From: a virus | Strand: one strand, 5' to 3' | Length of the DNA: 64,000 nt | IMG/VR virus record: IMGVR_UViG_3300045988_122031 | Location: 29,757 to 93,756 of that record | Shown: positions 1-64,000 of the stretch, piece after piece | Position numbering within the stretch: position 1 is the stretch's first letter | Layout of the letters: every line of letters starts with the position of its first letter | Position numbers and translations under genes: made by a program | The notes under the pieces: generated by a model | Database searches by the model: none | Told to the model about the DNA's origin: nothing | What the model saw: only the letters and a program-made list of their open reading frames with translations

Positions 1-1014
1 TGTAATGTAGCTCTTGTGGTTTCTGCACCATCAAGATCAATTGGATCGAATACTGCGACTGGATTAATCAACCCTGTACGAGATGTATTCCATTCAATAT
101 CTCTGATTGTTGTTTCGTAGAGGTCATCAGACCATTTCATCGCAAGCATATTTAAGGGGAATTTACTCGTTGCCCCAAGAGATTTCCCATACTGATAGTC
201 GTTATAAGTGAAAATCAGACCATCAACAGGATATTCATATGCCTCTGGATCAAATTTCTCAATATATTCTTCAACATTATCTCGATCAACAATCTGATGT
301 TCTACAACGTCAAATCCCTGCTCTGCAAGATATTTAAAACTATCAGCAATACTTGGCATTTCTTCTTCAGATACGCCATCAATTTTGACTAACTCAAATG
401 CTTTGTAAGCAAGTTTTCTTTCCTTTGCTACATTCGCATCTAACTGCCTGATTGTACCTGCTGCCAGATTTCTTGCGTTCTTGTATTTACCATGCAACGC
501 TTCATTGATTTTCTGGAAGTTTTCATAACTAATAACTGATTCGCCACGTACCTCAATACTACGCTTATCAGGAATCTCAAGAGGTAAATTGAAAATCATA
601 CGTGCTGTATGAGTCACATCTTCTCCAATTTCGCCATTTCCCCTTGTAATTGCTTGTTTTAAGCGTCCTTTTTCGTACCTTAGTACCACCGTCAAACCAT
701 CTTCTTTCCACGATAAAACACCAATTTTATCCGCAAGAAATTTTTTGACCTCATTGACATCCTTCGTCTTCTGAGCTGATAACATTGGGCGTGTATGCTT
801 TACTTTAGCCAGAGAATCAATTACAAATCCTTGAACGTGGTGGATGGGCGAATTATTCAAAACAACGCCAGAATCTCTCTCAAGTCGTTCTAAAGCAGCG
901 CATAAATCGTCAAATTCTTTATCTGAAATGATCGGATTATCCTCTGCGTAGTACGCATATGAAGCATCATTGATTCTGTCGATCAAGACATTCATTTCTT
1001 TCATATTCAGTTTC
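1..1014 (-). CDS. ligA: NAD-dependent DNA ligase (LigA), N-terminal part; the C-terminus lies beyond the window start
   Basis: Manual translation from the ATG at 1012-1014 gives MKLNMKEMNVLIDRINDASYAYYAEDNPIISDKEFDDL... (LigA Ia domain), then WKEDGLTVVL (adenylation KxDG) and ITRGNGEIGEDVT (LigA TRGDGxxGEDIT motif). It is absent from the ORF track because it is truncated. Confidence 0.85.
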
Positions 1015-1100
1015 ATAATTTTTGGATTTTCCTTTTCTTGTTTATATTGTTTAGTTAATTATTTTAATTTGTGTTTTCTATGTCTTTCAGTAACTGCCAA

Positions 1101-1739
1101 TTACTTCACTACATATATTTTTCTGTGCTGCTGCACATTTACTGTTTCGGAATGTGTTGATTTGAACACGTCTACATGCATTCCTTTTACTTTGCCTCCA
1201 CAATCTTCTGCCACAAAGATTGTATCGCCATATCCATCAATCTTAACTCTTGTTCCATAAGGGATAATGTTTTTATCAACCGCAATCGTATGATACGGTC
1301 GAGCAAATTTATGTCCTGCATGATTCCAAGAAATCTTAGATCCATATCCTTCAGAACACTCATAACATGGACAATATGCCGTGATCAAAAATGTTCCAAG
1401 CGAACTCTTTTCAAGTTCTCGCTTTCGCTTCAGCCGCTGTCGTTTAATTCGCAATCGTTTCTTTCGCAGTTTTTCTAATCGAATCTGTCTTGCTTGCTCT
1501 TCATCCGCTTTCTTACATTTCTGATAATGCTCATGAACATCTTTTAATGCAACGCTTTGGCTGATTGGATTGTCTGAAATCACATTGCCTTGCTTATTTT
1601 CTGCAACAGTTGTCTCTGTTGATAAGGTTGAAGCCTCTACCGAGGGTCGCTCCTCTGCTTTAACCGTGTGAGTCATAAAGCCCGAACACATTGCTAAAAA
1701 ACTAAACGAGACAACTTTCATTAAAAATCTTTTTCTCAT
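1101..1739 (-). CDS. Secreted 3D-domain (MltA/YuiC-like) cell-wall-binding/lytic protein with a Lys/Arg-rich coiled coil
   Basis: Signal-peptide-like N-terminus (MRKRFLMKVVSFSFLAMCSG). C-terminal ITAYCPCYECSEGYG...AVD...IPYGT...IDGYG...AEDCGGKVKG matches the 3D-domain pattern. RBS GGAAAGGAG lies 6 nt before the ATG at 1739; the track start at 1763 is probably too early. Confidence 0.6.
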   Translation of the reverse strand: MRKRFLMKVVSFSFLAMCSGFMTHTVKAEERPSVEASTLSTETTVAENKQGNVISDNPISQSVALKDVHEHYQKCKKADEEQARQIRLEKLRKKRLRIKRQRLKRKRELEKSSLGTFLITAYCPCYECSEGYGSKISWNHAGHKFARPYHTIAVDKNIIPYGTRVKIDGYGDTIFVAEDCGGKVKGMHVDVFKSTHSETVNVQQHRKIYVVK

Positions 1740-1769
1740 TTTCACATCTCCTTTCCTTAGCATATTGGT

Positions 1770-1807
1770 ATCTTATCATACTTCTTGCACCCTGTCAATA
1801 GGTGCAA
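1770..1807 (-). promoter_or_regulatory. Sigma-A-like promoter (TTGACA-17-TAAGAT) with the -35 box embedded in the palindrome TTGCACC-N10-GGTGCAA; copy 1 of a repeated element
   Basis: Minus strand reads tTGCACCTATTGACAGGGTGCAAgaagtatgaTAAGAT and sits 25 nt upstream of the 3D-domain gene. A near-identical element recurs at 43997-44034. Confidence 0.55.
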
Positions 1808-1816
1808 AGAATAAAG

Positions 1817-2041
1817 TTAATTTTTTAAGCTTAACCAGGTGCGCCTCTTATTATGATTTGTTACGATACATCTCTTAAACGCTTCTGGCTCTGCAAGGAG
1901 CGCAAATCTTTTCTTAGCTCGTGTTAACATCGTATATAGCATACAGTTATCAAGCAATTTGTAATGTGTGTTGTCAATGATACCAATTACAGTTTGAGCA
2001 GCCGATCCTTGAAGCTTATGCGTTGTTAATGCATATGCCAA
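1817..2041 (-). CDS. C-terminal fragment of the RecD-like helicase (motif VI region), separated from the main ORF by an in-frame TAA
   Basis: LAYALTTHKLQGSAAQTVI...YTMLTRAKK matches the SF1B/RecD C-terminal motifs. It begins with TTG immediately after the TAA at 2042-2044, in the same frame as 2042..4069. Confidence 0.5.
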   Translation of the reverse strand: MAYALTTHKLQGSAAQTVIGIIDNTHYKLLDNCMLYTMLTRAKKRFALLAEPEAFKRCIVTNHNKRRTWLSLKN

Positions 2042-4069
2042 TTAAAGTTGTCCTAACTGAGCAAAAGAATATTCAATCATCTTCTTATCCATGTCTGGAT
2101 TCATCATGGCGTGAACAACTTTCTTATCATAATCAATGCCAGTAATGTATCCAATATCTCCATTAAATGTGTTTCTTTCATAGTCATTACTGGTTTGAAG
2201 CACTTTATCTCCCACATAAAACTTCTTTGTTTTGCCATATGTAACAAACCTTGCATTGGATTTATTTTTATACAATTCTTTCTGAATTGCTACATTAAGT
2301 TCTTCTGTAGAGTTTATGCAACCTGACTTACGAGGAGAGATTACAACCACATTATCCATACCGTCTTGTTTAACACACGTCATGAACTGCTTTACAACCA
2401 AATTAAAAATATTCTCACGATTATTTCTGAAAATGTAAAACATATCATGCAGCTCTCCATGAACTTGTTTAGCACTAAAATCCTCAATTGGAGAAATTGC
2501 TCTACGCACTTTTCTAGCATCACTAAGAATACCAGACTTTTCTGCTTGTCTCATTGGCTTCGTTAATTGCACTGAATCTAACTCATCCATTTTGAGTAGA
2601 TCAGAGAAAATGTTACCATATCCAATTGGTGGTAACTGCATATGATCTCCGCTAATAATAATCTTTGTACCTGGACGAATTGCCAAAAGTAATTGATAGA
2701 ACAACCCTGCATTAACCATACTTGCTTCGTCTAAAAGAACTACATCAATTGGTAACGGATTGTCAGCATCGTGCATAAACGAGTCTACGCCTTGTGCTTC
2801 AAGTAATCGATGAATAGTTCTCGCTTCTAATCCTGTTGCTTCTTGGATTCTCTGTGCCGCCTTAGCAGATAACGCACATGCAGCAATGCTATAATTTCGT
2901 TTCTTATAACATCTGATAATTGGTTTTAATAAGGTAGTTTTACCCGTTCCAGCCTCACCACTAATTAAAACAACATTTGTCTGTAATGCAGTGTAGATGC
3001 CTTTGTTTTGCTCTTCGCTGAACGTAAAACCTTCTTCTTTTTCAACTTCAGCAATAACTTGTCCAATTTCGTTTACAGTGATTATCTCTTTTTTCTTGGT
3101 AGAATTAGTATCTCTGCGTTCTTGCAACAATGCCAGTATATTCATTTCTGTGTCATGGTACTTTTTCAAACCAATTAGTTCTCCACTAACATAGATGTCT
3201 GGAGGAAAATCATTTTCAACATAATCGTCAAATATATGTAAACATTCACCAACTGTTGCACTAACTTCTGATCGCAACGTGGCAATCGCCATATATGTAT
3301 GTCCGTCACTCTCGCCAAGATTCGTTAAATAATACGTCATAAAATAATCAAGTCGATACTTGGAATCTCTCAATTCTGGACGGATCTTTAAAGCAATATC
3401 ATCAACTTTCTTAAATCCAAGACCTCTGATCTTAGTTAAAATGTAAGGATTTGTGTTGATTTTATACTTTAACTTTTCTGGATCTGGCTCAGCTTCTACC
3501 AATTTCTTAATCATATTAAAAGTAATGCCATGAGGCTGTAGCATAACTACAACCTCGGAAATCACATAATTATTAATGATCTTCTCTCTGAGCTTCGCCC
3601 ATGTCTTGTTGCCAAGTCCTTTAATCATAGATGTGTCAATCGTCTTACATTTTCCTGCCATAACATCCTCAATAATATTTGGATATTCAGCAAGCAAGCT
3701 TTCAGCAATTGATTCTTTCGCTTGTGTTTTTAAAAACATTAACTGATCAGTCTGTGTTTTTGGAACGTCTGCAACAACCGAAATCGGTTTATATTGATAT
3801 TCATGATATTTTTGAGAATAAATACATGTCGCTTTTACATTATACTTTGTCCCAATATATAACTGTTGAACTTCTCCAACAAGTTTACTTGCAACATATT
3901 CTTTATCTCCTGAGTCATCAAATTTATTATCATTGTATGGACTGAATTGTGGTATTTGGTCTTTTGTACAAAACGCATAGATACCAAACATTGATTCTTC
4001 ATTATAAAATATCTGATATGTAGGAATCATTTCAAACTCGCATACCTTTCCGCATGTCTGACTCTCCAT
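2042..4069 (-). CDS. RecD/Pif1-like SF1B DNA helicase (AAA_30 type), N-terminal and central part, terminated by an in-frame TAA
   Basis: Walker A ISGEAGTGKTTLL, Walker B VVLLDEASMV and motif GDHMQLPPIG. The protein continues in frame into 1817..2041 after a single stop. Confidence 0.8.
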   Translation of the reverse strand: MESQTCGKVCEFEMIPTYQIFYNEESMFGIYAFCTKDQIPQFSPYNDNKFDDSGDKEYVASKLVGEVQQLYIGTKYNVKATCIYSQKYHEYQYKPISVVADVPKTQTDQLMFLKTQAKESIAESLLAEYPNIIEDVMAGKCKTIDTSMIKGLGNKTWAKLREKIINNYVISEVVVMLQPHGITFNMIKKLVEAEPDPEKLKYKINTNPYILTKIRGLGFKKVDDIALKIRPELRDSKYRLDYFMTYYLTNLGESDGHTYMAIATLRSEVSATVGECLHIFDDYVENDFPPDIYVSGELIGLKKYHDTEMNILALLQERRDTNSTKKKEIITVNEIGQVIAEVEKEEGFTFSEEQNKGIYTALQTNVVLISGEAGTGKTTLLKPIIRCYKKRNYSIAACALSAKAAQRIQEATGLEARTIHRLLEAQGVDSFMHDADNPLPIDVVLLDEASMVNAGLFYQLLLAIRPGTKIIISGDHMQLPPIGYGNIFSDLLKMDELDSVQLTKPMRQAEKSGILSDARKVRRAISPIEDFSAKQVHGELHDMFYIFRNNRENIFNLVVKQFMTCVKQDGMDNVVVISPRKSGCINSTEELNVAIQKELYKNKSNARFVTYGKTKKFYVGDKVLQTSNDYERNTFNGDIGYITGIDYDKKVVHAMMNPDMDKKMIEYSFAQLGQL

Positions 4070-4084
4070 TATTTAGGCAGCACC

Positions 4085-4567
4085 TCATTTCCCTTTTAAA
4101 TAATTTTTAAAGTAATACTCAAAATACAATCGAATAAACAGCCCAGAATATTTATTATCTGGCATGAAGAATATCGGCACATCGTATTTGAACCAGAAGC
4201 TATGCAATGATCCAATGAATGATTTCTTGTTATACTGCGTGTTGTAATTGCCATCTGCAATATCTGAGTAATTGGCGTTTTCAAGCAGAATAACTTTTGT
4301 CTCTGGTGCAAGACTTAACTCTTTTTCAAATCTGGCACGATCTTTTGATAAATTGCCACTGATTTCTTCAAGACTTCCTTTGCGCTCAACACATACTTTG
4401 CTGTCAAAATACATATCTCTCTGAATACCAAGCTTCTCATTTGCAGGAATCATGAAACTGTAGTCTCCATAATTCAATGCTTTCTTTTTATGATTTACGC
4501 TTTTTCTATCGAAGTAACCTATGATATGATCAGCCTTTTGCTCCCTTGTGTCGACCAGGATTGTCAT
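4085..4567 (-). CDS. ERCC4-type (XPF/Mus81/Hef-like) structure-specific nuclease
   Basis: ILVDTREQ ... NYGDYSF ... VERKGSLEEI matches the ERCC4 nuclease signature (VDxRE, GDY, ERKxxxD). Confidence 0.7.
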   Translation of the reverse strand: MTILVDTREQKADHIIGYFDRKSVNHKKKALNYGDYSFMIPANEKLGIQRDMYFDSKVCVERKGSLEEISGNLSKDRARFEKELSLAPETKVILLENANYSDIADGNYNTQYNKKSFIGSLHSFWFKYDVPIFFMPDNKYSGLFIRLYFEYYFKNYLKGK

Positions 4568-4617
4568 CGAGCTGATGAATTCTTTGATTTCCTTGTCGGT
4601 ATATTTGTAAAATTGAA

Positions 4618-7600
4618 TTATACTAATTCCTCCTCTGCGTCATTTTTAATAGTGAAATTCTTAAGCCAAAACTCAAATTTATCTAGTACATCTTTGTAGA
4701 TTTTCTTTCCTGTTTTTGTATTGATCTCCCCAGTTGGTTCTTTTTTATGTTTCTTCTCAACTGATTTCAGATATAGAATATCTCCTTCATCGAATGGGTT
4801 CTTCTTATATTGGGTTGTCCACATTTTTACTTTCTGTGTTTTTCCAGAGTAAATTTCATATAACTGAATGTTAACGATGGATTTTTTAACATCAAGATCT
4901 GAAACATAATATAATCTTTTATTAACTTTTACGTTAGCATAGCTTACAATTCCGAGAACATTTCTCTGATTGTCTAATTTTTCTTTCAAAGACAATTCTC
5001 TGTATGGAATATTTTTTATAGATTCAATAAGTAATTGTTCTGAATCTAATTGATTATAAAGTGTTTTTGTCTCATGACCATACTTCAAAAGTAAATCAGA
5101 AGAAATGTGATATTCTATCGCTTTTTCTTTGGACAATTGCTTTTTCCCATTTAATAATTCATAATATTTAACTGTTTCTAATAAGGTATTCGCATCTCCG
5201 AACTCTACAAAATAATTAATTTTAATTAATTTGTCTATCACTGTTTTATTGAGATGATTCTGCTTTAATACATTGATCACTTCTATGAATGAGCTGTATT
5301 TAGCCTGTCCTAAATCATATAGTGAATTGGCGACACCTTCTCCAAATCCTTTAATACTTGATAAATTGGGATATATAATTTTATGTTCTTCATCAATCGT
5401 GACTTTTCTATTGTCTGCTCCAAACCGATAATCTCCCAATTTATATCCCCAAAATTTAATGGCTTCTTTTACTAGGGCATCAATTTTATCTTTCTTATTT
5501 TTTTCTTGGTAATGATTAATTGCTACTTCATAGAACATTTTCGTATAATGAGCTTTAAACCATGCCTGATAAGCAGAATCCTCAGCCATCGACCAAGCAT
5601 GCGGAGAGTTGAAGGCGTACGAAGCTGATGAGTCTATAACTTCCCATATATTATTGAAATTATTAAGTTCTCCAATTTCGATTTGCCAACCATCTTTTAA
5701 TCTTTCTTTCAGTTCTTTTAACTTTTCAGGATGGGCTTTATATTTTTTTTTCGAGATATTTTTAATAACTCCATACGTTTCGCCCATCTTCAATTGCAGG
5801 AAAGATAATACCTTCATAATTGACTCTTGATAAATCATAAAATGTGCTGTATCTTGCAACAACTCATCAATTTTCTTTTCGCCTGTTGAATATGGTTCAC
5901 GATTTAAGAAAGTATTTAATAAAGATGCAAATCCTGGTCTGATTGCAGCAATGAAACTACTTAATTCTGCTAAATTTTGTGGCTTATATTTCTTTGCTCT
6001 ATTTGTTGTCGCTTCTTTTTCACATTGGTTAACACAACAAGTAATTCCTTTTGCATAAATATCCCATGTTTTATGATCTCCTTCTATCATCTCTCTCAAT
6101 TCTTCAGATGTAGGAACCTCCATTTCTATACTATGAAAAAATTTATATGTAAGATAAACACTATCTACAATAAGAAAATCTTCTTTTACATATCCAAATT
6201 CATCAAGATAACCACCTTCAATGGCGGCACAAATCGTTCTTTTCCCAGTCGTTTCTGAAACAGCACTAATTAATCCTACTTCTCTACGAATATCTCCGTC
6301 GAATATAAAATGCCCACAAGCATGTACTTTTAGATTGATAGTAATTCCTTGATATTCGTTGCTTTGTTTAAATAAATCAACGTATTCTTCTGGAATATAA
6401 TCTTCAACATGAATAAAATCTTTATCTTCTTCATCAGCATATTTTAATGCTTTATTATAGTCATCAAGATATTTTGAAATTCTGTTTGCATCTTCTGGAC
6501 TAACATCGTTAGCTCCAGCATATAATTGCCATGCTGCTTTCTCTTTTAACTTTTCTATAGCCATTAACGGATAACATCCATGCTCTCCAAGAAGTTTTTT
6601 TGCAGCTTTCACAAATGGTTCCTGAGTAGCTACATTGAGGTCAATATCTGGCATCTGACCTGCTAAAACACGGTCTTTTGTTAAAAAGCGTTCTGGATAA
6701 ATAGGAATATCTGCATTGAATCTATCTACCGTTGTTAATCCTAGCAACTTATTTGTAATGAATGATGCAGCGCTACCTCTTGACGTAGTAGTTAATATTC
6801 CACCTTCGCAATTTACTGCATCATCTACAATTGCTTTACTTGTTAAAAAGTAATCTACAACTCCTGAATCCATGACTTGTTTTGCTTCATACCTAATTCC
6901 ATCTGCTTTTTCTTTTGATTTTTCTTTTTCTTTAGCATAGGCTTTGTTTAATATTTTCTTATAAATAGCACATTTACCTTCATATGTTTTATCTTTATGA
7001 ACGCTTGGAATTTTAAATTTTCTGTCAAAAACAATTTCTTCGCATTCTGACATGAACACGTTTGTGTTCATAATAGCAGTTAAGACTTCTTCATCAGAAA
7101 GAACTCCTTGCTCTTGAAATCGCTCTATAACCGTTGTTGTGTCTGGATAATCCATATACCATCCAAATTCTTCTGGATATTCAATATGCTTGTACTTTAA
7201 AATCTGATCCCTTTTTACTGCCGTCTTATCATCAATGTAATGACTATCAAGCCCACAAATGATCTGAATATTGTGTTCTTTTGCAAGTTTTAAGATTTTT
7301 CTGTTAAGTCTTTTTTGTGGATCAGTATTATGAGCCTGCACTTCTAAAAAGAAATTATCGCCAAAATAGTCATGTATTTTTAACCAAATGTCCTCTGCAT
7401 CTTTATAATGCCAACCAGATAAGCAAGCTGATGTAACAATTACATTCTCTTTTGGAATATTAAAAAGTAATTCTAAGTCAATTCTGGGTTTGTAATAATA
7501 TCCATCAATATTTGCCATAGAAAGGGCGAAGTTAATATCTTCTCTCCCTTCAGCATTTTTCGCAAGTATCATCATATGACAGTTTGCTTTGTCTTTTTCT

Positions 7601-7917
7601 TTTCTATCTTTCACCCAGTAGGCTTCAGCAGAATGAATATATTTCAAATGCTCCTTTTCAGCCACTTTATATACTTCAAACTGGTTTCCTTGTGACCCAT
7701 GCTCCCCTGAATAAAGACATTTTGCACCAAATTCATGAATACGTTTTGCATAATTTTCAATTGATTCTGCACAATCTGGAGTTGATGTATTACTAAAATC
7801 TTTATGACAATGGTAGTTTTCAAGATATAGATTTCTTCCATAATCTTCAACAGAATATGGAAATTTAAATTTTAATGTTGGGATAATTTTTGCAATTAAA
7901 TCTTCATACATAATCAT
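4618..7917 (-). CDS. dnaE: DNA polymerase III alpha subunit (DnaE-like, N-terminal PHP domain)
   Basis: 1099 aa. PHP-like N-terminus (YHCHKDFSNTSTPDCAESIENYAKRIHEFGAK). Central ...DFLIVDSVYLTYKF and GITINLKVHACGHFIFDGD resemble Pol III alpha palm/fingers. The size is typical. Confidence 0.8.
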   Translation of the reverse strand: MIMYEDLIAKIIPTLKFKFPYSVEDYGRNLYLENYHCHKDFSNTSTPDCAESIENYAKRIHEFGAKCLYSGEHGSQGNQFEVYKVAEKEHLKYIHSAEAYWVKDRKEKDKANCHMMILAKNAEGREDINFALSMANIDGYYYKPRIDLELLFNIPKENVIVTSACLSGWHYKDAEDIWLKIHDYFGDNFFLEVQAHNTDPQKRLNRKILKLAKEHNIQIICGLDSHYIDDKTAVKRDQILKYKHIEYPEEFGWYMDYPDTTTVIERFQEQGVLSDEEVLTAIMNTNVFMSECEEIVFDRKFKIPSVHKDKTYEGKCAIYKKILNKAYAKEKEKSKEKADGIRYEAKQVMDSGVVDYFLTSKAIVDDAVNCEGGILTTTSRGSAASFITNKLLGLTTVDRFNADIPIYPERFLTKDRVLAGQMPDIDLNVATQEPFVKAAKKLLGEHGCYPLMAIEKLKEKAAWQLYAGANDVSPEDANRISKYLDDYNKALKYADEEDKDFIHVEDYIPEEYVDLFKQSNEYQGITINLKVHACGHFIFDGDIRREVGLISAVSETTGKRTICAAIEGGYLDEFGYVKEDFLIVDSVYLTYKFFHSIEMEVPTSEELREMIEGDHKTWDIYAKGITCCVNQCEKEATTNRAKKYKPQNLAELSSFIAAIRPGFASLLNTFLNREPYSTGEKKIDELLQDTAHFMIYQESIMKVLSFLQLKMGETYGVIKNISKKKYKAHPEKLKELKERLKDGWQIEIGELNNFNNIWEVIDSSASYAFNSPHAWSMAEDSAYQAWFKAHYTKMFYEVAINHYQEKNKKDKIDALVKEAIKFWGYKLGDYRFGADNRKVTIDEEHKIIYPNLSSIKGFGEGVANSLYDLGQAKYSSFIEVINVLKQNHLNKTVIDKLIKINYFVEFGDANTLLETVKYYELLNGKKQLSKEKAIEYHISSDLLLKYGHETKTLYNQLDSEQLLIESIKNIPYRELSLKEKLDNQRNVLGIVSYANVKVNKRLYYVSDLDVKKSIVNIQLYEIYSGKTQKVKMWTTQYKKNPFDEGDILYLKSVEKKHKKEPTGEINTKTGKKIYKDVLDKFEFWLKNFTIKNDAEEELV

Positions 7918-9533
7918 CCCACCTCTTCAAGTGAATCACACACTGCTTTCAGCACAAACTTTCTGCCAAAGAATCCACAATCAAGAGTAGTTACAGCACA
8001 AAATTCATCATTCATCATAGAGTGGTCTTCCATATCCTCAAATGATCCATCGTAGTTCCATTTAATGATCCACAATTTATCATTGTTACATGGTTTCAGG
8101 ACAAGATGTTTATAATTGCTCATCTGACCAATGTCATAGTCGTCAATCTCTTCAATATAAACTCTTACAGGTTTAAATCCTTGTCCAGAAATACGATCAA
8201 TTTTCTTAATCATGTCAACCATTTTTCTTGTGATGTCTGAAATATCAAGCATAATATCGACATCAACTGTTGTATCTTCTGGCTTATCTGGAAGAGTTTC
8301 TTCTATATAAGAGGTGAACTCAGCGAAGTTCTTTCTAGGAATTTCAATACCACTGGCAAGTTCATGCCCATTTGCTTCAGCCAACTGACTGTTATTACAC
8401 ATCTGTCGGAAGTCTTTTACACCAACTGCTCGCATAGATCCTGCATATGTATCTTCATTTTTCTTTAGCACAAGAATCGGCTTCTGGTATGTTTCAAGCA
8501 ATTTGTTTCCAATTAACCCAGAAATACCATAATCAGTGTCGATAAAAGTTGTGATCATCTTTTTATCACTCTGAGCTTCACACTGTTCCGCAATCATTGG
8601 CATCAGCTGTGCGACCTCTTCATTTTGGTCTTCTTTGCATTGCTTTAACTGTTTAATATATCCTCGTAACTTTTTATTGTCATCTTCAAGGAAAGCATTT
8701 AGAGCAATTTCATTCTGATCCATTCTGTTTGCAGCATTAACCAACGGTGCAATACTAAAAGCAACTGCTGTGCTGTTGAATTCAAATCCACCAATAATCT
8801 TCTTAATCGCAGGATTTCTAATTTCTTTCAAAGCTTCGGATACAATGTAACGATTCTCCATTACTCTCATATCCATCATATCTGCAATCAGCCCAACGCC
8901 TGCTAGATCGACCAAATCACCTGCATAATCTGTACCATTCTGCTCATCAATATACTTGCAAAACTTCCAAACAACACCTGCGCCAGATAGCTGTGGATTT
9001 TCATATTCTCTCTGAGAAGAAACTAATGTGCAATAGTTGTCATAAGGAACATCTGGATCGATGGCATGGTGATCTAACACAATCACATCAACTCCTGTTT
9101 CTTTCAAATCTTTATACTGAGCCTCATCCTTATCTAAACTATCAACGACAATTAGTAAATCATAACCATAAAACTTAGCGATGTCCTGATGTACTAATCC
9201 ATGCTGTTTGCCTCGGTTAATGTATACATCTACTGGATTTTCTGTCATGTTTTTTAAATATCGTGTCATAATGGCACCAGATGTGATTCCGTCAGTATCT
9301 GTATCAAAATGTACTGCAATACGTTTATCTTTATATACTGCATCTCTCAAAAGTCCGTATGCTTTATCAATATTTTTTAAGTCATCAAGAGGAAGTAAAT
9401 CATCTTCCGTAGGATTTAGAAAATGTTCTGGATCATCAATACCACGCTCCTGCATGATAATTTCAAATACCTCATCTTCAAAAAGTCCTCTGCAATCGTT
9501 CAAAATATTATATTTCTTCTTCGACGTCTTCAT
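7914..9533 (-). CDS. recJ: RecJ-like DHH-family single-stranded DNA exonuclease
   Basis: GIDDPEHFLNP...LLPLDDL...RIAVHFDTDTDGITSGAIM...LLIVVDSLDKD...VIVLDHHA reproduces the DHH motifs I-IV in RecJ order. Confidence 0.75.
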   Translation of the reverse strand: MKTSKKKYNILNDCRGLFEDEVFEIIMQERGIDDPEHFLNPTEDDLLPLDDLKNIDKAYGLLRDAVYKDKRIAVHFDTDTDGITSGAIMTRYLKNMTENPVDVYINRGKQHGLVHQDIAKFYGYDLLIVVDSLDKDEAQYKDLKETGVDVIVLDHHAIDPDVPYDNYCTLVSSQREYENPQLSGAGVVWKFCKYIDEQNGTDYAGDLVDLAGVGLIADMMDMRVMENRYIVSEALKEIRNPAIKKIIGGFEFNSTAVAFSIAPLVNAANRMDQNEIALNAFLEDDNKKLRGYIKQLKQCKEDQNEEVAQLMPMIAEQCEAQSDKKMITTFIDTDYGISGLIGNKLLETYQKPILVLKKNEDTYAGSMRAVGVKDFRQMCNNSQLAEANGHELASGIEIPRKNFAEFTSYIEETLPDKPEDTTVDVDIMLDISDITRKMVDMIKKIDRISGQGFKPVRVYIEEIDDYDIGQMSNYKHLVLKPCNNDKLWIIKWNYDGSFEDMEDHSMMNDEFCAVTTLDCGFFGRKFVLKAVCDSLEEVG

Positions 9534-10536
9534 CCCCTATCATTTTTATTTCGTTTTCTAATATGTAATTTAACTTTTCTTTTCCCAGATCAGACGGTGA
9601 TACTTTGTTGGGATACTCGCTTAAATTAAAATCCCAGTATCCTAACTCAATCTCAGCAAATCTTGAGTATCCTTTTACCATGTCAATATTTCTCATGATA
9701 TTCTCAATATCATAGCCAACGTCATGCATAAATATTACTTTTTTAGGATTTAATTCCAATAATAATTGCACCTGTTTCTTGCTGATTGTTCCACTGCCAA
9801 GTGCCACACAGTTTCTAATTCCATATGTAAAACACTGCATTACAGATTTCTCTGCCTCAAATATCAACACAACACCGTTGGCTAAATACTGATAATTCTG
9901 AGAATATCCATATAATGTTTGAGACATTTGACACGGAACATCGTAGAAATATTTCATTTCACCATCTTCAACGTCATAGTTAAATCTTTCTTTTACACCA
10001 ATTAGTTGTCCCAATTGATTTCTAATCGGAATTGCGATCCCTTGAGATGATGTATCAAACCGAATGCCAAAAGTTCTTTGTGCTTCAAGTGATATATTAT
10101 CTTTAAGGAATCTTAAATTCCCTACATTATTGTATTTATCTAATATAGATTCATCATAAGTTTGGATTCGAACTACATTGTGATTTCTAATCCTTTCATA
10201 AAATCCGCCAAAAATACCTTGTCTATCAAAGAAATCATAGTAATCAGTGATCCCTAAGATGTTTTTAACAACTCCTAAAACCTCTGCAAAATCAACTCCA
10301 CGTTGCTGCATAATATATGAAAACAAATCTTTTTGGATTGCTCTAGCATAATCATGCACAAACAACGCTTTGTTATTTTTCAGATTGATTACTATGGACT
10401 TCTTTGAAGAGACCTCATCTCGACCAAATGACATATATGTGTTTCTGATCACTACATGACAATAATCAAAATGCTCCAAGACTTCTCTTATTTTTTCAGG
10501 ATTAGACAATAGTTCTTTTTTTATATTGTCTAACAT
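9508..10536 (-). CDS. TOPRIM-domain DNA primase (DnaG-like catalytic core)
   Basis: LIFEAEKSVMQCFTYGIRNCVALGSGTISKKQVQLLLELNPKKVIFMHDVGYD has TOPRIM E...D.D spacing. It sits between the DnaB and RecJ genes. Confidence 0.55.
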   Translation of the reverse strand: MLDNIKKELLSNPEKIREVLEHFDYCHVVIRNTYMSFGRDEVSSKKSIVINLKNNKALFVHDYARAIQKDLFSYIMQQRGVDFAEVLGVVKNILGITDYYDFFDRQGIFGGFYERIRNHNVVRIQTYDESILDKYNNVGNLRFLKDNISLEAQRTFGIRFDTSSQGIAIPIRNQLGQLIGVKERFNYDVEDGEMKYFYDVPCQMSQTLYGYSQNYQYLANGVVLIFEAEKSVMQCFTYGIRNCVALGSGTISKKQVQLLLELNPKKVIFMHDVGYDIENIMRNIDMVKGYSRFAEIELGYWDFNLSEYPNKVSPSDLGKEKLNYILENEIKMIGDEDVEEEI

Positions 10537-10557
10537 ATATCACACCGCACATTTTAA

Positions 10558-12048
10558 TTATTTGATTTCTCCATGTTTAAATCTTGCCTGCGCAACCTCT
10601 CTAAAGATACAATGATCACCATCGAATTTAAGTAGATAACCAACTCCTGTATCTGATGAGTTTGAACCGCTTCGACATTTCTCAACAAATAAAGCTCTCC
10701 ACACCGCAGTACGATCAGGATGATATTCCTCCTCAATCCATTTGTCATTGACTTTTTTTAGCCTAAATGGACGGCAATAGAATTTGCTCTTTTCGTCAAG
10801 CTCTTCGTCATATACAGTCCTCATCAAGAAAAGATTCTCTAATACTTCTTTGATCTGTTTAGAGTTTGAAAGAACAGAACTATCAAGAAATAGCCTTCCT
10901 CTCATATACTCTGCTAACTGCACAGATGCCAGCATGATAATGTTGTATTTTTTTGCAAGTTTATCTAACTCTCGACTGTCATGAACCAAAGATAAGTCAG
11001 TACGATTGCCTTTAAAATCTCCTTCTTGAATCTTAAAAGTATCATACAACACTGTGTCATATCCATAGCGAAGTACATGTTCTCTAATTTTCTTCTTGAC
11101 AACAGTCATATCAGCATCGTTGATAAGTAAGAATTTCACTCTACCCTTATACTGTTCTCGCCATAACTGTTGCACGTCTTTTAGTTCTCTTCGGCTTGCA
11201 TCATCAATCTGTCCAGACATCATTTTCTTTTTTGTCAACTTAAAATAACGATTATGCTTCGCCAAAAGCCAAATCATAAACTTGACTTTAAATTTCTTTA
11301 CTTTTTCTTCATTTGAAATAATTAGCACTTTCCTATCATAGTTCAGTAACGCCATAAGCAAAGTAATAAACCATGTTGACTTACCTACACTACTGAATCC
11401 GCCCATCATAGTGAGTGTTCCCTCAAGAATACCCATTATCTGTCTGGATAAAAATGGAAAGCAGTTCATTTCTTCACCATTAATATCTATTCCTGCTACG
11501 TCAAAAGGAACTCCATTCTCTTCGCCCTCTACACAGGAATCAATAAAATCATCATCAAAATCTATTTCTTCTTCTTCCAGAATCTTACTGGAATATCCCG
11601 TACCATATGTACTTAGTCTTGCATCATACCAATCTGTAACTTCCTCGGCAGTCATTCTTCTGAAAAGTGTTACTGGTACGATTTTCTTGCCGTCAATGTC
11701 TATCTCTTTGAACAGGTTAAATCCATCATCATACATCTTCAGCATAGTGTTTTCTCTATACAGAATGTCGATATACACGTCAAAATTCTGCGTGTTAATA
11801 ATATCTATCTGATGTTGGATAGAATCCCATCCTCCCATGTCAGTGTATCTTTTTATAGCGTTCTCAGACAGGTTGGATAAAATCGTGATTTCATCCAGAG
11901 AATAAAAGCCCTGTTCACGTAATTTTTTGAGCATAGAAAAGTAAAAAAGCCCATCTTTTGTAATGAAATCGTGCTGTTCGAATGTGGTATCATCCAAAAG
12001 CAACATATCTTTAAAAAAACAACTGATTACATTTCCCTCTGCCTCCAT
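10558..12048 (-). CDS. dnaB: DnaB-like replicative DNA helicase
   Basis: Walker A GGFSSVGKSTWFITLLMAL, a RecA-like C-terminal domain and a DnaB-like N-terminal helical domain. It lies in the replication module. Confidence 0.8.
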   Translation of the reverse strand: MEAEGNVISCFFKDMLLLDDTTFEQHDFITKDGLFYFSMLKKLREQGFYSLDEITILSNLSENAIKRYTDMGGWDSIQHQIDIINTQNFDVYIDILYRENTMLKMYDDGFNLFKEIDIDGKKIVPVTLFRRMTAEEVTDWYDARLSTYGTGYSSKILEEEEIDFDDDFIDSCVEGEENGVPFDVAGIDINGEEMNCFPFLSRQIMGILEGTLTMMGGFSSVGKSTWFITLLMALLNYDRKVLIISNEEKVKKFKVKFMIWLLAKHNRYFKLTKKKMMSGQIDDASRRELKDVQQLWREQYKGRVKFLLINDADMTVVKKKIREHVLRYGYDTVLYDTFKIQEGDFKGNRTDLSLVHDSRELDKLAKKYNIIMLASVQLAEYMRGRLFLDSSVLSNSKQIKEVLENLFLMRTVYDEELDEKSKFYCRPFRLKKVNDKWIEEEYHPDRTAVWRALFVEKCRSGSNSSDTGVGYLLKFDGDHCIFREVAQARFKHGEIK

Positions 12049-12104
12049 GCGACCTTTTAATAATTTTGACGGATATTTGTCTTTAACTCCTGCAACAAAA
12101 TCTG

Positions 12105-12641
12105 CTATTCTTTCTCACCAACTTCCGTCAAAATATCGTCAATACATCTACGAGATTTCTTTTTCTTTTTGTATTTAGTTTTTTCGGCTCCGATATTTTC
12201 ATTGATCTGTTTGCTTACATCATGGTGCTTAACTGTAGCTTGTTTTCTCTGCGGAATCTTTTCGTCAGAATTCCTATAATCAACCAGACTATTTTTTAAA
12301 ATTGCTGAAAAGTATTTAATCTTAGCAAACTCGCTATTATATTCTCTCCCAACAATTCTTGTTAAATATTCTTGATTGTCATGCAAGTATTCTAATATCA
12401 ATTTAAACCCGTAGATCTTGCCGAGAGCATTTACTTCCTTATTTAATACAGTATTCGTCACCGTATATCCGAAAATATCATAAATACAATAATATGTATC
12501 ATTCCTATTTTTGCGGTTTTCCATCATTTTGTTATACTCAGCTTCTGAGCAGTAGTAGGCATTTGGTTTACCTTCTACTGCTACTTTAAAAGCTTCGTTT
12601 CTGTCTACTTTTTTGCCGCAAATTCTACATTTTACAAGCAT
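12105..12641 (-). CDS. Hypothetical protein with an N-terminal CxxC zinc-ribbon
   Basis: MLVKCRICGKKVDRNE...YYCSEAEY. No recognisable catalytic motif. Confidence 0.5.
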   Translation of the reverse strand: MLVKCRICGKKVDRNEAFKVAVEGKPNAYYCSEAEYNKMMENRKNRNDTYYCIYDIFGYTVTNTVLNKEVNALGKIYGFKLILEYLHDNQEYLTRIVGREYNSEFAKIKYFSAILKNSLVDYRNSDEKIPQRKQATVKHHDVSKQINENIGAEKTKYKKKKKSRRCIDDILTEVGEKE

Positions 12642-12652
12642 TATTCAGACTC

Positions 12653-13816
12653 CTATTTCAGCAGATCATACATTTCTTTTAATCCATCATCATCAACTTC
12701 GCTAAGTTTTCCATACTGCTTAATGATGCCTTTAACTTTTGTTTTTAAATCTGCGTCTCCACAAGTTTTATATAATTCTTTTACATGTTCTCTTAAATCT
12801 TCTGGGTAGTCATCTGATACGTCTTCATCAATGACATCTTCCATTAAATCTTCGTCAGCTTCTACAACATCATCTTCAATAACATCGTCAACGTCTTCCT
12901 CGATCTCATCTTCTGGCTCTGGCTGAGGTGTTGGCTTAACAACTGCATTTTTAACAACTTTTTTCTTCTTTTTAGAATTCTGAATCGCATCTTTTAAAGC
13001 TTTAATCAACTCATCAGAATCAAGTGGAATTTCATCAACAATTCCTGAAAATCTTGATTTGCTATCTACTGAATAAGAATCATCTCTAAATACAATTTTA
13101 CGTTTTTCATCTTTGATCTTATTTACCGTAATCTCTTTTTTAGTGATAATATCTTTTCTTCCTGTTCCTTCTGCCTCAATAGAACGATCAAGGCAGGCTA
13201 CTCCGACAATATGTACTTTAGTTTTAAAATCATTAAAGTATCTCTGAGCAAGATTAGATGTTAATGTCGTGTAAGAAGCACTTGTTACTGGATCTACGAT
13301 ATCTTTTGTTTTTGAATGACATGTATACCATACTCTTACTCCGACTTTTCTTAATGCTCTAACCTGATCATAGATCATATTAAATACAACATCATATCCT
13401 GCTCCGAACCCACCTTCAACACTGTTTAATGTTTTAGCCTTTTTAAAGTTCTTGTTTTTCATATTTTCTCTATTCCAATTTTCAATAGCCTTTTTCTGTG
13501 TTAGGTCAATTAACTGATCAAGAGTATCTATAATCATGACCTTTAAATTTGGATATTCTGTTTTTTTATTTTTAATAATGTCATTACAGATTTCTACAAA
13601 CTTTTTGAAATTTGGAACATCTTCATATGTAACGTCATCAATAGCGGAAACACCTTCTTCATCTCCTGTGTTTAATAATAGATATCCATCTTCTCCAAAT
13701 TCTTTTTCGCAAACCTCACTAATAACTGTTGTTTTACCGATTCCAGATTCTCCACAGATCATAAGTGAATAATCATATAAATTGTCACTAATTTTACTTC
13801 TTTTACCGTATGCCAT
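12653..13816 (-). CDS. AAA_24/Sak4-like RecA-fold ATPase with an acidic C-terminal tail (recombination or helicase-loading candidate)
   Basis: Walker A ICGESGIGKTT and Walker B MIIDTLDQL. The C-terminus is very acidic (EPEDEIEEDVDDVIEDDVVEADEDLMEDVIDEDVSDDYPED). Confidence 0.6.
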   Translation of the reverse strand: MAYGKRSKISDNLYDYSLMICGESGIGKTTVISEVCEKEFGEDGYLLLNTGDEEGVSAIDDVTYEDVPNFKKFVEICNDIIKNKKTEYPNLKVMIIDTLDQLIDLTQKKAIENWNRENMKNKNFKKAKTLNSVEGGFGAGYDVVFNMIYDQVRALRKVGVRVWYTCHSKTKDIVDPVTSASYTTLTSNLAQRYFNDFKTKVHIVGVACLDRSIEAEGTGRKDIITKKEITVNKIKDEKRKIVFRDDSYSVDSKSRFSGIVDEIPLDSDELIKALKDAIQNSKKKKKVVKNAVVKPTPQPEPEDEIEEDVDDVIEDDVVEADEDLMEDVIDEDVSDDYPEDLREHVKELYKTCGDADLKTKVKGIIKQYGKLSEVDDDGLKEMYDLLK

Positions 13817-13894
13817 ATATATAATTTCTCCTTTTAAAGACAGTGTTTTGTTTCATAAATCATCAAGCGAGTAAAGAGCTAAAAGCTCTAAACT

Positions 13895-15133
13895 CTAATC
13901 AAATAAATCATCATCGTTATCATCATCGACTGATTCTTCTGAGAACAAATCTTCGTTTTCATCAATCTCTAATGCAGGCACTTCCATATCTTCTGCTGTA
14001 TAAACAGTGTCCTGAACGCCTTCTTTGATGCCGTTGCGTGATGGTTTAATTAGCTGATACTCTTTGACTTTATCTCCATAAGCACTTCCGCCAATCGCCT
14101 TTTGAATCTCCTCCATAGTAATGATTCCACATTCAAGATCATCCCTCTGTTCTTCTGAGAGCATGTCCTCTGTAAGTTCTACACGCTGAGAACCATTGAT
14201 CATATCTACGACAATGCCGTATTCCATGTATTTGTCTTCATCGTCGACAATGAATTTTCTCTTTAAGCCATTAGCCTTCTTGTATCCGCTTTCGTCTTTT
14301 TCTTTATCAGGAACTGGAATAACAACTGTTGTTGGAACGGCTAATTTTTTCTTTCTGCTCTGGATGTATTCAAAGACAAATCCATTAACGTAATATTTAC
14401 CGTCTTCCTCAACACTTGTTTCGTCTAAGCTCTCAGCTCCAAATACAAAACTCATTGTTGCTGTAGAATATGGTTCATCATCATCTGCTGCGAGATAAAT
14501 TCTGTTAGGAATTAGATTCTCATAAAATCTTTCTTTGTCATCAGAATATGAATAATCTCCACGTCCTCTGATATGGAAATTGCAATCATCATATTTGCCA
14601 CTATCAATGACTTTTTTGATAAATTCTGCGTAATCCCATTCAGAGATAAACTCATGATGTCTCTTTTTGCTCTTTTCGTACTCTTTTTCAAGCTCATCTA
14701 CGGACGTTAATCCAACTTCGGCAAGATCTTTATCCGTAATATCTTTACCTTCTTTGATTTTTTCTAAGGCATTTTTTAATTTGTATCTTCTTCCTGGTTT
14801 TTCTAGGTCAAAAACAAATTTTCTGAAATCTGATACTTCTTCCAGTTTTGGAGATGTTAATCTGTCTTTAAAAGGAATCTGAATTTTTTCTCCATCTTTG
14901 ATTTTCTTACCACTTGGGTCGTATTCTGGTTTGGAATATGTATAGACATCACCGTGTCCATCTTCGAAACTTCCTGCATCAACAGTTAACATATGTCTAC
15001 TGTCACCGCATGTCACATTAAATAACAGTCTTCTTCGTACCCAGCCTGACTTTTCATATTTTGTCTCACTGTAAGGGTGAAATTTTTCTGTGTCCTTGCT
15101 AATGCTGAGCTTCCCTGTCATTTCAAAATTCAT
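13895..15133 (-). CDS. Putative single-stranded-DNA-binding-type protein with an acidic C-terminal tail
   Basis: 412 aa. The C-terminus (EESVDDDNDDDLFD) resembles SSB acidic tails. It is the first gene of the replication module; the assignment is positional and weak. Confidence 0.35.
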   Translation of the reverse strand: MNFEMTGKLSISKDTEKFHPYSETKYEKSGWVRRRLLFNVTCGDSRHMLTVDAGSFEDGHGDVYTYSKPEYDPSGKKIKDGEKIQIPFKDRLTSPKLEEVSDFRKFVFDLEKPGRRYKLKNALEKIKEGKDITDKDLAEVGLTSVDELEKEYEKSKKRHHEFISEWDYAEFIKKVIDSGKYDDCNFHIRGRGDYSYSDDKERFYENLIPNRIYLAADDDEPYSTATMSFVFGAESLDETSVEEDGKYYVNGFVFEYIQSRKKKLAVPTTVVIPVPDKEKDESGYKKANGLKRKFIVDDEDKYMEYGIVVDMINGSQRVELTEDMLSEEQRDDLECGIITMEEIQKAIGGSAYGDKVKEYQLIKPSRNGIKEGVQDTVYTAEDMEVPALEIDENEDLFSEESVDDDNDDDLFD

Positions 15134-15304
15134 TAAATAGAATTCCTCCTCTTGTTATTAAATTTGTTTAGTTAGTTTTTAGTTTGTAAATAAGTCATCA
15201 ATTTATATCCACTGTCAACTCTGCCAAAGTCAACAGGAACAAAAAATAATTTTATCTGATCGGCTTATATTGTTATAATCGTTCTATTACATTTATAACA
15301 AATG

Positions 15305-15346
15305 CGTCAAAAAAATAATAAAAGTTGTTTGCGTTATTCAACTTTT
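15305..15346 (-). terminator. Rho-independent terminator after the sigma factor gene
   Basis: On the minus strand AAAAGTTG-(11 nt)-CAACTTTT is followed by AUUAUUUUUUUGA. Confidence 0.55.
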
Positions 15347-15887
15347 ATAATCTGGAAAATGTTGTTGATCGCATTTTTTTAATCTTTTGTTGTATCGCTT
15401 GAAATGATGTACCAAACATTTTTGCAATTTCTTGATATGTATAACCTTTTGATTTTAAATCAACAATCATTCTGTCCTTATTATTTAGTGTGTAACATTT
15501 ATCTTGAAAATTCAACTTGAAAATAATATTTTTTTCAAAATTTTCTTCATCCTTTAAAAAAAATGAATTTTCATTTTTGTCTTCATCCCAATCATCTAAC
15601 ATATGATTATATGAAATAGTATTCATATCACCCTTTCTTCTCTGCCGAAATCTGTATTTGTTATATACCGTTATTTCATTTTGTATACATAAATACGCAT
15701 ATGTCGAAAATGATTTAGATCGTGTTTTATCATAATCAATTGCTGCCTTACACAACCCAATAGCAGCGAATCCATAATAGTCATCAAAATCTTGTCTGCG
15801 GACACCGCATTTTGTCATAGCAGAGTAAATCAAATTATGATTTTGTTCTACCAATTTTCTCTGTTCGTCATTTAATTTCAACGACAT
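15345..15887 (-). CDS. Phage sigma-70 family RNA polymerase sigma factor (regions 2 and 4)
   Basis: MSLKLNDEQRKLVEQNHNLIYSAM...GLCKAAIDYD (region 2) and YTYQEIAKMFGTSFQAIQQKIKKM (region 4 HTH). It is a paralog of 21909..22460. Confidence 0.75.
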   Translation of the reverse strand: MSLKLNDEQRKLVEQNHNLIYSAMTKCGVRRQDFDDYYGFAAIGLCKAAIDYDKTRSKSFSTYAYLCIQNEITVYNKYRFRQRRKGDMNTISYNHMLDDWDEDKNENSFFLKDEENFEKNIIFKLNFQDKCYTLNNKDRMIVDLKSKGYTYQEIAKMFGTSFQAIQQKIKKMRSTTFSRL

Positions 15888-15916
15888 TTTCTCCTTTATT
15901 TACTTGTGTTTATGTG

Positions 15917-16192
15917 TTAATCATGAACAAATGGTTCCCATTCTCTGGGTGGAGCATTTAGCTTCCAATATTTCGGTAATGAAACTCTTACCCTGCAACC
16001 TCTAACTACATTATAAAAATCACAATTTAAGCAATTCTCATAATCGACACTTCTACTTCCCATATCATGAACTCTGTTTGCCTTACAGATATTTTGAACT
16101 ACGCTTAAAGCATCATATATCTCATCAGGTGTATACTCTTTATAATTTTTCTCGCTCACAATATCACCTCCTACTTCTTGAATGCTCGCCAT
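15917..16192 (-). CDS. Small Cys-rich (putative zinc-binding) protein, paralog A
   Basis: YTPDEIYDALSVVQNICK...CLNCDF...RGCR shares an N-terminal TPxEIxxAL.V.Q..C motif with 16171..16404. Confidence 0.5.
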   Translation of the reverse strand: MASIQEVGGDIVSEKNYKEYTPDEIYDALSVVQNICKANRVHDMGSRSVDYENCLNCDFYNVVRGCRVRVSLPKYWKLNAPPREWEPFVHD

Positions 16193-16404
16193 ATAGTATC
16201 TGGATCATCATCAATTTCCCAATTACAAGGGTCAAGGTCTCTAGGTGTACAAGTCGGGGCTTCGCCCATCATCGTGCATAAAGGACAGGCTTTACAATCT
16301 TCGTCTGCTCCATCAAGATGGTATTCGCACGTATCCTGAATCACATGCAGTGCATTTAAAATTTCTTTTGGCGTATGTAATTTACTTTTCTTTTCTTTCT
16401 CCAT
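16171..16404 (-). CDS. Small Cys-rich (putative zinc-binding) protein, paralog B
   Basis: Start reassigned to MEKEKK (RBS AAGGAG 7 nt upstream). HTPKEILNALHVIQDTCEYH...CKACPLC...C. Confidence 0.5.
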   Translation of the reverse strand: MEKEKKSKLHTPKEILNALHVIQDTCEYHLDGADEDCKACPLCTMMGEAPTCTPRDLDPCNWEIDDDPDTIWRAFKK

Positions 16405-16891
16405 TATATTTCTCCTTAATTGTATCAATTGCAAACTGCAACGCCTCATCTTGAATTGTTGTATAATCATTTATGGAAATCATATCATTTAATACATGGA
16501 TGTACTGTGCCGCATTGGTTTTAGTAGATAGTAGCTTTTCGGAATCTCGATTCTCTATATCATTCACAGTCAATGTATCGCACGCATTAAGACACGAATC
16601 CACCAATTCGTTCCATAACGACAAAACAAAATATCTCGCTGCAATCGGATGACGTTTTAGTTCATCAACTAGCGGTTTCGTCAGTTGAAACGTATCAAGA
16701 AAACTACATATATTATAATATTTTCGAAGTATATGATCTTGCTTATTTGATGATTCAACCTCGCCTATTGAAAGTGCTAAACTATTTCTTAATTCTTCTA
16801 ACTGCCCGTATGTAAATACTTTATTATTTTCTTTTTTCACTCTGTCTTTCCCATTCCTTTCTCCAATAATCATCTTCTTTGATATTGCCAA
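16382..16891 (-). CDS. Hypothetical protein
   Basis: 169-aa ORF on the coding strand of the operon. Confidence 0.5.
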   Translation of the reverse strand: MAISKKMIIGERNGKDRVKKENNKVFTYGQLEELRNSLALSIGEVESSNKQDHILRKYYNICSFLDTFQLTKPLVDELKRHPIAARYFVLSLWNELVDSCLNACDTLTVNDIENRDSEKLLSTKTNAAQYIHVLNDMISINDYTTIQDEALQFAIDTIKEKYNGERKEK

Positions 16892-17465
16892 GTTTCACAT
16901 ATTGATCTGGTTTAATTTCTCCTAAATCAATCATATCAGAACCATAAACAGATAACATCTGCCACGCCAAATCTTCATCATTATAAATAATCAAATATAC
17001 GTCTTCGTCATCATCAACCAATTGTACAACATCATATTCGAATTCATTTTCTCTGCCAGTTGATTGACAAATGGTATCTTCTTTTACTTGACACCCATAC
17101 ATACCACTATGGTCTGCTGGTTCACATCTTGGGAATAATAACCATCCTTTACCGATGTATGTCCCAGTAATCCACTTATTAGTATCATAATTCTGTGCCT
17201 TGCAGTATATACCACAATTTTGATAGGTTTGATTCATTGCTAAATTCCCCTTTCGCTCTTTTGTAATCCGATATACTCTGTCCATAGCTTCCATGTTATG
17301 ATCATGTACCTCTGGAATAAAAATTTCCCTTCCACAAATCTTACAAATACCATATGTCTCTGCAAACGAAATTCTTTCACCTATCATTGGAACAATTGTA
17401 AACCTTGTTTCAAGTTCATAATCAACTAGCTTTCGACAATATGCGCACAAAAGTTTCTTCTCCAT
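16824..17465 (-). CDS. Hypothetical protein with N-terminal Cys pairs (zinc-ribbon-like)
   Basis: CAYCRKLV...CKICGREI. Confidence 0.5.
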   Translation of the reverse strand: MEKKLLCAYCRKLVDYELETRFTIVPMIGERISFAETYGICKICGREIFIPEVHDHNMEAMDRVYRITKERKGNLAMNQTYQNCGIYCKAQNYDTNKWITGTYIGKGWLLFPRCEPADHSGMYGCQVKEDTICQSTGRENEFEYDVVQLVDDDEDVYLIIYNDEDLAWQMLSVYGSDMIDLGEIKPDQYVKLGNIKEDDYWRKEWERQSEKRK

Positions 17466-17470
17466 CTACA

Positions 17471-17866
17471 TTACTCTCCTAACTCAATCCCACAAATTTC
17501 TTTCGCCAGTTCTCTTACCGCAACACGTTCTTCACAAACACAATATCCATCATCTTCATCAATTGTAAGATCATTATTGTACATGAATTTTAGTAACTCT
17601 TCTAAGGTATGAATATCTTTTTTGACTTCATTTACCTTGGCATAAAACTCTCGTTTTAGAACCGCTTTTATTTCTGATTCAGTGCGATATATCTCTTCTA
17701 AAAGAACCATATATAAACCATGCGTTATACTGTCTTGTATCATTACATATATTAGATCGCCAAGACATTTAATCTCCGTAATGATTCCAGACTTAACAGT
17801 ATATGGTTCATCGTACCAAGCAAAATACACTTCGTTTCCAACTTTGAAATCGCCCATCTTTATCAC
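17471..17866 (-). CDS. Hypothetical protein
   Basis: 131-aa ORF. Confidence 0.5.
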   Translation of the reverse strand: MIKMGDFKVGNEVYFAWYDEPYTVKSGIITEIKCLGDLIYVMIQDSITHGLYMVLLEEIYRTESEIKAVLKREFYAKVNEVKKDIHTLEELLKFMYNNDLTIDEDDGYCVCEERVAVRELAKEICGIELGE

Positions 17867-17872
17867 CTCTTT

Positions 17873-18076
17873 CTAACACCAAGCCCACAAAATTACTCCA
17901 ATTAAGCATGATACATGGAACATAACCCATAAGAAAAATATCCTACATTCAGTTAAATCCCAATTATATGAATCATCACAACCAGTAATTATGAACCAAA
18001 CCCAAGCAGCTACATACAACAATACGCACACAGCAATTGAAAATATTCTGATTGTTAATTTAACATTATCTATCAT
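17873..18076 (-). CDS. Small hydrophobic membrane protein
   Basis: Two predicted TM segments (FSIAVCVLLYVAAWVWFIITG; FLWVMFHVSCLIGVILWAW). Confidence 0.4.
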   Translation of the reverse strand: MIDNVKLTIRIFSIAVCVLLYVAAWVWFIITGCDDSYNWDLTECRIFFLWVMFHVSCLIGVILWAWC

Positions 18077-18085
18077 TGCATCCTA

Positions 18086-18625
18086 CTATTCATTGACTTC
18101 AACTGGCTCTAATGTGTCTTTATTTTTAACAAAATCCAACATGACTTCTTCTTGTATATCTTCATATAATTTGTCATAGTATGTTTTCTTTAATTTAAAA
18201 AATGCTACTTTCAAATCTTCACAATAAAACCTACCTCTTTGCCCATTTTTAATTTGCCGATAAGGATTTTCAGGGTGCTCATACACAACAGAAATTGTTC
18301 CATCTCCATCATATGTAGTCTCCATCGAAATACTACCATTCTTAAGAGCATGATACATAACCTGATTATCTTCAATAAACCCATATGGATGCCACTCATA
18401 ATCATCAGGAATAACAGTTGGTTCAATAACATCAAAATATTTCTCTAATTCATCTCCAGACATCACACCAAGATGCACTCCATTCGCACCAAATCTAAAA
18501 TTGATAACATTTTCATCTGTATCAATCTTAACAATCTCGCATACCTCGCCAAGATTATCGAAGCATCCCATTGGTTTCTTTAATTTAATCTTATGGTCTG
18601 TTGTCAATTCATTAATATTAATCAT
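18086..18625 (-). CDS. Hypothetical protein
   Basis: 179-aa ORF. Confidence 0.5.
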   Translation of the reverse strand: MININELTTDHKIKLKKPMGCFDNLGEVCEIVKIDTDENVINFRFGANGVHLGVMSGDELEKYFDVIEPTVIPDDYEWHPYGFIEDNQVMYHALKNGSISMETTYDGDGTISVVYEHPENPYRQIKNGQRGRFYCEDLKVAFFKLKKTYYDKLYEDIQEEVMLDFVKNKDTLEPVEVNE

Positions 18626-19653
18626 ACTGCCACCTTACCTTTCTTGCTAAAATGTTCATTCCATGCATCGACCGCTTCTTGCTGATCAGCGGTTAGAGGA
18701 TCATTGAATCTTTGCAGTGCTTGTACGATTCGTCCATTTTGTATTTCAATCGTCACTAACGATTTTTCTGGTTCTTTTACTCTTCTCAAGAACATAATAT
18801 GGCATTCGCCATCAATGACTCGATCTATGTAACTTGCCACACAATTATTCTGCTGTACCGCTTCGTCTTTAATGTCTTGAGTGGAGTCTGGATAAAAGAA
18901 TCTCAGTCCTTTATATGTAAATTCGTATTCTTTATTAATACGGCTCTTAAAGACTTCTTCCGAAAATTCTTTTTGTAATCTTTTGTAATTTCTTGTGACA
19001 ATATCCATTGTTGTTTTGAAATGTCTTGGATATCTATCAAATTTATGACTGATTGCGTCCATCATACGGGCATAATCACGCAATTCTCTGAGCAACCAAT
19101 TTATAGCAACAATTGCTTCAAACGTCATTATCTTATCCATATAAACAAATACATCTGCGAGATTATATCCATAATCCTTATTTAAAGACGTTAATATTTC
19201 CATATAATAATCTGTGCTACGATTAGCAAAAAAGAACATTAAGTCGGATTGAGTCACTGTCATATATTGTGTTTGAAGAATTGTTTGAACATAATCTGGA
19301 TATTTTTTGTAAAAATCAACAAACTTGTTATTTAATAAGCGGTTCATCTTCACACCAATACAATAATTTCTTAACCATTTTGGTACTTCATTAATTGAAT
19401 ATCTGAAATCTTCTGCAATTTGTTTGTGCGTAAACCCTATAGCGAAGAACTGCTCACATACTGAATATTGACTTGCATATTCAAACAAAGTTCCCAAATT
19501 ATAATCAATGAAGCCACATGTAGTTCTTCCCATTTCACAATTTCTTCGCCAATTTACATATTTTAGAAACTCTGCATAATGTGGATCGGACACAAACAAT
19601 TTATCCAATTCATCAGCTGAATGTCCAGACAGAATATTATTTAAAGCTTTCAC
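18622..19653 (-). CDS. Hypothetical protein (start uncertain; the in-frame upstream extension has no canonical start codon)
   Basis: 343-aa ORF from a GTG. A protein-like in-frame sequence continues upstream to 19767. Confidence 0.5.
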   Translation of the reverse strand: MKALNNILSGHSADELDKLFVSDPHYAEFLKYVNWRRNCEMGRTTCGFIDYNLGTLFEYASQYSVCEQFFAIGFTHKQIAEDFRYSINEVPKWLRNYCIGVKMNRLLNNKFVDFYKKYPDYVQTILQTQYMTVTQSDLMFFFANRSTDYYMEILTSLNKDYGYNLADVFVYMDKIMTFEAIVAINWLLRELRDYARMMDAISHKFDRYPRHFKTTMDIVTRNYKRLQKEFSEEVFKSRINKEYEFTYKGLRFFYPDSTQDIKDEAVQQNNCVASYIDRVIDGECHIMFLRRVKEPEKSLVTIEIQNGRIVQALQRFNDPLTADQQEAVDAWNEHFSKKGKVAV

Positions 19654-19814
19654 TTTCTTACCACTTTTGCCATAACAATCACCATTTGATAAATCATATT
19701 TGCAAGTTTTACCATCATCCAGATGGAAAATAATAAACTTGCCTTGTTTTTCTGCTGTGATAGTGCTTCAACTCCTTTCATTTTGCCTCAAATTCCTATT
19801 TTATATCATTGCAT

Positions 19815-20285
19815 TTACACCCATGCTCGAATACTACAATGACCCATCTTAAGATAAAAATCATATATATATGTACATAATTTTTTCTCATCGTCAAATA
19901 TCTTGTCAGACATTTGCACCCACCAAGCATGTAATCTTTTCTTTTCTGTATTCAAAACCAGTACAGGAATATGACGTTCATATGCAATTGCAATCTCCAT
20001 AGATGTACCAATGCTTTTCGGATCATTCGCATTTACTACAACAAGATCACTATTTCTAACAAAATTTGTATCAAATCTCATTACTTCTTTTTCTGTATCA
20101 TGCAACTCTGTTTGAAAATTGTAATAATCAACAGGGTTAATAATATTAACTTCTTTCATATTAACATTAAGAATCCTACGCATAGCAATAATTTGATTGC
20201 AAATTCTTTCTCTCCAAGCATTCTGCTCTTCAAACGATAAATCCTGCATACCGCCTGCTAAATAAATCTGAAATACATTACTCAC
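19815..20285 (-). CDS. Nucleoside 2-deoxyribosyltransferase-like (NDT/Rcl-DNPH1 fold) protein
   Basis: FQIYLAGGM (N-terminal YLAG motif) and GTSMEIAIAYERHIPVLVL (GTxxExGxA catalytic Glu region). Confidence 0.55.
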   Translation of the reverse strand: MSNVFQIYLAGGMQDLSFEEQNAWRERICNQIIAMRRILNVNMKEVNIINPVDYYNFQTELHDTEKEVMRFDTNFVRNSDLVVVNANDPKSIGTSMEIAIAYERHIPVLVLNTEKKRLHAWWVQMSDKIFDDEKKLCTYIYDFYLKMGHCSIRAWV

Positions 20286-20827
20286 TGTTTCATTTCTCCT
20301 TTCACAACATAGGACTCAATCAATCCTTTTCTTAGTCGATCATTCATATCCTGAATCGCTTCCTCAATTGTCTTAAATTTACATGAACAAATATGCTCTT
20401 TGGTCAAATTAACAAATGAATATGTGCCATCTGACTTGTTCCTAAAAATAACAACCACTGATTCTTCTCCATCTGGTTTCTTAACAATAAATCTGAGCGC
20501 ACCTTTTTGTGTTTCCTTTTTATTTTCAAGTAAAATAGTATAATTGATTTTTAACCAGCTACCATATGCCCATACTTGTTTAATTTTTTCTTCAGCATTT
20601 TGAAGTACACAATGTCTATAATCAATACTCTCGATATTATAGACAAGTGATTCAATGGCTTCTTTATCATTTTTTATTGTAATTTGACCATGCGTTCCAT
20701 TTCTTCCATCTGCAATCGCATCAATAAATTCTTCTACAGTATATTCTTTATCAAGCACAACATCATATTTAGTATATTTATCGTTATCAGAACGTGGGCG
20801 TTTTATTAATTTAAACATCCCTATCAC
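20282..20827 (-). CDS. Hypothetical protein
   Basis: 181-aa ORF. Confidence 0.5.
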   Translation of the reverse strand: MIGMFKLIKRPRSDNDKYTKYDVVLDKEYTVEEFIDAIADGRNGTHGQITIKNDKEAIESLVYNIESIDYRHCVLQNAEEKIKQVWAYGSWLKINYTILLENKKETQKGALRFIVKKPDGEESVVVIFRNKSDGTYSFVNLTKEHICSCKFKTIEEAIQDMNDRLRKGLIESYVVKGEMKQ

Positions 20828-21005
20828 CTACTTTCTTATCAAATGTTTCTTGCAAATTTAACCAGAACTGCCCATCATCAGCAAACCCATAATGGTCTGC
20901 CATTGTTTTCGCAAATTCTTTTGTAACACTTTGTAATCCGTCAATCAGCCCTTGCACATAATCAACATCTATGCCAATTTTACTCGCAAGCTGATAAGGA
21001 GTCAT
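20811..21005 (-). CDS. HigA-like HTH (XRE family) domain protein; the conserved N-terminal segment lies upstream of the first ATG
   Basis: YQLASKIGID...VQGLIDG...EFAKTMADHYGFADDGQFWLNLQETFD (HigA FWLNLQ hallmark). The in-frame upstream sequence FHPGECLEEFVESCR matches the HigA HPGE motif but has no start codon. Confidence 0.5.
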   Translation of the reverse strand: MTPYQLASKIGIDVDYVQGLIDGLQSVTKEFAKTMADHYGFADDGQFWLNLQETFDKKVGDRDV

Positions 21006-21081
21006 CCTACAAGATTCAACAAATTCTTCTAAGCATTCGCCAGGATGAAAGCAATTTCGTCTCCAATCTTTACATACATTT

Positions 21082-21912
21082 TTACACCATTCCTCTCACA
21101 ATTCGTTCATTTGTTGTCATCAAGAAGTTATTGATACGATCCCAGTCTGGTTCGTCTGGCAAAGTTGTAGTTTTAAATGCGTTTTCAAAAGCTTGATAAA
21201 AGCAATCAAATAGCTCCCCAAAATCATTAGATGGAACAAATCGTTTGATTATATCATCAGTCGCTCTTCCTTTGATCACCATACTACTACAATAAGCTCC
21301 GTCTCTCAGTAATAATAAACTTTGCCTGAGAAGCTCGAAGTTGTAAGTTTGCATTGTAGATGTTGTCAATAACGCTGTTCCATTGTGTATTACTCTAATT
21401 ACATGCATCATCGCCTTACAAACCTTCTTCTTTACTAAATTAATCTGATCTTCTGTTAAGATAGTTTCGTCATACAATCTGATTGTTTGTTCTTCTAAAG
21501 CCTGTGAATATCCGTTAAATGCATACCAAATTTTCTTTGATAAAAACATATCTCGATTTTTAATCAACTCCATACCAATATCGGATACATATAAATAGCA
21601 TTCTGGACGATTATACAACAACTCTAATGCTGTAGGATTCCCTTTGGCACATAAGTCAATATATTTTTTTAATGCATACATTACAGTATCAGTGTCTTTG
21701 CTGGCGTCTACCGATTTCATACTATTATTCAACAAAATCTCTCTTTTATCACTAAGGAAAACACCACGTAAATCAATGTCAGAATCCTCTGTATTTGTTC
21801 CGTAAGCATAACTTCCACCTAGTGTGAGAAAAGCGATTTTATGAGGATAATCTCGCAAAAAATCATACTCTGTAGACGAGTTTATGTAATCTTTCACTTC
21901 TTCAATTGTCAT
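21082..21912 (-). CDS. Pol-beta superfamily nucleotidyltransferase (PF10127-like predicted NTase)
   Basis: LGGSYAYGTNTEDSDIDLRGVF fits GS-x(10)-DxD. Confidence 0.6.
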   Translation of the reverse strand: MTIEEVKDYINSSTEYDFLRDYPHKIAFLTLGGSYAYGTNTEDSDIDLRGVFLSDKREILLNNSMKSVDASKDTDTVMYALKKYIDLCAKGNPTALELLYNRPECYLYVSDIGMELIKNRDMFLSKKIWYAFNGYSQALEEQTIRLYDETILTEDQINLVKKKVCKAMMHVIRVIHNGTALLTTSTMQTYNFELLRQSLLLLRDGAYCSSMVIKGRATDDIIKRFVPSNDFGELFDCFYQAFENAFKTTTLPDEPDWDRINNFLMTTNERIVRGMV

Positions 21913-22460
21913 GATCTCACCGCCTTTGCCCTATGCATTATTTTTTTAATATTACCAAGTTGCCAACTTACCCATTGAATACTCTTTCCAAATTCTTTAG
22001 CTATGTATTTATGTTCAATATCATCAAGTAACATATATATAATTTTCTTCTGCTTGTCTGACAATTTGTTAAATTCTCCTTGATAATATACTGTTGTTAA
22101 TGCTTGACTCTCTACGGCATCGTTACTCACAAGCAAACTACCAATTGTTAATTCTTCTGCGTCAATTCTTTCGTCAACAGGTGTATCCAATGATTCCGCA
22201 TTTCTGTTCATTTTCTCTGTTGGGCTATGCCATTTTATATAATATTTATTAATTTCTGACTGTAATACCCATCTAAAATACGTCCCAAAATTACCTTTAG
22301 ACTCATCCCATTTTAATGCTGCTTTGCAAATTGCCATACGACCAAGATCCATATATGTATCAAAATCTTTAAATTTTGTAAAATACTTCTCATGCAAATG
22401 CCAAATCAAAGAATAATTATCTTCAATCAGCTTTCGCTGTTCATCATTTAGTTTCTTCAC
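21909..22460 (-). CDS. Second phage sigma-70 family sigma factor
   Basis: MKKLNDEQRKLIEDNYSLIWH... (region 2) and YIAKEFGKSIQWVSWQLGNIKKIM (region 4). Its N-terminus is near-identical in pattern to 15345..15887. Confidence 0.7.
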   Translation of the reverse strand: MKKLNDEQRKLIEDNYSLIWHLHEKYFTKFKDFDTYMDLGRMAICKAALKWDESKGNFGTYFRWVLQSEINKYYIKWHSPTEKMNRNAESLDTPVDERIDAEELTIGSLLVSNDAVESQALTTVYYQGEFNKLSDKQKKIIYMLLDDIEHKYIAKEFGKSIQWVSWQLGNIKKIMHRAKAVRS

Positions 22461-23247
22461 ATTTCTTAGCCTCCTGTTCTTTAATAAATTGCTCTACTTC
22501 ATCTGTATAATCTAACCCAAAATAATACTCTGCATGTCTTCCAGGATGAGGCACAATCATATCTATAGCATTTGGGACTTCTTTGTTTATTTCTTTATAA
22601 ATATCACCACTGCATTTTAATGTACCCATTACTAAATCATGTATAGAATATTTATTTTTAATACATGGAATTGGAGGGTCGTTAAACAAGTGGCTAATAA
22701 AAGGATGTATGCTTCGTTCATTTCTTGCTTTTATATACGCTTTGTCCATCATATCTTTCATTATATGTATAGCCTTGCAAACATCTTCACTAGCCAATTC
22801 ATAAACTAATGCTTTAGTAGATTCATAATATACATCATCTGTATATGTACTATTAGAATATAATTTATAAACTTCATTGCCATTTGATTTATCAATACAT
22901 ATGTTATCAATAGAAATTTTCTCACCGTTTTTTAATACAATTTCATCACAACACAATATTGCAGGAGATGTAATATGCATTGTTTCGATTGGCACATAAT
23001 CTGTATATTCATACAAATAAGACTGCATAAGTATTTTTAAATTATAATCAAAACGATAATACATTTCATCTAACTCGTCACAATTTTTGTATTCTAAAGA
23101 CTCAATTTCAGCAAACTCATCTCCCAGACAAATACCACGCACTACTTCGAACTTTCTTCTTCTATAAATTTCCACATCGGCTTCCCAATCTGGATCTCTG
23201 TTTTTACTAAAAGCAAGTTCAATTTCTCTTGTATTTTTCCTTGACAT
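22444..23247 (-). CDS. Hypothetical protein
   Basis: 267-aa ORF between the sigma factor and DHH genes. Confidence 0.5.
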   Translation of the reverse strand: MSRKNTREIELAFSKNRDPDWEADVEIYRRRKFEVVRGICLGDEFAEIESLEYKNCDELDEMYYRFDYNLKILMQSYLYEYTDYVPIETMHITSPAILCCDEIVLKNGEKISIDNICIDKSNGNEVYKLYSNSTYTDDVYYESTKALVYELASEDVCKAIHIMKDMMDKAYIKARNERSIHPFISHLFNDPPIPCIKNKYSIHDLVMGTLKCSGDIYKEINKEVPNAIDMIVPHPGRHAEYYFGLDYTDEVEQFIKEQEAKKCEETK

Positions 23248-23250
23248 ACA

Positions 23251-24204
23251 TCACACTCCTAATACATATTTATCACATCTGAACCCAGCTGCATTTGGAT
23301 GACCGCCACCACCATATTTCACAGCAAGCTCATACACATTTACTTTATCTTGTTCTGCGGATCGTAGCTGATATTCCCACATACTTCCATTGAATGAAAA
23401 ACCGATAAACATATCGTATTTAGAAGCATCAATAGATTCGAAGAAATCAGAATTGATTAACGCTCTGTTGATTGCATAGACTTTATGTCCCTCAAATATG
23501 GTTTCAAAACCATATGCTCTAAGATATTGTTCTGCATTTGCTGCTAAATACTCAATAATTGATAAGCCATCTGCTATCATATCACCAATAATTTTTGCTG
23601 CTTCATAAATTCCTTGATCTTTATTTAACGTGTTTAGCAATGGACTTAACGCATCAAAATCATACGATTCAAATGCATAGTGAAATGCTTTTACGAATTG
23701 TTTTGACGTTTCACCAAAATAAAATGTATCCCACATGGCTGTATATTCTGCCAGTTTTGGATAATCTGCTTTATATTTATATATATTGAGTAATCTTTTT
23801 ACATTTTTCTCATCCGTCCTCTCAATTTGCTCCCAATTTTCATCACACATATATTTAAAATATAACCATGTCAAATTCGCTCCTGAAATACCCGCTCCAG
23901 TAATTCTGATTCCTTTTACATCACACTTGAAATCTTTATACGCTTCAATCGTAGACTGATGATGGTCGATCCAAAATACATTCTTTGTAATACTGAGCAA
24001 CTGCCACATCTCTTCTGGCTCAATACTGTAGTCTACAATAAACACAAATTCATCCTGCTCAATGTCATGAAACGGGAATTTCATACCGTAATTAATTTTT
24101 CGAAAGTCCTCTGGTTCAAATGCCAAGCCTCGCTGTTCGCAAGCTTTTCTGACGTAGAATCCAGACACGATTCCGTCTTGATCCACATGATAAAAACATT
24201 TCAT
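23251..24204 (-). CDS. DHH-DHHA1 family phosphoesterase (NrnA-like nanoRNase/pAp phosphatase fold)
   Basis: FYHVDQDGIVSG (motif I/II), FWIDHHQS (DHH) and a C-terminal GGGGHPNAAGF (DHHA1 GGGH motif). Confidence 0.7.
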   Translation of the reverse strand: MKCFYHVDQDGIVSGFYVRKACEQRGLAFEPEDFRKINYGMKFPFHDIEQDEFVFIVDYSIEPEEMWQLLSITKNVFWIDHHQSTIEAYKDFKCDVKGIRITGAGISGANLTWLYFKYMCDENWEQIERTDEKNVKRLLNIYKYKADYPKLAEYTAMWDTFYFGETSKQFVKAFHYAFESYDFDALSPLLNTLNKDQGIYEAAKIIGDMIADGLSIIEYLAANAEQYLRAYGFETIFEGHKVYAINRALINSDFFESIDASKYDMFIGFSFNGSMWEYQLRSAEQDKVNVYELAVKYGGGGHPNAAGFRCDKYVLGV

Positions 24205-24254
24205 TCTTTAGTCCTCCTTCTCATTTCTCTGTTTATATACAAACATCTACTAAT

Positions 24255-24884
24255 CTATCTTTTTGAAAAGATATAATCCAATTGATTTTTAATATCATTC
24301 AAAGACAAAATTTCTTTCTTATATCGTTTAAATTGAATGTCATGCAGTATCTTTTCATATTCTCTCTCTTTCTTATAGTGATCCAAGATCAACTCTTTAA
24401 GACGAATAGAATATTTCATATGATATCTGTTTTGAAAAATCATTCCCCTCAAAATATTTAGATCAATATGTGGATTTTCTTCTAATACAATATCTAATGT
24501 ATTGCTTTCCTTTGCCTTTATATAAAGCTCATCATACCATACGTTTCTTTTTATGTCGTACACTAAAGAATCTAAGTTGAAAAATACAGTAAAAGGTAAA
24601 TTCTTTAGATAATCTTCTTCAGAACAGTTAATGATATTCTCTCTATATGCCCATGTTTGCTCTATTCTCCATACATCAACAACAATGTCATGGTAGGTAA
24701 TTTTATATCCATCAAAAAAGTTCTTTCTGGCATGATATTTTTTACAAACTGCATCAAACTTATCTGTTTCTTTTGTATCAATCACAACGTCAATATCTTT
24801 TGCATCTTTAATGTTGCCTGTTTCTAAAAATTCTCTTGGGGCTCCGCCTATCAAGTAAAGATCCCCTGTATTATACAGTTCCAT
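24255..24884 (-). CDS. Minimal nucleotidyltransferase with a poly(A)-polymerase/CCA-adding-enzyme head domain
   Basis: DLYLIGGAPREFLETGNIKDAKDIDVVID matches the class II NTase GGxVRD...DxD head-domain signature. At 209 aa it lacks the body and tail domains. Confidence 0.55.
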   Translation of the reverse strand: MELYNTGDLYLIGGAPREFLETGNIKDAKDIDVVIDTKETDKFDAVCKKYHARKNFFDGYKITYHDIVVDVWRIEQTWAYRENIINCSEEDYLKNLPFTVFFNLDSLVYDIKRNVWYDELYIKAKESNTLDIVLEENPHIDLNILRGMIFQNRYHMKYSIRLKELILDHYKKEREYEKILHDIQFKRYKKEILSLNDIKNQLDYIFSKR

Positions 24885-24958
24885 AAATAATTGTTGTGCT
24901 GATTTATAATGATTTAGACAGTTTTCAATACTGTTGTTTTCATAGCCCTTCTTAGTTT

Positions 24959-25270
24959 TTATTCTTTTTCCTCCTTTACAAGCTTAACTTTATAACCAAG
25001 TTCCTTTTCAATTTCTTCAATCGTCATTTCTTTTGGCGGAGAATAACTCATATTCAAACTATCAATATCAGTTTCCATATTCCAAACACTTCTGTAAATC
25101 AATCTTCCTACCAAAATACAAATTGCTTTCTTAACTTCTTGTGCTGTCGGTGGATAATGATCTAATGATGCAATAATATGTTTGTAGTTTTCTTCATTCA
25201 ATAAAACACGCTTAGAGTCAAGCGATGAATCCTCTTCTTCTCGTGATTCAATATATAAAAAGTGGTTCAT
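24959..25270 (-). CDS. Hypothetical protein
   Basis: 103-aa ORF. Confidence 0.5.
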   Translation of the reverse strand: MNHFLYIESREEEDSSLDSKRVLLNEENYKHIIASLDHYPPTAQEVKKAICILVGRLIYRSVWNMETDIDSLNMSYSPPKEMTIEEIEKELGYKVKLVKEEKE

Positions 25271-25437
25271 GTTATCTCTCCTTTCTCAATTTCTTCTTTA
25301 ATAATTCTATATGCAAGAGCCTCATCAGACTCTTTGTCATTAATTCCATTTCTTTCTAATAGCCTGTCCAATTCGTCTGGGCTCAACTGATCAAAGAATC
25401 GTTTTATTTCTTGTTTACGTTCTTGTCTTGTTTTCAT
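25267..25437 (-). CDS. Small hypothetical protein (56 aa), not in the ORF track
   Basis: Manual translation MKTRQERKQEIKRFFDQLSPDELDRLLERNGINDKESDEALAYRIIKEEIEKGEIT. It has an ATGA stop/start overlap with the downstream gene. Confidence 0.4.
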   Translation of the reverse strand: MKTRQERKQEIKRFFDQLSPDELDRLLERNGINDKESDEALAYRIIKEEIEKGEIT

Positions 25438-25644
25438 TTTTTTGTTTAAATTCCTTTAGTTCTGTTATTTTTTATAGTTGCCAAACCCCCAAATAACATA
25501 AATCCGACAAAATAACATAGATTTTAGTGAGTGCTATAACAAACCTCACTTTTGGCGTACTCAAAAACTATTTGAGCAGAATATTTTTATATTCCAAAAA
25601 CACACCAAATATTTTAAAATTTTTATTTTGTTTCTTAGCCATAT

Positions 25645-25830
25645 CTACTTCACTACCTTACCATCTGGCATTATAAATTCCCAATACCCATCACTATTTT
25701 CAACTTCTTTTGGCTCTTCTTTATCTATTTTCTCCATCAACTTCTGCGCTCGTTCAATATCTTCTTTTGTCCAATTTTCTACTTCGTCAATCAAACCTTG
25801 CAAAAACTTCAATGATTCTTGTTTACTCAT
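25645..25830 (-). CDS. Hypothetical protein
   Basis: 61-aa ORF and first gene after the 25440-25640 intergenic region. Confidence 0.45.
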   Translation of the reverse strand: MSKQESLKFLQGLIDEVENWTKEDIERAQKLMEKIDKEEPKEVENSDGYWEFIMPDGKVVK

Positions 25831-25835
25831 GAGTC

Positions 25836-26117
25836 TTATTCCTCACATTTTCTACCATATAGTAAGAATCCAAGATCTCGTATTCTACCTATCTTACGAT
25901 CATCCTTGTTTTCAAAAAATTCTAAAGAGTAAATATCACGATTAGAGATGTTTACTGGTTTGTCAAATTTAACGGTCATATATCTATACCCATATCTACG
26001 ACCAATCTCATCTGTTCCGATGCGAGTAATTGTACCTTTGTCGTTATTTCTAACCAAACCTCCTTTAGCCGCTGGCTTCATTCTATAAATATAAACTCTA
26101 TCTCCGACCTTTAGCAT
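25836..26117 (-). CDS. Hypothetical protein
   Basis: 93-aa ORF. Confidence 0.5.
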   Translation of the reverse strand: MLKVGDRVYIYRMKPAAKGGLVRNNDKGTITRIGTDEIGRRYGYRYMTVKFDKPVNISNRDIYSLEFFENKDDRKIGRIRDLGFLLYGRKCEE

Positions 26118-26426
26118 TTACTTACCTTCCATTTCTTCATAAAGCTCTCTAAATTTTCTAAAATCATCCACACTACCACCATTGTCTGGATGACTTTTCT
26201 TCATTGCATACTTCACTGCATCCTTAACATCTGAACGAGTTTCTTCCTTATTATATGTACCATTTTCTTTGTCGTTCGCATCAGCCATGAATGACATTTT
26301 ATCTAAGATCAGATTTACATTTGTCTGTCTCATCCGATCTAACTTTCTTTCATATCTTAGAAATACAATCACTCCAACGATACAAAACCCAATGGCAAAC
26401 TCAATATTAGCTCCCATATTAATCAC
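26118..26426 (-). CDS. Membrane-anchored J-domain (DnaJ-like) protein
   Basis: N-terminal TM (IEFAIGFCIVGVIVFL) and C-terminal YAMKKSHPDNGGSVDDFRKFRELYEEM with the HPD tripeptide of J domains. Confidence 0.55.
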   Translation of the reverse strand: MINMGANIEFAIGFCIVGVIVFLRYERKLDRMRQTNVNLILDKMSFMADANDKENGTYNKEETRSDVKDAVKYAMKKSHPDNGGSVDDFRKFRELYEEMEGK

Positions 26427-26614
26427 CTCCCTTTACATAAAACTCAGATTTTACTCTATTACATATCTTTTCTCACAACCACATTTCTTGCAGCGATAAA
26501 CTTTTTCACACTTATAAGGCTTAGTTGATTTATTGCTCCAATATATATCTGAATCAAATATCTGTTCCCACTCATGTTTGCAGAAACAAGATCTTATATA
26601 CCAAATTAATTTTC

Positions 26615-26797
26615 TCATTCATTATCATCCTCTTCTGGTCTTAACATAATACCAAGACCCGTACACATTCCAGTAAGTTTCTTGTCCATTGCCTTAATTC
26701 TTTTGTAATTGTAATAGGTCATATATGGTACTCCAACACCAATTGCTATGATCACCATAAACGCCAATATCCAAATTATGTAAAATAAAACGTCCAT
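26615..26797 (-). CDS. Small membrane protein
   Basis: VLFYIIWILAFMVIIAIGVGVPY hydrophobic segment. Confidence 0.4.
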   Translation of the reverse strand: MDVLFYIIWILAFMVIIAIGVGVPYMTYYNYKRIKAMDKKLTGMCTGLGIMLRPEEDDNE

Positions 26798-26798
26798 T

Positions 26799-27065
26799 TT
26801 ATCTTTCTCCTTTTCTTCGATCTCTTTCTATTTTTCTAAGATACCTTCTTTGTTTTTCGACCACATTAAATGCAAAATCATCTATGTGTCCATACGATGC
26901 AAAGTTTCGTGCCATTGTCAAATCCCCATAAATCTTATGATATGTTTCGTTTTTGACCATTTCTTTTCTGCAATAATATAATGCGTTACATAATGTTGTT
27001 AACTCTGTTGCATCCAATCTAATGATCGCCTCACTATCTTCTTTGGAAAGATTTAAAATCTGCAT
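26799..27065 (-). CDS. Hypothetical protein (start reassigned to the internal Met with an AGGAG RBS)
   Basis: The track ORF 26799..27206 overlaps the upstream gene. AAAGGAG-8 nt-ATG lies at 27065. Confidence 0.45.
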   Translation of the reverse strand: MQILNLSKEDSEAIIRLDATELTTLCNALYYCRKEMVKNETYHKIYGDLTMARNFASYGHIDDFAFNVVEKQRRYLRKIERDRRKGER

Positions 27066-27090
27066 ATCAACAACTCCTTTCTGTCTACTA

Positions 27091-27576
27091 CTATCGCCTG
27101 AAATCGAACCACCATACTGTGTAAAAATTCTTTTGAAAATATGTATCATCACCGTCATCAAGTTCCTCAAAATATTTCCTACCTCGTTCCTTGACGTCAT
27201 CTTCATTGAAACAACTATATGCCCAACCTGGAATTGTGTAAGATTCCTTATCTTCTAAGCAGAGATTCAACAAATCTTTGACCATCATCTGCAATTCTTC
27301 TTCATCATATCCCTGCGTCATTACATCAAAATATGGGATATATGCCATATATGGAACTGAGTCATTTTCATCTTTCAGAACTACGACAGGAAATGTTAGA
27401 TTATAATTCATGTCAGCCTTGCTCCCTTGAATTGTAAATATTATTTTTTCTTCATCATCAACACAATTTGTAAGTGCAAATAGCGAAACATCTCTAAGTG
27501 CGTATCTGTATCTAATATCTTTTATTTCCTTTCTGTTTATGTTTTTTCTTTTTGTATGGTATACAATCACTAGCAT
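27091..27576 (-). CDS. Hypothetical protein (start uncertain)
   Basis: 161-aa ORF. It overlaps 27512..27715 in another frame. Confidence 0.45.
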   Translation of the reverse strand: MLVIVYHTKRKNINRKEIKDIRYRYALRDVSLFALTNCVDDEEKIIFTIQGSKADMNYNLTFPVVVLKDENDSVPYMAYIPYFDVMTQGYDEEELQMMVKDLLNLCLEDKESYTIPGWAYSCFNEDDVKERGRKYFEELDDGDDTYFQKNFYTVWWFDFRR

Positions 27577-27715
27577 AAACCCACAACCATCTATGATTTA
27601 TATATATTAAGAACGACGCAACTGCTTCCCCATCTACGTTGGCAAGACATCTCCTAATATGTTCTGTATTTGTTCCATACACTTTGTACGGCTTACCTTT
27701 ATATAAGATTTTCAT
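27512..27715 (-). CDS. Small basic hypothetical protein
   Basis: GGAGGA RBS 8 nt before the ATG at 27715. The assignment is tentative because it overlaps a neighbouring ORF. Confidence 0.35.
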   Translation of the reverse strand: MKILYKGKPYKVYGTNTEHIRRCLANVDGEAVASFLIYINHRWLWVYASDCIPYKKKKHKQKGNKRY

Positions 27716-27717
27716 AA

Positions 27718-28182
27718 TTATTCTCCTCCAAAATAAATCCACCACTTAGTAACATTGCAATCAATTTCTTTTTCTTTTAATTTTTCGATCTTACGATTAT
27801 TGCTTTGGTATGTATCCATCTGTTCTTTAACAAGTTCATTACTTCTTAATTCAGGATATGTTGTAATCAATGCTATTCCATCACCAGCTTTAAATTCTTT
27901 GTATGTATCCTTTTCATGATCCATGTAACTCTTAACAGTCACATCAATCTTTCTCTCAAGCTGCCGATTCTGTGTTTCATACATTTTGATTTTCTGATTG
28001 ACACCTTGATTTTCATATAGATTACTCAGTAGTAAACATAAAAGTACGATAACAACAAAGTTAATCAGAATTAATACAACACTAAGAACATCAAGATCAG
28101 CAGAGGAGTAATCCTTATTTTTAGCATAATGATAATAGGTTATTGAAGCAATTATAGTAATTACAAGTATTGTTATCAGCAT
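27718..28182 (-). CDS. Membrane protein (two TM helices)
   Basis: MLITILVITIIASITYYHY and LSVVLILINFVVIVLLCLLL. Confidence 0.5.
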   Translation of the reverse strand: MLITILVITIIASITYYHYAKNKDYSSADLDVLSVVLILINFVVIVLLCLLLSNLYENQGVNQKIKMYETQNRQLERKIDVTVKSYMDHEKDTYKEFKAGDGIALITTYPELRSNELVKEQMDTYQSNNRKIEKLKEKEIDCNVTKWWIYFGGE

Positions 28183-28724
28183 TACTCATCCACCTCACAA
28201 TCGGCATCAAATAGATATTTCATGATACGTTTCACTCCAACCTTATTTGCTGCATCCTCAGCAATTTCTTTAGACGTAAAATATATATCGTCACGTATAA
28301 CACTCCATACACTTGTAGTTATGAAATCATCCGCATCGATATCATATCCGATTCTATAATGCTCATTTTCTCCATCCCATTCTTCTTGATCAGGATCATT
28401 GTGCTCATCAGCAAATCTCTGAAGCTCGGTCTTAATTTTCTGTTTTTCTCTTGCAATGCCAGCTTCTTCTTTAGTTCTGAAGCAATTCCCCATAGAATAT
28501 CTTCCATAGTCTATGGGACCATTTACCCATTCACAATTATCAACTTGTCCATCACTACTTATGTACCAATACCAGTCTCCGTATTCGGGCTTCCAAACTT
28601 TAGGCTTTGATTTCTTTTCTTCTTTCGGTTCCGATCTTTCACAAAACTGCTCAAATAATGATTTAAATAAATTCTGTTGTGCTTCAGATAATTTCGAAAT
28701 ATCAATTGTTTTTGTTGCACTCAT
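28182..28724 (-). CDS. Hypothetical protein
   Basis: 180-aa ORF. Confidence 0.5.
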   Translation of the reverse strand: MSATKTIDISKLSEAQQNLFKSLFEQFCERSEPKEEKKSKPKVWKPEYGDWYWYISSDGQVDNCEWVNGPIDYGRYSMGNCFRTKEEAGIAREKQKIKTELQRFADEHNDPDQEEWDGENEHYRIGYDIDADDFITTSVWSVIRDDIYFTSKEIAEDAANKVGVKRIMKYLFDADCEVDE

Positions 28725-37302: not shown

Positions 37303-39372
37303 TTAAAATTTAATTTTAAGAACTCTTTCTGTTGCACCCTTGACTTTAACGATCACATCATCTCGTTTTGTAGAACTGAAGCCAATTCCTGATAACTGGT
37401 TTGGATCATCTGCGACATGCATTTTGCTTCCTAAAGCCTCAAATACTCTCTTGTGCTGTACTAATTCCTGCTTCAAAAACTCATTGAAGAATCCATTTGG
37501 AGTATCTTCATTTACACATCCGTTTAACATAAACAGATAATGTTTATGTCCAATACCTGTCTGCTCGTCCCAATAGTTAGGTGAATAACACATTACTGTT
37601 ACTGGCACAAACTGATTTGTATTGATTCCACAGATTTCTCTTGAAGATGTTGTTGATGGAAGTTTCTCTTTGATTGTGAATACTCCATCTTTTAATGTAA
37701 CTGTAGCCACTGGAACATCTTCGTTCTGACGTAAAGGCTTATCATATTCAAATTCATAAATCTGTCCATCAAATTCAATCTCTGCTGTAAATCCAGAAAC
37801 TCCATTTCTATGAGCAAAATTTCTTACGAAAAATTCATATTCTCCGTCAACCATTTTGGATTTATCTGCCCATGTAATATTTTCTACGGCAGGCTCTCCT
37901 CTATGTGGATGAGTTACATCAACATCAAGGCTTCCACCAGTTGCATAATCATGCATTGAAGCATAATAGATATGATGACGTGGAGTTCTGCAATGTGCAT
38001 CAAAATCATCCTGATTCCAATCTGTATTTGCATTCCACTGAATTGAGAATCTTAAAACTCCATCAACCGCACCGCCTGCGTTCTTAACTCTTTCTTTCAT
38101 TTCACTGTCTGTCATATTTCCTGAATATGCCCAGCTGAAAGGATTACTCCACTTCATCATGTTCTTGGCATCTTTGTTTACAGGTGCGATCAGTGAAACC
38201 ATGTTCTTCTTATGTCGATTTTCAAACAAGACTTCTAATTCTTTTGCGGTTGGAAGAACATCTGATACAAATTTCTCTGCACTGATCTCTTCTACTTTAG
38301 AGAATTTCTTAGGATTTACAGCGACTTCCTTACTCATCTCATCAAAAATATCTAAGCCGCCCTGGATACGTGGTGCTGCATCACGATTACAAAACAGAAT
38401 ATTGTTTACCGTAATATCGTCAAGTCTTGCAAATCTACGCTGCAATGAATCCATATATCCTAAATCGGTTACAGTTTTCTTTGCATCCTCAAGCATTTTC
38501 TTCGTAAAAATTGCCTTTGGTCGTTTGTAATTCGCAGGAGCTACAACATTTTCATAAGCTTTTACTGCATTATCTAAATCCATACCTTCGCTGATATTCA
38601 CAAGTAATGTACCGATACTATGGTTTCTAATACGACCAATTACATCTCCGATCGTCATGGCTTTTGTCCATGTGTATGTATCTTTTTCTTCATCTGACAA
38701 ACCGTTGTATTCTCGCTGATATTTTCTAAAATCTTTTAATACTCTTTCCCATTCCTGTCCTCTATAAAGAGTATTTGAAGCAATCAGTTCTAATACTGTA
38801 TCAACAGCTTCTTCTGTAATTTCATCAAGTGATCTTTTAAACACATTCTTTCGATCTCTCACTTTTGCTTTAATTGTAGGAATATCAGATTTCCTTTCCA
38901 ATAACCTCTCTGGAATCGGTGTATACATATGAGTCCATTTGATAATCTGCTTATCTTCTGTATACTCATTTGTGGTTTTTGTACCAACTGTATTTGTAAA
39001 ATGTCTCCAAATATCTTTGATCGGCTTTGATTCGACATATGTTCTTAAGGCATCAACTACTGGCTGAAATACTACATCATCTGTGTCGATCTCCCAGATT
39101 GTATGAATCTTGCCGTCAACAATTGCCACAGCTCCACCGATTGTTTTAATAAAGTTTCGGCAATGACCACAGTCATATTCTCGTCGTTTGCGATACATTT
39201 TGTTTGTTCCTTCAGGAAAACTACTCAGATATACTTCCCACAGCACATCTTTATCAATATCAGTTTCATACAATGTAGAATTGTTTTTCTCTACATAGTC
39301 GAGCATTTTATTTAAACGCTCTGACAATTTGTTTAAAAAATTGCTCCAGTTTTCATTCATTGGCGTACACAT
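37303..39372 (-). CDS. Large hypothetical protein (689 aa) adjacent to the NAD cluster
   Basis: Long ORF. No motif recognised with confidence; the C-terminal region is rich in H/D/W. Confidence 0.55.
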   Translation of the reverse strand: MCTPMNENWSNFLNKLSERLNKMLDYVEKNNSTLYETDIDKDVLWEVYLSSFPEGTNKMYRKRREYDCGHCRNFIKTIGGAVAIVDGKIHTIWEIDTDDVVFQPVVDALRTYVESKPIKDIWRHFTNTVGTKTTNEYTEDKQIIKWTHMYTPIPERLLERKSDIPTIKAKVRDRKNVFKRSLDEITEEAVDTVLELIASNTLYRGQEWERVLKDFRKYQREYNGLSDEEKDTYTWTKAMTIGDVIGRIRNHSIGTLLVNISEGMDLDNAVKAYENVVAPANYKRPKAIFTKKMLEDAKKTVTDLGYMDSLQRRFARLDDITVNNILFCNRDAAPRIQGGLDIFDEMSKEVAVNPKKFSKVEEISAEKFVSDVLPTAKELEVLFENRHKKNMVSLIAPVNKDAKNMMKWSNPFSWAYSGNMTDSEMKERVKNAGGAVDGVLRFSIQWNANTDWNQDDFDAHCRTPRHHIYYASMHDYATGGSLDVDVTHPHRGEPAVENITWADKSKMVDGEYEFFVRNFAHRNGVSGFTAEIEFDGQIYEFEYDKPLRQNEDVPVATVTLKDGVFTIKEKLPSTTSSREICGINTNQFVPVTVMCYSPNYWDEQTGIGHKHYLFMLNGCVNEDTPNGFFNEFLKQELVQHKRVFEALGSKMHVADDPNQLSGIGFSSTKRDDVIVKVKGATERVLKIKF

Positions 39373-39393
39373 AATTTATCTCCTTTTCATGTA

Positions 39394-40707
39394 TTATTTA
39401 ATTGCTACGAAGATTTCATAACTCTTATTGTCATTGATATAAATTTCTTTGCCCTTGAGTTCTGGGAAATACTTCTTAGCAAGTTTCTTAAATTCCTTAA
39501 TCTTTTGACCATTCTCGTCCTCATATGATTCTTTAAGTGGATCAAACATTAATTCTTCTTTCTTTACGACAAAGAATTTTGCATGAGGCAAACCTTTTCT
39601 TTCTTCTTCTCTCTGCTTGTCATTCTCAAGAATTTTTTCTAATTTGCATAAATTTTCTGTTACTTCAATACAGCTGCTTGGATATTTCACATATTTGTTT
39701 GTCCAGAAGTCAACTGCATCATGAGCACCTGCGTTGCCGCAAAGGTATTTTAATACACAGGTTTTGAAGCCATTTTCTCTGTCATACACATCATTTCCTT
39801 CTACATACGCAACAGTTTCCGATCCAGAAGTCCATAAGATTTTAACCATTCCATGATAATGTTTTACTTTAAACACTGGTTCGCCATCTTTTTCAATCTG
39901 TTTACCGTTATTGTCTAACATTGGTTCTTTTACTGTAATTTCTTTATCAACATAAATCGGTTTCTTAATCATTTCTTTTAAATTCTTCGTATACATTTCT
40001 TTCTCCTCTTCGTTTTCTGTAAGTTCACTCATGATTTCATCCAATTTTTCTGACGAAAACGTTAAAGTCGCACTCGTTTCACCATTCCAATCATCAAGTG
40101 TTGGTGCGTCTGCTCGTAATCCACGTTCAGTTTCGGATCCTCCATAACATTCTTTCCACCAATTCTTTTCTGCTTCTGACGTTGCAGTAATTGGTTTTTG
40201 CTGATAGTGTGGCAGAGCAGACACTCTTCTTTCTGAAAGTGGTGGTGGGGCTAATGTTCCAATTTTTATTTCGTCAGCTAAAATCGTACCTGTATGAATC
40301 TCAAGATCCTCGTTCATTGTTTCTTGTCTTGTGATTCTAATAGCAGCTTCTGTCGAATTTATACTTTGTAATCTATATCGCAGTTTTTCGTGCCAATATG
40401 GCACAATAATATTTACTACATCATTTTTATAAACATCCATTACAATTGACTCCGCATCATCAAACACCTTATATTGATAAGGATGTAATGTTTTAGTAAT
40501 TATACCTTGAGGTTTTATCGTGTAGGTAGCTATTATCGCTGAACCAAACTTTAATTCAACTGTCTCAATTTTAAACTTTACATACACATCATCGTTATCT
40601 ACTTCGACAATCTCTCCTACATTAAATGATGAAATCTGATTATGATTATATTTAACTTCTTTACCATTCATACAGCGTATCCAAACGCCCGTTTTATTTT
40701 CTTCCAT
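39394..40707 (-). CDS. Hypothetical protein
   Basis: 437-aa ORF. Confidence 0.5.
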   Translation of the reverse strand: MEENKTGVWIRCMNGKEVKYNHNQISSFNVGEIVEVDNDDVYVKFKIETVELKFGSAIIATYTIKPQGIITKTLHPYQYKVFDDAESIVMDVYKNDVVNIIVPYWHEKLRYRLQSINSTEAAIRITRQETMNEDLEIHTGTILADEIKIGTLAPPPLSERRVSALPHYQQKPITATSEAEKNWWKECYGGSETERGLRADAPTLDDWNGETSATLTFSSEKLDEIMSELTENEEEKEMYTKNLKEMIKKPIYVDKEITVKEPMLDNNGKQIEKDGEPVFKVKHYHGMVKILWTSGSETVAYVEGNDVYDRENGFKTCVLKYLCGNAGAHDAVDFWTNKYVKYPSSCIEVTENLCKLEKILENDKQREEERKGLPHAKFFVVKKEELMFDPLKESYEDENGQKIKEFKKLAKKYFPELKGKEIYINDNKSYEIFVAIK

Positions 40708-40721
40708 ACGATTCTCCTTTT

Positions 40722-41177
40722 TTAATTTCTTAATTCACAAGGTACTTTTACATTAAATGTATCTTCACGCTTGTATTTTCCTATCAAAATGGTAATAATG
40801 ACATCTGAATCTAACGTATCGACAAACGAATATATTCCATTTCGTTTTCTTTCAATACCAAACGAATCATATATACGCAATATCCACCTTTCTTTATCAA
40901 GCAAAGCTGAAACACTAAACATATAAATATTATCCAAATGTTTTTCATCGCAGATTGTATAATGAACTCTTGGCATTAACTCTCTTGTGTGTAATCGTAG
41001 ATCACCTACATCTTCATTAATCACTACATATGTTTTTTCTTTTCCATTTTGCTTATTTAATACTTTAATGCAGTCTCCTGAGTGTGGACTATATTCTATT
41101 TCATCTGGTTTAAAATATCTTTGTCCTAATTCCCCAAACTTTTGTATGTAAATACCCATATTTCTCCTTTCTAACAT
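40722..41177 (-). CDS. Hypothetical protein
   Basis: 151-aa ORF. Confidence 0.5.
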   Translation of the reverse strand: MLERRNMGIYIQKFGELGQRYFKPDEIEYSPHSGDCIKVLNKQNGKEKTYVVINEDVGDLRLHTRELMPRVHYTICDEKHLDNIYMFSVSALLDKERWILRIYDSFGIERKRNGIYSFVDTLDSDVIITILIGKYKREDTFNVKVPCELRN

Positions 41178-41242
41178 AATATTTACATTTTAATTTTGCA
41201 CAAATGCCTGTGCGAGTCATCATATATAATAAGGAAGAAACT

Positions 41243-41893
41243 CTACCCAATTATATTCTGGATCAGCTCATAATACTTTGTCCTGCCGACATACGACTTA
41301 TGTTCTGCATCTTTTAATTCTTTCTTCAAAGTACATATATCTTTCTGATTATCCATACAATTCTGCATCACTTCTATGTATCGAATACAATTCTTGATTT
41401 TTCTGTGTAATTCTTGTAAGGTTTTAAGATACCCAACAATCACTGCACGTTTCGCAGCATCAATCTTTTTAAACTCAATCGCATGAAGAATATCACTTCT
41501 GGCAGAATCGGCATATGATAATGCCTGCTCTAATTCAAACTTCTTTTCTCCTAATTGATCTGAGTCATATGCTAGAAGTCCTACTATAGCTCTTTCCTCA
41601 GTCTCTATATTGTCGATCAATGTATTATCACATTCCCAATCCATAAAGCAATTTCCATTACCCTTACGCATTATTTCACTAGATTCCATAGGTTTTCCAA
41701 CTTTACCTAGCTCAATTTCTCTGGCATGAAATCCGTCTTTCATCCACGTATATTTATGCTTCAAACCTAAAATGTGCTTTGCTTGTTTGGAGGTAAATTG
41801 AGTAGCTTCAGACTTACGGTTATCACGAACGTATCTATTTCTTGCATGATCTCTTTTCACATAGAACTCTTCATTCGTAATTATGTATTTCAT
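41243..41893 (-). CDS. Hypothetical protein
   Basis: 216-aa ORF. Confidence 0.5.
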   Translation of the reverse strand: MKYIITNEEFYVKRDHARNRYVRDNRKSEATQFTSKQAKHILGLKHKYTWMKDGFHAREIELGKVGKPMESSEIMRKGNGNCFMDWECDNTLIDNIETEERAIVGLLAYDSDQLGEKKFELEQALSYADSARSDILHAIEFKKIDAAKRAVIVGYLKTLQELHRKIKNCIRYIEVMQNCMDNQKDICTLKKELKDAEHKSYVGRTKYYELIQNIIG

Positions 41894-41939
41894 ACATCAC
41901 TCCTGTATTTAATTGTAGTTTTTTGGAAAAATTTTCATG

Positions 41940-42151
41940 TTGACGAACATGTTTAGAATTGTTATAATGATTTTAAGGATATTATTATCCTTTCAGATTA
42001 AACAATTCTAAATATCAAATTCGATTTTCTATCGTGCTGCCAACACGGTAGATTCAAAAAATCTTTTTTTGTTATCTATGATTTGTTTAGTTGAAATTTT
42101 TAGTTTGTGTGAAAGTAGAAGTTTTACCAAAGACTTCTGCTTTCTTTTTTA
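41940..42151 (+). ncRNA. Candidate plus-strand small RNA, from a consensus promoter to a strong intrinsic terminator (about 175 nt)
   Basis: TTGACG (41940-45), 17-bp spacer, extended -10 TGtTATAAT (41960-68). 5' hairpin AAGGATAttatTATCCTT. Terminator GAAAGTAGAAGT-(10 nt)-ACTTCTGCTTTC + TTTTTTATT (42111-42151). No RBS-preceded ORF in the transcript. Confidence 0.5.
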
Positions 42152-42452
42152 TTGTCTGTATTTTTATTCCAACATTGTATCTCTCTTTGTATGTAAATTG
42201 CAGGCATTTGATTATGTCAAATATGTCGTCCTGCCTAATATGAGAGAACAAATTCTCATCTTGAATAAATTCGATCCAATGATATGAAAGATCTTTATCT
42301 TTGCCATAGATCTTCATCTTTCTATCATCTGCTCGAATCTTATATTCACTCAGAAACCACGATGACATTTCTGATGAGTGTAAATCAAGTACATCAATAT
42401 GCATTTGATTTGATTGATTCGCTGCTAACATTTCTAATATTTGATTGTCCAT
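42087..42452 (-). CDS. Hypothetical protein (the 3' end is antisense to the candidate sRNA)
   Basis: 121-aa ORF. Confidence 0.5.
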   Translation of the reverse strand: MDNQILEMLAANQSNQMHIDVLDLHSSEMSSWFLSEYKIRADDRKMKIYGKDKDLSYHWIEFIQDENLFSHIRQDDIFDIIKCLQFTYKERYNVGIKIQTIKKKAEVFGKTSTFTQTKNFN

Positions 42453-42466
42453 ACATATACCTTCCT

Positions 42467-43495
42467 TTATTCTGCCATGATTTGATGTACACGATAATTC
42501 TTATAGTCCTCATCTTTATATAGGTAACCAATACTTTTACCGATTACCGTTTGACGATCACTAAATTGTTTCTTCTTTATTCTATATGATATATAATAAT
42601 TATAATAAAAATCAATTGCAATATCACTAAATTGACGTGCGATTACAGATCGTGCAATTCCTTCTTTTGATTTAATATAATATAAATCTGCAATTGCCTT
42701 GATATCCATTTTAGATTTTAAATATTGTATAAAACCAGAATTAATAACATCAATGGTTGTCAATTTTTCATAAGATAAAGTATTGCCTGTTAATTCTAAT
42801 TGAGACTGCACATTATTATATATCCTCTTTTGCTCTGCTTTATATTCTTCTATATTATTACATTTTTTTCGTGGTATTAATACAAAATCATCATATATAT
42901 TCGTATCTCCCATTTTCAATTTATATTCATTCAATGTCTCGATAAAATCTTTGGAGACTGGTTTCCCAAAAATTGTTAAATCATTTTGATTAATATCCGA
43001 GAATTTTAGATTTCTTAACTCCTTTCCATTTATCCCATTATATAAACTCACAATGTGAAATCTAGTATTCAATTTGGTATCGGCTGATGCATTGCACGAC
43101 ATCAGATTCGAAATAAACGCATTTATTTTATCTGGCGTAACATAATTAACATTAACTCTATTTGAAAAATATATATCAACTGCTAATTGCAAGTTTATAA
43201 ATTTATCATTAACAAATGGATTATATTTAATGTAATTTTGTTCATATGCATAAGTATACAATTTCACAAGCTGGTCATATCTTTTTTTAATAGAATTCAT
43301 ACTTTTGGTTTTTTTACCTCTAGTATCTGATAATATAGCCTTTTGGATTGTGCCTGGTGCATACGTTAACCCAGATTCATTGTCGTCCGCAATATCAGAA
43401 TCTAATAACCAATTCCATGTTGGGCGACGTGATTCTGATACGTGAGAATCTATATAATTTTGTATCAATTCTTTATTATTCATAACATTCTCCAT
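42467..43495 (-). CDS. Hypothetical 342-aa protein, downstream partner of the MazF-like gene in the AT-rich island
   Basis: Very AT-rich codon usage (N/K/Y/I-rich). No motif recognised with confidence. Confidence 0.55.
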   Translation of the reverse strand: MENVMNNKELIQNYIDSHVSESRRPTWNWLLDSDIADDNESGLTYAPGTIQKAILSDTRGKKTKSMNSIKKRYDQLVKLYTYAYEQNYIKYNPFVNDKFINLQLAVDIYFSNRVNVNYVTPDKINAFISNLMSCNASADTKLNTRFHIVSLYNGINGKELRNLKFSDINQNDLTIFGKPVSKDFIETLNEYKLKMGDTNIYDDFVLIPRKKCNNIEEYKAEQKRIYNNVQSQLELTGNTLSYEKLTTIDVINSGFIQYLKSKMDIKAIADLYYIKSKEGIARSVIARQFSDIAIDFYYNYYISYRIKKKQFSDRQTVIGKSIGYLYKDEDYKNYRVHQIMAE

Positions 43496-43497
43496 TT

Positions 43498-43947
43498 CTA
43501 GGATGCCATTGCATTCATGTACGATAACATGCCGTTTTGTATTAAAATGCCATGCCCTATTTTTAACATTAAAGATAGATCAGATATTCTTCCCCAATAC
43601 TCTAAAAGATTATTCTTTGGAATTGTTCTTCCTTGCTCTAAATACACCTGTGATACCATTTTTAATCCATTACTGGTATTTGGATAAATGGTCACATGTG
43701 TCGGTATCCAGTTCCTTAATTTTTTTGTAATTGGATACACGTTAATCTCAGTGCTTGTATTATTACAAATATTATTAGAATATACGATGACTGGTCTTTT
43801 CCCATGCAAGATGTGACTACCTTCAATTTTCGGCAAATCTGCAAAATATATTCCCCAAACTTGAGGATTTTGATATTTGCCATATACATATTCTTTTCTT
43901 TTTCTGTTATCGTTTCCTTTTCTTTCTTTGTTAGTATATCCGTTCAT
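43498..43947 (-). CDS. MazF/PemK/EndoA-family endoribonuclease toxin-like protein with a basic N-terminal extension
   Basis: GIYFADLPKIEGSHILHGKRPVIVYSNNICNNTSTEINVYPITKKLRNWIPTHVTIYPN...SQVYLEQGRTIPKNNL aligns motif-for-motif with EndoA/MazF (YFADL...GSEQ.G.RPV.V...PTHV...LEQIRTID). Start taken at MNGY (GAGGGA RBS); the track start is 43977. Confidence 0.7.
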   Translation of the reverse strand: MNGYTNKERKGNDNRKRKEYVYGKYQNPQVWGIYFADLPKIEGSHILHGKRPVIVYSNNICNNTSTEINVYPITKKLRNWIPTHVTIYPNTSNGLKMVSQVYLEQGRTIPKNNLLEYWGRISDLSLMLKIGHGILIQNGMLSYMNAMAS

Positions 43948-43996
43948 TTTACGTCCCTCAACTTTCCCCAGTTGCATTTTTTATTTTCATGAATTA

Positions 43997-44034
43997 AATA
44001 TACCATACTTTTTGCACCCTGTCAATAGGTGCAA
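43997..44034 (-). promoter_or_regulatory. Copy 2 of the palindromic promoter element (TTGACA-17-TATATT inside TTGCACC-N10-GGTGCAA)
   Basis: Minus strand reads tTGCACCTATTGACAGGGTGCAAaaagtatggTATATT, immediately upstream of the MazF-like gene. It is about 45 bp conserved with 1770-1810. Confidence 0.55.
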
Positions 44035-44106
44035 GAAAGAAAGTTAATTTTTATTGTGAACAAAGAATCTCTACATTTCTTATTATAATGCTACCATAGA
44101 ACAAAA

Positions 44107-44427
44107 TCAAGATATTTTTCGAACAGATGTTCTCTTTTTGTTCGAACACTTTACTTTGTGCTTACTTGGAAGGGGGAAATACTGTCTAACTTTATGAGGC
44201 TTATCCAGTTTCCATTTCTTTTCTTCAAAATCATAGTCACAAAAATCAAGCACTTCGTCCACACATCCATCATTATATTTGTAATCCACAATAACGGGAT
44301 ATGTTTTATATCTCATATAACGTGATGCATTATCTGGTTTTAGTGGCGGAATCTCGGCTGAAATCCACATAAGATTCTGGTTTGCTTTCTTTTCTTCCTT
44401 ATTTTGTCTAATCGTATTTATCTTCAT
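44107..44427 (-). CDS. Hypothetical protein
   Basis: 106-aa ORF. Confidence 0.5.
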   Translation of the reverse strand: MKINTIRQNKEEKKANQNLMWISAEIPPLKPDNASRYMRYKTYPVIVDYKYNDGCVDEVLDFCDYDFEEKKWKLDKPHKVRQYFPLPSKHKVKCSNKKRTSVRKIS

Positions 44428-44438
44428 ACAAAATTCTC

Positions 44439-45185
44439 CTATAAAATCCTAATAATTTGTTCGTAAATTGCAATCGCATTATCTCCTGGAAAGTTCTGGT
44501 TCACATGCATATGCCCAAAGAACCATTTTTGATAAATCACTTTGTCTTTTATTTGCTGTAAATAATCCGTTAACTTGTCAGATTTGTACACTCCTGATCC
44601 TTGATCCATTTGTCTTAAAACAGATGTGTATGGACTATGTGTAATAACGTAATCTACTTGGAAGTCATTTTTCTCTAAATTCATCACACCTTCTGCCATC
44701 TCTTTATCAGATGGCAATTCTTCTTTCCACCAGCTCACATGATTAATCCTAAACATTTTGTCATAATCTCTGTACCATTCATTAATTCTTGGATCGTCTG
44801 GCTCTAAAATTCCATCTTGCACATCATGGGAACTGGCACCGCCAAATGTAAAGAATTTCTTTCCTTGAATTTCAAACACCTGTCCACGCATAAGATGAAA
44901 TACAGAGTCTTTGATCTTGTGAATCTTTCCGCCACACCATTTCTCTACAGGATATTGATATAAGCGGTCGTAATTTTCATGATTCCCACATACAAACAAT
45001 GTAGTAAATGGCTTGTTATCTAACCATTCCAGATTATATCGTTCTTCTTTTGTGTCATGCCACAGTCCAAAATCTCCGCAGATAATCACATAATCATCTT
45101 TGGTTAACTCAACTCCCTCTGGGAAAGAACGACTGTTTAATCGAGTCATCCAATCCCCATGTGTATCTCCTGTTACAAATATCAT
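44439..45185 (-). CDS. Calcineurin-like metallophosphoesterase (lambda-PPase-type Ser/Thr phosphatase)
   Basis: GDTHGD, GDFGLW, GNHE and GHMH motifs in the canonical order. Confidence 0.75.
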   Translation of the reverse strand: MIFVTGDTHGDWMTRLNSRSFPEGVELTKDDYVIICGDFGLWHDTKEERYNLEWLDNKPFTTLFVCGNHENYDRLYQYPVEKWCGGKIHKIKDSVFHLMRGQVFEIQGKKFFTFGGASSHDVQDGILEPDDPRINEWYRDYDKMFRINHVSWWKEELPSDKEMAEGVMNLEKNDFQVDYVITHSPYTSVLRQMDQGSGVYKSDKLTDYLQQIKDKVIYQKWFFGHMHVNQNFPGDNAIAIYEQIIRIL

Positions 45186-46132
45186 ACAATTACTCCTTCC
45201 AATAACTCTTCTAATGCCTGCATATTATCTTCATGTACTCTATCATCTTGATCTGCATCATCTTTGCCAGTCTTATAAGCAAACTTGATAATCTCCATAA
45301 CTCTATCATAACTCACATTAACAACATTTTCCTTCAATCCGTTAAAAGCCCCACTGATAATTTCCTTGTATGTCTGCGCAATATCATCAAACAATACATG
45401 AGTTTCTTCCTCTGTGATTGTTGCATACAGAAATGTCATTGCAGGGCTACTATGATTCAATAATCTCATAAGTGTATACAATACGTTCTGATCATCTTTA
45501 TGATCGACAAGTGTCCAATACACAAAGTTCTTTCGTAATGTATGCGTACCAATATTGTCCTCAATTCCAACTGCTTTAGCACCTTTTTTAACAAAATCCA
45601 AAGCATTTGCTTCAGTCATGTGTCCTGATCCAGACTTACATGTTCCAAAAACATAATCATCCATTGGCACTTCGCCATCAATCTTGACATCATATTTAGT
45701 TCCTGCAACAGCTTCAAAGAAAATATCCACTGCTTCAGTTACCAAATCGTTAAAGTATACAGTTCTGAATTTCTTTGTTTTCTTTTCCTGCTTACGAGTC
45801 TTATCGTTTAATAAATCGCCCCATTTGAGTCTGACGATATCAGAGATACGATATGCTGTATTGTTTCCAACTGCAACCAAAAGATTGTTTCTGGCAGCTA
45901 CATATCGTTTGTACTCTGTGTACGATTTATCAATCTGGTCTCTAAAATATGCATTAAAGGCTGCAAATTTTTCTTTGTTCTTAATTGGATACACTAAAGA
46001 TGATACGCCTTTTTGTTTATTAGATCGAGTCCATTTAGGATTTCCGTCCTTACGTCTTTTGATCTTTGCTTCAGGTTCTTCTGCGTTATTATTGTTTGCT
46101 GTTTTAATAACTTCAAACTGTGTTGCTGCCAT
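45182..46132 (-). CDS. Tyrosine recombinase/integrase family protein
   Basis: YRISDIVRLKWGD (Arg I), GTHTLRKNF (H-x-L-R box) and LLNHSSPAMTFLYATI (His plus catalytic Tyr). Confidence 0.65.
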   Translation of the reverse strand: MAATQFEVIKTANNNNAEEPEAKIKRRKDGNPKWTRSNKQKGVSSLVYPIKNKEKFAAFNAYFRDQIDKSYTEYKRYVAARNNLLVAVGNNTAYRISDIVRLKWGDLLNDKTRKQEKKTKKFRTVYFNDLVTEAVDIFFEAVAGTKYDVKIDGEVPMDDYVFGTCKSGSGHMTEANALDFVKKGAKAVGIEDNIGTHTLRKNFVYWTLVDHKDDQNVLYTLMRLLNHSSPAMTFLYATITEEETHVLFDDIAQTYKEIISGAFNGLKENVVNVSYDRVMEIIKFAYKTGKDDADQDDRVHEDNMQALEELLEGVIV

Positions 46133-46158
46133 GATAATCTCTCCTCTCTTAATTATTC

Positions 46159-46491
46159 TTACACTCTCTTAATTACTTTTTCTATTTCCTGTGCCAACAG
46201 AAAATCATTTATTGCATTTTCATCGTCAGTAATCAATGTATATTTCCATACTGGGGAACCATGATATGATATATCTTCAACCTTAAATAATGCTCTTTTA
46301 CCAGTGTTATTTTCTCTATGATCTGACTCCAATAACTCTGTATGAATTCCCCAACTATCATATAGATGTCCATCGTATAGTATTTGAGCCGCAGCTATTA
46401 ATATATTATATTTACTCACATCAACCTCTGTATTCACTGTTCCGTATAATTTCATTGTTCCAATCTCCTCTCTAATTATTGCACTGTTCAC
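46159..46491 (-). CDS. Hypothetical protein
   Basis: 110-aa ORF. Confidence 0.5.
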   Translation of the reverse strand: MNSAIIREEIGTMKLYGTVNTEVDVSKYNILIAAAQILYDGHLYDSWGIHTELLESDHRENNTGKRALFKVEDISYHGSPVWKYTLITDDENAINDFLLAQEIEKVIKRV

Positions 46492-46608
46492 GTACTTCTG
46501 GTCTAATTTCTACTTCGATTAATTCCATAATTCTTACTCCTATTCTCTAAATTTAGGCAAAATAAAAAGAAGCCATAAGCTTCTCAATCTCATTCTGTTA
46601 TTCAATTT

Positions 46609-47073
46609 CTACAATGGTCTAATAATATCAGGATTCATGATCAGAATACTATCACAATCCCAACCGTAAAGCTCATAATATAACTCATAATCACCTTTGG
46701 ATAAATTAAGCTTAATTGCATCAACTCCATCTTCGACCATCTTCTCAAAATCTGGCACAACGCCCATTGTATCAAATAAATATTCTGGGAGATATCCCGA
46801 TAGATCTTGCGTTGGAACCTGCTTTAAATCGGCTTTCGCTGGCCATTCAACAATATTTGCCGAATCATCCAATGTAAATTTAAAGTTTTTGTCTAGTTTA
46901 TCAATTCTAAAATCATTATCAATACACCATTTCTCCCACGGCTGATCCGCCTTTATATCCGATGCCCATAAACCTCCAAATGGTTTGTTAATCATGTTTC
47001 TGTTCACAATTGACATAAACAACTCTTTCTCAAACTTATCACTTCCGTAGTGAATATAAATATTTTCTGACAT
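46609..47073 (-). CDS. Hypothetical protein
   Basis: 154-aa ORF. Confidence 0.5.
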   Translation of the reverse strand: MSENIYIHYGSDKFEKELFMSIVNRNMINKPFGGLWASDIKADQPWEKWCIDNDFRIDKLDKNFKFTLDDSANIVEWPAKADLKQVPTQDLSGYLPEYLFDTMGVVPDFEKMVEDGVDAIKLNLSKGDYELYYELYGWDCDSILIMNPDIIRPL

Positions 47074-47094
47074 TTTTCCATCCTTTCGTCAAAC

Positions 47095-47814
47095 TTATCC
47101 TGTCATCTGCTTCTCAAACAACTGTCTTTCCAACGCACCAAAATCATAATCACGATCACATTCCAAGTGTGCAAGGTTCGTTACCTTTGGCTTTTGTTTA
47201 GCGTTCTTCTTAGCCTGATTTCGTTCCCAGTTTCGTACTGCTGCCTTCCAGTCTTGCATCTTGCTATTGCCCATCATCCAATCTTTGGCTGTGTAATAAT
47301 CCACAAACTCTTCTGGATCAATCCCATTGTTTCTTTGTTGACAATATCTGGAGACTTGCTCGCAATCAGGCGGTGTGAATCGCTTTATATTATTATTATA
47401 TTTATTATTATTCTTTACTTTCTTTTTATGTGTCGCTTCTGCGTCGTTTTGGTGTCGTTTCTGTGTAGCTTGTTCGTCTACAAAACCTTGATAAACACTG
47501 TAATTTACTATGGTTATGACCGTCTTTTTAGTGTCGCTTTTTACATGTATGATACTGTCGTTTTCCAGTGTCTTTAAAAATTTGATAACCTTTGAATTAC
47601 TCCACCCCCATCGATCACACAATCTTCTGATCGAAGTAACCATCGATCCTCGCTCGACTGTTTCTAAGTTTCCATCAACATACTTAGGTTGATTATTATA
47701 ACCTGCGAGAATAAGTAAGTCAATCATTGCTTGTCCTCTGGCAAATGGTTTGTCTTCCCATAGCCAATGATCTGTAATTTTCCGATGGAGTTTGATCCAT
47801 CCTGTGTTACTCAT
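47095..47814 (-). CDS. Phage replisome organizer / DnaD-domain replication initiation protein
   Basis: N-terminal GWIKLHRKITDHWLWEDKPF...MIDLLILAGY (phage replisome-organizer N-domain pattern W.KLHRK). C-terminal DYYTAKDWMMGNSKMQDWKAAVRNWERN (DnaD-like DWKAA..NW). Confidence 0.55.
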   Translation of the reverse strand: MSNTGWIKLHRKITDHWLWEDKPFARGQAMIDLLILAGYNNQPKYVDGNLETVERGSMVTSIRRLCDRWGWSNSKVIKFLKTLENDSIIHVKSDTKKTVITIVNYSVYQGFVDEQATQKRHQNDAEATHKKKVKNNNKYNNNIKRFTPPDCEQVSRYCQQRNNGIDPEEFVDYYTAKDWMMGNSKMQDWKAAVRNWERNQAKKNAKQKPKVTNLAHLECDRDYDFGALERQLFEKQMTG

Positions 47815-47854
47815 GGCATCGCTCCCCTCTATATGTGGAGATAAAATTCTCCTT

Positions 47855-48100
47855 TCACTGTTTTAAATGCTTACCTGTTAATTCATCAATTGCATAATGT
47901 GTCATAAATTCATCATAACTCATTATACGTTTACCACAGTCACAGCATGTCATACATTTATTATATGTACAGCATTCAATAATTTCTTCATCTTGAAAAT
48001 GTCCATCAAAACTATATATATCGGTTCCAGTAGCTTTAAACCTAACAGCCATTCCACGATCACTTCCGCAGTGCGGACATTTTGTTATTAGAGTCTTCAT
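47855..48100 (-). CDS. Small Cys-rich zinc-finger protein
   Basis: CPHCGS...CCTYNKCMTCCDCGK. Confidence 0.45.
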   Translation of the reverse strand: MKTLITKCPHCGSDRGMAVRFKATGTDIYSFDGHFQDEEIIECCTYNKCMTCCDCGKRIMSYDEFMTHYAIDELTGKHLKQ

Positions 48101-48285
48101 TTTGCACCTCTTTCAATTTCATTCTGTTTTATCCAACGATCAGAAATTTCAGATAGTAATGTAACATACATTCTTTGTTCGTGTACAGTTAATTTACCAT
48201 TTTTCATTTTATTTTCAAATTGTTTGTATTCCACAATCAAGTCACTATCTGCCCTTCTTTTATAAATACTTTCCATTCTTATCAT
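48097..48285 (-). CDS. Small hypothetical protein
   Basis: 62-aa ORF. Confidence 0.4.
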   Translation of the reverse strand: MIRMESIYKRRADSDLIVEYKQFENKMKNGKLTVHEQRMYVTLLSEISDRWIKQNEIERGAK

Positions 48286-48438
48286 CTCCTATAATATACA
48301 TTATTTTTCAGACATAGATTCTACCCAGCGATTAGAAATTTCCACTAGCAACCTAGTCAAATGTGCAGGGAACGCTCTTTTATACATTTATGTTGATCCC
48401 AATCCACCATTCGTACCACCACCTATCAAATTTTCGTT

Positions 48439-49167
48439 TTATTCTTCATTAATCTCCATATGATTTACATCAACAGGGTTCTCTAATTTGAGAATATCTT
48501 CTTTCTGTTCTACTAAAGCCTGTTGAGCAATCGCATTAATTTTATTCTGTGCAAAAGCTTCTATTTCGCCTTTAGCTTCTGTAATTGTTTTATCCATTTG
48601 TTCTTGAAACTGATCGAAAATAAATTTTGATTCAGATTCCATTGATTTAGTGATCCTTCCTAATTTTTTAAGAATCATTTCTTTGTCACCCTTACTAATA
48701 GATTTCTTTGTGCTAAAAAGCTCCTTTACTTCATCATAAAATTCCTGTGCGTCGTTCATATGATCATTCATAGAATCTTTAAATTCATTAGTAATCTGCT
48801 GTCTTTTATTAATAAAATCCGCTTCATCAATGTGTCCTTTGCCTTGTATATATTTAATAGTACAAGGTACACCAGCATCTACATTCATTGAGGTAATAAC
48901 TTCTGCAAATTGAGACTGAGACATTGCAACTTCAATAATTTCATGTCCACCAACATACCAGTCTTCATTTAATCCTCTAGTAACTTTTCCTTCTCTTAAT
49001 ACCATGTGGATGGTATCATTATGTTGAATACTACTACCAAACAAATTACTATGCCCACCATGAGTACGCCTAAATGACAACATGCCAAATGATGGGTGTT
49101 TATATGATGTTCCAAGTGCATTTTCTGAGATTTCATAATCTCCTTCTTTTTTGATATTTTCTTCCAT
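48439..49167 (-). CDS. Hypothetical protein
   Basis: 242-aa ORF. Confidence 0.5.
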   Translation of the reverse strand: MEENIKKEGDYEISENALGTSYKHPSFGMLSFRRTHGGHSNLFGSSIQHNDTIHMVLREGKVTRGLNEDWYVGGHEIIEVAMSQSQFAEVITSMNVDAGVPCTIKYIQGKGHIDEADFINKRQQITNEFKDSMNDHMNDAQEFYDEVKELFSTKKSISKGDKEMILKKLGRITKSMESESKFIFDQFQEQMDKTITEAKGEIEAFAQNKINAIAQQALVEQKEDILKLENPVDVNHMEINEE

Positions 49168-49258
49168 TTATTTCCGTTTCCTTCCTATATTTTTATTTGT
49201 ATTTTTAAAGCATACCAAAAATGATATGCTTTAATCTGTTCTATTTTATTAAGTTACT

Positions 49259-50044
49259 CTAAAATTCATCCCATTCTTCATCAATTACTAACCCAAATGC
49301 AGGATGATATTTTGCTTCGCAAACTACATGATTCTTATACATTCTATATCCTTTTTCGAGAACATATTTTACAGGAAATGGACATTCAAACATATCCAAA
49401 TCTCCATCTTTAATTGCTTCGTCTAACTTACATTCTGGAATTGCAAGAATAGAATGTCCACAATCCGCAAAGTAATAATTGAACTCTTTTAATTCCTCTG
49501 GAAGCCCTTCGTAATTATCTTTCTTTACTCCATGAAGATCTGCTACACTTCTACGAATTGTATTTGTTTCTACTTCTTCCTCTGCTGTCTGATCATCTTT
49601 GTCATCAAAAACCGACCATGCTAAGGTTCTGCAAAAATCTCCTGACCAGTTTGAAATTATGGTACAAAATGGCGTTGGAATATCCACAATAAATGGCAAT
49701 TCAGGATGATATTCACCCAAGGATTTTCCAAACAAATCTTTGTAAGCGCACTCTATTGATTTCATTGCAAGGGATAATCCGCTTCTATCTTTGCATCCTA
49801 CTGTTGTCAGCAATACAATATTTTCGCCTTCAGCCTCTAATATAACTTCCGCACAATAGAAAGCTCCATCCGCAGTAATATGCAATTTAGTTCCATCCAT
49901 AAACGGTACTGTGTAATTAGATGATACATTCCTATCAAATTCAATAAGCTCTCTCATTCTAGTTCTTATTTCACTACTGATTTCCTCTGAATAAGATTTT
50001 CTCATATGCCCTGTCAACAGAGTATAATGATTAATATATTCCAT
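49259..50044 (-). CDS. Hypothetical protein
   Basis: 261-aa ORF. Confidence 0.5.
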   Translation of the reverse strand: MEYINHYTLLTGHMRKSYSEEISSEIRTRMRELIEFDRNVSSNYTVPFMDGTKLHITADGAFYCAEVILEAEGENIVLLTTVGCKDRSGLSLAMKSIECAYKDLFGKSLGEYHPELPFIVDIPTPFCTIISNWSGDFCRTLAWSVFDDKDDQTAEEEVETNTIRRSVADLHGVKKDNYEGLPEELKEFNYYFADCGHSILAIPECKLDEAIKDGDLDMFECPFPVKYVLEKGYRMYKNHVVCEAKYHPAFGLVIDEEWDEF

Positions 50045-51033
50045 TACTTGTCCACCTTAACCCTTCTCATTTCTCTGACTTCTTTTTTATACTGTGCGAT
50101 AGCATCAAGTGCATTTTCAGTATAACAAAAATCATACTTTTTCGCAAAGTTATTTACAGACCTGTAATTGGCTATAGGTACTTCCACGCACCCTTTATCC
50201 CGACTATACCGATTATTCATAATTTTCCTTGCAGCATTGTAAATTTCATTACTCCTTGCGCTCCAACGCAACGTTAGAACTTTATCTTCTGAATCGTAAT
50301 TAATCCAACGAGTGTTTTCTTTTTTATAGTTTCCACTGATTGCCATTTCTGTAATTTCGCTATCGTGAATACAAATTGCAAATCCATTCTGTAATAAGCC
50401 ATGCCCAATTTCTGCTACTCTATCAGCATAATTTCCGCTTTTCTCGGTCAAACAACGACACCAACAACAATCATCTTCATTCCATCTATAATCTTTTGAT
50501 TTAACCAAATTGATGAAGTCATGATCTTTCGGGTAAAACAGGCATATTTTATCAAGTTTTTTTACAATTTCCACAACACCTTCATGTTCTAATCTTTCTG
50601 GTGCCACAGCATCAATACTAATGATTCTTTCTCGACGTTCTTTCTCCCTCTTAGTTCGTTTATATTTTCGCAGAAAATCTTGTTTACTAATAAATCGGTC
50701 TAAGTCTAACCAAAAAGAAGCTGTCGTTTCATTCTCAATAATAGATTGTGCCGTTCTGTCGTTTTCAAACTCATTGTAAAAACCCAATCGAATGGTATTA
50801 CCCCATGCTACTTGTTTTTCCGTTCCTGTTAGGTTTGGAAATCCGTATTCTTCTGATAGTTCTTTAGACTTTTTGTTTTCTTCTGCAATTTTTCTTTCTT
50901 TTTCTTCTTTTGCACATTTCGGACATAAATGAGAAAAAGCATAGTCAGCTTTTCTCTGTCTTTCACTCATTTTTCCGATCACATTTACTACGCCATCATG
51001 CCCACAAGCGTAAGTACCTTCATATTTAGCCAT
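50044..51033 (-). CDS. Hypothetical protein with an N-terminal Cys cluster
   Basis: YACGHDGVV...CPKCAKEE. Confidence 0.5.
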   Translation of the reverse strand: MAKYEGTYACGHDGVVNVIGKMSERQRKADYAFSHLCPKCAKEEKERKIAEENKKSKELSEEYGFPNLTGTEKQVAWGNTIRLGFYNEFENDRTAQSIIENETTASFWLDLDRFISKQDFLRKYKRTKREKERRERIISIDAVAPERLEHEGVVEIVKKLDKICLFYPKDHDFINLVKSKDYRWNEDDCCWCRCLTEKSGNYADRVAEIGHGLLQNGFAICIHDSEITEMAISGNYKKENTRWINYDSEDKVLTLRWSARSNEIYNAARKIMNNRYSRDKGCVEVPIANYRSVNNFAKKYDFCYTENALDAIAQYKKEVREMRRVKVDK

Positions 51034-51054
51034 ACTTACCCCCTTTCCTTTCTA

Positions 51055-51558
51055 TCAAAGTTTCATTTTATCTATACGATCGTCACATTCCCATACCGCT
51101 TCATAGCAGACATCTAACATATCTCTTACGATTTGTTTCCTTTGACTTAACTTTGCTTCTGTTTTTTCAATATCCTCTTTATCACGCAATAAATACATAT
51201 ATTTTTGATACGGCATATTTGTATCTGCTAGTTTTTCTTCTATGGCGATTCTTTCATCAATTACTTTTCTTAGTTTATTACATAATTCCTTATTCTTATC
51301 TTTAAGCGCTTTGATAATTGCATATCCATACATTCTTTGATATTTAGACTCAAATTTTCCATCTTTGAATTCATAACGATCCTCAACCTTGCAGGCATCT
51401 AAAATCTTATCTCCGTTTTCTCTGCACTCATTTAACAATTCCATTAAAGCCTCTTCGTTGTCAAATGTCGCATAACCAATTCCATCTTCTTTTGTTTCGT
51501 AAACACACATATATGGTTTTTCTGGTGTATATGCTTTAGATTTTTCCATTTTAATCAC
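51055..51558 (-). CDS. Hypothetical protein
   Basis: 167-aa ORF. Confidence 0.5.
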   Translation of the reverse strand: MIKMEKSKAYTPEKPYMCVYETKEDGIGYATFDNEEALMELLNECRENGDKILDACKVEDRYEFKDGKFESKYQRMYGYAIIKALKDKNKELCNKLRKVIDERIAIEEKLADTNMPYQKYMYLLRDKEDIEKTEAKLSQRKQIVRDMLDVCYEAVWECDDRIDKMKL

Positions 51559-51573
51559 TCCTTTTTAATTACT

Positions 51574-51975
51574 TTATTCTTTACAAGCTACAATGCAAGT
51601 TGGAGCATTATACTTTTCAATACCCACATAAAAATTATCCAATACAGATTCTAATTCCGTATACACTCCATCTCTTCTCATTTCATTTTCTGTCTTTACA
51701 TTAGAGTATACAACAATATAATCAATAGGTTCATACACAACTGTCTCCATGTGTTTAATATACTGTCCAACACTACTTTCTGCAAATTTAATATCGTCTG
51801 TTTCTGCACAAATACAACCATATGGAATCCAACTTTTAGAAACATTCTGTCCTTTATATATAATCATTAAAGCTCGCTTTGATTCACATTCATTCATCAA
51901 CTGCATTAACAGTTTGGATTTTCCGTTCCCTTTTAATGTTAATATATTCATTTTTCCATCACTCCTTCTGATCAA
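51574..51975 (-). CDS. Hypothetical protein
   Basis: 133-aa ORF. Confidence 0.5.
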   Translation of the reverse strand: MIRRSDGKMNILTLKGNGKSKLLMQLMNECESKRALMIIYKGQNVSKSWIPYGCICAETDDIKFAESSVGQYIKHMETVVYEPIDYIVVYSNVKTENEMRRDGVYTELESVLDNFYVGIEKYNAPTCIVACKE

Positions 51976-52222
51976 ATATTTGTTTCATTACTGCATCAGT
52001 TTTAGCCATTGATTCATCAATATCTGTGTCGCACATAAGTTGGAACAAATCTTCATAACATTTTGAGCACAAATAAACTGTATGCGTTACAACATTAAAC
52101 CCTAACTCATGTTCAAATAAAATTCTTTTCATACATCTATCGTCCTCAAAATGCTTTCCACATTCAACACACGAACAAAATTTATCACTTTCTCTAAGTT
52201 CTGCTACATTGTCAATTTTCAT
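51959..52222 (-). CDS. Small Cys-rich protein
   Basis: CSCVECGKHF...CSKCYEDLF. Confidence 0.45.
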   Translation of the reverse strand: MKIDNVAELRESDKFCSCVECGKHFEDDRCMKRILFEHELGFNVVTHTVYLCSKCYEDLFQLMCDTDIDESMAKTDAVMKQIFDQKE

Positions 52223-52239
52223 AATTATACCACACCTCT

Positions 52240-53334
52240 CTATTCTTCTGAAATAATTTCCACCGCAGCTTCATAAAATCTGTTGTATAAAGTTGCATTA
52301 GTTTTAATAAGCTGAGATTTAGGAATGCCATGAGCATACTCATCCCAGTTAACACCATTCTCTGTCATCTTAGTGTAGATTTTCCGATAAACAGACGTTC
52401 CGCCTTTAGATTTATTTCCAATATGATTAGCATAATTAGTAATCTTGATTTTCATTTCTTCCCAATCAGGCTGTGCGTTCTCTTTACGGAACTGTCGCAG
52501 AAGTTTTTCCAGTGAATTGACTAGCAGATCAGGATATTTGTCATAACAAAGATCAATCGTTGGTACATTGCCTCTTTCTCTGATGTTATATTTCTCTTTA
52601 TATTCTTTCCGATCCTGTTCCCACACAATACCATATGTGTTAGTCAAATAATTATAAGCTTCTCTTAAAATATCTCTAGTGGTAGTTCCTAGTTCATCTG
52701 ATTCTTTCAAAATATCTGCGATAATTCCATAGACGTTAGATTTCCATTCATTCATCTTATATTCTGCGATTACAGCTTCTTTATCCATCACTGGAATATC
52801 TTTCGTAGGTTTAGCGATCTGCTTATAAAATTCCTTACGTTCAGCTTTCATTTCTTTAACGATATCTGCCAACTGATTAAATCCTTCTATAGTAATCTTA
52901 TACAGGCGTTCATTGTTTCTTTCCATCTGCTTCATAAGCTCTGTCTGCTCTGTAAGAAACTGCTCTACTGTTGTTACAGGAGTTCCTGTTCTTAATTTTC
53001 CATGACGATAAGCCTGTACAATATCCCATACCCAGTCCATAAAGGTGTTTGCCTTTGGCTGTTTACTCCATCTACAAATTTCCATCACGCCACGTTCATT
53101 ATAAAGTATAGTGTCATATTTTTTGTCGTCAGTAGTCGACAATTTGTCGACCACTGAATGTTTATCCAACCTATCTTTATGTCTTTCGTGTATCCTATAA
53201 ATTGCATCCTTCGGATTATCGTACTCCAGTGCCTCTCCAATCTGCTTTCTTGTCATCCAAATATCATCCTCAGCACTATAAAAATCACACGCTATATCGT
53301 TAAATTTTTCCGTTTTAACTAACTGTAGGTTCAT
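52240..53334 (-). CDS. Bro-N domain protein (antirepressor-like)
   Basis: FNDIACDFYSAEDDIWMTRKQIGEALEYDNPKDAIYRIHERH matches the Bro-N pattern. Confidence 0.6.
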   Translation of the reverse strand: MNLQLVKTEKFNDIACDFYSAEDDIWMTRKQIGEALEYDNPKDAIYRIHERHKDRLDKHSVVDKLSTTDDKKYDTILYNERGVMEICRWSKQPKANTFMDWVWDIVQAYRHGKLRTGTPVTTVEQFLTEQTELMKQMERNNERLYKITIEGFNQLADIVKEMKAERKEFYKQIAKPTKDIPVMDKEAVIAEYKMNEWKSNVYGIIADILKESDELGTTTRDILREAYNYLTNTYGIVWEQDRKEYKEKYNIRERGNVPTIDLCYDKYPDLLVNSLEKLLRQFRKENAQPDWEEMKIKITNYANHIGNKSKGGTSVYRKIYTKMTENGVNWDEYAHGIPKSQLIKTNATLYNRFYEAAVEIISEE

Positions 53335-53560
53335 TCTTTACCTTCCTTTCTAAATTTCCTTATTTTTCTCTACACTCATTATTTTTGTATAGTTATATTC
53401 CGTAAACCAATAGGAATAAAATCAACATTTAATTCCAACTATTAGTGTGCCAATCCTAATAGAAACCTATTCTATTCCTATTAGTTCTCTATATAATCAA
53501 CACCTTACCTATTAACAATTCTATGCTTAGTTAATCATTAATTTGTGTATAATAAATTTG
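53335..53560. repeat. Iteron-like repeat cluster (CCTATT/AATAGG and CTATTAG/CTAATAG units, TTCCGT units): regulatory hub or candidate origin
   Basis: ccAATAGGaat, aaCTATTAGtg, tcCTAATAGaa, aCCTATTctattCCTATTAGtt and taCCTATTAAc, all within about 120 bp. They lie between two transcription modules. Confidence 0.45.
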
Positions 53561-53636
53561 ACAAAGAACCGACCTGCCAAATCGGTTCCTGCCAAATATT
53601 TCCGTAAAATAAAAAGAACCTTCCGTTCGGTTCTTT
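53552..53636 (-). terminator. Tandem Rho-independent terminators ending the upstream minus-strand module
   Basis: On the minus strand AAAGAACC-(8 nt)-GGTTCTTT + UUAUUUU, then GAACCGA-(9 nt)-TCGGTTC + UUUGUCAAAUUUAUU. Confidence 0.6.
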
Positions 53637-53656
53637 GCCAAAATTATTATATGGAA

Positions 53657-53893
53657 TTATTTAATAAATGCCGTTCCTATTTTTATAATAAACCAAGTCC
53701 ATAAAATAATAGTAGTTGGTTTATCAATAACTCCTATTGTATCATCTAGTAAGTCAGTATATTTCTTTAAGTTTGTATTGTAATATTCATCAATTAATTT
53801 CAGAGCTGCATTAACAATAAAAACAATAGTCTCTAATGTAATCATTACTCCTACAAATACATCTGAATACCGAATAATCTGTTCTAATTCCAT
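53657..53893 (-). CDS. Small membrane protein
   Basis: Two hydrophobic segments. Confidence 0.45.
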   Translation of the reverse strand: MELEQIIRYSDVFVGVMITLETIVFIVNAALKLIDEYYNTNLKKYTDLLDDTIGVIDKPTTIILWTWFIIKIGTAFIK

Positions 53894-55248
53894 ACTTCAT
53901 CATCCTCATCTTCATTATCATATAAATTTTCCACAGGTGCCGTCTGTTGGAACATATCTGTTGGAGATAGGTTTCTAGCCTCGCACATTGCACAAAAGAC
54001 TTTCAATACCTTATCCCATTCATGTTCTTGAATCCACTGAAGAAATGGTTTCTTTCCACGTTTCTTAACATCAATCTGATATTTATACTGTAAGTTCTTA
54101 TAAAGCTCATTCCACATAACAGAGAATTGCGTTCCTGTTACCGCAGCCAACTTCCTAATCCCAGCGTTCATCTTATTGCGATCATCCCATGTTAAAATTT
54201 CCGCTGCTAATAACTTGTTATCATTCTGCAACTTCTGATTCTCTTCTTTAAGTTCTTTATTTTGTGTTCGCAGATCGGTTACCATAGCAAGCTTGACATC
54301 CTCAGAAAATGACGGGAAGTAGTGTTCAATGAACTGTGACTCTTTCCCAAAGTCAACTGCACCGCCTGTCTTACGGATGTTTTTAAGATATTCTTTAATC
54401 TGTTTCTTCATCTGCTTTGCAATCGGCTTACGTGATTGCATACACACTTCATAGAGTCCATCTTCTGTGAGAAACCAAAATGGAACTTTAGTTTTTCCAT
54501 CAGTGTCTAATTGACCTAAATTCTGAGTGCCAAGATTGTTGGCAGTCAAAATTTTAGTCTTAAATTTTTCATCTGAATCAACAGATTGTAACATCATGTC
54601 TGTCTTATATTTTCCATTATCTCTCTTACTGTAATCAATCCATTCTGCAACATCTCTCGCAAGGAATAACGGATCTTCAATACTTCTATACAGATCAATT
54701 CGTCTGCCTAAAATTTCCGTTGTGTCAACAAGCTGCACACCTGCCTCTACCTGTTCTTGTTCTCTCTGTTCTTCTATCGTGATATAATCGTTGATAAAAA
54801 CATAATATCTTACGCTCTCAGCAAGGTTTGAAGTTTCCATCAGTAAAGATAATCTGATTAAGCATTTAAGAGTGAACACCTTAGCACCCTTATAACCGAA
54901 TGAGATATTTAATCCGTTCGGATACGTTACCATGATTCTTCCCTTCTGTTTTTCCGTTGTTGCATCCTGACCATCAATAATCTCCTGCACTGTCTTAACT
55001 TCCATCCCATCTTCCAAAAATTCTTTACGATACTTCGTACACAATCGTTTGACTTCCTCAACATCTCCATCAAAAAATCGTGCTACCTGTTCCGTAGTGA
55101 TATAATCTCGTCCAGGGAGCCACGGAATCGGCTTGATCGTAACTTGTTTTAAAAGTTCTGTGTTCTGCACCAGTTCATCTCTCTTTGCCTTATCCAAAAT
55201 TGGATCGCAAGGGATTTCCATTTCGTTTAGATTCATAATTAATTCCAC
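53884..55248 (-). CDS. Antirepressor-like protein (ORF6N/Bro-N-type N-domain plus KilA-C/ANT-like region)
   Basis: FLARDVAEWIDYSK... and PFWFLTEDGLYEVCMQSRKPIAKQMKKQI are typical of phage antirepressor families. Confidence 0.55.
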   Translation of the reverse strand: MELIMNLNEMEIPCDPILDKAKRDELVQNTELLKQVTIKPIPWLPGRDYITTEQVARFFDGDVEEVKRLCTKYRKEFLEDGMEVKTVQEIIDGQDATTEKQKGRIMVTYPNGLNISFGYKGAKVFTLKCLIRLSLLMETSNLAESVRYYVFINDYITIEEQREQEQVEAGVQLVDTTEILGRRIDLYRSIEDPLFLARDVAEWIDYSKRDNGKYKTDMMLQSVDSDEKFKTKILTANNLGTQNLGQLDTDGKTKVPFWFLTEDGLYEVCMQSRKPIAKQMKKQIKEYLKNIRKTGGAVDFGKESQFIEHYFPSFSEDVKLAMVTDLRTQNKELKEENQKLQNDNKLLAAEILTWDDRNKMNAGIRKLAAVTGTQFSVMWNELYKNLQYKYQIDVKKRGKKPFLQWIQEHEWDKVLKVFCAMCEARNLSPTDMFQQTAPVENLYDNEDEDDEVWN

Positions 55249-55332
55249 CTTTCTTATGTAAAAATTTGTATAAAAAAAGACACTCTGGAATTTTCCATAA
55301 GTATCCTAGTTACCTATATTAATTTGTATTCA

Positions 55333-55872
55333 CTATAATTCTAGTTCATCAATTTCTGGCGTATCGGAATGATCCATTTCCCTTAGTTCTTCAATGCTAG
55401 TTCCTAATGACATAATAGCCAATTTGAATTGTTCGGGATCAACATATCCCGCAGGTCTATGCCAAAAATTTTTAGCGAAGTCTGGATTATCTTCTTTTTC
55501 CCATTCATAAGCTCTGTGAAATGCTTCATCATATAGTAGTCTAGCTCGTGTTGGCAGCTTCATCGGATCATATCCTCTACTTTGCTGTCTATAATCTTCT
55601 ATTATGTTATCCCAGCTAAGATCATCAGGAATCTTTTCTATTATGTATACTTCTTGTAAAGCTTCTTCAGGTACATCAGGATAATAAACTAAAGCATATC
55701 TTTCGTTTCCATCCTTAATGTATTTGTATACTTCATGTTCTAGGTCTGGAAGTGCCGTATATTCTAATCCGCTTTCTTTTAGTTCCTTTACCCAATTTCT
55801 TATAGAAGATGCTTGTCTCCACACATCTTTTCCATAATGCTTGAATTTATTCATATTCATAACTCCTTCCAT
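55333..55872 (-). CDS. Hypothetical protein
   Basis: 179-aa ORF. Confidence 0.5.
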   Translation of the reverse strand: MEGVMNMNKFKHYGKDVWRQASSIRNWVKELKESGLEYTALPDLEHEVYKYIKDGNERYALVYYPDVPEEALQEVYIIEKIPDDLSWDNIIEDYRQQSRGYDPMKLPTRARLLYDEAFHRAYEWEKEDNPDFAKNFWHRPAGYVDPEQFKLAIMSLGTSIEELREMDHSDTPEIDELEL

Positions 55873-55901
55873 ATATAATCTGCTTTATCAAATAATATTT
55901 T

Positions 55902-56069
55902 CCATTCTATCTTCCGTTCCAAAGATCGGAAAAAAACTTATAAATCCCATACAGAATAGCAACAAATGCTATAACCATTAAAATTCCATAGCCACCACCT
56001 AAGATAGCTCCTAACATATATTCCAAACTATCCTCTGGAACGATAAATATAATTATTAATAATAAAACC
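55902..56069 (-). CDS. Small membrane protein (55 aa), not in the ORF track
   Basis: Manual translation MPLVLLLIIIFIVPEDSLEYMLGAILGGGYGILMVIAFVAILYGIYKFFSDLWNGR, with a GGAGAA RBS. Confidence 0.35.
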
Positions 56070-56185
56070 AACGGCATAATTTATTCTCCTTTGCTTTGTT
56101 CTTGAAGTTTCTCTGATCATCTGGTATCTCAACCAATATGTATATATTATCATTTTCTTCAACCATCGTAAACAGTCCGTAGAAA

Positions 56186-56392
56186 TTACACTTCACTTTC
56201 CTCTACCTCACTTGCGAATAACTTGTACTCATAGTCGTAACCACCGCCATCACAAGGTATATCAATATCTCCTGTATTAATCTTTTCCGCTACAATATTT
56301 CTTGCTTCGTCCTCTGTTTCTGCTTTGATTTCAACTGATCTCTTATATGTTTCTACAACATCTATTATATATTTTTTCATGTAAATTTCCAT
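56186..56392 (-). CDS. Small hypothetical protein
   Basis: 68-aa ORF. Confidence 0.45.
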   Translation of the reverse strand: MEIYMKKYIIDVVETYKRSVEIKAETEDEARNIVAEKINTGDIDIPCDGGGYDYEYKLFASEVEESEV

Positions 56393-56397
56393 CCTTC

Positions 56398-56751
56398 CTA
56401 TTGTTTTTCTAGTGCTTCAATAAAAGTCTTATACATAAGAATATCTTGCTTAAGACAGTTCTCAAAGACCACTTTGCCTTTTTGATTAAGAAATAAATCA
56501 GAAGAAAGATTTTGTAATCGTATTTCATAATTTTTCTTTCGTCTATTTAATTTTTCCAACAATTCTTCTCGTGTTCCACATTGTCGGATGTCGGGACCTA
56601 AGCTACTATTTAATTCCATATCATTTCCATACCAATAGAAATTTCTTTTTGAGTCTGGGCTGCATACCAATTTACATACTACACCAAGACCATCTGGTTT
56701 GGTCGTTGTTCCATAATTTGATTCTACTAAAACTCTCATGATTATTTCCAT
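56398..56751 (-). CDS. Hypothetical protein
   Basis: 117-aa ORF. Confidence 0.5.
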   Translation of the reverse strand: MEIIMRVLVESNYGTTTKPDGLGVVCKLVCSPDSKRNFYWYGNDMELNSSLGPDIRQCGTREELLEKLNRRKKNYEIRLQNLSSDLFLNQKGKVVFENCLKQDILMYKTFIEALEKQ

Positions 56752-56774
56752 CCTTCCTACGATAAAATTGACAT

Positions 56775-57065
56775 TTAATTTTCATCATCTATAACTTCCA
56801 TACAAACTTCTCGTGCTTTATCCCAAACATTGAGCATAATAGTTGCATCATGTACTGCTGTTGTTAATTCTTTTACCTCTTCTTTCAGTCTTTTATACTG
56901 TTTGAGTGAGATTTCTTGCGTATAGCTTTCTGCCTGAACCAACTTCATATGAACAATTGCTAATGTTTTCGTCAGGCTAGATAAAGTTTGAGAAGCATCT
57001 TCATACTCTTGACATATTGCCACCATCATTTCTGTATCATATTTTTTATCATTCATAATTTCCAT
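56775..57065 (-). CDS. Hypothetical protein
   Basis: 96-aa ORF. Confidence 0.5.
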   Translation of the reverse strand: MEIMNDKKYDTEMMVAICQEYEDASQTLSSLTKTLAIVHMKLVQAESYTQEISLKQYKRLKEEVKELTTAVHDATIMLNVWDKAREVCMEVIDDEN

Positions 57066-57068
57066 CTC

Positions 57069-57302
57069 CTATCTGCAAATAGATCCATCTGCATTGACAA
57101 GCTTATTTTCCATTTCTGCGTTGTTGTCTGCAATATTGTGTAACACATAATACAGCAGATCATCTTTTTTAGACAATTTTCCAACGCTTTCGGTTAACAT
57201 TTCCATATCTTCTTTATAATCATCTACAAACGTGTCATAGTCCATTCCTAAAGACATATTAAATAAGATGTTTGCGATTCTTTTTGCTTCTTTGTTTTCC
57301 AT
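57069..57302 (-). CDS. Small hypothetical protein
   Basis: 77-aa ORF. Confidence 0.45.
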   Translation of the reverse strand: MENKEAKRIANILFNMSLGMDYDTFVDDYKEDMEMLTESVGKLSKKDDLLYYVLHNIADNNAEMENKLVNADGSICR

Positions 57303-57316
57303 AACTAATCACTCTC

Positions 57317-57988
57317 CTATTCTTTAATCTCGTTTGCAATGTCGTTTCTTGTTCCTCTGATAGAGCATCCTTCTGTATCATGTCGCATCAGGATCTCGTA
57401 AATCTGTTCCTCCTCTTCCTCTGTTAGAGAAAATCCTCCCCAATATCCATAATCATTCTCTCCGTGACACATAACGATTCCGATAATTTCCTGTTTTGTT
57501 TCTGCATTCATAATTCTTCCATCCTGTTCTTCTACGTCAATCCATTCTGGTTCTCCATCAATGTAACATCCGCAATCTTCTGCCCCAAACTCTAATTCAG
57601 TAGGGTTAAAAGTGATATTATCCATCATGTATGTTTTAATTTCATTTTTTGTAAGATCTACATTGTATTTTTCTGCAACCGCTGTGTAAAAATCATCAAG
57701 TATATACGCATCAGGGTTTTCCATGATACCGCTAATACTAAATTCTTCTGCATAATATTTTCCGTTGATTTCTACGATGTCACGCCATGTGAATTTGTGT
57801 TCCTTAAATTCATTAATAATGTCACTTGCAATCATTCCAATAATCGGCTGTTTTCCGCATTGCTGTCGTTCTAGCTCGCAGTTAACTAATTCCAATACAT
57901 CAATATCCAGTCCGTTCTCTGTTTTTACGATTGCACTATAATAATCTCTATATTTGTTCATAATTTCCACCTCATATCTTTCTTCCAA
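57317..57988 (-). CDS. Hypothetical protein, paralog of 58376..58831 with a C-terminal extension
   Basis: Shared blocks YRDYYSAIVKTENGLDIDV / LNEFK.H.FTW.DIV..NGK.Y.EEF.ISG.M / DCGCYIDG.PEW. Confidence 0.55.
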   Translation of the reverse strand: MEERYEVEIMNKYRDYYSAIVKTENGLDIDVLELVNCELERQQCGKQPIIGMIASDIINEFKEHKFTWRDIVEINGKYYAEEFSISGIMENPDAYILDDFYTAVAEKYNVDLTKNEIKTYMMDNITFNPTELEFGAEDCGCYIDGEPEWIDVEEQDGRIMNAETKQEIIGIVMCHGENDYGYWGGFSLTEEEEEQIYEILMRHDTEGCSIRGTRNDIANEIKE

Positions 57989-58000
57989 ATCTGCATTTTA

Positions 58001-58288
58001 TTATCCGACTAATTCTAAGTATCCAGCCTTCACAAGATCCTCTTTTTGTGATAATGGCTGCGGTACATACTGCATACCCTTTTCTCGATCGTAGTCGTAA
58101 TACCATACACTGTATTCTTCAATCGGTTCCAATATATGGATCGCAAGACTAACTTCCATTACGTTTACCGCCTGAACGCAAGCGTTCTTCATATCTTCTA
58201 AACTACATAATGTGCTGTATTGTGGTTTTAATTTTTCCACAAAATCTTCAAAGTCTAATCTTTCATACTCTTCTCTGCTAACTTTCAT
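58001..58288 (-). CDS. Hypothetical protein
   Basis: 95-aa ORF. Confidence 0.5.
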   Translation of the reverse strand: MKVSREEYERLDFEDFVEKLKPQYSTLCSLEDMKNACVQAVNVMEVSLAIHILEPIEEYSVWYYDYDREKGMQYVPQPLSQKEDLVKAGYLELVG

Positions 58289-58375
58289 TCGTTCTTACCT
58301 CGTTTCTTTCCATTAAAAAAAGGAAGATACATTTCTGCATCTTCCTAGATTACTTTGTTCTTATTTAATTTTCCG

Positions 58376-58831
58376 CTAGTCTATACACCATTCAGGCGTT
58401 CCGTCAATATAGCAACCACAATCTCCGGCAAGAATAATTTCCGTTGGATTTAATGGTATATTATCCATTGTATATGTCTTAATATCCTTCGGACTAACAT
58501 CATACTTCTTTGCTACAGCTTCTAAAAAATCATCAATCTGATATGTATTTTTATCATCCATCAAACCACTAATCATGAACTCTTCTTCATATAATTTTCC
58601 ATTGACTTGTACGATATCTTTCCATGTAAAATGATGTTTCTTGAATTCATTTAAAGTGTCTTTGGCAAACGATTTTCCAAAGCATCCATCTTTGCAATCG
58701 CAACTACTACAATCTATATAAGAATGATGATTGCAAGTATTATTACATTTGTTTACGTCAATATCTAATCCGTGATCTGTTTTTGTAATTGCATGGTAAT
58801 AATCTTTATATCTAAGCATATTTTCCACCAT
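58376..58831 (-). CDS. Hypothetical protein, paralog of 57317..57988
   Basis: See 57317..57988. It has an extra Cys-rich insert (CNNTCNHHSYIDCSSCDCKDGC). Confidence 0.55.
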   Translation of the reverse strand: MVENMLRYKDYYHAITKTDHGLDIDVNKCNNTCNHHSYIDCSSCDCKDGCFGKSFAKDTLNEFKKHHFTWKDIVQVNGKLYEEEFMISGLMDDKNTYQIDDFLEAVAKKYDVSPKDIKTYTMDNIPLNPTEIILAGDCGCYIDGTPEWCID

Positions 58832-58833
58832 CC

Positions 58834-59196
58834 TTATTCACATTCTTTCTTTCCGATAAGCTGAATAATGCAACCAAAATCTCCAGCACGATATACTCTA
58901 ATTTTGTCTGCCTTATAATCTGCCATCAATCCTACATCGTCATAGATTTTGAGCCATGCCCTGAATCCTGATGATGTTTCAAATTCCATCTCTAAGGTAT
59001 AGTGATCTCCGATCTTTGCGTTCTCATCCACAATATAAGCATTATATCTTCCATCACAACCAAAATTTAAGATATTCGCCTTCAATCCGTCTTTTGTTGT
59101 GCCTACAAAAATTAAAGCCGCAATATCACTATCCCCAATAAATTCTCTATCGTATTCTTTATATGATTTCATAATTTCCACCTTCCTATTCTTCAT
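58834..59196 (-). CDS. Hypothetical protein
   Basis: 120-aa ORF. Confidence 0.5.
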   Translation of the reverse strand: MKNRKVEIMKSYKEYDREFIGDSDIAALIFVGTTKDGLKANILNFGCDGRYNAYIVDENAKIGDHYTLEMEFETSSGFRAWLKIYDDVGLMADYKADKIRVYRAGDFGCIIQLIGKKECE

Positions 59197-59665
59197 AATT
59201 TTCTAAATCCCAATGTTCTTTTAAAAGCTGGATCACAAACTCAGGATATCCCATAAAGTAATACCATTCATAAGATTCTTCTATCTGATCTAGTTCTTCT
59301 CTAGTAAGATCTTCACAATATTCTTCATTATATCCGTTTTCGTCTGCCCACGTTTCAAAATCCATTGCCGTTTTCTGAAAATCTTTAACCTTATCACTAA
59401 TCCGTTGCAAGTCGTTCTCTTCAATCGTGATTAAAGGTTTTCCATAATCATCGTAAAGATCTTCCCACAAATCATTATTCCATTGGATCTTTGGTTCGTG
59501 CTGGATATAAATGTTTGTTAATCCGTTTACATTCAATCCCGTTGTAGCTACTAATTTTCCAGTTTCTTTTTCTACGCCATAAAACATTCCCGGTTTTACA
59601 CAAAATCCACCGTAAGAGGCGTGTCTAAAATGTTCAGGCAAGATCAGTTCTTTGAACTCGTACAT
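59186..59665 (-). CDS. Hypothetical protein (start moved to the internal MYEFKEL Met; the track N-terminus overlaps a tRNA-like element)
   Basis: GAAGGA RBS before MYEFKEL. The upstream part of the track ORF covers the GGTTCGATTCC-containing element. Confidence 0.45.
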   Translation of the reverse strand: MYEFKELILPEHFRHASYGGFCVKPGMFYGVEKETGKLVATTGLNVNGLTNIYIQHEPKIQWNNDLWEDLYDDYGKPLITIEENDLQRISDKVKDFQKTAMDFETWADENGYNEEYCEDLTREELDQIEESYEWYYFMGYPEFVIQLLKEHWDLENYEE

Positions 59666-59745
59666 AATTTCCTTCTTTCTGCCTATCAGGACTTTAAATA
59701 TTAATAGTTTTCCTTTATTATACACGATAATTTCCATCGTGAAAA

Positions 59746-59827
59746 GTGACGGGATAGGAATCGAACCCACCGATAAAAGCACTCTTTTATCTACCATACG
59801 CCACCGTTTTTCCGTTCCAATACGTCA
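59746..59827 (-). other. tRNA-like element (canonical T-arm and acceptor 3' strand, degenerate 5' half): possible pseudo-tRNA or tRNA-derived site
   Basis: Minus strand ...GTGGG-TTCGATT-CCTAT-CCCGTCA-C, with an upstream TGACGTA pairing 5/7 to the acceptor. The anticodon arm is non-canonical (7-bp stem, 6-nt loop). Confidence 0.3.
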
Positions 59828-60130
59828 CTACCATCAACCAGTAGTACAGTCTTTCCGTTCATATAAAGTAACTATTAGCTTCAATAGTCGAGTCTTTCCG
59901 TTATGGTGTATACTCATATCATCATGAGTAGTAAAAGCCTTTAATTGGCTATGTAACTAAATAATTCTGACGGATCTTCTTTTAAAATTTCCGTCATGCC
60001 GTTAATTGCTTCTTCTTGCGTTCTGTATTTCCGAAAAATTCCGAACGTGTTCTTGAATAATAAGAAGTATTTGTAACCATGTAAGCTATCATCAATTCCA
60101 GCGTTCGGAGGATTTTCCGTAAAGTATAAC
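59800..60130. repeat. Cluster of TTTCCGT(T) direct repeats, including AGTCTTTCCGTT x2
   Basis: cgtTTTTCCGTTcc, cAGTCTTTCCGTTc, gAGTCTTTCCGTTa, aaTTTCCGTca, aTTTCCGaaaaaTTCCGaa and aTTTTCCGTaa. The same core recurs at 53395-53625. Confidence 0.4.
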
Positions 60131-60198
60131 GTGTGATACTTGCGTTCTACGTGACACGCTAATGATTCCATAGTTGTTCTGCGACTCATTCTTTCCAC
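59941..60198 (-). CDS. Hypothetical protein
   Basis: 85-aa ORF. Confidence 0.45.
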   Translation of the reverse strand: MERMSRRTTMESLACHVERKYHTLYFTENPPNAGIDDSLHGYKYFLLFKNTFGIFRKYRTQEEAINGMTEILKEDPSELFSYIAN

Positions 60199-60205
60199 CT
60201 ACTTT

Positions 60206-60403
60206 CTAATCTTCTTTATATTTAAAATAAACGTCTACATTGTTCTTATCATCGTGGCTCCAACTAGATCCAACGTATTTTCCACTCATACCACAATCTT
60301 CTAAATCGTACTCACAACATAAGTCATTGTATTCATCGGGCGTATTACAAAAAATTTCTGTTCTACCATCTGTATAAGTGTTTCTTACGATCATAATTTC
60401 CAC
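60206..60403 (-). CDS. Small hypothetical protein
   Basis: 65-aa ORF. Confidence 0.45.
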   Translation of the reverse strand: MEIMIVRNTYTDGRTEIFCNTPDEYNDLCCEYDLEDCGMSGKYVGSSWSHDDKNNVDVYFKYKED

Positions 60404-60862
60404 CTACTTTCTTGTATTTAACATTTTCTTTCTAAAATCTTTTATTTGTTCCATCGTTAACCATTTAGGTTTTTGTTCGTCTGTAAATGAATTCCATATT
60501 TTTTCCATCTCATCGCAATGTTTTTCAATGCTTTCTTTATATAAGTATTTCTTACAACCGTTTCCATTTCTTAAGAAGTATTCGCAATCTGCTTTTAATC
60601 TACTTAGAAACTGATAATCACGTTCTCTAAGATTCCTTGAAAATGGTTTATCGCATTTGATTTCTTGCATTACTGACTGATTTGGTTCACCACAAATATC
60701 TCCAAGTTCATCCATGTAAGCACCAGTGTATAAGTCAAGTCCATTTTTCCCATCGTTTATGTCAAAATATAGCTTTTCGTTTTCATCTTTATAGCATGGA
60801 TATTCCATAAATCCACCACCAAAACCGACGAATTTTACTGTTAATGTATTTGTATTTTCCAT
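60404..60862 (-). CDS. Hypothetical protein
   Basis: 152-aa ORF. Confidence 0.5.
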   Translation of the reverse strand: MENTNTLTVKFVGFGGGFMEYPCYKDENEKLYFDINDGKNGLDLYTGAYMDELGDICGEPNQSVMQEIKCDKPFSRNLRERDYQFLSRLKADCEYFLRNGNGCKKYLYKESIEKHCDEMEKIWNSFTDEQKPKWLTMEQIKDFRKKMLNTRK

Positions 60863-60877
60863 GTTTCCACCGCCCTT

Positions 60878-61150
60878 CTATAATCTTTCCATCAGTTCTA
60901 CGGCTAAGATATACGCTACATACTTCCATACGTTCACATATCCGTTTAGATCTTCCAGCTTGCATTGTAATACCGTATGGATCATTCCATCGCAGAAGCC
61001 CTTGCTTTTAAGTTCTGCGATAAGATCTTTCTTTGCGATCGGTGGCAAGGCTGCGACTCTGATTTTTCCAATGTCAAAAGTGTTACGTTCTTCCTTTTCC
61101 ACTGTCTGAATCACTACCATGTTTGTTCTTGTCATCTTTAAAATTTCCAT
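60878..61150 (-). CDS. Hypothetical protein (start at MEILK with an AGGAGA RBS)
   Basis: AGGAGA 6 nt before the ATG at 61150. Confidence 0.45.
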   Translation of the reverse strand: MEILKMTRTNMVVIQTVEKEERNTFDIGKIRVAALPPIAKKDLIAELKSKGFCDGMIHTVLQCKLEDLNGYVNVWKYVAYILAVELMERL

Positions 61151-61160
61151 AATTATTCTC

Positions 61161-61397
61161 CTATTCTTCCTCATCTTCTATACATTCGCCACAATCTATT
61201 GCTTCATCTTTACAAGCATACAATATACCGCCAAATCCACAGTTACACTCCCAATCCTCAAACAATTCCTGGATAGAATCTCCATCGTTCATAAAATATC
61301 TGTCCATAGATTCCATTAAATCTTTTAATGAAAAACCGTGATCAATCATCCATTGTAACTGATACTGTTCATAAGTTTGTTTCTTTGAAATTTCCAT
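61161..61397 (-). CDS. Small acidic Cys-containing protein (start at MEISKK)
   Basis: AAGGAAGG RBS. CNCGFGG...CGEC. Confidence 0.45.
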   Translation of the reverse strand: MEISKKQTYEQYQLQWMIDHGFSLKDLMESMDRYFMNDGDSIQELFEDWECNCGFGGILYACKDEAIDCGECIEDEEE

Positions 61398-61416
61398 TTG
61401 ATATACACCTTCCTTT

Positions 61417-61722
61417 TTATAAATCATTTCTTAATGTTGTTAAATTCCATTCAATAAATGACGAATCATCGTTTACTTGTTCAATACGTGCAAAACTTCC
61501 ATCATCGGATATATCGACAAATAATCCATAATCACTATAATCCTTTTCAGAAACACTCATATCAATTTCCAATTCTCTACATTCTATGTTTAATTCATCC
61601 TGATATTGTTTTCTAATAAATGCAACCGCTTCTTCTTCTGTACTAAAAACATAAAGCGGTGAATCACAATCAAAACTGTAATAAACAGATACAAAGTATA
61701 AATCTTTTAAGTTCTTTTCCAT
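61417..61722 (-). CDS. Hypothetical protein (start reassigned to MEKNLK)
   Basis: AGGAGGAACGATAGAATG context. The track start overlapped the upstream ORF. Confidence 0.45.
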   Translation of the reverse strand: MEKNLKDLYFVSVYYSFDCDSPLYVFSTEEEAVAFIRKQYQDELNIECRELEIDMSVSEKDYSDYGLFVDISDDGSFARIEQVNDDSSFIEWNLTTLRNDL

Positions 61723-61735
61723 TCTATCGTTCCTC

Positions 61736-61939
61736 CTATTCATATAATTCATACGCAATTCGATTGACTTCATCTGTGATATTTTCCACAATAGATTCTT
61801 GACTTTTCGTGACGTTATCTTCACACCACGTTTTAAAATCTGATACCCCATTCTCTCCACAATCGTGAAAGAAATTTTCCATTAACTCTAACACTGCCGT
61901 TCTATCATAAATGTTTACTTTGACTTTAATTTTACCCAT
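61736..61939 (-). CDS. Small hypothetical protein (start reassigned to MGKIK)
   Basis: AGGAGGAACAATAGAATG, a near-identical 5' context to the next gene. Confidence 0.45.
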   Translation of the reverse strand: MGKIKVKVNIYDRTAVLELMENFFHDCGENGVSDFKTWCEDNVTKSQESIVENITDEVNRIAYELYE

Positions 61940-61956
61940 TCTATTGTTCCTCCTGG

Positions 61957-62181
61957 TTATTTCCACCAATTTTTATATACTTCTATAATGTCATCAGAAT
62001 TATTTTCAAAATCTTTTCCATGCTTATAGATTGATATATCAGTTGCTTTAATCTCATCACTATGTAACCACTTCATAGCTTCTCTAAGTTGTTCATAACC
62101 GTAAACTTCATAGCTATCCCTATATCCATTTTTATCTTCATAATAGATAAGATACGTTGCACGATGATTCATTTCTTCCAC
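61957..62181 (-). CDS. Small hypothetical protein
   Basis: 74-aa ORF. Confidence 0.45.
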   Translation of the reverse strand: MEEMNHRATYLIYYEDKNGYRDSYEVYGYEQLREAMKWLHSDEIKATDISIYKHGKDFENNSDDIIEVYKNWWK

Positions 62182-62188
62182 CTTCTTC

Positions 62189-62422
62189 CTATGCTGTAAT
62201 CAGTTCATAATCTTCCAGTAGCTCCATCAGGTTTGCTTTTTTCCATCTATGCAATACTCGATCACCCGTTTCATTTCTAATTGGTTTGGCAAGCTGATTT
62301 CCATTGTGATCTTTCTTCCATTGCATAAACTGTTTTACTGAGTTGTGATAGTGTCCATCGTTATGGACTTCTATATATTTATTTTTATTTCTTTTGTTTC
62401 TGTATATAGCAATCGTTGTCAT
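62189..62422 (-). CDS. Small basic hypothetical protein
   Basis: 77-aa ORF. Confidence 0.45.
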   Translation of the reverse strand: MTTIAIYRNKRNKNKYIEVHNDGHYHNSVKQFMQWKKDHNGNQLAKPIRNETGDRVLHRWKKANLMELLEDYELITA

Positions 62423-62426
62423 AGTT

Positions 62427-62744
62427 TTACGCTCCTTCCTTAACTTCCATTGCTATCCAATCAGCTTTCTTGATCTTTTCCATACCGTGGAACACTAAGA
62501 AGCCGTTTACATGGTTCATAGTTGTTGGGCTGTAATCGTTCCACAATCGGATAAGTTTTCCGTTGACTAACTTACAGACAATAGTTTCATATGATTTAAG
62601 CTCGTAACCATTGTCGATAACTCTTTCTTTTGCTTTACCGTAAAAACTCTTTCTTCCAGTAAGACAAGGAATATCATAAAATCCAGTGTACATTGTATTT
62701 TCTTTTCTCATAGTTCTAACCTTCTTTCTATCTGATTTTTCCAT
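62427..62744 (-). CDS. Hypothetical protein
   Basis: 105-aa ORF. Start uncertain. Confidence 0.45.
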   Translation of the reverse strand: MEKSDRKKVRTMRKENTMYTGFYDIPCLTGRKSFYGKAKERVIDNGYELKSYETIVCKLVNGKLIRLWNDYSPTTMNHVNGFLVFHGMEKIKKADWIAMEVKEGA

Positions 62745-63336
62745 TATCTGCGATCGCTTCTACGTCATCACAGTAACTATTACAAGGATTCCATACACAA
62801 TAGCTTGTTACGTGTTTTCCCTTGCGTACACGCTTGTTATAGGCAATGTAGTAGTTTTTTCCATACGTTCCATGCTTACCGCCGGCAGAAATACTTTTGA
62901 TAATTTCCACGTAAATCGTATGCCGTGTGGCACGTTCACGGATCATTTTATCCGTTAGTTTTCCAGTAGCAATATATTTAACCTTGTAGGCGTTTAGATC
63001 GTATTCATGCCGTATATAATCGTTTATAAGCTGGATATTCTTATTCTTTGCCGTGATCTTTACAATGCTATCATCGAGCTTGTTTCTAGTGCCGTGTGTG
63101 TTAAATTTTACAGTTACAACGGTAGTCCCTGGATAAGCATATGATTCCTTGCGTACTTTCCAACAATACCCATCTGCCGTGTCAATTGTACCGTCACTGT
63201 TATAAATGCCGTTTATCGTTCTGAATGTGTTTCTTTTTGTCTTTGCGTGTACTGTATTTTCCAGTATTAAAAAAGCCGTAAACATAAGTGCTACGGCTAA
63301 TAGGATCTTGATTGTTTTGTTATGTTTTGTTCTCAT
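62728..63336 (-). CDS. Secreted hypothetical protein (signal peptide)
   Basis: MRTKHNKTIKILLAVALMFTAFLILENTVHA. Start at 63336 with an AGAAGG RBS. Confidence 0.5.
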   Translation of the reverse strand: MRTKHNKTIKILLAVALMFTAFLILENTVHAKTKRNTFRTINGIYNSDGTIDTADGYCWKVRKESYAYPGTTVVTVKFNTHGTRNKLDDSIVKITAKNKNIQLINDYIRHEYDLNAYKVKYIATGKLTDKMIRERATRHTIYVEIIKSISAGGKHGTYGKNYYIAYNKRVRKGKHVTSYCVWNPCNSYCDDVEAIADNGKIR

Positions 63337-63355
63337 AATTGTTTTACCTTCTTTC

Positions 63356-63757
63356 TTAATATTCAAAATTCGGAAATAGTTCGTATAAATCTTCTTCATC
63401 TATGTATTTTCCATTAATTGTGATACTAACGGCATAGGATACAAAATATTTTCCATTATCATCTTCTAAACCATCATCATCTTCTTGTTTCCAAAAAGAA
63501 AAGCAACTACCACAAATACAAATATCTTTTGCTTCTAAATTGTTAATAAAATGCTGATTGATTTCATTAAGAACGAATTGTTCAAAATTGAAATTTTCCG
63601 CTTTTGCCAATGTGGATTTTCCCGTTAACCAGTCTGCATCTTTTCCACGTAAAGGATCAATAAGTTCTCCGTGTTCATTCTCTTGAAATATGTCGGCAGA
63701 AATCCCATGCAATTTAATTGTGTCAAGTTCTCTATATTTTTCAAAATTCATAATCAT
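63356..63757 (-). CDS. Hypothetical protein
   Basis: 133-aa ORF. Confidence 0.5.
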   Translation of the reverse strand: MIMNFEKYRELDTIKLHGISADIFQENEHGELIDPLRGKDADWLTGKSTLAKAENFNFEQFVLNEINQHFINNLEAKDICICGSCFSFWKQEDDDGLEDDNGKYFVSYAVSITINGKYIDEEDLYELFPNFEY

Positions 63758-63769
63758 TTACCTTCTTTC

Positions 63770-63964
63770 TTATTCTGTATCTGTATCATCATCAAAAAAT
63801 CCAACGCAAGCAAGCATATAGACAGCGGTAATCATTACCAACAACGCTTCTAATATAAAGGCTTGCGGGATCTTGATAAACGTAATAATAGCCATTGCGA
63901 TTCCTACAAGTGCAACGGCTATGTCTGTTAGTTTTGGTTTATGTAGTTGTGTTTTATTTTCCAT
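63770..63964 (-). CDS. Small membrane protein
   Basis: Two hydrophobic helices (IAVALVGIAMAIITFI; ILEALLVMITAVYMLACVGFF). Confidence 0.45.
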   Translation of the reverse strand: MENKTQLHKPKLTDIAVALVGIAMAIITFIKIPQAFILEALLVMITAVYMLACVGFFDDDTDTE

Positions 63965-64000
63965 TATGGTTCCTCCTGGTTTATGATAATGATAATATAG

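Follow-up and report, generated by a model that had tools for sequence, protein, structure and literature searches.

A palindrome centred on the -35 element at three promoters in a family of large gut phages, and an integrase-fold protein as its candidate binder

What is the function of a palindrome that surrounds the -35 element of two distant promoters in the same phage genome? The window, meaning the whole 64-kb stretch of DNA that was analysed, contains an exact 23-mer, TTGCACCTATTGACAGGGTGCAA, in two copies, both on the minus strand (1785-1807 and 44012-44034), as the preliminary description had recognized. The window holds no further copy with up to three mismatches, and the number of matches expected in shuffled sequence is 0.00. 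The lone half-site TGCACC is found 15 times against 15.2 expected, which means that there are no extra dispersed half-sites. The 23-mer is a perfect 7-bp inverted repeat with arms TTGCACC and GGTGCAA, and its 9-nt centre contains TTGACA. The two copies, denoted sites A and B, and the genes that follow them are arranged as listed below; operator types are defined further on.

Site A (copy 1):
1808..1826, minus strand: A/T-rich upstream flank AAAAAATTAACTTTATTCT, also found at copy 2 and at about 40 IMG/VR site-A loci
1801..1807, minus strand: left operator arm TTGCACC, with the core TGCACC invariant in relatives
1793..1798, minus strand: -35 hexamer TTGACA, with the dyad centre at the G at 1796
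1785..1791, minus strand: right operator arm GGTGCAA
1770..1778, minus strand: extended -10 TGaTAAGAT after a 17-nt spacer, kept in all operator types
1761..1763, minus strand: ATG at the predicted +1, the seventh base past the -10, inside the conserved ACCAATATG
1101..1739, minus strand: 3D-domain gene downstream of copy 1 (secreted, signal peptide, PF06725)

Site B (copy 2):
44082..44110, minus strand: palindrome-free sigma-A-like promoter, TTGATT-17 nt-TATAAT, just upstream of copy 2
44035..44052, minus strand: conserved upstream flank AAAAATTAACTTTCTTTC
44028..44034, minus strand: left operator arm TTGCACC
44020..44025, minus strand: -35 hexamer TTGACA, with the dyad centre at the G at 44023
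44012..44018, minus strand: right operator arm GGTGCAA
43997..44005, minus strand: extended -10 TGgTATATT after a 17-nt spacer, kept in types I, II, and III
43498..43947, minus strand: MazF/PemK-like gene, first of the operon (PF02452, E 2e-15; PHROG "MazF-like growth inhibitor")
42467..43495, minus strand: p342, integrase-fold protein of 338-342 aa, second gene of the operon and best repressor candidate
42087..42452, minus strand: 121-aa protein, third gene of the operon, no family hits

Judged by its sequence, each copy is a consensus sigma-A-type (sigma-70/sigma-A) promoter. The -35 hexamer agrees with consensus at six of six positions in both, and a 17-nt spacer separates it from the -10 (1798-1793 and TAAGAT at 1775-1770 in copy 1; 44025-44020 and TATATT at 44002-43997 in copy 2), a geometry exactly as first described. 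Both copies also have an extended -10, with TG two bases upstream of the hexamer, a feature absent from the earlier account. Promoter geometry places the predicted +1 at 1763 and 43990. The conserved flanking sequence reported earlier is present as an A/T-rich stretch, AAAAATTAACTTT(A/C)TT, upstream of both copies (1826-1808 and 44052-44035). At site A, where it overlaps the stop codon (1817-1819) of a helicase C-terminal ORF, its composition is possibly that of an UP-like element. The repeated module measures ~60-65 bp rather than the 45 bp first proposed, and at sites A and C it extends to ACCAATATG at the predicted transcription start. The string ACTT(C/T)TTGCACC given for it had missed 4-5 bases; the actual strings at the copies are AACTTTATTCTTTGCACC and AACTTTCTTTCTTGCACC. 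T-runs are lacking after both arms on both strands, and the palindrome is absent from the terminator scan, so it is not a rho-independent terminator. A separate string, CAAGAAGTA, is common to the copy 1 spacer and the XRE-region promoter and is missing from copy 2 and from the other operator types.

The 3D gene more likely begins at the ATG at 1739, which is preceded by a ribosome-binding site, than at the one at the predicted +1. The gene lies in a replication block, DnaE-ERCC4-RecD2-3D-LigA-LemA, that is syntenic in every relative examined, and the adjacency of polymerase and 3D gene is also found in SPbeta (yorL-yorM) and Geobacillus virus E3. Its place in a conserved block does not fit the suggestion that it is moron-like, horizontally mobile cargo. 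At site B, the palindrome-free promoter (44110-44082) overlaps the stop of a 106-aa gene, its sequence is kept in the relatives L117, L120, L147, L223, and L225, and a basal level of operon expression may come from it. A tyrosine integrase (316 aa, PF00589) is encoded near copy 2 at 45182-46132.

The relatives of this phage are ~160-kb uncultivated phages from human-gut metagenomes (33% GC), with three copies per genome in the same orientation. The third copy, site C, lies ~24-24.5 kb upstream of copy 2, at about window position 68,500 and therefore just outside the window end; its predicted transcription start lies about 7 nt past a TAAAAT. Site A precedes the 3D-domain gene, site B precedes the MazF-like operon, and site C sits at a strand switch, where it heads a long co-directional gene arm, a position that again speaks against a marker of mobile cargo. 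The scan of related phages that had been proposed returned at least 112 loci in IMG/VR contigs of ~80-170 kb (40 A, 42 B, and 30 C), with three copies per contig at most. All sites are upstream of a gene start and in exact promoter register, 17 nt from the extended -10. They form direct repeats 24 and 42 kb apart, with up to 67 kb between the outermost. Short gene-conversion patches and hybrid copies occur among the sites, with both outer flanks unchanged. Window positions 1-8000 gave no megablast match in 50,697 phage records, which indicates a phage without a close cultured relative, and the only tblastn similarity, a distant one in DnaE, was to phiCD211, c-st, E3, and Thrax phages. The type I pattern, which is that of the window, had one chance match in 185,579 reference genomes (Microvirga), revealing no prophage copy and no host. 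The type II pattern had no match in IMG/VR, and a further pattern of L120 type, TTATCT-N4-TTGAC-N4-AGATAA, found unrelated chance matches only.

The operator arms in these genomes are discrete sequence types. Type I has the layout 7(11)-9-7(11), and its inner six arm bases show no variation in 48 protein-anchored site-C loci. Type III has the layout 13-7-13: at sites A and B, arms ATCTTTAAATGCT and AGCAyATAAAGrT flank a central ATTGACA, and site C is a close variant with CTTTAAGTGCT and AGCAGTTAAAGAT around the same centre. The hexamers and their spacing are unchanged in type III, the extended -10 and 17-nt register are kept in both types II and III, and the A/T-rich flank is replaced along with the arms in type III genomes. 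All three sites are type III in five IMG/VR contigs, none of which is in the type I list. In type II, which is a second lineage, sites A and B have changed in parallel within one sample (L142 and L119, SRR7658677). Identity between type III and type I flanks is 90-100% and dips only at -60..+30; the three sites of a genome switch type together on backbones otherwise this similar.

The symmetry of the dyad survives these changes. Of 11 representative promoters, which cover six sequence types, 10 are most symmetrical about precisely the G of TTGAC, and TTGAC is invariant among 13 operator variants. A formal pair count on the 13 operators found complementary bases at 78.6% of positions in the true register, compared with 33-42% at registers displaced by 1-3, and changes on both sides in 11 of 14 pairs. 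Covariation scored 0.582, compared with 0.206 in shuffles, and this value was reached in none of 500. Mid-stem purine-purine mismatches are present (G.G and A.G in type II, A.A in type III), and every type folds better than shuffled sequence (z -2.3 to -4.2). The earlier suggestion of a repressor-controlled promoter gains from this an operator-like dyad with compensatory changes and a concerted type at three promoters, a pattern that binding by a sequence-specific trans-acting regulator would explain. The companion suggestion of a dedicated sigma factor fares poorly, as the hexamers are host consensus and invariant across types, and only the flanking arms change.

If a protein reads the arms, its gene would be expected to change with them. 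In a between-type comparison that covers ~20 kb around site B and short pieces at A and C, p342 is the most divergent protein every time, with 55-65% identity between operator types. The MazF-like protein comes second, at 68-70%, against 92-99% for the majority of neighbouring proteins. The MazF-like gene and p342 lie side by side in a single variable block that starts at the operator. At IMG/VR site-B loci, p342 is of the same type as the operator in 32 of 32 cases for type I and in 3 of 3 for type III, and the p342 identity clusters (the window; P0002-4; P0005-7) correspond one-to-one to operator classes I, II, and III. The 689-aa protein is 94-99% identical between types. Covariation rules out as specificity determinants the 121-aa protein (92% identical, type I vs. 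III), the 216-aa protein (98%, type I vs. III), the 106-aa protein (92-93%), the 316-aa integrase (93-95%), and the 130-aa protein of site C. The XRE regulator (29994-30197), which the preliminary description had put forward as a binder, is also rejected, since 65 of its 67 residues are identical between phages of different operator types and no palindrome copy lies near its gene. The protein most likely to bind and repress is p342, on correlative grounds drawn from few lineages that are partly phylogenetically non-independent.

The predicted structure of p342 is compatible with such a role. Homologues of the protein begin at MNNKE (43483), and a HMMER search, run exhaustively over 1.84 billion representative proteins, places only five members in its family. 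A PHROG integrase match (E 3.3e-10) spans residues 4-210 only, p342 has no PF00589 match, and no invariant Arg or His is found within residues 115-330, the catalytic region. Its AlphaFold2 model (pLDDT 88, pTM 0.84) supersedes a first one built on an eight-sequence alignment, whose pLDDT of 59.7 made its fold matches suggestive only. The best PDB structural match of the model is the Phi3T SroF-DNA complex, SroF being an integrase-fold master repressor. By this high-confidence model p342 has an integrase fold, and by its sequence it has lost the catalytic residues. BLASTP, hhalign, phmmer, and hmmsearch detected no similarity of p342 to MrpR, YopP, the integrase of the phage itself, or PDB sequences, and PADLOC found no defence-system match for p342, the MazF-like protein, or the 121-aa protein.

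Taken together, the palindromes are probably the operators of a co-regulated promoter module through which a lineage-specific phage protein, most likely p342, shuts three promoters. The three modules have the same orientation, with C opening the long co-directional early/replication arm, followed by B and A. A phage-encoded DNA-binding protein would recognize both arms, probably as a dimer, and by covering the -35 would close all three promoters together; the proposed effect is repression rather than activation. With catalytically dead p342 as the binder, the copy 2 operon would be autoregulated, and the palindrome-free promoter would possibly supply its basal expression. The operator arms, p342, and the MazF-like gene would constitute an exchangeable "immunity-type" cassette, in which a change of protein type is accompanied by replacement of the ~45-bp -35 module at all three promoters. 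Co-variation with a disabled integrase-like gene points to a possible switch of the lysis/lysogeny type, or else a temporal one. More tentatively, the protein might be a dimeric dead-integrase repressor whose operator has the layout of a recombination core site (13-7-13), with the -35 in place of the crossover spacer, in a swappable cassette with a MazF-like toxin. Points against the main reading include that gene conversion could homogenize the copies without selection, that any dyad may also fold as a hairpin, and that the reference genomes searched with the type I pattern revealed no prophage copy in favour of lysogeny.

The same module could be read by a factor other than p342 alone, namely the MazF-like protein, a toxin-antitoxin-like autorepressor formed by the MazF-like protein and p342 with conditional cooperativity, or a regulator outside the sampled regions. 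Type II toxin-antitoxin operons are classically autoregulated via promoter palindromes. Here too a small operon with a palindrome in its promoter includes a MazF/PemK-family gene, and the toxin co-diverges with its neighbour as part of one variable block. The MazF-like gene co-varies with the operator as well, so the binder could be its product, a complex, or the product of a gene elsewhere in the ~160-kb genome, of which ~20 kb around site B and the short A and C pieces were compared between types. Against this, p342 is more divergent than the MazF-like protein in every comparison, its modelled fold would clamp DNA and is closest to a proven repressor, and the XRE, 121-aa, 216-aa, integrase, and site-C proteins are each excluded as determinants. 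We know of no MazF-fold protein that reads DNA alone. The neighbour of the toxin is, unlike in mazEF and pemIK, a 340-aa integrase-fold protein encoded downstream rather than a small MazE-like antitoxin, and the same operator also heads two promoters unconnected with toxin-antitoxin genes. A factor other than p342 alone is for these reasons unlikely.

A second alternative dispenses with protein altogether. The dyad would act as nucleic-acid structure, either a DNA cruciform or an RNA hairpin for processing or stability in read-through transcripts, and gene conversion would keep the copies identical. This agrees with the folding of all types beyond shuffles, would likewise yield compensatory changes, and is helped by the hybrid copies, which indicate that conversion between sites occurs. 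A structural element would have no need of a shared sequence at three sites, however, or of a joint switch with an unlinked-looking protein gene. Types II and III tolerate purine-purine mismatches in mid-stem, the loop is a -35 hexamer that needs double-stranded DNA to work, and the stem without a T-run is no terminator. This explanation is very improbable.

Less credible still is a role of the palindromes as core sites in site-specific recombination by the integrase at 45182-46132 or by p342, with the promoter overlap secondary. Tyrosine-recombinase cores, with centres of 6-8 bp, include loxP and FRT (13-8-13), dif (11-6-11), and lambda COC'. There is some resemblance: inverted arms flank a short asymmetric centre (7 bp in type III, 9 bp in type I), the 13-7-13 of type III is near the loxP/FRT layout, the candidate binder p342 is modelled with a CB and CAT clamp fold, two integrase-family genes adjoin copy 2, and patches of sequence have moved among the copies. 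The centre here is nevertheless a -35 hexamer, every site is in exact promoter register, and p342 has no conserved catalytic Arg/His. The true integrase is too similar across operator types to co-vary with the site. Recombination between direct repeats 24 and 42 kb apart would delete replication genes, and the hybrids are short conversion patches with unchanged outer flanks rather than crossovers. Equally implausible is a duplicated strong constitutive promoter with a functionless inverted repeat, or one read by a phage-encoded sigma factor: consensus hexamers suffice for promoter activity, but dyad symmetry about the same base is kept with compensatory changes in at least six unrelated arm sequences, and a sigma switch would alter the hexamers, which are invariant host consensus, and not the flanks.

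The repressor-operator module favoured here is best read as analogous to a system in SPbeta, where MrpR/SroF, a repressor of integrase fold, binds SPBRE, an element that recurs within promoters (PMC10516654). The ten bound promoter regions include that of the 3D-domain gene yorM and that of yopM, the first gene of an operon whose last gene encodes the repressor (PMC10516654). Both systems have an element repeated within the core of several sigma-A promoters in a large (>130 kb) siphovirus-type genome, with several specificity variants (SPBRE/Phi3TRE). Like MrpR (YopR, SroF), p342 combines a tyrosine-recombinase fold with the loss of catalytic capacity, and its own operon carries the element. 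The targets, which here are proposed ones, include in both systems a 3D-domain gene beside a DnaE-like polymerase. A MazF link is also common to them, through the MazF of the host in SPbeta/phi3T and a phage-encoded MazF-like gene here.

The resemblance does not extend to sequence, either of the proteins or of the DNA elements. SPBRE, extracted from the ten MrpR-bound SPbeta upstream regions as tAGACAaATACAaaTAATATGTATATAAT, differs in sequence and in position within the promoter, so homology is rejected; TTGCACC-N9-GGTGCAA shares nothing with SPBRE or the Phi3T box beyond the promoter hexamers. SPBRE lies in the spacer/-10 region, whereas the site here is centred on the -35, and SPbeta has about ten copies against three. 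SroF binds as a monomer to a non-palindromic, asymmetric 26-bp box (bioRxiv 10.1101/2025.11.27.690993), so that the dyad here, which at 23-33 bp would imply two protomers, is not predicted by the closest structural relative. The operon is sroA-F there and MazF-like, p342, and 121-aa genes here, and no arbitrium genes are seen in the 64-kb window.

In its genetics the module is similar to the cI/Cro and OL/OR systems of heteroimmune lambdoid phages, in which an exchangeable cassette of co-varying repressor and operators sits on mosaic, otherwise near-identical backbones. Operators overlap promoter elements in both, and the repressor gene is autoregulated, as is proposed here. The lambdoid repressor has an HTH, in contrast to the integrase-like fold here, and lambdoid operators are clustered and tripartite, whereas single dyads stand here at three promoters 24-42 kb apart, with half-sites 16-20 bp apart centre to centre.

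For the annotation of the window, two of the three main regulated promoters are now identified, and a "hypothetical protein" becomes a probable master regulator. The natural pairs of operator and protein type are a ready-made specificity-swap experiment, and the short modules would lend themselves to use as orthogonal repressor/promoter parts in Firmicutes. To our knowledge, integrase-fold master repressors are so far confined to SPbeta-like Bacillus phages, where they were characterized in 2021-2025. The present module suggests that a family of large gut phages unrelated in sequence uses the same strategy, with a -35-centred dyad, several natural specificity types, and a built-in MazF-like gene. 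If so, integrase-like repressors would extend beyond the SPbeta-like phages of Bacillus, and the module would stand midway between recombinase/site pairs and repressor/operator pairs.

The 23-mer TTGCACCTATTGACAGGGTGCAA occurs at two places in the window, both on the minus strand (1785–1807 and 44012–44034). No further copy with up to three mismatches is present in the window, where chance expectation is none, and the looser pattern GCACC-N9-GGTGC finds the same two places only. Each copy is a promoter whose −35 box lies within a dyad. The preliminary description had recognized the palindromic arms, the −35 box, the 17-nt spacer and the −10 box, all of which stand, while overlooking that the −10 is extended in both copies.

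Elements of the two promoters, as read from the sequence
1807–1801, minus strand: left arm of copy 1, TTGCACC
1798–1793, minus strand: −35 box of copy 1, TTGACA, with a 17-nt spacer to the −10
1791–1785, minus strand: right arm of copy 1, GGTGCAA
1778–1770, minus strand: extended −10 of copy 1, TGaTAAGAT
44034–44028, minus strand: left arm of copy 2
44025–44020, minus strand: −35 box of copy 2, with a 17-nt spacer to the −10
44018–44012, minus strand: right arm of copy 2
44005–43997, minus strand: extended −10 of copy 2, TGgTATATT

Within the first 20 kb, a promoter scan gives copy 1 as the sole strong minus-strand match with a TG. Upstream of both copies lies an A/T-rich flank, AAAAATTAACTTT(A/C)TT, which at copy 1 overlaps the stop codon of the preceding helicase ORF. 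A second promoter-like site, free of the palindrome (TTGATT, 17 nt, TATAAT; 44082–44110, minus strand), lies some 60 bp upstream of copy 2, overlapping the stop of a 106-aa gene, and its sequence is kept in all operator types, giving the operon there a tandem-promoter layout.

The window, at about 33% GC, has all its sizeable ORFs on the minus strand. Copy 1 is preceded by genes for DnaE (4618–7917), an ERCC4 nuclease and a RecD2-like helicase and is followed by the gene of a secreted 3D-domain protein. Copy 2 is preceded by genes for a tyrosine integrase (45182–46132, PF00589), a metallophosphatase and the 106-aa protein. The operon after it comprises a MazF/PemK-like gene (43498–43947), the gene of p342, a 338–342-aa, integrase-fold candidate for the operator-binding protein (42467–43495), and a 121-aa gene. 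No close relative of this phage was found among 50,697 phage records; its DnaE has distant similarity only, to large siphoviruses of the phiCD211, c-st, E3 and Thrax type, and is 22% identical to YorL of SPbeta.

Several other features of these genomes were observed. The helicase is split by an in-frame TAA (2042–2044, minus strand) between ORFs 2042–4069 and 1817–2041, just before helicase motif VI (LAYALTTHKLQGS); because the codon is CAA (Gln) in 23 related loci and the relatives' protein is intact at 748–768 aa, the TAA is taken to be either a nonsense change private to this genome or an error of sequencing. An Rfam tRNA match (42.5 bits, model positions 1–71) is spread over 139 nt (30238–30376, minus strand), which implies some 67 inserted nucleotides within or close to the anticodon loop; ARAGORN finds no tRNA in the window, and the match may be an intron-containing or disrupted phage tRNA. 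Minus-strand ORFs at about 33100–36820 agree in size and order with genes of homologous loci that carry nicotinamidase/isochorismatase, NAPRTase and NAD synthase families, and look like a phage NAD-salvage block, possibly with a counter-defence function. In relatives L120, L147 and L148, a variable region upstream of the integrase gene holds differing toxin–antitoxin pairs (RelE/HTH, Phd/YoeB, HicAB) and several Bro-N/ANT anti-repressor-like genes.

The element extends beyond the window. Scanning IMG/VR for TTGCACC-NN-TTGACA-N-GGTGCAA returned at least 112 loci. The matches listed all lie in contigs of about 80–170 kb, mostly from one sample set, with no more than three sites per contig, and fall into three flank classes: 40 at site A (copy 1, the 3D gene), 42 at site B (copy 2, the MazF-like operon) and 30 at a third site, C. 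The sites of contig 3300045988_134824 (about 70.1, 94.6 and 136.8 kb) put C some 24.5 kb upstream of B, near window position 68,500 and just outside the window. Site C stands at a strand switch, at the start of a long co-directional arm, where it heads a 130-aa gene, and it shares ACCAATATG after the −10 with site A. Hybrid copies, such as a C-type core within A or B flanks, indicate that short gene-conversion patches pass between the three sites. Loci such as L178–L180 join site-C flanks to a site-A core and −10, or a site-B locus to a site-C inner flank and core.

At each of the three promoters an ATG coincides exactly with the predicted +1, the seventh base after the −10 (1761–1763 at A, 43988–43990 at B, and 6020–6022 of the related locus L067 at C). 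At A and B, genomes differ in whether this ATG shares the gene's reading frame; at C it starts the 130-aa ORF without a Shine–Dalgarno sequence, which suggests a leaderless mRNA. The product of this ORF (L067 6020–6412) has no Pfam or PHROG match and matches the PADLOC candidate defence model PDC-M69C weakly (E 4.8e-5). Upstream, about 4 kb of L067 (1774–5566) almost without long ORFs adjoins leftward genes on one side and the site-C promoter on the other; no tRNA was found in this stretch, for which an origin, non-coding RNAs and small genes are possible contents.

Sampling anchored on homologues of p342 and of the 3D protein, used against the bias of the search pattern, reveals operator types beyond the window's own (type I). 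In type II, where p342 is 64–66% identical to the window's, one sample carries TTGGCACtaTTGACAgGCGGCAA at site A and TTGACACtgTTGACAaGTGGCAA at site B (L142 and L119, SRR7658677); L223 has TTAATTGGCAC...GTGGCAATTAA and L224 the related variant TTGAAACtaTTGACAaGTATCAA. Type III, with a p342 55% identical to the window's, is ATCTTTAAATGCT-ATTGACA-AGCATATAAAGGT, with variants CTTTATCTGCTA-TTGAC-TAGAAGATAAGG in L120 and CTTTTAACTGCTA-TTGAC-TAGCAGTTAATAG in L225. Two more arm sets occur at site A of L144 and L145.

The symmetry persists through these changes of the arms. With all centres tested, the best symmetry centre is the G of TTGAC in 10 of 11 representative sequences. Alignment A3 of 13 ungapped operators, with positions ±3 to ±16 paired about the central G, has 78.6% complementary cells, versus 33–42% with the partner slid by 1–3 columns and 56.9% in column shuffles. 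Both sides change in 11 of the 14 pairs, and the covariation score of 0.582 (0.206 in shuffles) is reached by none of 500 shuffles; like the linkage of types to p342, this covariation comes from few, related lineages.

Proteins around site B were compared in four phages of different operator types.

Protein identity around site B
p342: 55–65% between operator types
MazF-like protein: 68–70% between operator types
Integrase (316 aa): 93–95% between operator types
106-aa protein: 92–93% between operator types
121-aa protein: 92%, type I versus III
216-aa protein: 98%, type I versus III
689-aa protein: 94–99% between operator types

p342 and operator agree in type at all 32 type I and all 3 type III site-B loci compared in IMG/VR, and the identity clusters of p342 homologues (the window's; P0002–P0004; P0005–P0007) correspond to operator classes I, II and III. 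The most serious alternative to p342 as reader of the operator is the MazF-like protein, a complex of it with p342, or an unsampled gene. The XRE protein, earlier put forward as a possible binder, is identical at 65 of 67 residues between types I and III′, which argues against it. The site-C protein was rejected as determinant, its identities covering the same 76–86% range in both types. Apart from the XRE gene (29994–30197), the plus strand of the window has no clear gene. Next to it, 29830–30000 contains a separate consensus promoter (TTGACA, 17 nt, TATATT) together with another dyad-like motif in three copies (GTTCAAGAAGTTGAAG, TACAAGAAGTAGTA, CTTCAAGAAAGTGAAG); this stretch looks like a divergent switch region, the motifs probably being the XRE protein's own operators.

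The three sites switch type in concert. Searching IMG/VR with the type III core gave genomes with two matches each: one at site A, where the 3D protein hardly differs from that of the window, and one at site B. The site-C protein as anchor led to 55 contigs, of which 48 have the type I core and the other 7 a type III-like one, CTTTAAGTGCT-ATTGACA-AGCAGTTAAAGAT. A, B and C are all type III in five contigs (3300045988_136879, _133024, _132849, _120021 and 3300029604_000307), none of them among the type I matches listed. When a type I genome is set against a type III genome, A and C have 90–100% identical flanks, with a dip only from about −60 to +30, and at B divergence runs on downstream into the MazF-like gene. 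Thus, while the rest of the backbone is nearly identical, a module of about 45 bp (upstream flank, arms and bases around the −35) has been exchanged at three positions, 24 and 42 kb from one another. A specificity change in a trans-acting, sequence-reading factor would predict this replacement; a self-folding structure or neutral repeat does not easily explain it. A hairpin or cruciform in place of a protein operator is energetically possible and would also be expected to show compensatory changes, but it leaves the concerted switch and the p342 linkage unexplained, and mid-stem purine–purine mismatches are tolerated.

The p342 family is tiny, with 7 clusters among 5.8 billion proteins and 5 matches among 1.84 billion representatives, and its homologues come solely from metagenome assemblies. 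Pfam gives just a sub-threshold Phage_int_SAM_5 match; in PHROGs, residues 4–210 fall in phrog_1 'integrase' (E 3.3e-10), a match that spans the core-binding domain and ends halfway through the catalytic one. An initial AF2 model was of low confidence (pLDDT 59.7); adding two more distant members to the alignment gave one with pLDDT 88 and pTM 0.84. In a nine-sequence alignment R331 is the sole invariant Arg, and residues 115–330 contain no invariant Arg or His, so by this alignment the Arg-His-Arg catalytic set of tyrosine recombinases cannot be intact. Compared by eye rather than by a computed structural alignment, box II reads DVINSGF versus HxLRHTF in recombinases. A recombination site is unlikely: type III shares the 13-7-13 layout of a recombinase core site, but p342 seems to lack activity, the genuine integrase shows no covariation with operator type, and crossing-over between the sites, which are direct repeats, would remove replication genes. 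Nor is the dedicated sigma factor of the preliminary description likely, since the hexamers match the host consensus and never vary. All types keep the −35 hexamer, the 17-nt spacer and a −10 extended by TG. For a protein operator, the geometry points to repression over other effects of binding at −33. No prophage with the type I pattern was found in 185,579 reference genomes.

A parallel exists in SPbeta. Its MrpR (YopR/SroF) has an integrase fold but no longer functions as a recombinase, and its ChAP-seq peaks fall in ten SPBRE-containing promoter regions, including those of yorM and yopM (PMC10516654). On the SPbeta gene map, yorM is a 3D-domain gene adjoining the DnaE-like yorL, and yopM is the first gene of the operon ending in mrpR. 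SroF of Phi3T encircles DNA as a monomer and binds a 26-bp asymmetric box, and SPbeta-like phages carry co-evolving SroF/anti-repressor pairs (bioRxiv 10.1101/2025.11.27.690993). In both systems a site embedded in promoters is repeated, an operon carrying that site encodes a protein of integrase fold, the targets include a 3D-gene promoter (putatively here), and there is a MazF connection. Every sequence detail differs, however: SPBRE (...tAGACAaATACAaaTAATATGTATATAAT), in the extracted SPbeta regions, is a promoter with a short dyad in the spacer/−10 region, whereas the site here is dyad-symmetric and at the −35, with three copies instead of about ten. Given this shared logic and the differences in sequence, position, copy number and symmetry, the present system would work like SPBRE/MrpR while, by sequence, not belonging to that family.

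Follow-up and report, generated by a model that had tools for sequence, protein, structure and literature searches.

The stretch of viral DNA considered here (the window, 64,000 nucleotides in length) carries two small paralogous genes, termed mini2 and mini1, directly upstream of the gene for a phage sigma factor, sigma1 (Table 1). As the initial annotation had stated, the genes are co-oriented, since all of them lie tightly packed on the minus strand, while the protein sizes of 80-90 amino acids given there are to be corrected to about 77 and 80 amino acids. The start codon of mini2 coincides exactly with the end coordinate of the interval originally singled out.

Table 1. Genes and other features of the mini-sigma region and of the second sigma locus (positions in the window)
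Feature	Position	Strand	Description
mini2	16171-16404	minus	ORF, 77 aa; ATG start at 16404 behind ribosome-binding site AAGGAGA
mini1	15917-16159	minus	80 aa from likely GTG start at 16159
sigma1	15345-15887	minus	sigma-70-family, region 2 and region 4, ECF-sized, 180 aa
sigma2	21909-22460	minus	second phage sigma-70-family gene, 183 aa
Hairpin and T-run	15309-15345	minus	A/U-rich, terminator-like; closes transcription unit after sigma1
169-aa ORF	16382-16891	minus	upstream gene of the same tight gene string
213-aa ORF	16824-17465	minus	N-terminal CxxC...CxxC ribbon; same tight gene string

The likely GTG start of mini1 is preceded at a distance of 5 nt by the ribosome-binding site AGGAGGTG. 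The full open reading frame (15917-16192) also offers an alternative ATG at 16192, from which a protein of 91 aa would be made, yet the choice of the GTG is backed by related phages, where the starts of the homologues align at M-x-EKNY. Only 11 nt separate mini2 from mini1 and 29 nt separate mini1 from sigma1, and no terminator was found between these genes. At its other end, mini2 overlaps the 169-aa ORF by 23 nt. A weak match to an MqsA-type zinc ribbon (E=5e-4) is found among the two upstream ORFs, both of which are variable in relatives and are absent or replaced at four loci (L009, L011, L174 and L177), where the mini-sigma junction is kept.

On the far side of sigma1, a hairpin with the sequence AAAGTTG-N11-CAACTTT followed by TATTATTTTTTT shares one base with the stop codon of sigma1, namely the first. 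A putative promoter region lies farther downstream, at 15134-15300, and a putative host-type promoter at 29884-29912 of the window. RNAfold assigns the hairpin after sigma1 an energy of -4.7 to -7.2 kcal/mol, and 40 related loci carry the same hairpin and T-run; a stricter consensus terminator scan did not call it. mini2 and mini1 are very probably co-transcribed with sigma1, in agreement with what had been proposed. To judge from the spacing, the two would represent the penultimate genes of an early or middle transcription unit that ends in sigma1 and its terminator.

The window harbours a second sigma factor gene, which had also been noted initially and is borne out by the match of sigma2 to TIGR02937 (45.6 bits; cut-off 42.9). 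The same model is matched by sigma1 with 65.8 bits, and sigma1 in addition matches the Pfam model Sigma70_r2 (36.6 bits; cut-off 24). Both proteins belong to PHROG 351 (E=4.8e-20 for sigma1 and E=6.7e-18 for sigma2), and region 4 of either protein aligns with scores below the cut-off. The sigma2 gene is located 6.0 kb upstream of sigma1 on the same strand, and the two products are 28% identical (E=1e-19). The presence of a second sigma gene makes a sigma cascade plausible. A third sigma gene was not found in the 64-kb window, nor was any mini gene found near sigma2. The sigma1 gene itself is a mosaic, in which residues 1-52 hardly vary and at least three alleles exist for the C-terminal two thirds.

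The similarity between mini1 and mini2 is beyond chance (BLASTP E=2e-8, 29% identity over 76 residues), and the motifs from which their paralogy had been proposed are all present, namely TPxEIxxAL.V.Q..C, together with CLNCDF and RGC in mini1 and CKACPLC and TC in mini2. No third gene of this kind was found in the 64-kb window. The mini2 protein, with the pattern MEKEKKSKLHTPKEILNALHVIQDTC...CKACPLC...C...NWEI...WRAFKK, has 22 homologues at 61-97% identity, and the exact mini1 protein (P0023) was found on 627 contigs. mini1 is the diverged paralog: it has kept the four cysteines described below, as well as PxxW and W-x-P-F, and has CLNCDF in place of CxxCP[FL]. In the mini1 class the knuckle reads CxxxC instead of CxxC, and some variants have lost the third cysteine and carry an extra one two residues ahead of the second. 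Rigid zinc knuckles do not usually have a CxxxC spacing, and this counts against reading these proteins as metal-stabilised modules. The ratios dN/dS of 0.29 for mini2 and 0.24 for mini1 indicate purifying selection on both genes and rule out positive selection. The alleles of mini2 co-vary with those of mini1 (Mantel r=0.31, p=0.006).

By sequence comparison, mini2 and mini1 are tandem, diverged members of a widespread and uncharacterised protein family of Clostridia-type phages, PHROG 9264. A profile of the mini2 relatives plus mini1 (A1) retrieves 374 clusters (formed at 50% identity; profile E<=1e-3), with proteins that span 55-85 aa and mostly measure 58-70 aa. PHROG 9264 is matched by 40 of 63 aligned members, with a best E=2.4e-7. 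mini2 by itself aligns with it over residues 13-64 at E=0.061; mini1 by itself yields no match to PHROG 9264 and is tied to the family through its BLASTP similarity to mini2. The HMM was built from a broad alignment (A2) that includes both proteins of the window, and hence their HMM E-values do not constitute independent evidence. The two proteins resemble PHROG 9264 in size (about 60-80 aa) and cysteine pattern, yet they are outliers within it, as they comprise 77-80 aa compared to about 62, occur in tandem and lie ahead of a sigma gene.

PHROG 9264 is annotated as function unknown and has no name or structure. No model in Pfam, NCBIfam or PADLOC matches the family, and a literature search returned no description of it. 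A DNA-level search of cultured phages with the window region gave no match, and tblastn with one canonical family member gave nothing at E<=1e-3. Finally, two scans, one with profile A1 and one with P0023, revealed no copy in 185,579 bacterial genomes that represent species; as a prophage, the element is not common among them.

The family signature reads helix-C...CxxCP[FL]...C...PxxW...W[R/K]AF (mostly WRAF), and mini2 contains every element of it. Across the 63 aligned sequences, L19, C26, C37, C40, C52 and W62 are invariant, and 37 members have exactly four cysteines. Where the spacing was compared among 62 members, the second and third cysteine lie two residues apart in 59, PF or PL follows the knuckle in 52, and the gap between the third and fourth cysteine mostly amounts to 7-13 residues and never to 5. 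Motif conservation in related phages, which the initial annotation had proposed as a test, extends to the whole family as far as the four cysteines are concerned. The proteins are acidic, with a median pI of 5.2 and a median net charge of -3 (-7 in mini2), and for this reason DNA binding by the family was rejected.

An AlphaFold2 model of mini2 (pLDDT 78, pTM 0.63) comprises a helix (residues 12-31), the knuckle (residues 37-39) and a hairpin (residues 43-52); the model of mini1 is poor (pLDDT 61). The domain consists of an N-terminal amphipathic helix ending in the first cysteine, a CxxC-P-[F/L] knuckle with the second and third, a short hairpin ending in the fourth and a C-terminal PxxW...W[R/K]AF tail. 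Searches of PDB and BFVD with the predicted fold produced no significant match and hence no RNA polymerase or sigma binder. The four invariant cysteines render a metal site of the zinc type plausible, as the initial annotation had suspected from the cysteine-rich sequences. They would hold one structural metal ion, most likely Zn(II), possibly also Fe or an Fe-S centre, and the metal would staple a domain that is otherwise too small.

Nearly all conserved residues belong to the core or are putative ligands, while the surface is variable and mildly acidic, which makes a protein-binding scaffold likelier than a DNA binder or an enzyme. Tandem pairs have arisen independently (in L083 and in C. 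perfringens pCPC216_2), and two-domain fusions of the family exist as well (P0031 and P0145). Since tandem and fused copies emerged several times independently, a dimeric module is suggested: single-copy members would probably form homodimers, and mini2 and mini1 a heterodimer in the window phage. The co-variation of mini2 with mini1 alleles is a further hint of a dimer. With moderate confidence we favour the view that the two proteins form an acidic module that is stabilised by a metal, binds other proteins in early or middle infection, probably acts as a dimer and, in its basic activity, does not depend on a sigma factor. This mechanism is inferred from the sequences, the gene neighbourhoods and a structure model of medium confidence.

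The gene neighbourhoods differ markedly between one phage lineage and the remainder of the family. Related loci were gathered with degenerate DNA patterns, and a mini gene adjoins a sigma gene in a single SPbeta-like group of phages from the human gut, where this arrangement is stable. Both minis are found directly upstream of sigma1 at all 48 sigma1-type IMG/VR loci and likewise at 33 other loci. More diverged relatives carry a single mini before the sigma gene, for example L009 and L177, the latter with a mini 41% and a sigma 47% identical to those of the window. The mini-to-sigma junction is the only one kept across the group, as the genes on both flanks differ, and it survives about 55-60% sequence divergence. 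This persistence amid changing flanks suggests more functional coupling to the sigma factor than a mere lineage-specific arrangement would concede. Tad2-like anti-defence genes are located nearby in relatives of the window phage.

Within the group, mini alleles reassort freely against sigma1 (Mantel r=-0.05 for both minis versus the C-terminal part of sigma1), and identical mini1 proteins pair with sigma1 alleles that are just 63% identical to each other. A natural variant, L138, has kept the C-terminal part of sigma1 and lacks both minis. In keeping with the preferred reading of a sigma-independent module, the cassette is probably a stable but lineage-specific arrangement; in the SPbeta-like lineage, the target of the module may be the host RNA polymerase, sigma-A or the invariant N-terminus of sigma1.

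Outside this lineage the family usually occurs without a sigma gene. No sigma1- or sigma2-like ORF was found within up to +/-6 kb at 20 distinct non-clade loci. The 97 neighbour proteins fall into 32 Pfam families, the 25 commonest of which do not include a Sigma70 domain and are led by N6_N4_Mtase (six), PAPS_reduct (three) and Lar (two). The neighbours at these unrelated phage loci comprise DNA methylases, PAPS reductases, Lar, SSB and ligase. In the complete genome of the cultured Clostridium phage CS29, a family member lies between primase and dUTPase genes, and no sigma factor is annotated or detectable in this genome; neither there nor in pCPC216_2 is a sigma gene adjacent. The sole case among about 23 non-clade contexts, drawn from 374 clusters, is the unrelated 44-kb phage L151, where a sigma-like gene is found two genes away from a family member and hence not adjacent to it.

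The nearest cultured relatives, the Enterocloster phages, were considered as carriers of the arrangement and discarded: no mini was found beside the sigma gene of Enterocloster phage PMBT24 or of 16 other distant sigma relatives. C. difficile phages of the phiCD211 type were likewise rejected as close relatives, as their helicase is 27% identical and the region contains neither a mini nor a sigma gene.

A conceivable, if rather unlikely, alternative to the sigma-independent module is a role in transcription takeover, where the minis would bind the host RNA polymerase or primary sigma factor in an AsiA-like manner, or would aid sigma1 as gp33 aids gp34 in SPO1, the cassette forming one module. 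The junction conserved down to 41% and 47% identity, the tight gene spacing without a terminator and the nearby sigma-like gene of L151 are consistent with such a role. Moreover, the layout resembles that of the Bacillus phage SPO1, where, in the replication region of a Bacillota phage, a gene for roughly 100 aa likewise immediately precedes a phage sigma gene and shares its transcript. SPO1 gene 33 encodes 101 aa, is annotated as a sigma factor accessory and overlaps the sigma gene 34. The likeness ends at the protein level: gp33 contains one cysteine and no metal site, and its homology to the minis was rejected (hhalign probability 0.08%), while sigma1 is marginally similar to gp34.

Further observations speak against takeover. 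The structure searches yielded no polymerase or sigma binder, sigma2 is without a mini, L138 retains part of sigma1 without either mini, and the minis do not co-vary with the sigma1 alleles. The last point would be explained if the minis docked on the invariant first 52 residues of sigma1, which could provide a common surface. Most family members have no sigma gene nearby, and CS29 has none at all, which is still compatible with a version directed at the host. In its boldest form, which we regard as improbable, the cassette would represent a new class of Cys4 metal-dependent RNA polymerase regulators, in which a mini2-mini1 heterodimer sits on the N-terminal region of sigma1, on host sigma-A or on core polymerase and times or enforces the switch from host to phage transcription.

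The neighbours listed above also raise the doubtful prospect of an accessory in DNA metabolism or counter-defence, such as a protein that inhibits a nuclease or a restriction or repair protein of the host, for which the adjacency to sigma1 would be incidental. In the small phages, DNA methylases account for seven of the 97 neighbours, PAPS-reductase-like proteins for three and Lar restriction-alleviation proteins for two, next to SSB, DnaB and ligase. The genes of CS29 and L016 sit in nucleotide-metabolism modules (NrdD, dUTPase, ThyA, ligase), and the pCPC216_2 copy resides among genes for a nuclease, RuvC, thymidine kinase, DNA polymerase and an N6-methylase. The small and acidic proteins resemble several known protein inhibitors, and the Tad2-like genes of the relatives fit as well. 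All of this amounts to guilt by association in phage regions that mix many small genes; no match to PADLOC or any known anti-defence family was obtained, and the conserved mini-sigma junction would be left unexplained.

The initial annotation had likened the locus to the classic layout of zinc-dependent anti-sigma (ZAS) factors, and this comparison is not supported. The minis do share with RsrA, ChrR, RsiW and RslA (zf-HC2) that they are small cysteine proteins with a CxxC pair that possibly binds zinc, and in the SPbeta-like group their genes, which encode four conserved cysteines, lie beside an ECF-sized sigma gene in the same orientation. In ECF systems, however, the anti-sigma gene usually comes after the sigma gene, whereas the minis precede it. 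Most relatives have no sigma partner, so that gene order is what the anti-sigma idea is left with. Neither zf-HC2 nor another anti-sigma Pfam model matches the minis or their family, and the predicted fold differs from the helical anti-sigma domain. The ZAS motif H-x3-C-x2-C (PMC3177212) is absent from both proteins, as position -4 from the first knuckle cysteine is occupied by Ala in mini2 and Asp in mini1, and a His is found there in 6 of 62 family members. Mini alleles also reassort freely against those of sigma1, and sigma-specific pairing is not visible. The two proteins most probably do not belong to the ZAS type; that they form a zinc-dependent, ZAS-like factor specific for sigma1, which would stay inactive until released by a signal, is very unlikely.

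Two other groups of small cysteine proteins invite comparison. WhiB-like (Wbl) proteins, including those of actinophages, are of similar size (about 80-120 aa), have four invariant cysteines with a CxxC and are sometimes encoded by phages. They bind region 4 of the primary sigma factor and, to our knowledge, are restricted to Actinobacteria, while the minis' family belongs to low-GC Clostridia phages. The C-Xn-C-X2-C-X5-C spacing and the G[V/I]WGG turn of Wbl proteins are missing from the family, and the Whib Pfam model matches neither the minis nor their relatives. The zinc-finger late-gene activators P2 Ogr and P4 Delta are Cys4 phage proteins of roughly 70 aa, and in Delta the Ogr unit is duplicated in tandem within one chain, which parallels the tandem and fused copies described above. 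Yet Ogr is basic and binds DNA, whereas the minis' family is acidic; cysteine spacing and hosts differ, and the Ogr_Delta Pfam model was not matched by the minis or the family.

Of the picture drawn initially, the paralogous genes, a plausible metal site, probable co-transcription and a mini-sigma junction conserved within the phage group stand, while the zinc anti-sigma layout is not supported. At present, the minis belong to an ordinary, uncharacterised family of small proteins, whose link to a sigma gene is of interest but limited to one lineage. The SPbeta-like group in which this link is found has genomes of about 160-170 kb, has no cultured relative and is very common in human gut metagenomes, as the number of contigs with mini1 attests. 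Phages of Clostridia harbour hundreds of sequence clusters of the four-cysteine family, which is absent from Pfam, and once its partner is known, a “dark” gene that recurs in phages of gut and rumen could be annotated. If the minis were indeed metal-dependent regulators of RNA polymerase, the entire PHROG 9264 family in Clostridia phages would consist of RNA polymerase takeover factors, whose cysteine cluster might make them responsive to oxygen or redox state. Should the partner turn out to be RNA polymerase or a sigma factor, Bacillota phages would be shown to possess a further, new type of factor for transcription takeover.

The two small paralogous genes mini2 and mini1 lie directly upstream of the sigma-70-family gene sigma1 in a gene string on the minus strand, which carries every long open reading frame (ORF) of the 64-kb window (GC content 29-37%). 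The intergenic spacers amount to 11 nt (mini2-mini1) and 29 nt (mini1-sigma1), mini2 and the preceding ORF share 23 nt, and an alternative ATG of mini1 at position 16192 would yield a protein of 91 aa. No terminator-like sites were found within the string from the 213-aa ORF to sigma1. A hairpin with a T-run follows 3' of sigma1, as it also does in 40 related loci, and a 211-nt gap then precedes the replication genes. Sigma1 exceeds the curated cut-offs of both Sigma70_r2 and TIGR02937. Sigma2, the second paralog proposed in the initial annotation, exceeds the TIGR02937 cut-off and shows 28% identity with sigma1. BLASTP establishes the paralogy of mini1 and mini2 (E=2e-8, 29% identity), and no further family copies were found in the window. 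Since the ORFs and their spacing, the sigma matches and the paralogy were verified, the initial observation of two paralogous Cys-rich genes directly upstream of sigma1 is confirmed, the proteins being slightly shorter than the 80-90 aa originally given.

Features of the mini-sigma locus and of the remaining window (window coordinates)
Feature	Position	Strand	Remarks
213-aa ORF	16824-17465	minus	two genes upstream of mini2
169-aa ORF	16382-16891	minus	gene preceding mini2
mini2, 77 aa	16171-16404	minus	ATG after AAGGAGA
mini1, 80 aa	15917-16159	minus	GTG start, 5 nt after AGGAGGTG
sigma1, 180 aa	15345-15887	minus	last gene of string
Hairpin + T-run	15309-15345	minus	starts on first base of sigma1 stop codon
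sigma2	21909-22460		second sigma-70-family gene
Promoter-like site	29884-29912	minus	TTGACA-17-TATATT
Promoter-like site	43997-44025	minus	TTGACA-17-TATATT, TG extension
Intergenic gap	29830-30506		largest non-coding stretch of window
Flotillin/SPFH gene	31256-32716
NAMPT gene	33905-35374
Two Bro-N genes	52240-55248

The 213-aa protein harbours an N-terminal CxxC...CxxC ribbon that weakly resembles PHROG 18167 and the zinc ribbons of MqsA-type antitoxins (E=5e-4 for the latter), and its C-terminal half is a separate 134-aa gene in the related locus L009. The two near-consensus host-type promoters are located in larger intergenic gaps and represent candidate early promoters.

Surrounding genes code for Pol III alpha, a DHH/RecJ-like protein, DnaB, YorH- and YorF-like proteins, a Sak4-type ATPase and a RecD2-like helicase. 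As several Pfam names (YorF, YorH) derive from Bacillus phage SPbeta, the phage group was termed SPbeta-like; IMG/VR contigs cluster at a phage size of about 160-170 kb. Neither tRNA genes nor, among the ten longest ORFs scanned, virion-protein domains were found. The window also encodes a NAMPT-type nicotinamide phosphoribosyltransferase, a flotillin-like (SPFH) protein and two Bro-N proteins, and in close relatives two Tad2-like (anti-Thoeris) genes are located upstream of sigma2 (L001:537-1156). Together, these genes suggest considerable capacities for counter-defence or NAD salvage. Near-identical DNA is plentiful in human gut metagenomes, where the exact mini1 sequence is encoded by 627 contigs in 1170 index blocks; no cultured relative and no DNA-level match in 50,697 phage records were found, and no copy among the bacterial genomes of 185,579 species representatives (GTDB). 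The closest cultured relatives are Enterocloster phages for the sigma factors (33% identity) and large C. difficile phages for the helicases (27% identity), and the phage probably infects a gut-dwelling member of the Clostridia.

With the minis, two new and duplicated members join a four-cysteine family that is catalogued yet uncharacterised. The close homologues of mini2 (n=22) are metagenomic without exception. A profile of these sequences and mini1 retrieved 374 clusters (E<=1e-3), mostly 58-70 aa in length, from 1.8 billion representative proteins. A 63-sequence alignment yields the signature M-K-H-T-x-E-E-I-L-x-A-L-x-V-I-x-D-x-C - x(4-17) - C-x-x-C-P-[F/L] - x(7-13) - C - x6 - P-x-x-W - x(7-10) - W-[R/K]-A-F-end, with L19, C26, C37, C40, C52 and W62 (mini2 numbering) invariant. 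Exactly four cysteines are present in 37 of the 63 members, and 40 match the uncharacterised PHROG 9264; Pfam, NCBIfam and PADLOC models gave no match. The conserved positions are nearly all cysteine or hydrophobic-core residues, and the family is mildly acidic (median pI 5.2). One structural metal ion, most likely zinc, would hold together a domain otherwise too small to fold, and the variable surface would serve protein binding. Some mini1-type variants (e.g., P0188 and P0190 in alignment A5) have lost Cys3 (CPF to YPF), and in every one of these an additional cysteine stands two positions ahead of Cys2 (C-G-C), as if ligands had been swapped at the presumed metal site. The mini1 class also shows CxxxC where the remaining family has CxxC.

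Inside the SPbeta-like group the link to sigma is present and stable. Mini2 and mini1 directly precede the sigma gene in 48 of 48 IMG/VR loci found via sigma1-type genes, as well as in 33 loci found via the minis, and in more diverged relatives a single mini does so, namely in L009 (mini 61% identical) and in L177 (mini 41%, sigma 47% and next replication protein 72% identical). The genes upstream of the minis differ (213 and 169 aa in the window, 216 aa in L011, 132 aa in L174, 134 aa in L009, 144 aa in L177), as does the gene 3' of sigma, and therefore the mini-sigma junction is the only constant. Given this conserved cassette, the target in the SPbeta-like lineage may be the transcription machinery, which we regard as a serious though less likely reading. 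An 82-kb contig (L138, IMGVR_UViG_3300045988_139404) carries an in-frame chimeric sigma gene (L138:2495-3031, corresponding to window 15345-22460), in which the first 34 codons of sigma2 continue into sigma1 at DYYGFAAIG. At the junction, the two genes have an identical 11-nt stretch, AAGATTTTGAT, and the intervening 6.5 kb or so, including both minis, are absent. This looks like a natural deletion variant, the junction being seen in a single contig and thus possibly an assembly chimera.

Sigma1 is a mosaic in the window and in the homologous loci L001-L053 and L093-L141. Residues 1-52 are near-invariant even at synonymous sites (dS 0.07, compared to 0.64 for the rest), and for the C-terminal part otherwise similar phages carry at least three alleles, with identities of 63% and 49% to that of the window. 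This pattern is suggestive of a boundary of recombination within sigma1, the alleles of which possibly differ in promoter specificity. Several mini alleles also exist within the group (mini1 divergence up to 61%), and these reassort freely with the sigma1 alleles; an identical mini1 protein is paired with two different ones. Co-variation is expected of a cognate sigma/anti-sigma pair. In Mantel tests, however, mini1 or mini2 distances versus sigma1 C-terminal distances both gave -0.05 (p about 0.8), a result compatible with the absence of an interaction as well as with binding to a host protein or to the invariant sigma1 N-terminus. Mini2 and mini1 do co-vary (r=0.31, p=0.006), tandem family pairs have separate origins in the SPbeta-like group, L083 and a C. 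perfringens plasmid, and two-domain fusions occur (P0031, P0145). Taken together, these features suggest a dimeric working unit, and mini2 and mini1 may form a heterodimer.

Outside the SPbeta-like group there is no sigma link. The family is widespread, and the fetched DNA of 20 distinct loci from other phages, gathered by degenerate DNA patterns and exact-protein look-ups, contained no sigma1/2-like ORF. Among 97 neighbouring proteins (three genes on each side), the commonest Pfam families are N6_N4 DNA methylase (6), PAPS reductase (3) and Lar (2); a C5 methylase, SSB, DnaB, NAD ligase and an integrase were also present, and a Sigma70 domain was not among the 25 commonest. In Clostridium phage CS29 (complete, 48 kb), a 57-aa member lies between primase and dUTPase; no sigma is annotated there, no sigma-HMM match was obtained and ten candidate ORFs lack a Sigma70 domain. 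On a linear plasmid of C. perfringens, which is probably a plasmid prophage, the family is represented by two tandem copies and by a third domain that is fused to a longer protein; the surrounding genes encode nuclease, RuvC, thymidine kinase, DNA polymerase and methylase. Such neighbours suggest a role in DNA metabolism or counter-defence, which we consider unlikely. No mini was found upstream of distant sigma1 relatives (31-38% identity) in 17 loci; in one of these, L151, a family member lies two genes downstream, past a methylase. No mini adjoins sigma2 in the loci examined.

In small Clostridia phages, a second uncharacterised small family very often follows the four-cysteine gene (L018:393-725, L029:9531-9869, L031:4230-4487, L071:13422-13766, L078:2948-3298, L084:2155-2481 and others). 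Its members start with M-(M)-L-T-K-E-E-C-x-x-A-L and contain E-H-F-x-N-P-P-L-x-F-E-E-L; a Lar-like zinc-ribbon gene often comes next, and the three genes make up a recurrent neighbourhood.

The defining feature of zinc-binding anti-sigma (ZAS) factors is an H-x3-C-x2-C motif that lies in a helical anti-sigma domain (PMC3177212). The minis were rejected as ZAS proteins, as the motif His is absent from both (and present in only 6 of 62 relatives), and neither a zf-HC2 match nor any fold match was obtained. With these features absent and no co-variation with sigma1 alleles, a sigma1-specific ZAS-like role is very improbable. Two elements of the zinc anti-sigma interpretation put forward initially remain: the minis are small proteins that probably bind metal, and they are very probably co-transcribed with sigma. 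The supposedly classic layout differs from that of ZAS systems, and ZAS features and a family-wide sigma link are lacking. WhiB-like proteins (wrong cysteine spacing, no Pfam match, unsuitable host range) and P2 Ogr/P4 Delta (no match, opposite charge) were likewise rejected. The gp33-gp34 pair of SPO1 resembles the minis and sigma1 in that a small "sigma factor accessory" gene precedes a sigma gene in the replication region, gene 33 overlapping gene 34. Yet gp33 shows no sequence relationship to the minis and contains just one cysteine, and the likeness is one of layout only. By this precedent, a small gene before a phage sigma gene may encode a helper rather than an inhibitor.

On balance, we lean towards the view that the minis constitute a Cys4 metal-stapled, acidic and probably dimeric protein-binding module, which would be expressed with early or middle genes and the basic activity of which would be independent of a phage sigma factor.

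Follow-up and report, generated by a model that had tools for sequence, protein, structure and literature searches.

The HigA-like sequence in the stretch of phage DNA analysed here (64,000 nucleotides, referred to as the window) is very probably a stand-alone 89-codon gene of the HigA family (XRE HTH) that was broken by the recent deletion of a single T, an ordinary frameshift allele. Sequence comparison of related loci establishes both the lesion and the intact ancestral state, and reveals an allele that is real, recent and of single origin in a gene that is accessory to the phage. The features of the locus, from the upstream to the downstream gene, are as follows.

21082..21912, minus strand: RlaP-family (PF10127) Pol-beta nucleotidyltransferase (NTase), 276 aa (PF10127, 78.7 bits; phrog_388)
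21029..21079, minus strand: 5' fragment of the HigA-like gene, with the true ATG at 21079-77, 16 codons (MYVKIGDEIAFILANA) and a premature TAG at 21031-29
21048..21050, minus strand: the lesion, a TTT run within GCTTTCATCC, which is TTTT in intact orthologs (L009 compared with the window and L001-L008)
20811..21047, minus strand: rest of the HigA-like coding sequence, out of frame with the start, from His12 (CAT 21047-45) through HPGECLEEF...FWLNLQ to TAA 20813-11
20811..21005, minus strand: 64-aa ORF reported by gene callers, from Met26 (ORF list; P0018)
20282..20818, minus strand: downstream ORF of 178 aa (181 aa from GTG 20827), function not assigned (ORF list)

The genes in this part of the window all lie on the minus strand in a tightly packed operon, and a promoter and terminator scan showed no enrichment, consistent with one operon. 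The window lies in the region of a large phage that serves replication and nucleotide metabolism. It encodes a DNA polymerase, a RecJ-like exonuclease, a DnaB-like helicase and an ExoV/Dda-like helicase, in addition to a nicotinamide phosphoribosyltransferase, a nucleoside deoxyribosyltransferase and a sigma-like factor, and it contains no tRNA genes. Most of the related IMG/VR genomes measure 140-165 kb, and the phage is a large member of the Caudoviricetes from the human gut. Comparison of the 1.6-kb region with the INPHARED phage records by blastn (distant mode) gave no match, and a single-protein scan of the GTDB genomes gave no close relative. A host is hinted at only by an ortholog that lies on a contig of 35 kb from Anaerostipes sp. 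Marseille-Q3525. The HigA-like coding remainder 20811..21047 has a match to phrog_1381.

The HigA-like frame on the minus strand is open from 21095 to the stop at 20813-20811 and encodes FHPGE...FWLNLQ. Its codons start at 21095, 21092 and so on down to 21005, and it reads EEWCKNVCKDWRRNCFHPGECLEEFVESCR after the upstream stop, followed by M(21005)TPYQ and, up to the terminal stop, FWLNLQETFDKKVGDRDV. In this frame the next stop upstream is TGA 21098-96; the 30 codons from there to ATG 21005 include no ATG, GTG, TTG, CTG, ATT, ATC or ATA. An earlier note on this DNA had described such a frame, with FWLNLQ and with HPGE in frame upstream but no ATG, GTG or TTG back to the stop, and re-reading of the frame and its codons confirmed that it is real. 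The overlap with the NTase 3' end that the note had reported also exists, and comprises the stop codon of the RlaP/PF10127 gene and the four sense codons before it; however, the offset of the HTH frame from that of the NTase is +1 (or -2) and not -1/+2 as had been stated.

The start of the gene lies in the third frame. ATG 21079-21077, 2 nt past the NTase TAA (21084-82), opens the 16-codon ORF, and addition of one T to the TTT run at 21050-21048 merges the two pieces into a single 89-aa ORF (MYVKIGDEIAFHPGECLEEF...FWLNLQ...DRDV). The codons for Ala10-Phe11-His12 thereby read GCT TTT CAT in the intact gene and GCT TTC AT. in the window. The first 11 residues of the 5' fragment, MYVKIGDEIAF, match the N-terminus of the intact 89-aa orthologs exactly and, judged by these orthologs, ATG 21079-77 is the true start codon of the HigA-like gene. 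In the lineage of the window, one T was deleted from a run of four (T4), giving the T3 allele, so that translation from the true start ends at TAG 21031-29 after 16 codons, and the remaining 78 codons (HPGE...FWLNLQ) are left in the -1 frame with no start before Met26. TAG 21031-29 is a premature stop, because it was created by the frameshift. Intact orthologs with TTTT exist and the defined lesion, TTT, explains the break, as in a disrupted allele. The alternative offered in the earlier note, a decayed and 5'-truncated remnant, was therefore right about the decay but not about the loss of the 5' end, which is still there in the third frame.

More than 50 related loci encode the 89-aa protein (MYVKIGDEIAFHPGE...) and have TTTT. 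A homology search with the reconstructed protein returned 28 clusters, about 17 of which are proteins of 84-93 aa that start with MYVKIGDEIAFHPGE and align over the full length with 61-97% identity. All 49 related IMG/VR loci, together with L009, the closest intact ortholog, carry TTTT and an intact ORF of 89 aa (91 aa in one), and the DNA of L009 is the same as that of the window across the junction save for TTTT. One locus set comprised 50 T4 loci with an intact ORF and 8 T3 loci; in another set the numbers were 57 and 15, respectively. In the orthologs the HTH gene is independent, 89 aa long, with a normal ATG 2 nt past the NTase stop. As a refutation of its reading, the earlier note had named such an independent gene together with an HPGE-like stretch that is absent or non-conserved; only half of this was borne out, as the gene with its own normal start was found, whereas the HPGE stretch proved to be conserved and coding. 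The pN/pS ratio is about 0.20 among 34 distinct intact alleles, and by this measure the intact alleles are under purifying selection; the value of 0.41 for codons 1-25 is biased, as the regular expression used for gene finding fixed several bases there. The intact protein appears in public records as 'addiction module HigA family antidote' or 'Plasmid maintenance system antidote protein [Caudoviricetes sp.]'.

The assignment to the HigA family is supported by profile and structure comparisons. The 64-aa ORF scores 26.6 bits on TIGR02607, and with its N-terminal part the reconstructed 89-aa protein scores 40.5 bits (E=1.7e-10), which is below the equivalog cut-off of 47.7 bits. As the score rises with the upstream residues, the HPGE stretch is homologous to the family and not a chance resemblance; dozens of orthologs encode this stretch. 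The only HigA-profile match in the window lies at 21095-20814 (E=7e-49). Comparison of the family profile against the PDB gave 3trb as a match at 2.4e-18 (range to 2.8e-07), as well as 3cec, 7csv, 6jpi, 6f8s, 2eby, 4mcx and 2icp, and these HigA/VapI structures all align from the HPGE motif onward. The AlphaFold model of an intact ortholog (pLDDT 85) consists of a beta-hairpin (residues 2-11) and five helices (13-23, 28-35, 39-46, 54-64 and 67-85). The HPGE and FWLNLQ motifs are thus both present on a five-helix XRE HTH fold, and in the window they are split from the start by the frameshift. Similar to the HigA/VapI antitoxins of TIGR02607, which have about 90-100 aa, an N-terminal HPGE, a C-terminal FWLNLQ and a five-helix XRE HTH fold, the phage protein combines all these features. 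In contrast to them, it falls short of the TIGR02607 cut-off (40.5 versus 47.7 bits), and its gene is phage-borne, lies between the RlaP NTase gene and the 178-aa ORF, and is frameshifted in the window. No HigB (PF05015) partner was found upstream or elsewhere in the 64-kb window (best E-value 3.9), while at least 20 of 42 loci of distant bacterial relatives (27-40% identity) have a HigB-like gene of about 93 aa (PF05015) upstream. By its gene neighbourhood, the phage gene is an orphan HigA-like gene. We infer that the intact protein may act as a small DNA-binding regulator or an orphan antitoxin, the loss of which is tolerated.

The T3 allele itself has a simple history. The same T3 junction was found in every T3 locus fetched (L001-L008, L063, L079, L081 and L085, from independent human-gut assemblies), and it is shared by at least 13 independent short-read assemblies, which come from different studies and were built with different assemblers. 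The 64-aa call P0018 occurs on 92 contigs (167 index blocks) of public human-gut assemblies. With the exception of one mosaic locus, the T3 loci show no difference over 833 nt, comprising the NTase gene and the first 145 nt of the HigA gene, whereas the nearest T4 loci differ from the T3 haplotype by 9 + 3 nt (12 positions) over the same stretch. An identical NTase protein adjoins both T3 and T4 alleles. The 3' part of the T3 loci now occurs in three haplotypes as a result of later recombination. The exact T3 19-mer was not found in IMG/VR; in JGI metagenomes it gave 12 matches, of which 10 are chance occurrences in unrelated DNA, one is the same allele (L063) and one is L060. As evidence for an independent T3 event, L060, an assembly with several lesions in the HigA-like gene, and L074, a noisy assembly with heavily fragmented genes, were set aside. 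The presence of the T3 allele in 13 independent human-gut assemblies shows that it is no assembly error, and a single origin follows from the identical flanks and from the 12 positions at which the nearest intact relatives differ. On these haplotype data, the T deletion happened once, recently, and is carried by a successful phage lineage. Recurrent or phase-variable switching between T4 and T3 was ruled out, as all T3 loci lie on one private haplotype. The restored frame of the T3 loci contains no second lesion, a count that, like dN/dS within the T3 clade, has no power to show relaxed selection, since the T3 haplotype is without any diversity over about 1 kb; it is expected for a young allele and also compatible with residual function. 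The abundance of the allele (92 contigs) suggests that it is at least not strongly deleterious.

Residual function could come from the surviving 64-aa ORF. Re-initiation at Met26 after the 16-codon upstream ORF would give a 64-aa product that retains function, for example as a truncated HTH protein, and this is the alternative that survives best, though we consider it unlikely. The stop of the upstream ORF is 23 nt upstream of ATG 21005, the 64-aa ORF is open and unchanged in at least 13 assemblies, it still scores 26.6 bits on TIGR02607, and by the model it keeps helices 2-5, including the HTH. However, ATG 21005 has no spacer-separated Shine-Dalgarno, the sequence AGGA overlapping the ATG itself (AGGATG), and several intact orthologs have Ile in place of Met26, which is therefore no conserved internal start. 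Helix 1 (residues 13-23, pLDDT ~90) and the HPGE motif would also be missing, and H12-P13-G14 is invariant in alignment A3. According to the predicted model, a product from Met26 would contain neither the N-terminal beta-hairpin nor the first of the five helices. That the ORF has undergone no further change is explained by the youth of the allele. Given these missing parts of the Met26 product and the lack of a ribosome-binding site at Met26, the T3 allele is probably a loss-of-function or at best a strongly hypomorphic allele.

A low level of the wild-type 89-aa protein might instead be made from the true start, if the T3 allele were decoded by -1 slippage, programmed or fortuitous; we regard this as very unlikely. 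Upon slippage, the tRNA-Phe on UUC (21049-47) would move to the overlapping UUU (21050-48) and CAU would then be read, the site being GACGAAATTGCTTTCATCCTGG / GGAGACGAAATTGCTTTCATCCTGGCGAATGC, and the recoded product would contain EIAFHPGECLEEFVESCR. Perfect re-pairing is possible, with G CUU UCA read as GC UUU CAU, and in every T3 locus the remainder of the ORF has stayed intact. In addition, GGAG is located 10 nt upstream of TTTC, a spacing that reportedly resembles that of the dnaX stimulator. However, the zero frame GCU UUC AUC contains no X XXY YYZ heptamer; only tRNA-Phe re-pairs, whereas a move from GCU to UGC cannot. For the 87 nt downstream, the folding energy is -15 kcal/mol and the mean of the shuffles is -16.35 (z = +0.48); the natural sequence thus folds no better than the shuffled ones, and no stimulatory RNA structure was found downstream of the slip site. 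The GGAG represents conserved Gly-Asp codons and is in all T4 alleles, and is therefore not an adaptation. Moreover, the two-frame arrangement is limited to one young haplotype, and 49 of 49 IMG/VR relatives are in frame. A run of three T is also too short for transcriptional slippage. The locus resembles the programmed -1 frameshifting of dnaX, IS elements and the phage tail-assembly chaperone G/GT in that two overlapping frames need a -1 join at a U-rich site, but differs from it in having neither heptamer nor stimulatory structure and in an arrangement that is not conserved in relatives. Judged from the codons at the site, some read-through product from a single tRNA-Phe slip is possible.

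It is less likely still that the missing T arose by an error in the sequencing or assembly of the window. The lesion is in a homopolymer, and homopolymers are error-prone, but a run of four T is not error-prone on Illumina platforms, the same junction recurs in the short-read assemblies described above, and T3 is linked to a private haplotype with 12 linked differences from the nearest T4 loci.

The lead hypothesis of the earlier note, a ribosomal frameshift near the NTase end that yields an NTase-HTH fusion protein, can practically be dismissed. In its favour, the HTH frame has no stop as far back as TGA 21098-96 and so overlaps the final NTase codons. Against it, the 89-aa gene of the orthologs is separate and starts at an ATG of its own, the frame change would have to be +1/-2 instead of -1 and to occur inside four codons without a shift-prone motif, and the fused linker EEWCKNVCKDWRRNCF lies in a frame that the orthologs never use and that is not continuous with HPGE in the T4 relatives. 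The slippery motif near the NTase end and the fusion orthologs that the note had suggested looking for were both missing. Neither homology search, with the HTH protein or with the NTase, returned relatives of fusion length. The HTH relatives have at most 106 aa, except one 168-aa cluster member, which is a deletion chimera with a sigma-factor fragment joined to the HTH C-terminus and the NTase deleted, and 0 of the best 120 NTase relatives (163-365 aa) have an HTH Pfam domain.

With the frameshift allele as the preferred reading, its tolerance by the phage agrees with the fate of the gene in other lineages. In two relatives (L089 and L096, with NTases 95% and 87% identical) the NTase stop leads straight to the downstream ORF, a clean absence of the gene. 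Other loci carry lesions of their own in the HigA-like gene: the start is changed from ATG to ATA in L071, codon 15 from GAA to TAA in L073, and codon 17 from TGC to TGA in L075, which in addition has an IS200/605 transposase at the 3' end, while indels shorten A4 to A3 in L163 and extend G3 to G4 in L164. As two close relatives cleanly lack the gene and others have independent lesions, these comparisons indicate that the HigA-like gene is dispensable, an accessory gene of the phage.

The two neighbouring genes remain unaffected by these losses. The NTase and the downstream ORF are intact in all lineages with a lost or broken HigA-like gene, and therefore neither behaves as a toxin that needs the HigA-like protein. 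The NTase is intact in both T3 and T4 lineages; in the window its gene ends with GGA ATG GTG TAA. The ATG of the downstream 178-aa ORF overlaps the HigA stop (ATGTTTAA), and this ORF has its own Shine-Dalgarno, AGGTGA, inside the HigA 3' end. An NTase toxin held in check by HigA was ruled out, since the NTase is intact beside broken HigA and in HigA-less relatives, and the adjacency of the two genes is confined to this phage family. The 178-aa ORF was rejected as a toxin partner, as it is present right after the NTase in HigA-less relatives. Neither the HTH protein nor its neighbours had a significant match among the PADLOC defence models. The upstream gene matches PF10127 (78.7 bits), the family of the RlaP RNA-repair nucleotidyltransferases, and is a mere neighbour of the HTH gene, neither fused to it nor dependent on it.

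RlaP enzymes repair damaged 3' ends of RNA by the addition of 1-2 NMPs (PMC12776372). From the orphan status of the HigA-like gene, its adjacency to RlaP and its presence/absence pattern, one may tentatively suggest, as a rather doubtful reading, that the intact gene forms a counter-defence cassette with RlaP. The orphan HigA-type antitoxin would act against HigB-like ribonuclease toxins of the host and RlaP would mend RNA ends, the gene would be lost repeatedly (by the T deletion, nonsense mutations and clean deletions) in hosts without the cognate toxin, and the T3 allele could still supply a trickle of full-length protein by slippage.

The broken HigA-like gene resembles the pseudogenes that arise from single-base indels in homopolymers: a short T run has lost one base, the ancestral frame is known from intact orthologs, and other lineages have independent indels in A4 and G3 runs. 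In contrast to typical frameshift pseudogenes, the T3 allele is young, has no secondary decay and is present at appreciable frequency in a successful lineage. The HigA-family phage gene itself is already annotated, and the lesion is ordinary. In terms of annotation, the 64-aa 'gene' called on about 92 public contigs represents the tail end of a broken 89-aa HigA-family gene, and the locus is properly annotated as a frameshifted, disrupted gene with its start at 21079, neither as a short HTH protein nor as an NTase fusion. When a conserved N-terminus is found without a start codon, the third frame and the orthologs should be checked before recoding is invoked. The gain for the biology of these phages is limited: an orphan HigA-like gene is accessory and has been repeatedly lost in a widespread gut-phage family.

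Two allelic classes of the RlaP-family nucleotidyltransferase (NTase) gene were found in this phage family, one in the related loci L097-L134 and the other in L086-L096 (NTase at 2501-3331), which are about 53% identical to each other as protein. Despite these two classes, the adjacent HigA-like HTH gene retains an identity of at least 89%. The family is strongly mosaic at this point, with the NTase/HTH junction as the recombination boundary. Further downstream, the genes also vary in presence, including 168/169-aa versus 177/178-aa ORFs and a 112-aa ORF. The 112-aa ORF, which lies between the 177-aa ORF and a deoxyribosyltransferase gene in most relatives, is absent from the window. Downstream of the HTH gene, the window carries the following genes, the last two continuing the same operon:

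20282-20827, minus strand: 178-181-aa ORF, directly following the HTH gene (counterparts at L089 3333-3872 and L096 3355-3900, in two relatives lacking the HTH gene)
19815-20285, minus strand: nucleoside 2-deoxyribosyltransferase-like gene (PF05014, 32.4 bits)
18622-19653, minus strand: PcfJ-like gene (PF14284, 71.5 bits)

The C-terminal half of the 178-181-aa ORF is almost unchanged among the relatives (SLRFIVKKPDGEES...LIESY.VKGE), and its N-terminal half is highly divergent. Searches against Pfam gave no match and those against PHROG only a weak one. The ORF could encode a modular or diversifying protein.

The HTH gene also carries lesions in some relatives. In one of them, L075, its last codons are replaced by an insertion-sequence gene, and codon 17 bears a nonsense change from TGC to TGA:

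L075 1205-1621: IS200/IS605-type Y1 transposase gene, directly after the HTH gene

Two related contigs from a divergent lineage, L060 (VOFC01002820.1) and L074 (ERZ1761047 contig_11666), were left out of the evidence set because their differences look like long-read indel noise. The HTH copy of L060 has TTT, is missing 2 nt elsewhere and contains a TGA in frame; L074, the genes of which are heavily fragmented, retains TTTT with other differences in the upstream stretch.

Upstream, the NTase start codon overlaps the stop of the preceding gene as ATGA:

21909-22460, minus strand: sigma-70-like protein, 183 aa (phrog_351, 6.7e-18; in Pfam, weak hits to regions 2 and 4)

This protein occurs in the relatives as a 183-aa or a 177-aa version. 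An in-frame sigma-like/HTH fusion variant of 168 aa, P0030, was found in two Logan contigs. Its first 112 residues are the N-terminus of the sigma-like protein, and the remainder comes from the C-terminal portion of the HTH protein (window positions ~22460-22125 and ~20975-20811, respectively); the NTase gene is deleted, together with the 5' end of the HTH gene. The junction lies at an LLxS/LAS motif common to both partners, and the variant reflects either a genuine deletion or a chimera created during assembly.

Two further genes of the phage gave PHROG matches:

37303-39372, minus strand: 689-aa protein, full-length match to phrog_1735, a family of unknown function (1.5e-263)
33905-35374, minus strand: nicotinamide phosphoribosyltransferase (phrog_448, 1.9e-158)

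The latter enzyme possibly serves the phage in NAD+ salvage or counter-defence.

Follow-up and report, generated by a model that had tools for sequence, protein, structure and literature searches.

A Phage Gene Block Encoding a DHH-DHHA1 Phosphoesterase and an RlaP-Family Nucleotidyltransferase as a Possible Derivative of a tRNA-End Repair or Maturation Cluster

Introduction

Do two nucleotidyltransferases and a phosphoesterase that lie close together in the genome of a large gut-bacterial virus form one system, and if so, on what would it act? The genes are found in the window, the whole 64-kb stretch of DNA analyzed here. A preliminary description offered two proposals: a tRNA 3′-end repair module, combining exonucleolytic trimming with CCA re-addition, or a module for the synthesis or degradation of nucleotide second messengers. 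The reading favored here, at a probability of about one half, is that the region is a rearranged and partly eroded derivative of an RlaP-(X)-CCA-DHH(-Thg1) cluster that is found widely in related viruses. This cluster would heal and rebuild or mature tRNA ends, and would go back to the ancestor of a phage family with genomes of ~130-220 kb that infects gut Clostridia.

Organization of the gene block

All six open reading frames were confirmed on the minus strand at the coordinates first assigned to them, and the initial family calls (RlaP, sigma factor, DHH-DHHA1 protein, and nucleotidyltransferase head) hold by profiles, motifs or fold. The DHH gene is followed after 3 nt by an orphan gene, which overlaps the sigma factor gene by 17 nt; the latter overlaps the RlaP gene by 4 nt, with the RlaP start lying over the sigma stop codon. 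No terminator-like sites were found within this DHH-orphan-sigma-RlaP block. DHH and RlaP are retained in one tight co-directional block, separated by the orphan and the sigma factor. A deoxyribosyltransferase-like gene lies at 19815-20285 of the window, and 9-12 kb upstream of the block there are NAD-salvage genes encoding NAD synthase (33117-33887), NAMPT (33905-35374), and nicotinamidase (36222-36818).

The DHH-DHHA1 phosphoesterase

The stand-alone DHH-DHHA1 protein (23251..24204, minus strand; 317 aa) matches phrog_4771, "DHH phosphoesterase," with an E-value of 7e-36. It scores below the Pfam gathering thresholds for both domains (DHH, 20.6 vs. 28.1; DHHA1, 21.2 vs. 25.9) and reaches 16.1 bits against the cut-off of 350 of the NCBIfam NrnA equivalog NF053633, and its profile matches to NrnA-type chains in the PDB cover the GGGH region only. 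Motifs I-IV and GGGH are invariant among 23 homologs (H6/D8/D10, D58, D80-H81-H82, D159, and GGGH at 299-302, G298-H302), and the architecture is complete. The first description as an NrnA-like DHH-DHHA1 phosphoesterase holds, though the protein is very divergent from the NrnA models. Two homologs are labeled NrnB/COG2404 by JGI.

NrnB-type DHH proteins attack RNA at its 3′ end and proceed in the 3′ to 5′ direction, and those tested do not cleave c-di-AMP (PMC12709177). Among them, proteins without a C-terminal extension tend to prefer very short over long RNAs, the extension being needed for long substrates (PMC12709177). The phage protein ends 15 residues past GGGH and does not have the C-terminal extension (>100 aa) of NrnB clade A. 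All 53 close relatives carry its gene, the conserved anchor of the neighborhood.

The minimal nucleotidyltransferase

The 209-residue nucleotidyltransferase encoded upstream of DHH (NTaseA; 24255..24884, minus strand) has no sequence-family match in Pfam (even at an E-value of 0.1), PHROG, NCBIfam, PADLOC or among PDB sequences. Its AlphaFold (AF2) model has a pLDDT of 91, and the top 46 Foldseek matches of this model in the PDB are all class II CCA-, A- or CC-adding enzymes or poly(A) polymerase, with E-values down to 1e-7 and query TM-scores of 0.5-0.65. G13-G14, R17, D30-x-D32, D70, and an ExTxxYR-like motif are invariant or nearly so among homologs. The protein is therefore predicted, from its model and these residues, to have the head and neck fold, the GG...DxD motif, and the third catalytic carboxylate of class II tRNA nucleotidyltransferases, and the initial label of a minimal nucleotidyltransferase with a CCA/poly(A)-polymerase head is borne out by structure comparison, not by Pfam. 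The PF01743 (PolyA_pol head) gathering score is not reached by NTaseA itself; it is reached by remote family members (P0033, and the L063 homolog with 23.8 bits vs. 23).

A canonical CCA enzyme was considered for this gene and rejected. The tRNA-holding body and tail domains are absent, and the structural alignments reach across only ~215 of the 342-517 residues of their targets. The RRD motif (motif B) and EDxxR (motif D, the protein template that selects CTP and ATP) are not conserved, as judged by inspection and by an hhalign alignment of low confidence (probability 22%) that places RRD opposite non-basic residues and EDALR opposite HIDLN.

The NTaseA family comprises 1550 clusters at 50% identity, mostly of 225-260 aa, and to our knowledge this large family has been studied by nobody. 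Only 4 of the 53 close relatives and one sister lineage have the gene beside DHH; it is a sporadic accessory gene, an occasional cargo of a hypervariable slot. Among the relatives this slot, which directly precedes DHH, is filled in at least five alternative ways, with one or two Tad2-like sponge genes (PF11195; E-values of 1e-8 to 1e-11) or deoxyribosyltransferase-like genes (Nuc_deoxyri_tr2-like) among them. The same position is occupied by the CCA enzyme in other relatives. Outside the clade of the window, NTaseA homologs are linked to neither DHH nor RlaP and are found next to genes for a dGTPase-like HD protein, a PARP-like protein, an NAD-dependent ligase, and plasmid-like genes.

The gene is also 5′-truncated, its disrupted 5′ end occupying 24885..24943 on the minus strand. 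Because of a frameshift, the ancestral ATG (24943-24941), preceded by AAGAAGGG, opens an ORF of nine codons that yields MKTTVLKTV and a stop, and the nucleotidyltransferase frame, which still reads through the conserved N-terminal residues (CLNHYKSAQQLF), has no start codon. In the sister lineage L077 the 5′ end is intact (MKTTVLKYLNYHKLAQQLFMELYD), and in an independent lineage (L078/P0012) a nonsense codon falls within the same N-terminal stretch of the homolog. Since its start has been lost and most relatives do not carry it, NTaseA must be dispensable for whatever DHH and RlaP do.

RlaP and the neighboring genes

The RlaP-family Pol-beta nucleotidyltransferase (21082..21912, minus strand; 276 aa) matches PF10127 over profile positions 14-248 of 249 (78.7 bits vs. 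a cut-off of 23; E-value 7e-22) and phrog_388 with an E-value of 5e-43. The Pol-beta motif is seen as G33-S34, ten residues, and D45-x-D47, in keeping with its first description as a PF10127-type enzyme with GS-x10-DxD. Two alleles of RlaP, 53% and 87-100% identical, are distributed over nearly all 53 close relatives, and RlaP lies within 2.3 kb of DHH in nearly all of them; a few loci have no RlaP match. According to a preprint on the Pseudomonas protein, RlaP adds one or two NMPs to the 3′-OH of RNA, with damaged RNA preferred, and is required for restoring the aminoacylation of over-damaged tRNA (PMC12776372). The name RlaP derives from an association with RNA ligase; no RtcB or RNA-ligase Pfam families were seen in the ~20 kb examined around each gene, nor in the 64 kb analyzed of this ~160-kb genome.

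There is no evidence that the sigma factor, the orphan, and the HTH gene belong to a tRNA-end function. The phage sigma-70/ECF-type factor (21909..22460, minus strand; 183 aa, regions 2 and 4) was correctly named, scoring 45.6 bits against the TIGR02937 cut-off of 42.9 and matching phrog_351 with an E-value of 7e-18; its Sigma70_r2 and r4 matches are weak. It exists as three alleles among the close relatives, and directly follows DHH in other subclades (L129-L140, L073, L152), which marks it as a syntenic neighbor rather than a partner. The 267-residue protein (22444..23247, minus strand) remains, as it was first presented, a protein of unknown family, having no family or fold match. This orphan is limited to the clade of the window, where it is allelic (~100, 49 or 41% identity) or absent, and probably stands outside the function.

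The HTH gene of Xre/HigA-like type (20811..21079, minus strand) survives as a 64-aa ORF (21005-20811): a 1-nt deletion within a run of T has shifted the ATG (21079-21077) of the original 89-aa gene out of frame. Its matches to HTH_31, HTH_3, TIGR02607, and phrog_1381 are all weak or below cut-off. The earlier designation "HigA-like HTH" thus survives as a weak similarity carried by a frameshifted remnant. A HigA antitoxin was rejected: the TIGR02607 (HigA) score is 26.6 bits vs. 47.7, and the flanking genes encode RlaP and a 181-aa protein that passes the cut-off of no family, not a HigB-type toxin.

The RlaP-(X)-CCA-DHH cluster of related phages

The gene order shared by diverged relatives and prophages of Lachnospiraceae is RlaP, an unknown protein X (313-365 aa, a recurrent member), a canonical CCA-adding enzyme, and DHH. 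The contiguous arrangement, with DHH proteins 38-44% identical, is found in L054/L055, L074, L076, L150, L151, L154, L155, and L159; in L074 Thg1 directly follows DHH, in L076 NAD-salvage genes do, and in L075 CCA and DHH are 3 kb apart. The same order is present on genome contigs of Lachnospiraceae bacterium A4, Eubacterium plexicaudatum ASF492, and a Eubacteriales assembly. Across 80 phage CCA loci, RlaP lies upstream of the CCA gene in 58, and an ORF with DHH and GGGH motifs lies just downstream (≤ ~150 nt away, the shortest gap being 14 nt) in 42, including a second DHH lineage that is only ~23% identical. The remaining 38 have no DHH within 3 kb, and many DHH loci (L129-L140, L142, L146-L149, and others) have neither RlaP nor CCA. 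tRNA genes stand beside the cluster in L054/L055, L076, L143, and L145, many cluster loci have none within 7-8 kb, and some relatives carry a DUF2828/Ro60-vWA protein. YorF, AAA_24, Band_7, and PcfJ are common to all cluster-bearing loci, which places these in one broad phage family, so that the synteny reflects long-retained common descent and not independent assembly.

The window departs from this arrangement. Its order is DHH-orphan-sigma-RlaP, and neither a canonical CCA enzyme nor X is present anywhere in its 64 kb, which makes it a derivative and not a member of the cluster in good standing. Thg1, a TROVE protein, and ARAGORN-detectable tRNAs are likewise absent from the window; a conserved tRNA-like gene with no encoded CCA lies at 30238-30376. 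Among relatives the gene set is a mosaic, not a fixed five-gene system. As to the conservation of the gene neighborhood, which the preliminary description had proposed as a check, DHH and RlaP are kept in relatives and RlaP-CCA-DHH in diverged ones, whereas the five-gene set is not.

Possible functions

The conserved order in the relatives lends partial support to the proposal of tRNA 3′-end repair, as do the placement of DHH directly downstream of the CCA enzyme and RlaP in many diverged phages and prophages, with Thg1 or tRNAs sometimes near, and the 3′-end addition by RlaP (PMC12776372). In such a pathway, DHH-DHHA1 would trim or dephosphorylate a single-stranded tRNA 3′ tail that had been damaged or extended, RlaP might then restore one or two nucleotides at the 3′-OH, as the Pseudomonas enzyme does in the preprint, a class II nucleotidyltransferase would rebuild the CCA end, and Thg1, where present, may repair the 5′ end. 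The part of the proposal that fails concerns the window itself, where the nucleotidyltransferase that was to re-add CCA is non-canonical, sporadic, disrupted at its 5′ end, and unlinked outside the clade. Against the cluster reading stand the components missing from the window, the descent of all cluster loci within one phage family, the extension-less DHH protein, which by the NrnB correlate would prefer very short RNAs (PMC12709177), and the CCA loci without DHH (38/80) together with the DHH loci without RlaP or CCA.

The same extension-less form would suit a nanoRNase that recycles host RNA fragments to nucleotides, and it is possible, if unlikely, that there is no joint function at all and that independent early or accessory genes, RlaP, NTaseA, the orphan, sigma, and HTH each acting alone, are adjacent by descent. 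Heavy mosaicism, with orphan, sigma, and RlaP as swapped alleles and the changing contents of the NTaseA slot, agrees with this, as do the unrelated contexts of NTaseA homologs and the deoxyribosyltransferase-like and NAD-salvage genes of the region. However, unless co-expression is under selection, it is difficult to account for the adjacency of CCA and then DHH across lineages as distant as ~23% identity, together with the upstream RlaP, and cellular proteins that fuse DHH-DHHA1 with a tRNA nucleotidyltransferase are known (PMC12709177). A third possibility, which we consider the least probable, retains the cluster and changes its purpose: it would process the phage's own CCA-less tRNA or tRNA-like transcripts, DHH trimming 3′ trailers and the CCA enzyme adding CCA, as housekeeping and not as counter-defense. 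The tRNA genes that adjoin the cluster in several relatives and the CCA-less tRNA-like gene of the window are consistent with maturation, but RlaP and Thg1 are enzymes of repair rather than of standard tRNA maturation (PMC12776372; PMC7824862), CCA-adding and 3′-trimming enzymes are already available from the host, and many cluster loci have no tRNA gene nearby.

The second-messenger proposal is weaker than that of tRNA repair, the points in its favor being circumstantial. In its counter-signaling form, DHH would break down the nucleotide signals of host immunity (cyclic oligoadenylates, cyclic di- or trinucleotides) or the linear products derived from them, the variable slot would collect anti-signaling genes, possibly including NTaseA, and RlaP would be unrelated. 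The Tad2-like genes in the slot of relatives, NAD-salvage genes of a type associated with counter-defense, both upstream in the window and after DHH in L076, and the prediction that DHH enzymes of jumbo phages counter cyclic-nucleotide signals (Iyer et al., 2021; PMC7824862) point in this direction. Outside the clade, however, the recurrent partners of DHH are CCA, RlaP, and Thg1, not sponges or ring nucleases; c-di-AMP is left uncleaved by the tested NrnB proteins (PMC12709177); neither DHH nor NTaseA matches a PADLOC or anti-defense family; and a phage DHH anti-signaling enzyme was not found in the published literature. We regard this reading as decidedly improbable, less so only than maturation.

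Comparison with known systems

The prototype of phage RNA repair is the Pnkp/Rnl system of T4, with NrdC.11 as its RlaP. The derivative cluster favored here is of this known kind, and the preliminary statement that no such system had been described holds in part: RlaP, the CCA-adding enzyme, Thg1, TROVE/Ro, and RNA ligases have been catalogued as RNA-repair genes of jumbo phages (Iyer et al., 2021; PMC7824862), whereas no published link between DHH and phage RlaP/CCA clusters was found, nor a description of DHH and X as members. The window shares RlaP with these sets, its relatives add the canonical CCA enzyme and sometimes Thg1 or the DUF2828/Ro60-vWA protein, and the logic of host conflict is the same. 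By contrast, the loci examined here showed neither an RNA ligase nor a polynucleotide kinase, and the cluster adds the recurrent DHH-DHHA1 protein and X, the window version being without the CCA enzyme and X.

NTaseA resembles the class II tRNA nucleotidyltransferases (PF01743) in its modeled head and neck, GG...R...DxD, third carboxylate, and ExTxxYR-like strand, but is about half their size or less, has no body, tail or HD domain, and does not conserve RRD and EDxxR. With the NrnA/NrnB nanoRNases (COG2404 for NrnB) the phage DHH protein shares the two-domain architecture and complete motifs I-IV and GGGH; it differs in its strong divergence, in the missing NrnB-A extension, and in its genomic coupling to CCA and RlaP, which is not a described feature of NrnA/NrnB. 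The cellular DHH-DHHA1/tRNA nucleotidyltransferase fusions mentioned in the NrnB study (PMC12709177) combine the same two activities in one protein; the phages keep CCA and DHH as separate, adjacent genes.

Gene arrangement and mosaic composition of the region

The window is AT-rich (GC 31-37%), and the minus strand carries nearly all of its long ORFs. The six ORFs of the preliminary description were all recovered with the same limits: a mini-nucleotidyltransferase (mini-NTase, 24255-24884), a DHH-DHHA1 protein (DHH, 23251-24204), a 267-aa orphan (22444-23247), a sigma factor (21909-22460), RlaP (21082-21912) and an HTH protein (20811-21005), all on the minus strand. From DHH to RlaP the genes are tightly packed: the first junction is a gap of 3 nt, and the next two are overlaps of 17 and 4 nt; 50 nt separate the end of the mini-NTase gene from DHH, and 76 nt separate RlaP from the start of the HTH ORF. 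Within the DHH-to-RlaP block a site scan found no terminator-like sites, and a promoter scan found promoter-like sites to be no commoner than in shuffled sequence.

RlaP is full-length (PF10127, 78.7 bits vs. a cut-off of 23; phrog_388, E 5e-43) and carries G33-S34 and D45-x-D47. The sigma factor has two domains (TIGR02937 above cut-off; phrog_351), and a second sigma factor is encoded at 15345-15887 (minus strand). Because another phage subclade has a sigma factor directly after DHH (38-46% identical to that of the window), this protein is a syntenic neighbour of DHH and not its partner. The Xre/HigA-like HTH assignment is weak, its matches lying below cut-offs; the ORF is the leftover of an 89-aa gene in which a 1-nt deletion in a T-run shifts the frame, a deletion also present in the ENA contig L072 (L- and P-numbers denote relative loci and proteins compared with the window). 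The C-terminus of the orphan (22444-22490) overlaps the sigma start, and its last 14 residues (FIKEQEAKKCEETK) are near-invariant in alleles that are otherwise 40-50% identical; this constancy probably reflects constraint on the overlapping sigma start and ribosome-binding region, not on the protein. Genes for a PcfJ-like protein (18622-19653) and a nucleoside 2-deoxyribosyltransferase-like protein (19815-20285) also lie on the minus strand; in the stretches 18622-20285 and 15345-15887, the deoxyribosyltransferase-like gene and others are swapped as alleles between relatives.

A DNA search with the 3.8-kb region found no match among cultured phages, and PADLOC returned no relevant defence family for any of the proteins. 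Close relatives are represented by 53 IMG/VR loci retrieved with DHH, the longest contigs measuring about 150-169 kb. DHH is present in all 53 (79-100% identity). Nearly all have RlaP too, which comes in two versions, one about 53% and the other 87-100% identical. The sigma factor occurs as three alleles, the orphan is about 100, 49 or 41% identical or missing, and the mini-NTase is found in four loci only. A sister lineage, L077 (DHH 80%, NTase 76%, RlaP 80%), has the order NTase-DHH-x-sigma-RlaP of the window. The earlier proposal that the five genes from the mini-NTase to RlaP act as one system is not borne out by this mosaic distribution.

The interval between a conserved 56-aa gene (25267-25437) and DHH is hypervariable. 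Its first gene always encodes ~101-118 aa, and is followed by the mini-NTase, by two Tad2-like genes, by Tad2-like genes plus a 137-aa Nuc_deoxyri_tr2-like gene, by a 120-137-aa gene (Nuc_deoxyri_tr2-like where tested), or by nothing. In three relatives the equivalents of window positions 24205-24958 (L003 9397-10001; L006 8965-9994; L016 9603-10001) hold one or two PF11195 Tad2-like and/or 132-137-aa Nuc_deoxyri_tr2-like genes. The PF11195 products resemble Thoeris anti-defence sponges.

The DHH protein and its neighbourhood in diverged phages

The stand-alone DHH protein is recognized by Pfam under the gathering score and by phrog_4771 (E 7e-36), and its catalytic motifs are all invariant among 23 aligned homologues. 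Solved NrnA-type structures are very distant, the match being confined to the GGGH region, and two homologues bear the JGI label COG2404/NrnB. NrnB-type DHH proteins digest RNA in the 3'-to-5' direction, and DHH-DHHA1 also occurs fused to tRNA nucleotidyltransferases (PMC12709177). The window protein reaches its C-terminus 15 residues after GGGH; as it lacks a C-terminal extension, very short RNAs may be its preferred substrates. All matches from a protein search of cultured phages (26-32%) were in jumbo phages of Brevundimonas and Ralstonia, where they carry exonuclease or phosphoesterase annotations.

At loci where DHH is 38-44% identical to that of the window, the gene order is RlaP, often a conserved family-less protein (X), a full-length canonical CCA-adding enzyme (CCA) with PolyA_pol, RNA-binding, HD and tRNA_NucTran2_2 domains, and DHH (L054/L055, L074, L076, L150, L151, L154, L155 and L159). 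L075 has this order with a 3-kb spacer; in L144, RlaP adjoins DHH upstream and a CCA-like match further upstream is weak (28% identity). Thg1 directly follows DHH in L074 and lies less than ~5 kb upstream of it in L143, L145 and L168. The cluster is flanked by tRNA genes in L054/L055, L076, L143 and L145, and a DUF2828/Ro60-vWA protein is encoded 3 kb downstream in L054/L055. No ligase was seen in the loci examined. Protein X (313-365 aa; L055 7625-8629, L074 4701-5642, L075 1352-2449) belongs to no Pfam or PHROG family; the stretch FISIDMKKANFS is invariant in it, and a CxxC is found in its N-terminal part. In L054 (204-kb contig, 8538-8740) a T-run close to the 5' end of the CCA gene is the site of a frameshift, and only a 27-codon stub is left of X; both genes are intact in the near-identical L055, and IS605/TnpB-type genes lie nearby in both.

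The association was also surveyed from the CCA side, in the best 80 of at least 563 IMG/VR CCA loci. Among these 80, RlaP lies upstream of CCA in 58, the start of a DHH-DHHA1 ORF bearing both motifs follows CCA by no more than ~150 nt in 42, and X is detected in 23. Most of the CCA-adjacent DHH ORFs belong to a second lineage, which shares only about 23% identity with the window DHH. Contigs of the window clade contribute none of the 80, and tBLASTn of the 64 kb detected neither a canonical CCA enzyme nor Thg1, X or TROVE.

Genome contigs with a DHH in the 38-44% identity range carry the cluster as well (L161, L162, L165 and L176). It is found on scaffolds from Lachnospiraceae bacterium A4 (791 kb) and from Eubacterium plexicaudatum ASF492, and on contigs from a Eubacteriales assembly and from a Christensenella MAG. 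A copy of the 267-aa orphan (P0159, 81% identical) is deposited under Anaerostipes sp. Marseille-Q3525. The hosts of this phage family are probably Lachnospiraceae and other Clostridia.

The mini-NTase and its family

The mini-NTase has no match in Pfam, PHROGs, NCBIfam, PADLOC or PDB sequences, none among cultured phages in a protein search, and nothing meaningful in the PDB by sequence and profile. Its AlphaFold model (18 homologues as input, pLDDT 91) matches exclusively class II tRNA nucleotidyltransferases and poly(A) polymerase I (n = 46 at E <= 1e-3; best E 1e-7; TM(query) 0.5-0.65). Its description as a minimal NTase with a CCA/poly(A)-polymerase head is thus right at the level of the fold; CCA addition is supported by none of the evidence. 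The homologue alignment shows conserved G13, G14, R17, D30, D32 and D70, and a profile-profile comparison with phage CCA enzymes aligned motif A alone (probability 33%). An extended profile alignment of low confidence also aligned an ExTxxYR-like strand, and in it RRD and EDxxR, the CTP/ATP-selecting motifs of CCA enzymes, are not kept.

Homologues are ~20 residues longer at the N-terminus. In the window the codons for the extra residues precede the ATG at 24884 in the same frame, with the start codon missing; the ancestral ATG (24943-24941), with its Shine-Dalgarno-like AAGAAGGG, is in another frame that stops after nine codons. The 5' end is intact in L077, and P0012/L078, an independent lineage of 53 contigs, has a nonsense codon within the equivalent stretch. 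The disrupted 5' ends of the NTase and HTH genes may represent decay, internal initiation or recoding.

A profile search delimits a family of 1550 clusters at 50% identity (E <= 1e-3), 162 of them at E <= 1e-30, with members mostly of 225-260 aa among the matches listed. A family of this size, consisting of stand-alone proteins of consistently ~230 aa, rules out a decayed remnant of a canonical CCA gene. Within 6 kb of homologues outside the window clade there is neither DHH nor RlaP, which likewise excludes a mobile NTase-DHH cassette; in L078/L079 the gene that follows the homologue is 317 aa long, like DHH, and encodes something else. Two phage contigs of 130 and 204 kb (L063, L067) each carry a member, that of L063 reaching the PF01743 threshold, near genes for a NAD-dependent DNA ligase, a calcineurin-like phosphoesterase and, just downstream, a PARP-like protein with WGR, PARP regulatory and PARP catalytic domains (L063 6908-8431; L067 7430-8929). 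In four diverged phage loci an HD plus HD_assoc gene (dGTPase-like triphosphohydrolase, ~490-510 aa) lies immediately upstream of the homologue (L062 4450-5916; L065 4448-5896; L066 4401-5933; L068 4413-5933), a second pairing of a mini-NTase with a phosphohydrolase gene.

An interrupted tRNA-like gene and NAD-salvage genes

A tRNA-like gene missed by ARAGORN lies 5.4 kb upstream of the mini-NTase gene (30238-30376, minus strand; Rfam tRNA 42.5 bits vs. a gathering score of 29). Acceptor stem, D and T arms and discriminator all have canonical form, and CCA is not encoded. The anticodon stem is GGCAAU/AUUGCC, and the loop is replaced by an AU-rich insert of ~70 nt, the size of which does not fit a group I intron. 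The insert contains UUUUUCUACCUCC, antisense to the GGAGG-ATG of a small plus-strand ORF. Gene and insert are kept in more than 80 relative loci, including the sister clade (23 variants, 137-145 nt).

Further upstream, the minus strand encodes a set of NAD-salvage type, namely NAD synthase (33117-33887), NAMPT (33905-35374) and a nicotinamidase/isochorismatase (36222-36818), beside a Band_7/flotillin protein (31256-32716). A similar set directly follows DHH in L076, and Macro or NADAR genes are added to it in some relatives.

Proposed function and relation to known RNA repair

RlaP adds 1-2 nucleotides to RNA 3'-OH ends, preferring damaged RNA, and over-damaged tRNA needs it to become chargeable by aminoacylation again (preprint PMC12776372). 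On the best reading, the ancestral RlaP-(X)-CCA-DHH cluster would heal and rebuild tRNA ends, DHH providing a trimming or dephosphorylating step, and the window holds a rearranged derivative that retains DHH and RlaP, CCA and X having been lost from this locus. The tRNA 3'-end repair first suggested for this region is thus partly supported, in spirit and for DHH and RlaP, through their synteny with CCA, and fails for the five-gene set as a system. The mini-NTase occupies the position of CCA in relatives, directly upstream of DHH; that it substitutes for CCA is speculation, the gene being sporadic, disrupted at its 5' end and devoid of the CCA-selecting motifs. A reasonable suggestion is that it is a counter-defence candidate, from a slot otherwise holding Thoeris-sponge-like genes.

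More broadly, RlaP-X-CCA-DHH(-Thg1) would serve large Clostridia phages as a dedicated system for healing tRNA ends, one not described before, with DHH as end-cleaning nuclease or phosphatase and X as a novel constituent. As a second element of this proposal, the stand-alone head-neck NTases of ~230 aa, which fall into about 1500 clusters at 50% identity and lack a curated family, would be a new class of mobile counter-defence enzymes, placed beside varied phosphohydrolase genes (DHH here, the dGTPase-like HD protein elsewhere); their substrates may be RNA 3' ends or nucleotide signals, and their specificity may differ from CCA. This joint proposal is tentative, with a probability of roughly one in four.

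Among the best 80 of at least 563 CCA loci, 38 have no DHH within 3 kb, and cellular homologues of the window DHH (Methanobacterium, alphaproteobacteria; 27-34% identity) have no RlaP- or CCA-type neighbours. All cluster-bearing loci belong to one broad phage family, with YorF, AAA_24, Band_7 and PcfJ in common, so that the cluster attests long retention, not independent assembly. An alternative reading, simple co-location of unrelated accessory genes, appears doubtful beside the recurrent RlaP-CCA-DHH order. A counter-signalling function of the DHH neighbourhood would agree with its Tad2-like and NAD-salvage neighbours, and a catalogue of phage RNA-repair genes, which includes RlaP, CCA-adding enzyme, Thg1 and TROVE, assigns phage DHH enzymes to that role (PMC7824862); the link of DHH to RlaP and CCA points to RNA ends, and counter-signalling seems distinctly improbable.

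The window itself teaches a more modest lesson, its five-gene "module" being a mosaic remnant. Interest lies in the link of DHH to RlaP-CCA clusters, in protein X, in the conserved interrupted tRNA-like gene and in the uncharacterised mini-NTase family, which is large, easy to express and without a curated family. Damage to tRNA is a frequent means by which hosts stop phages, and phage RNA repair is known chiefly from T4 and from genome catalogues. If DHH is truly the third partner of RlaP and CCA, it would supply the end-cleaning step that recent RlaP biochemistry has left open, and gut phages that are abundant and uncultivated would then offer a repair pathway accessible to testing.
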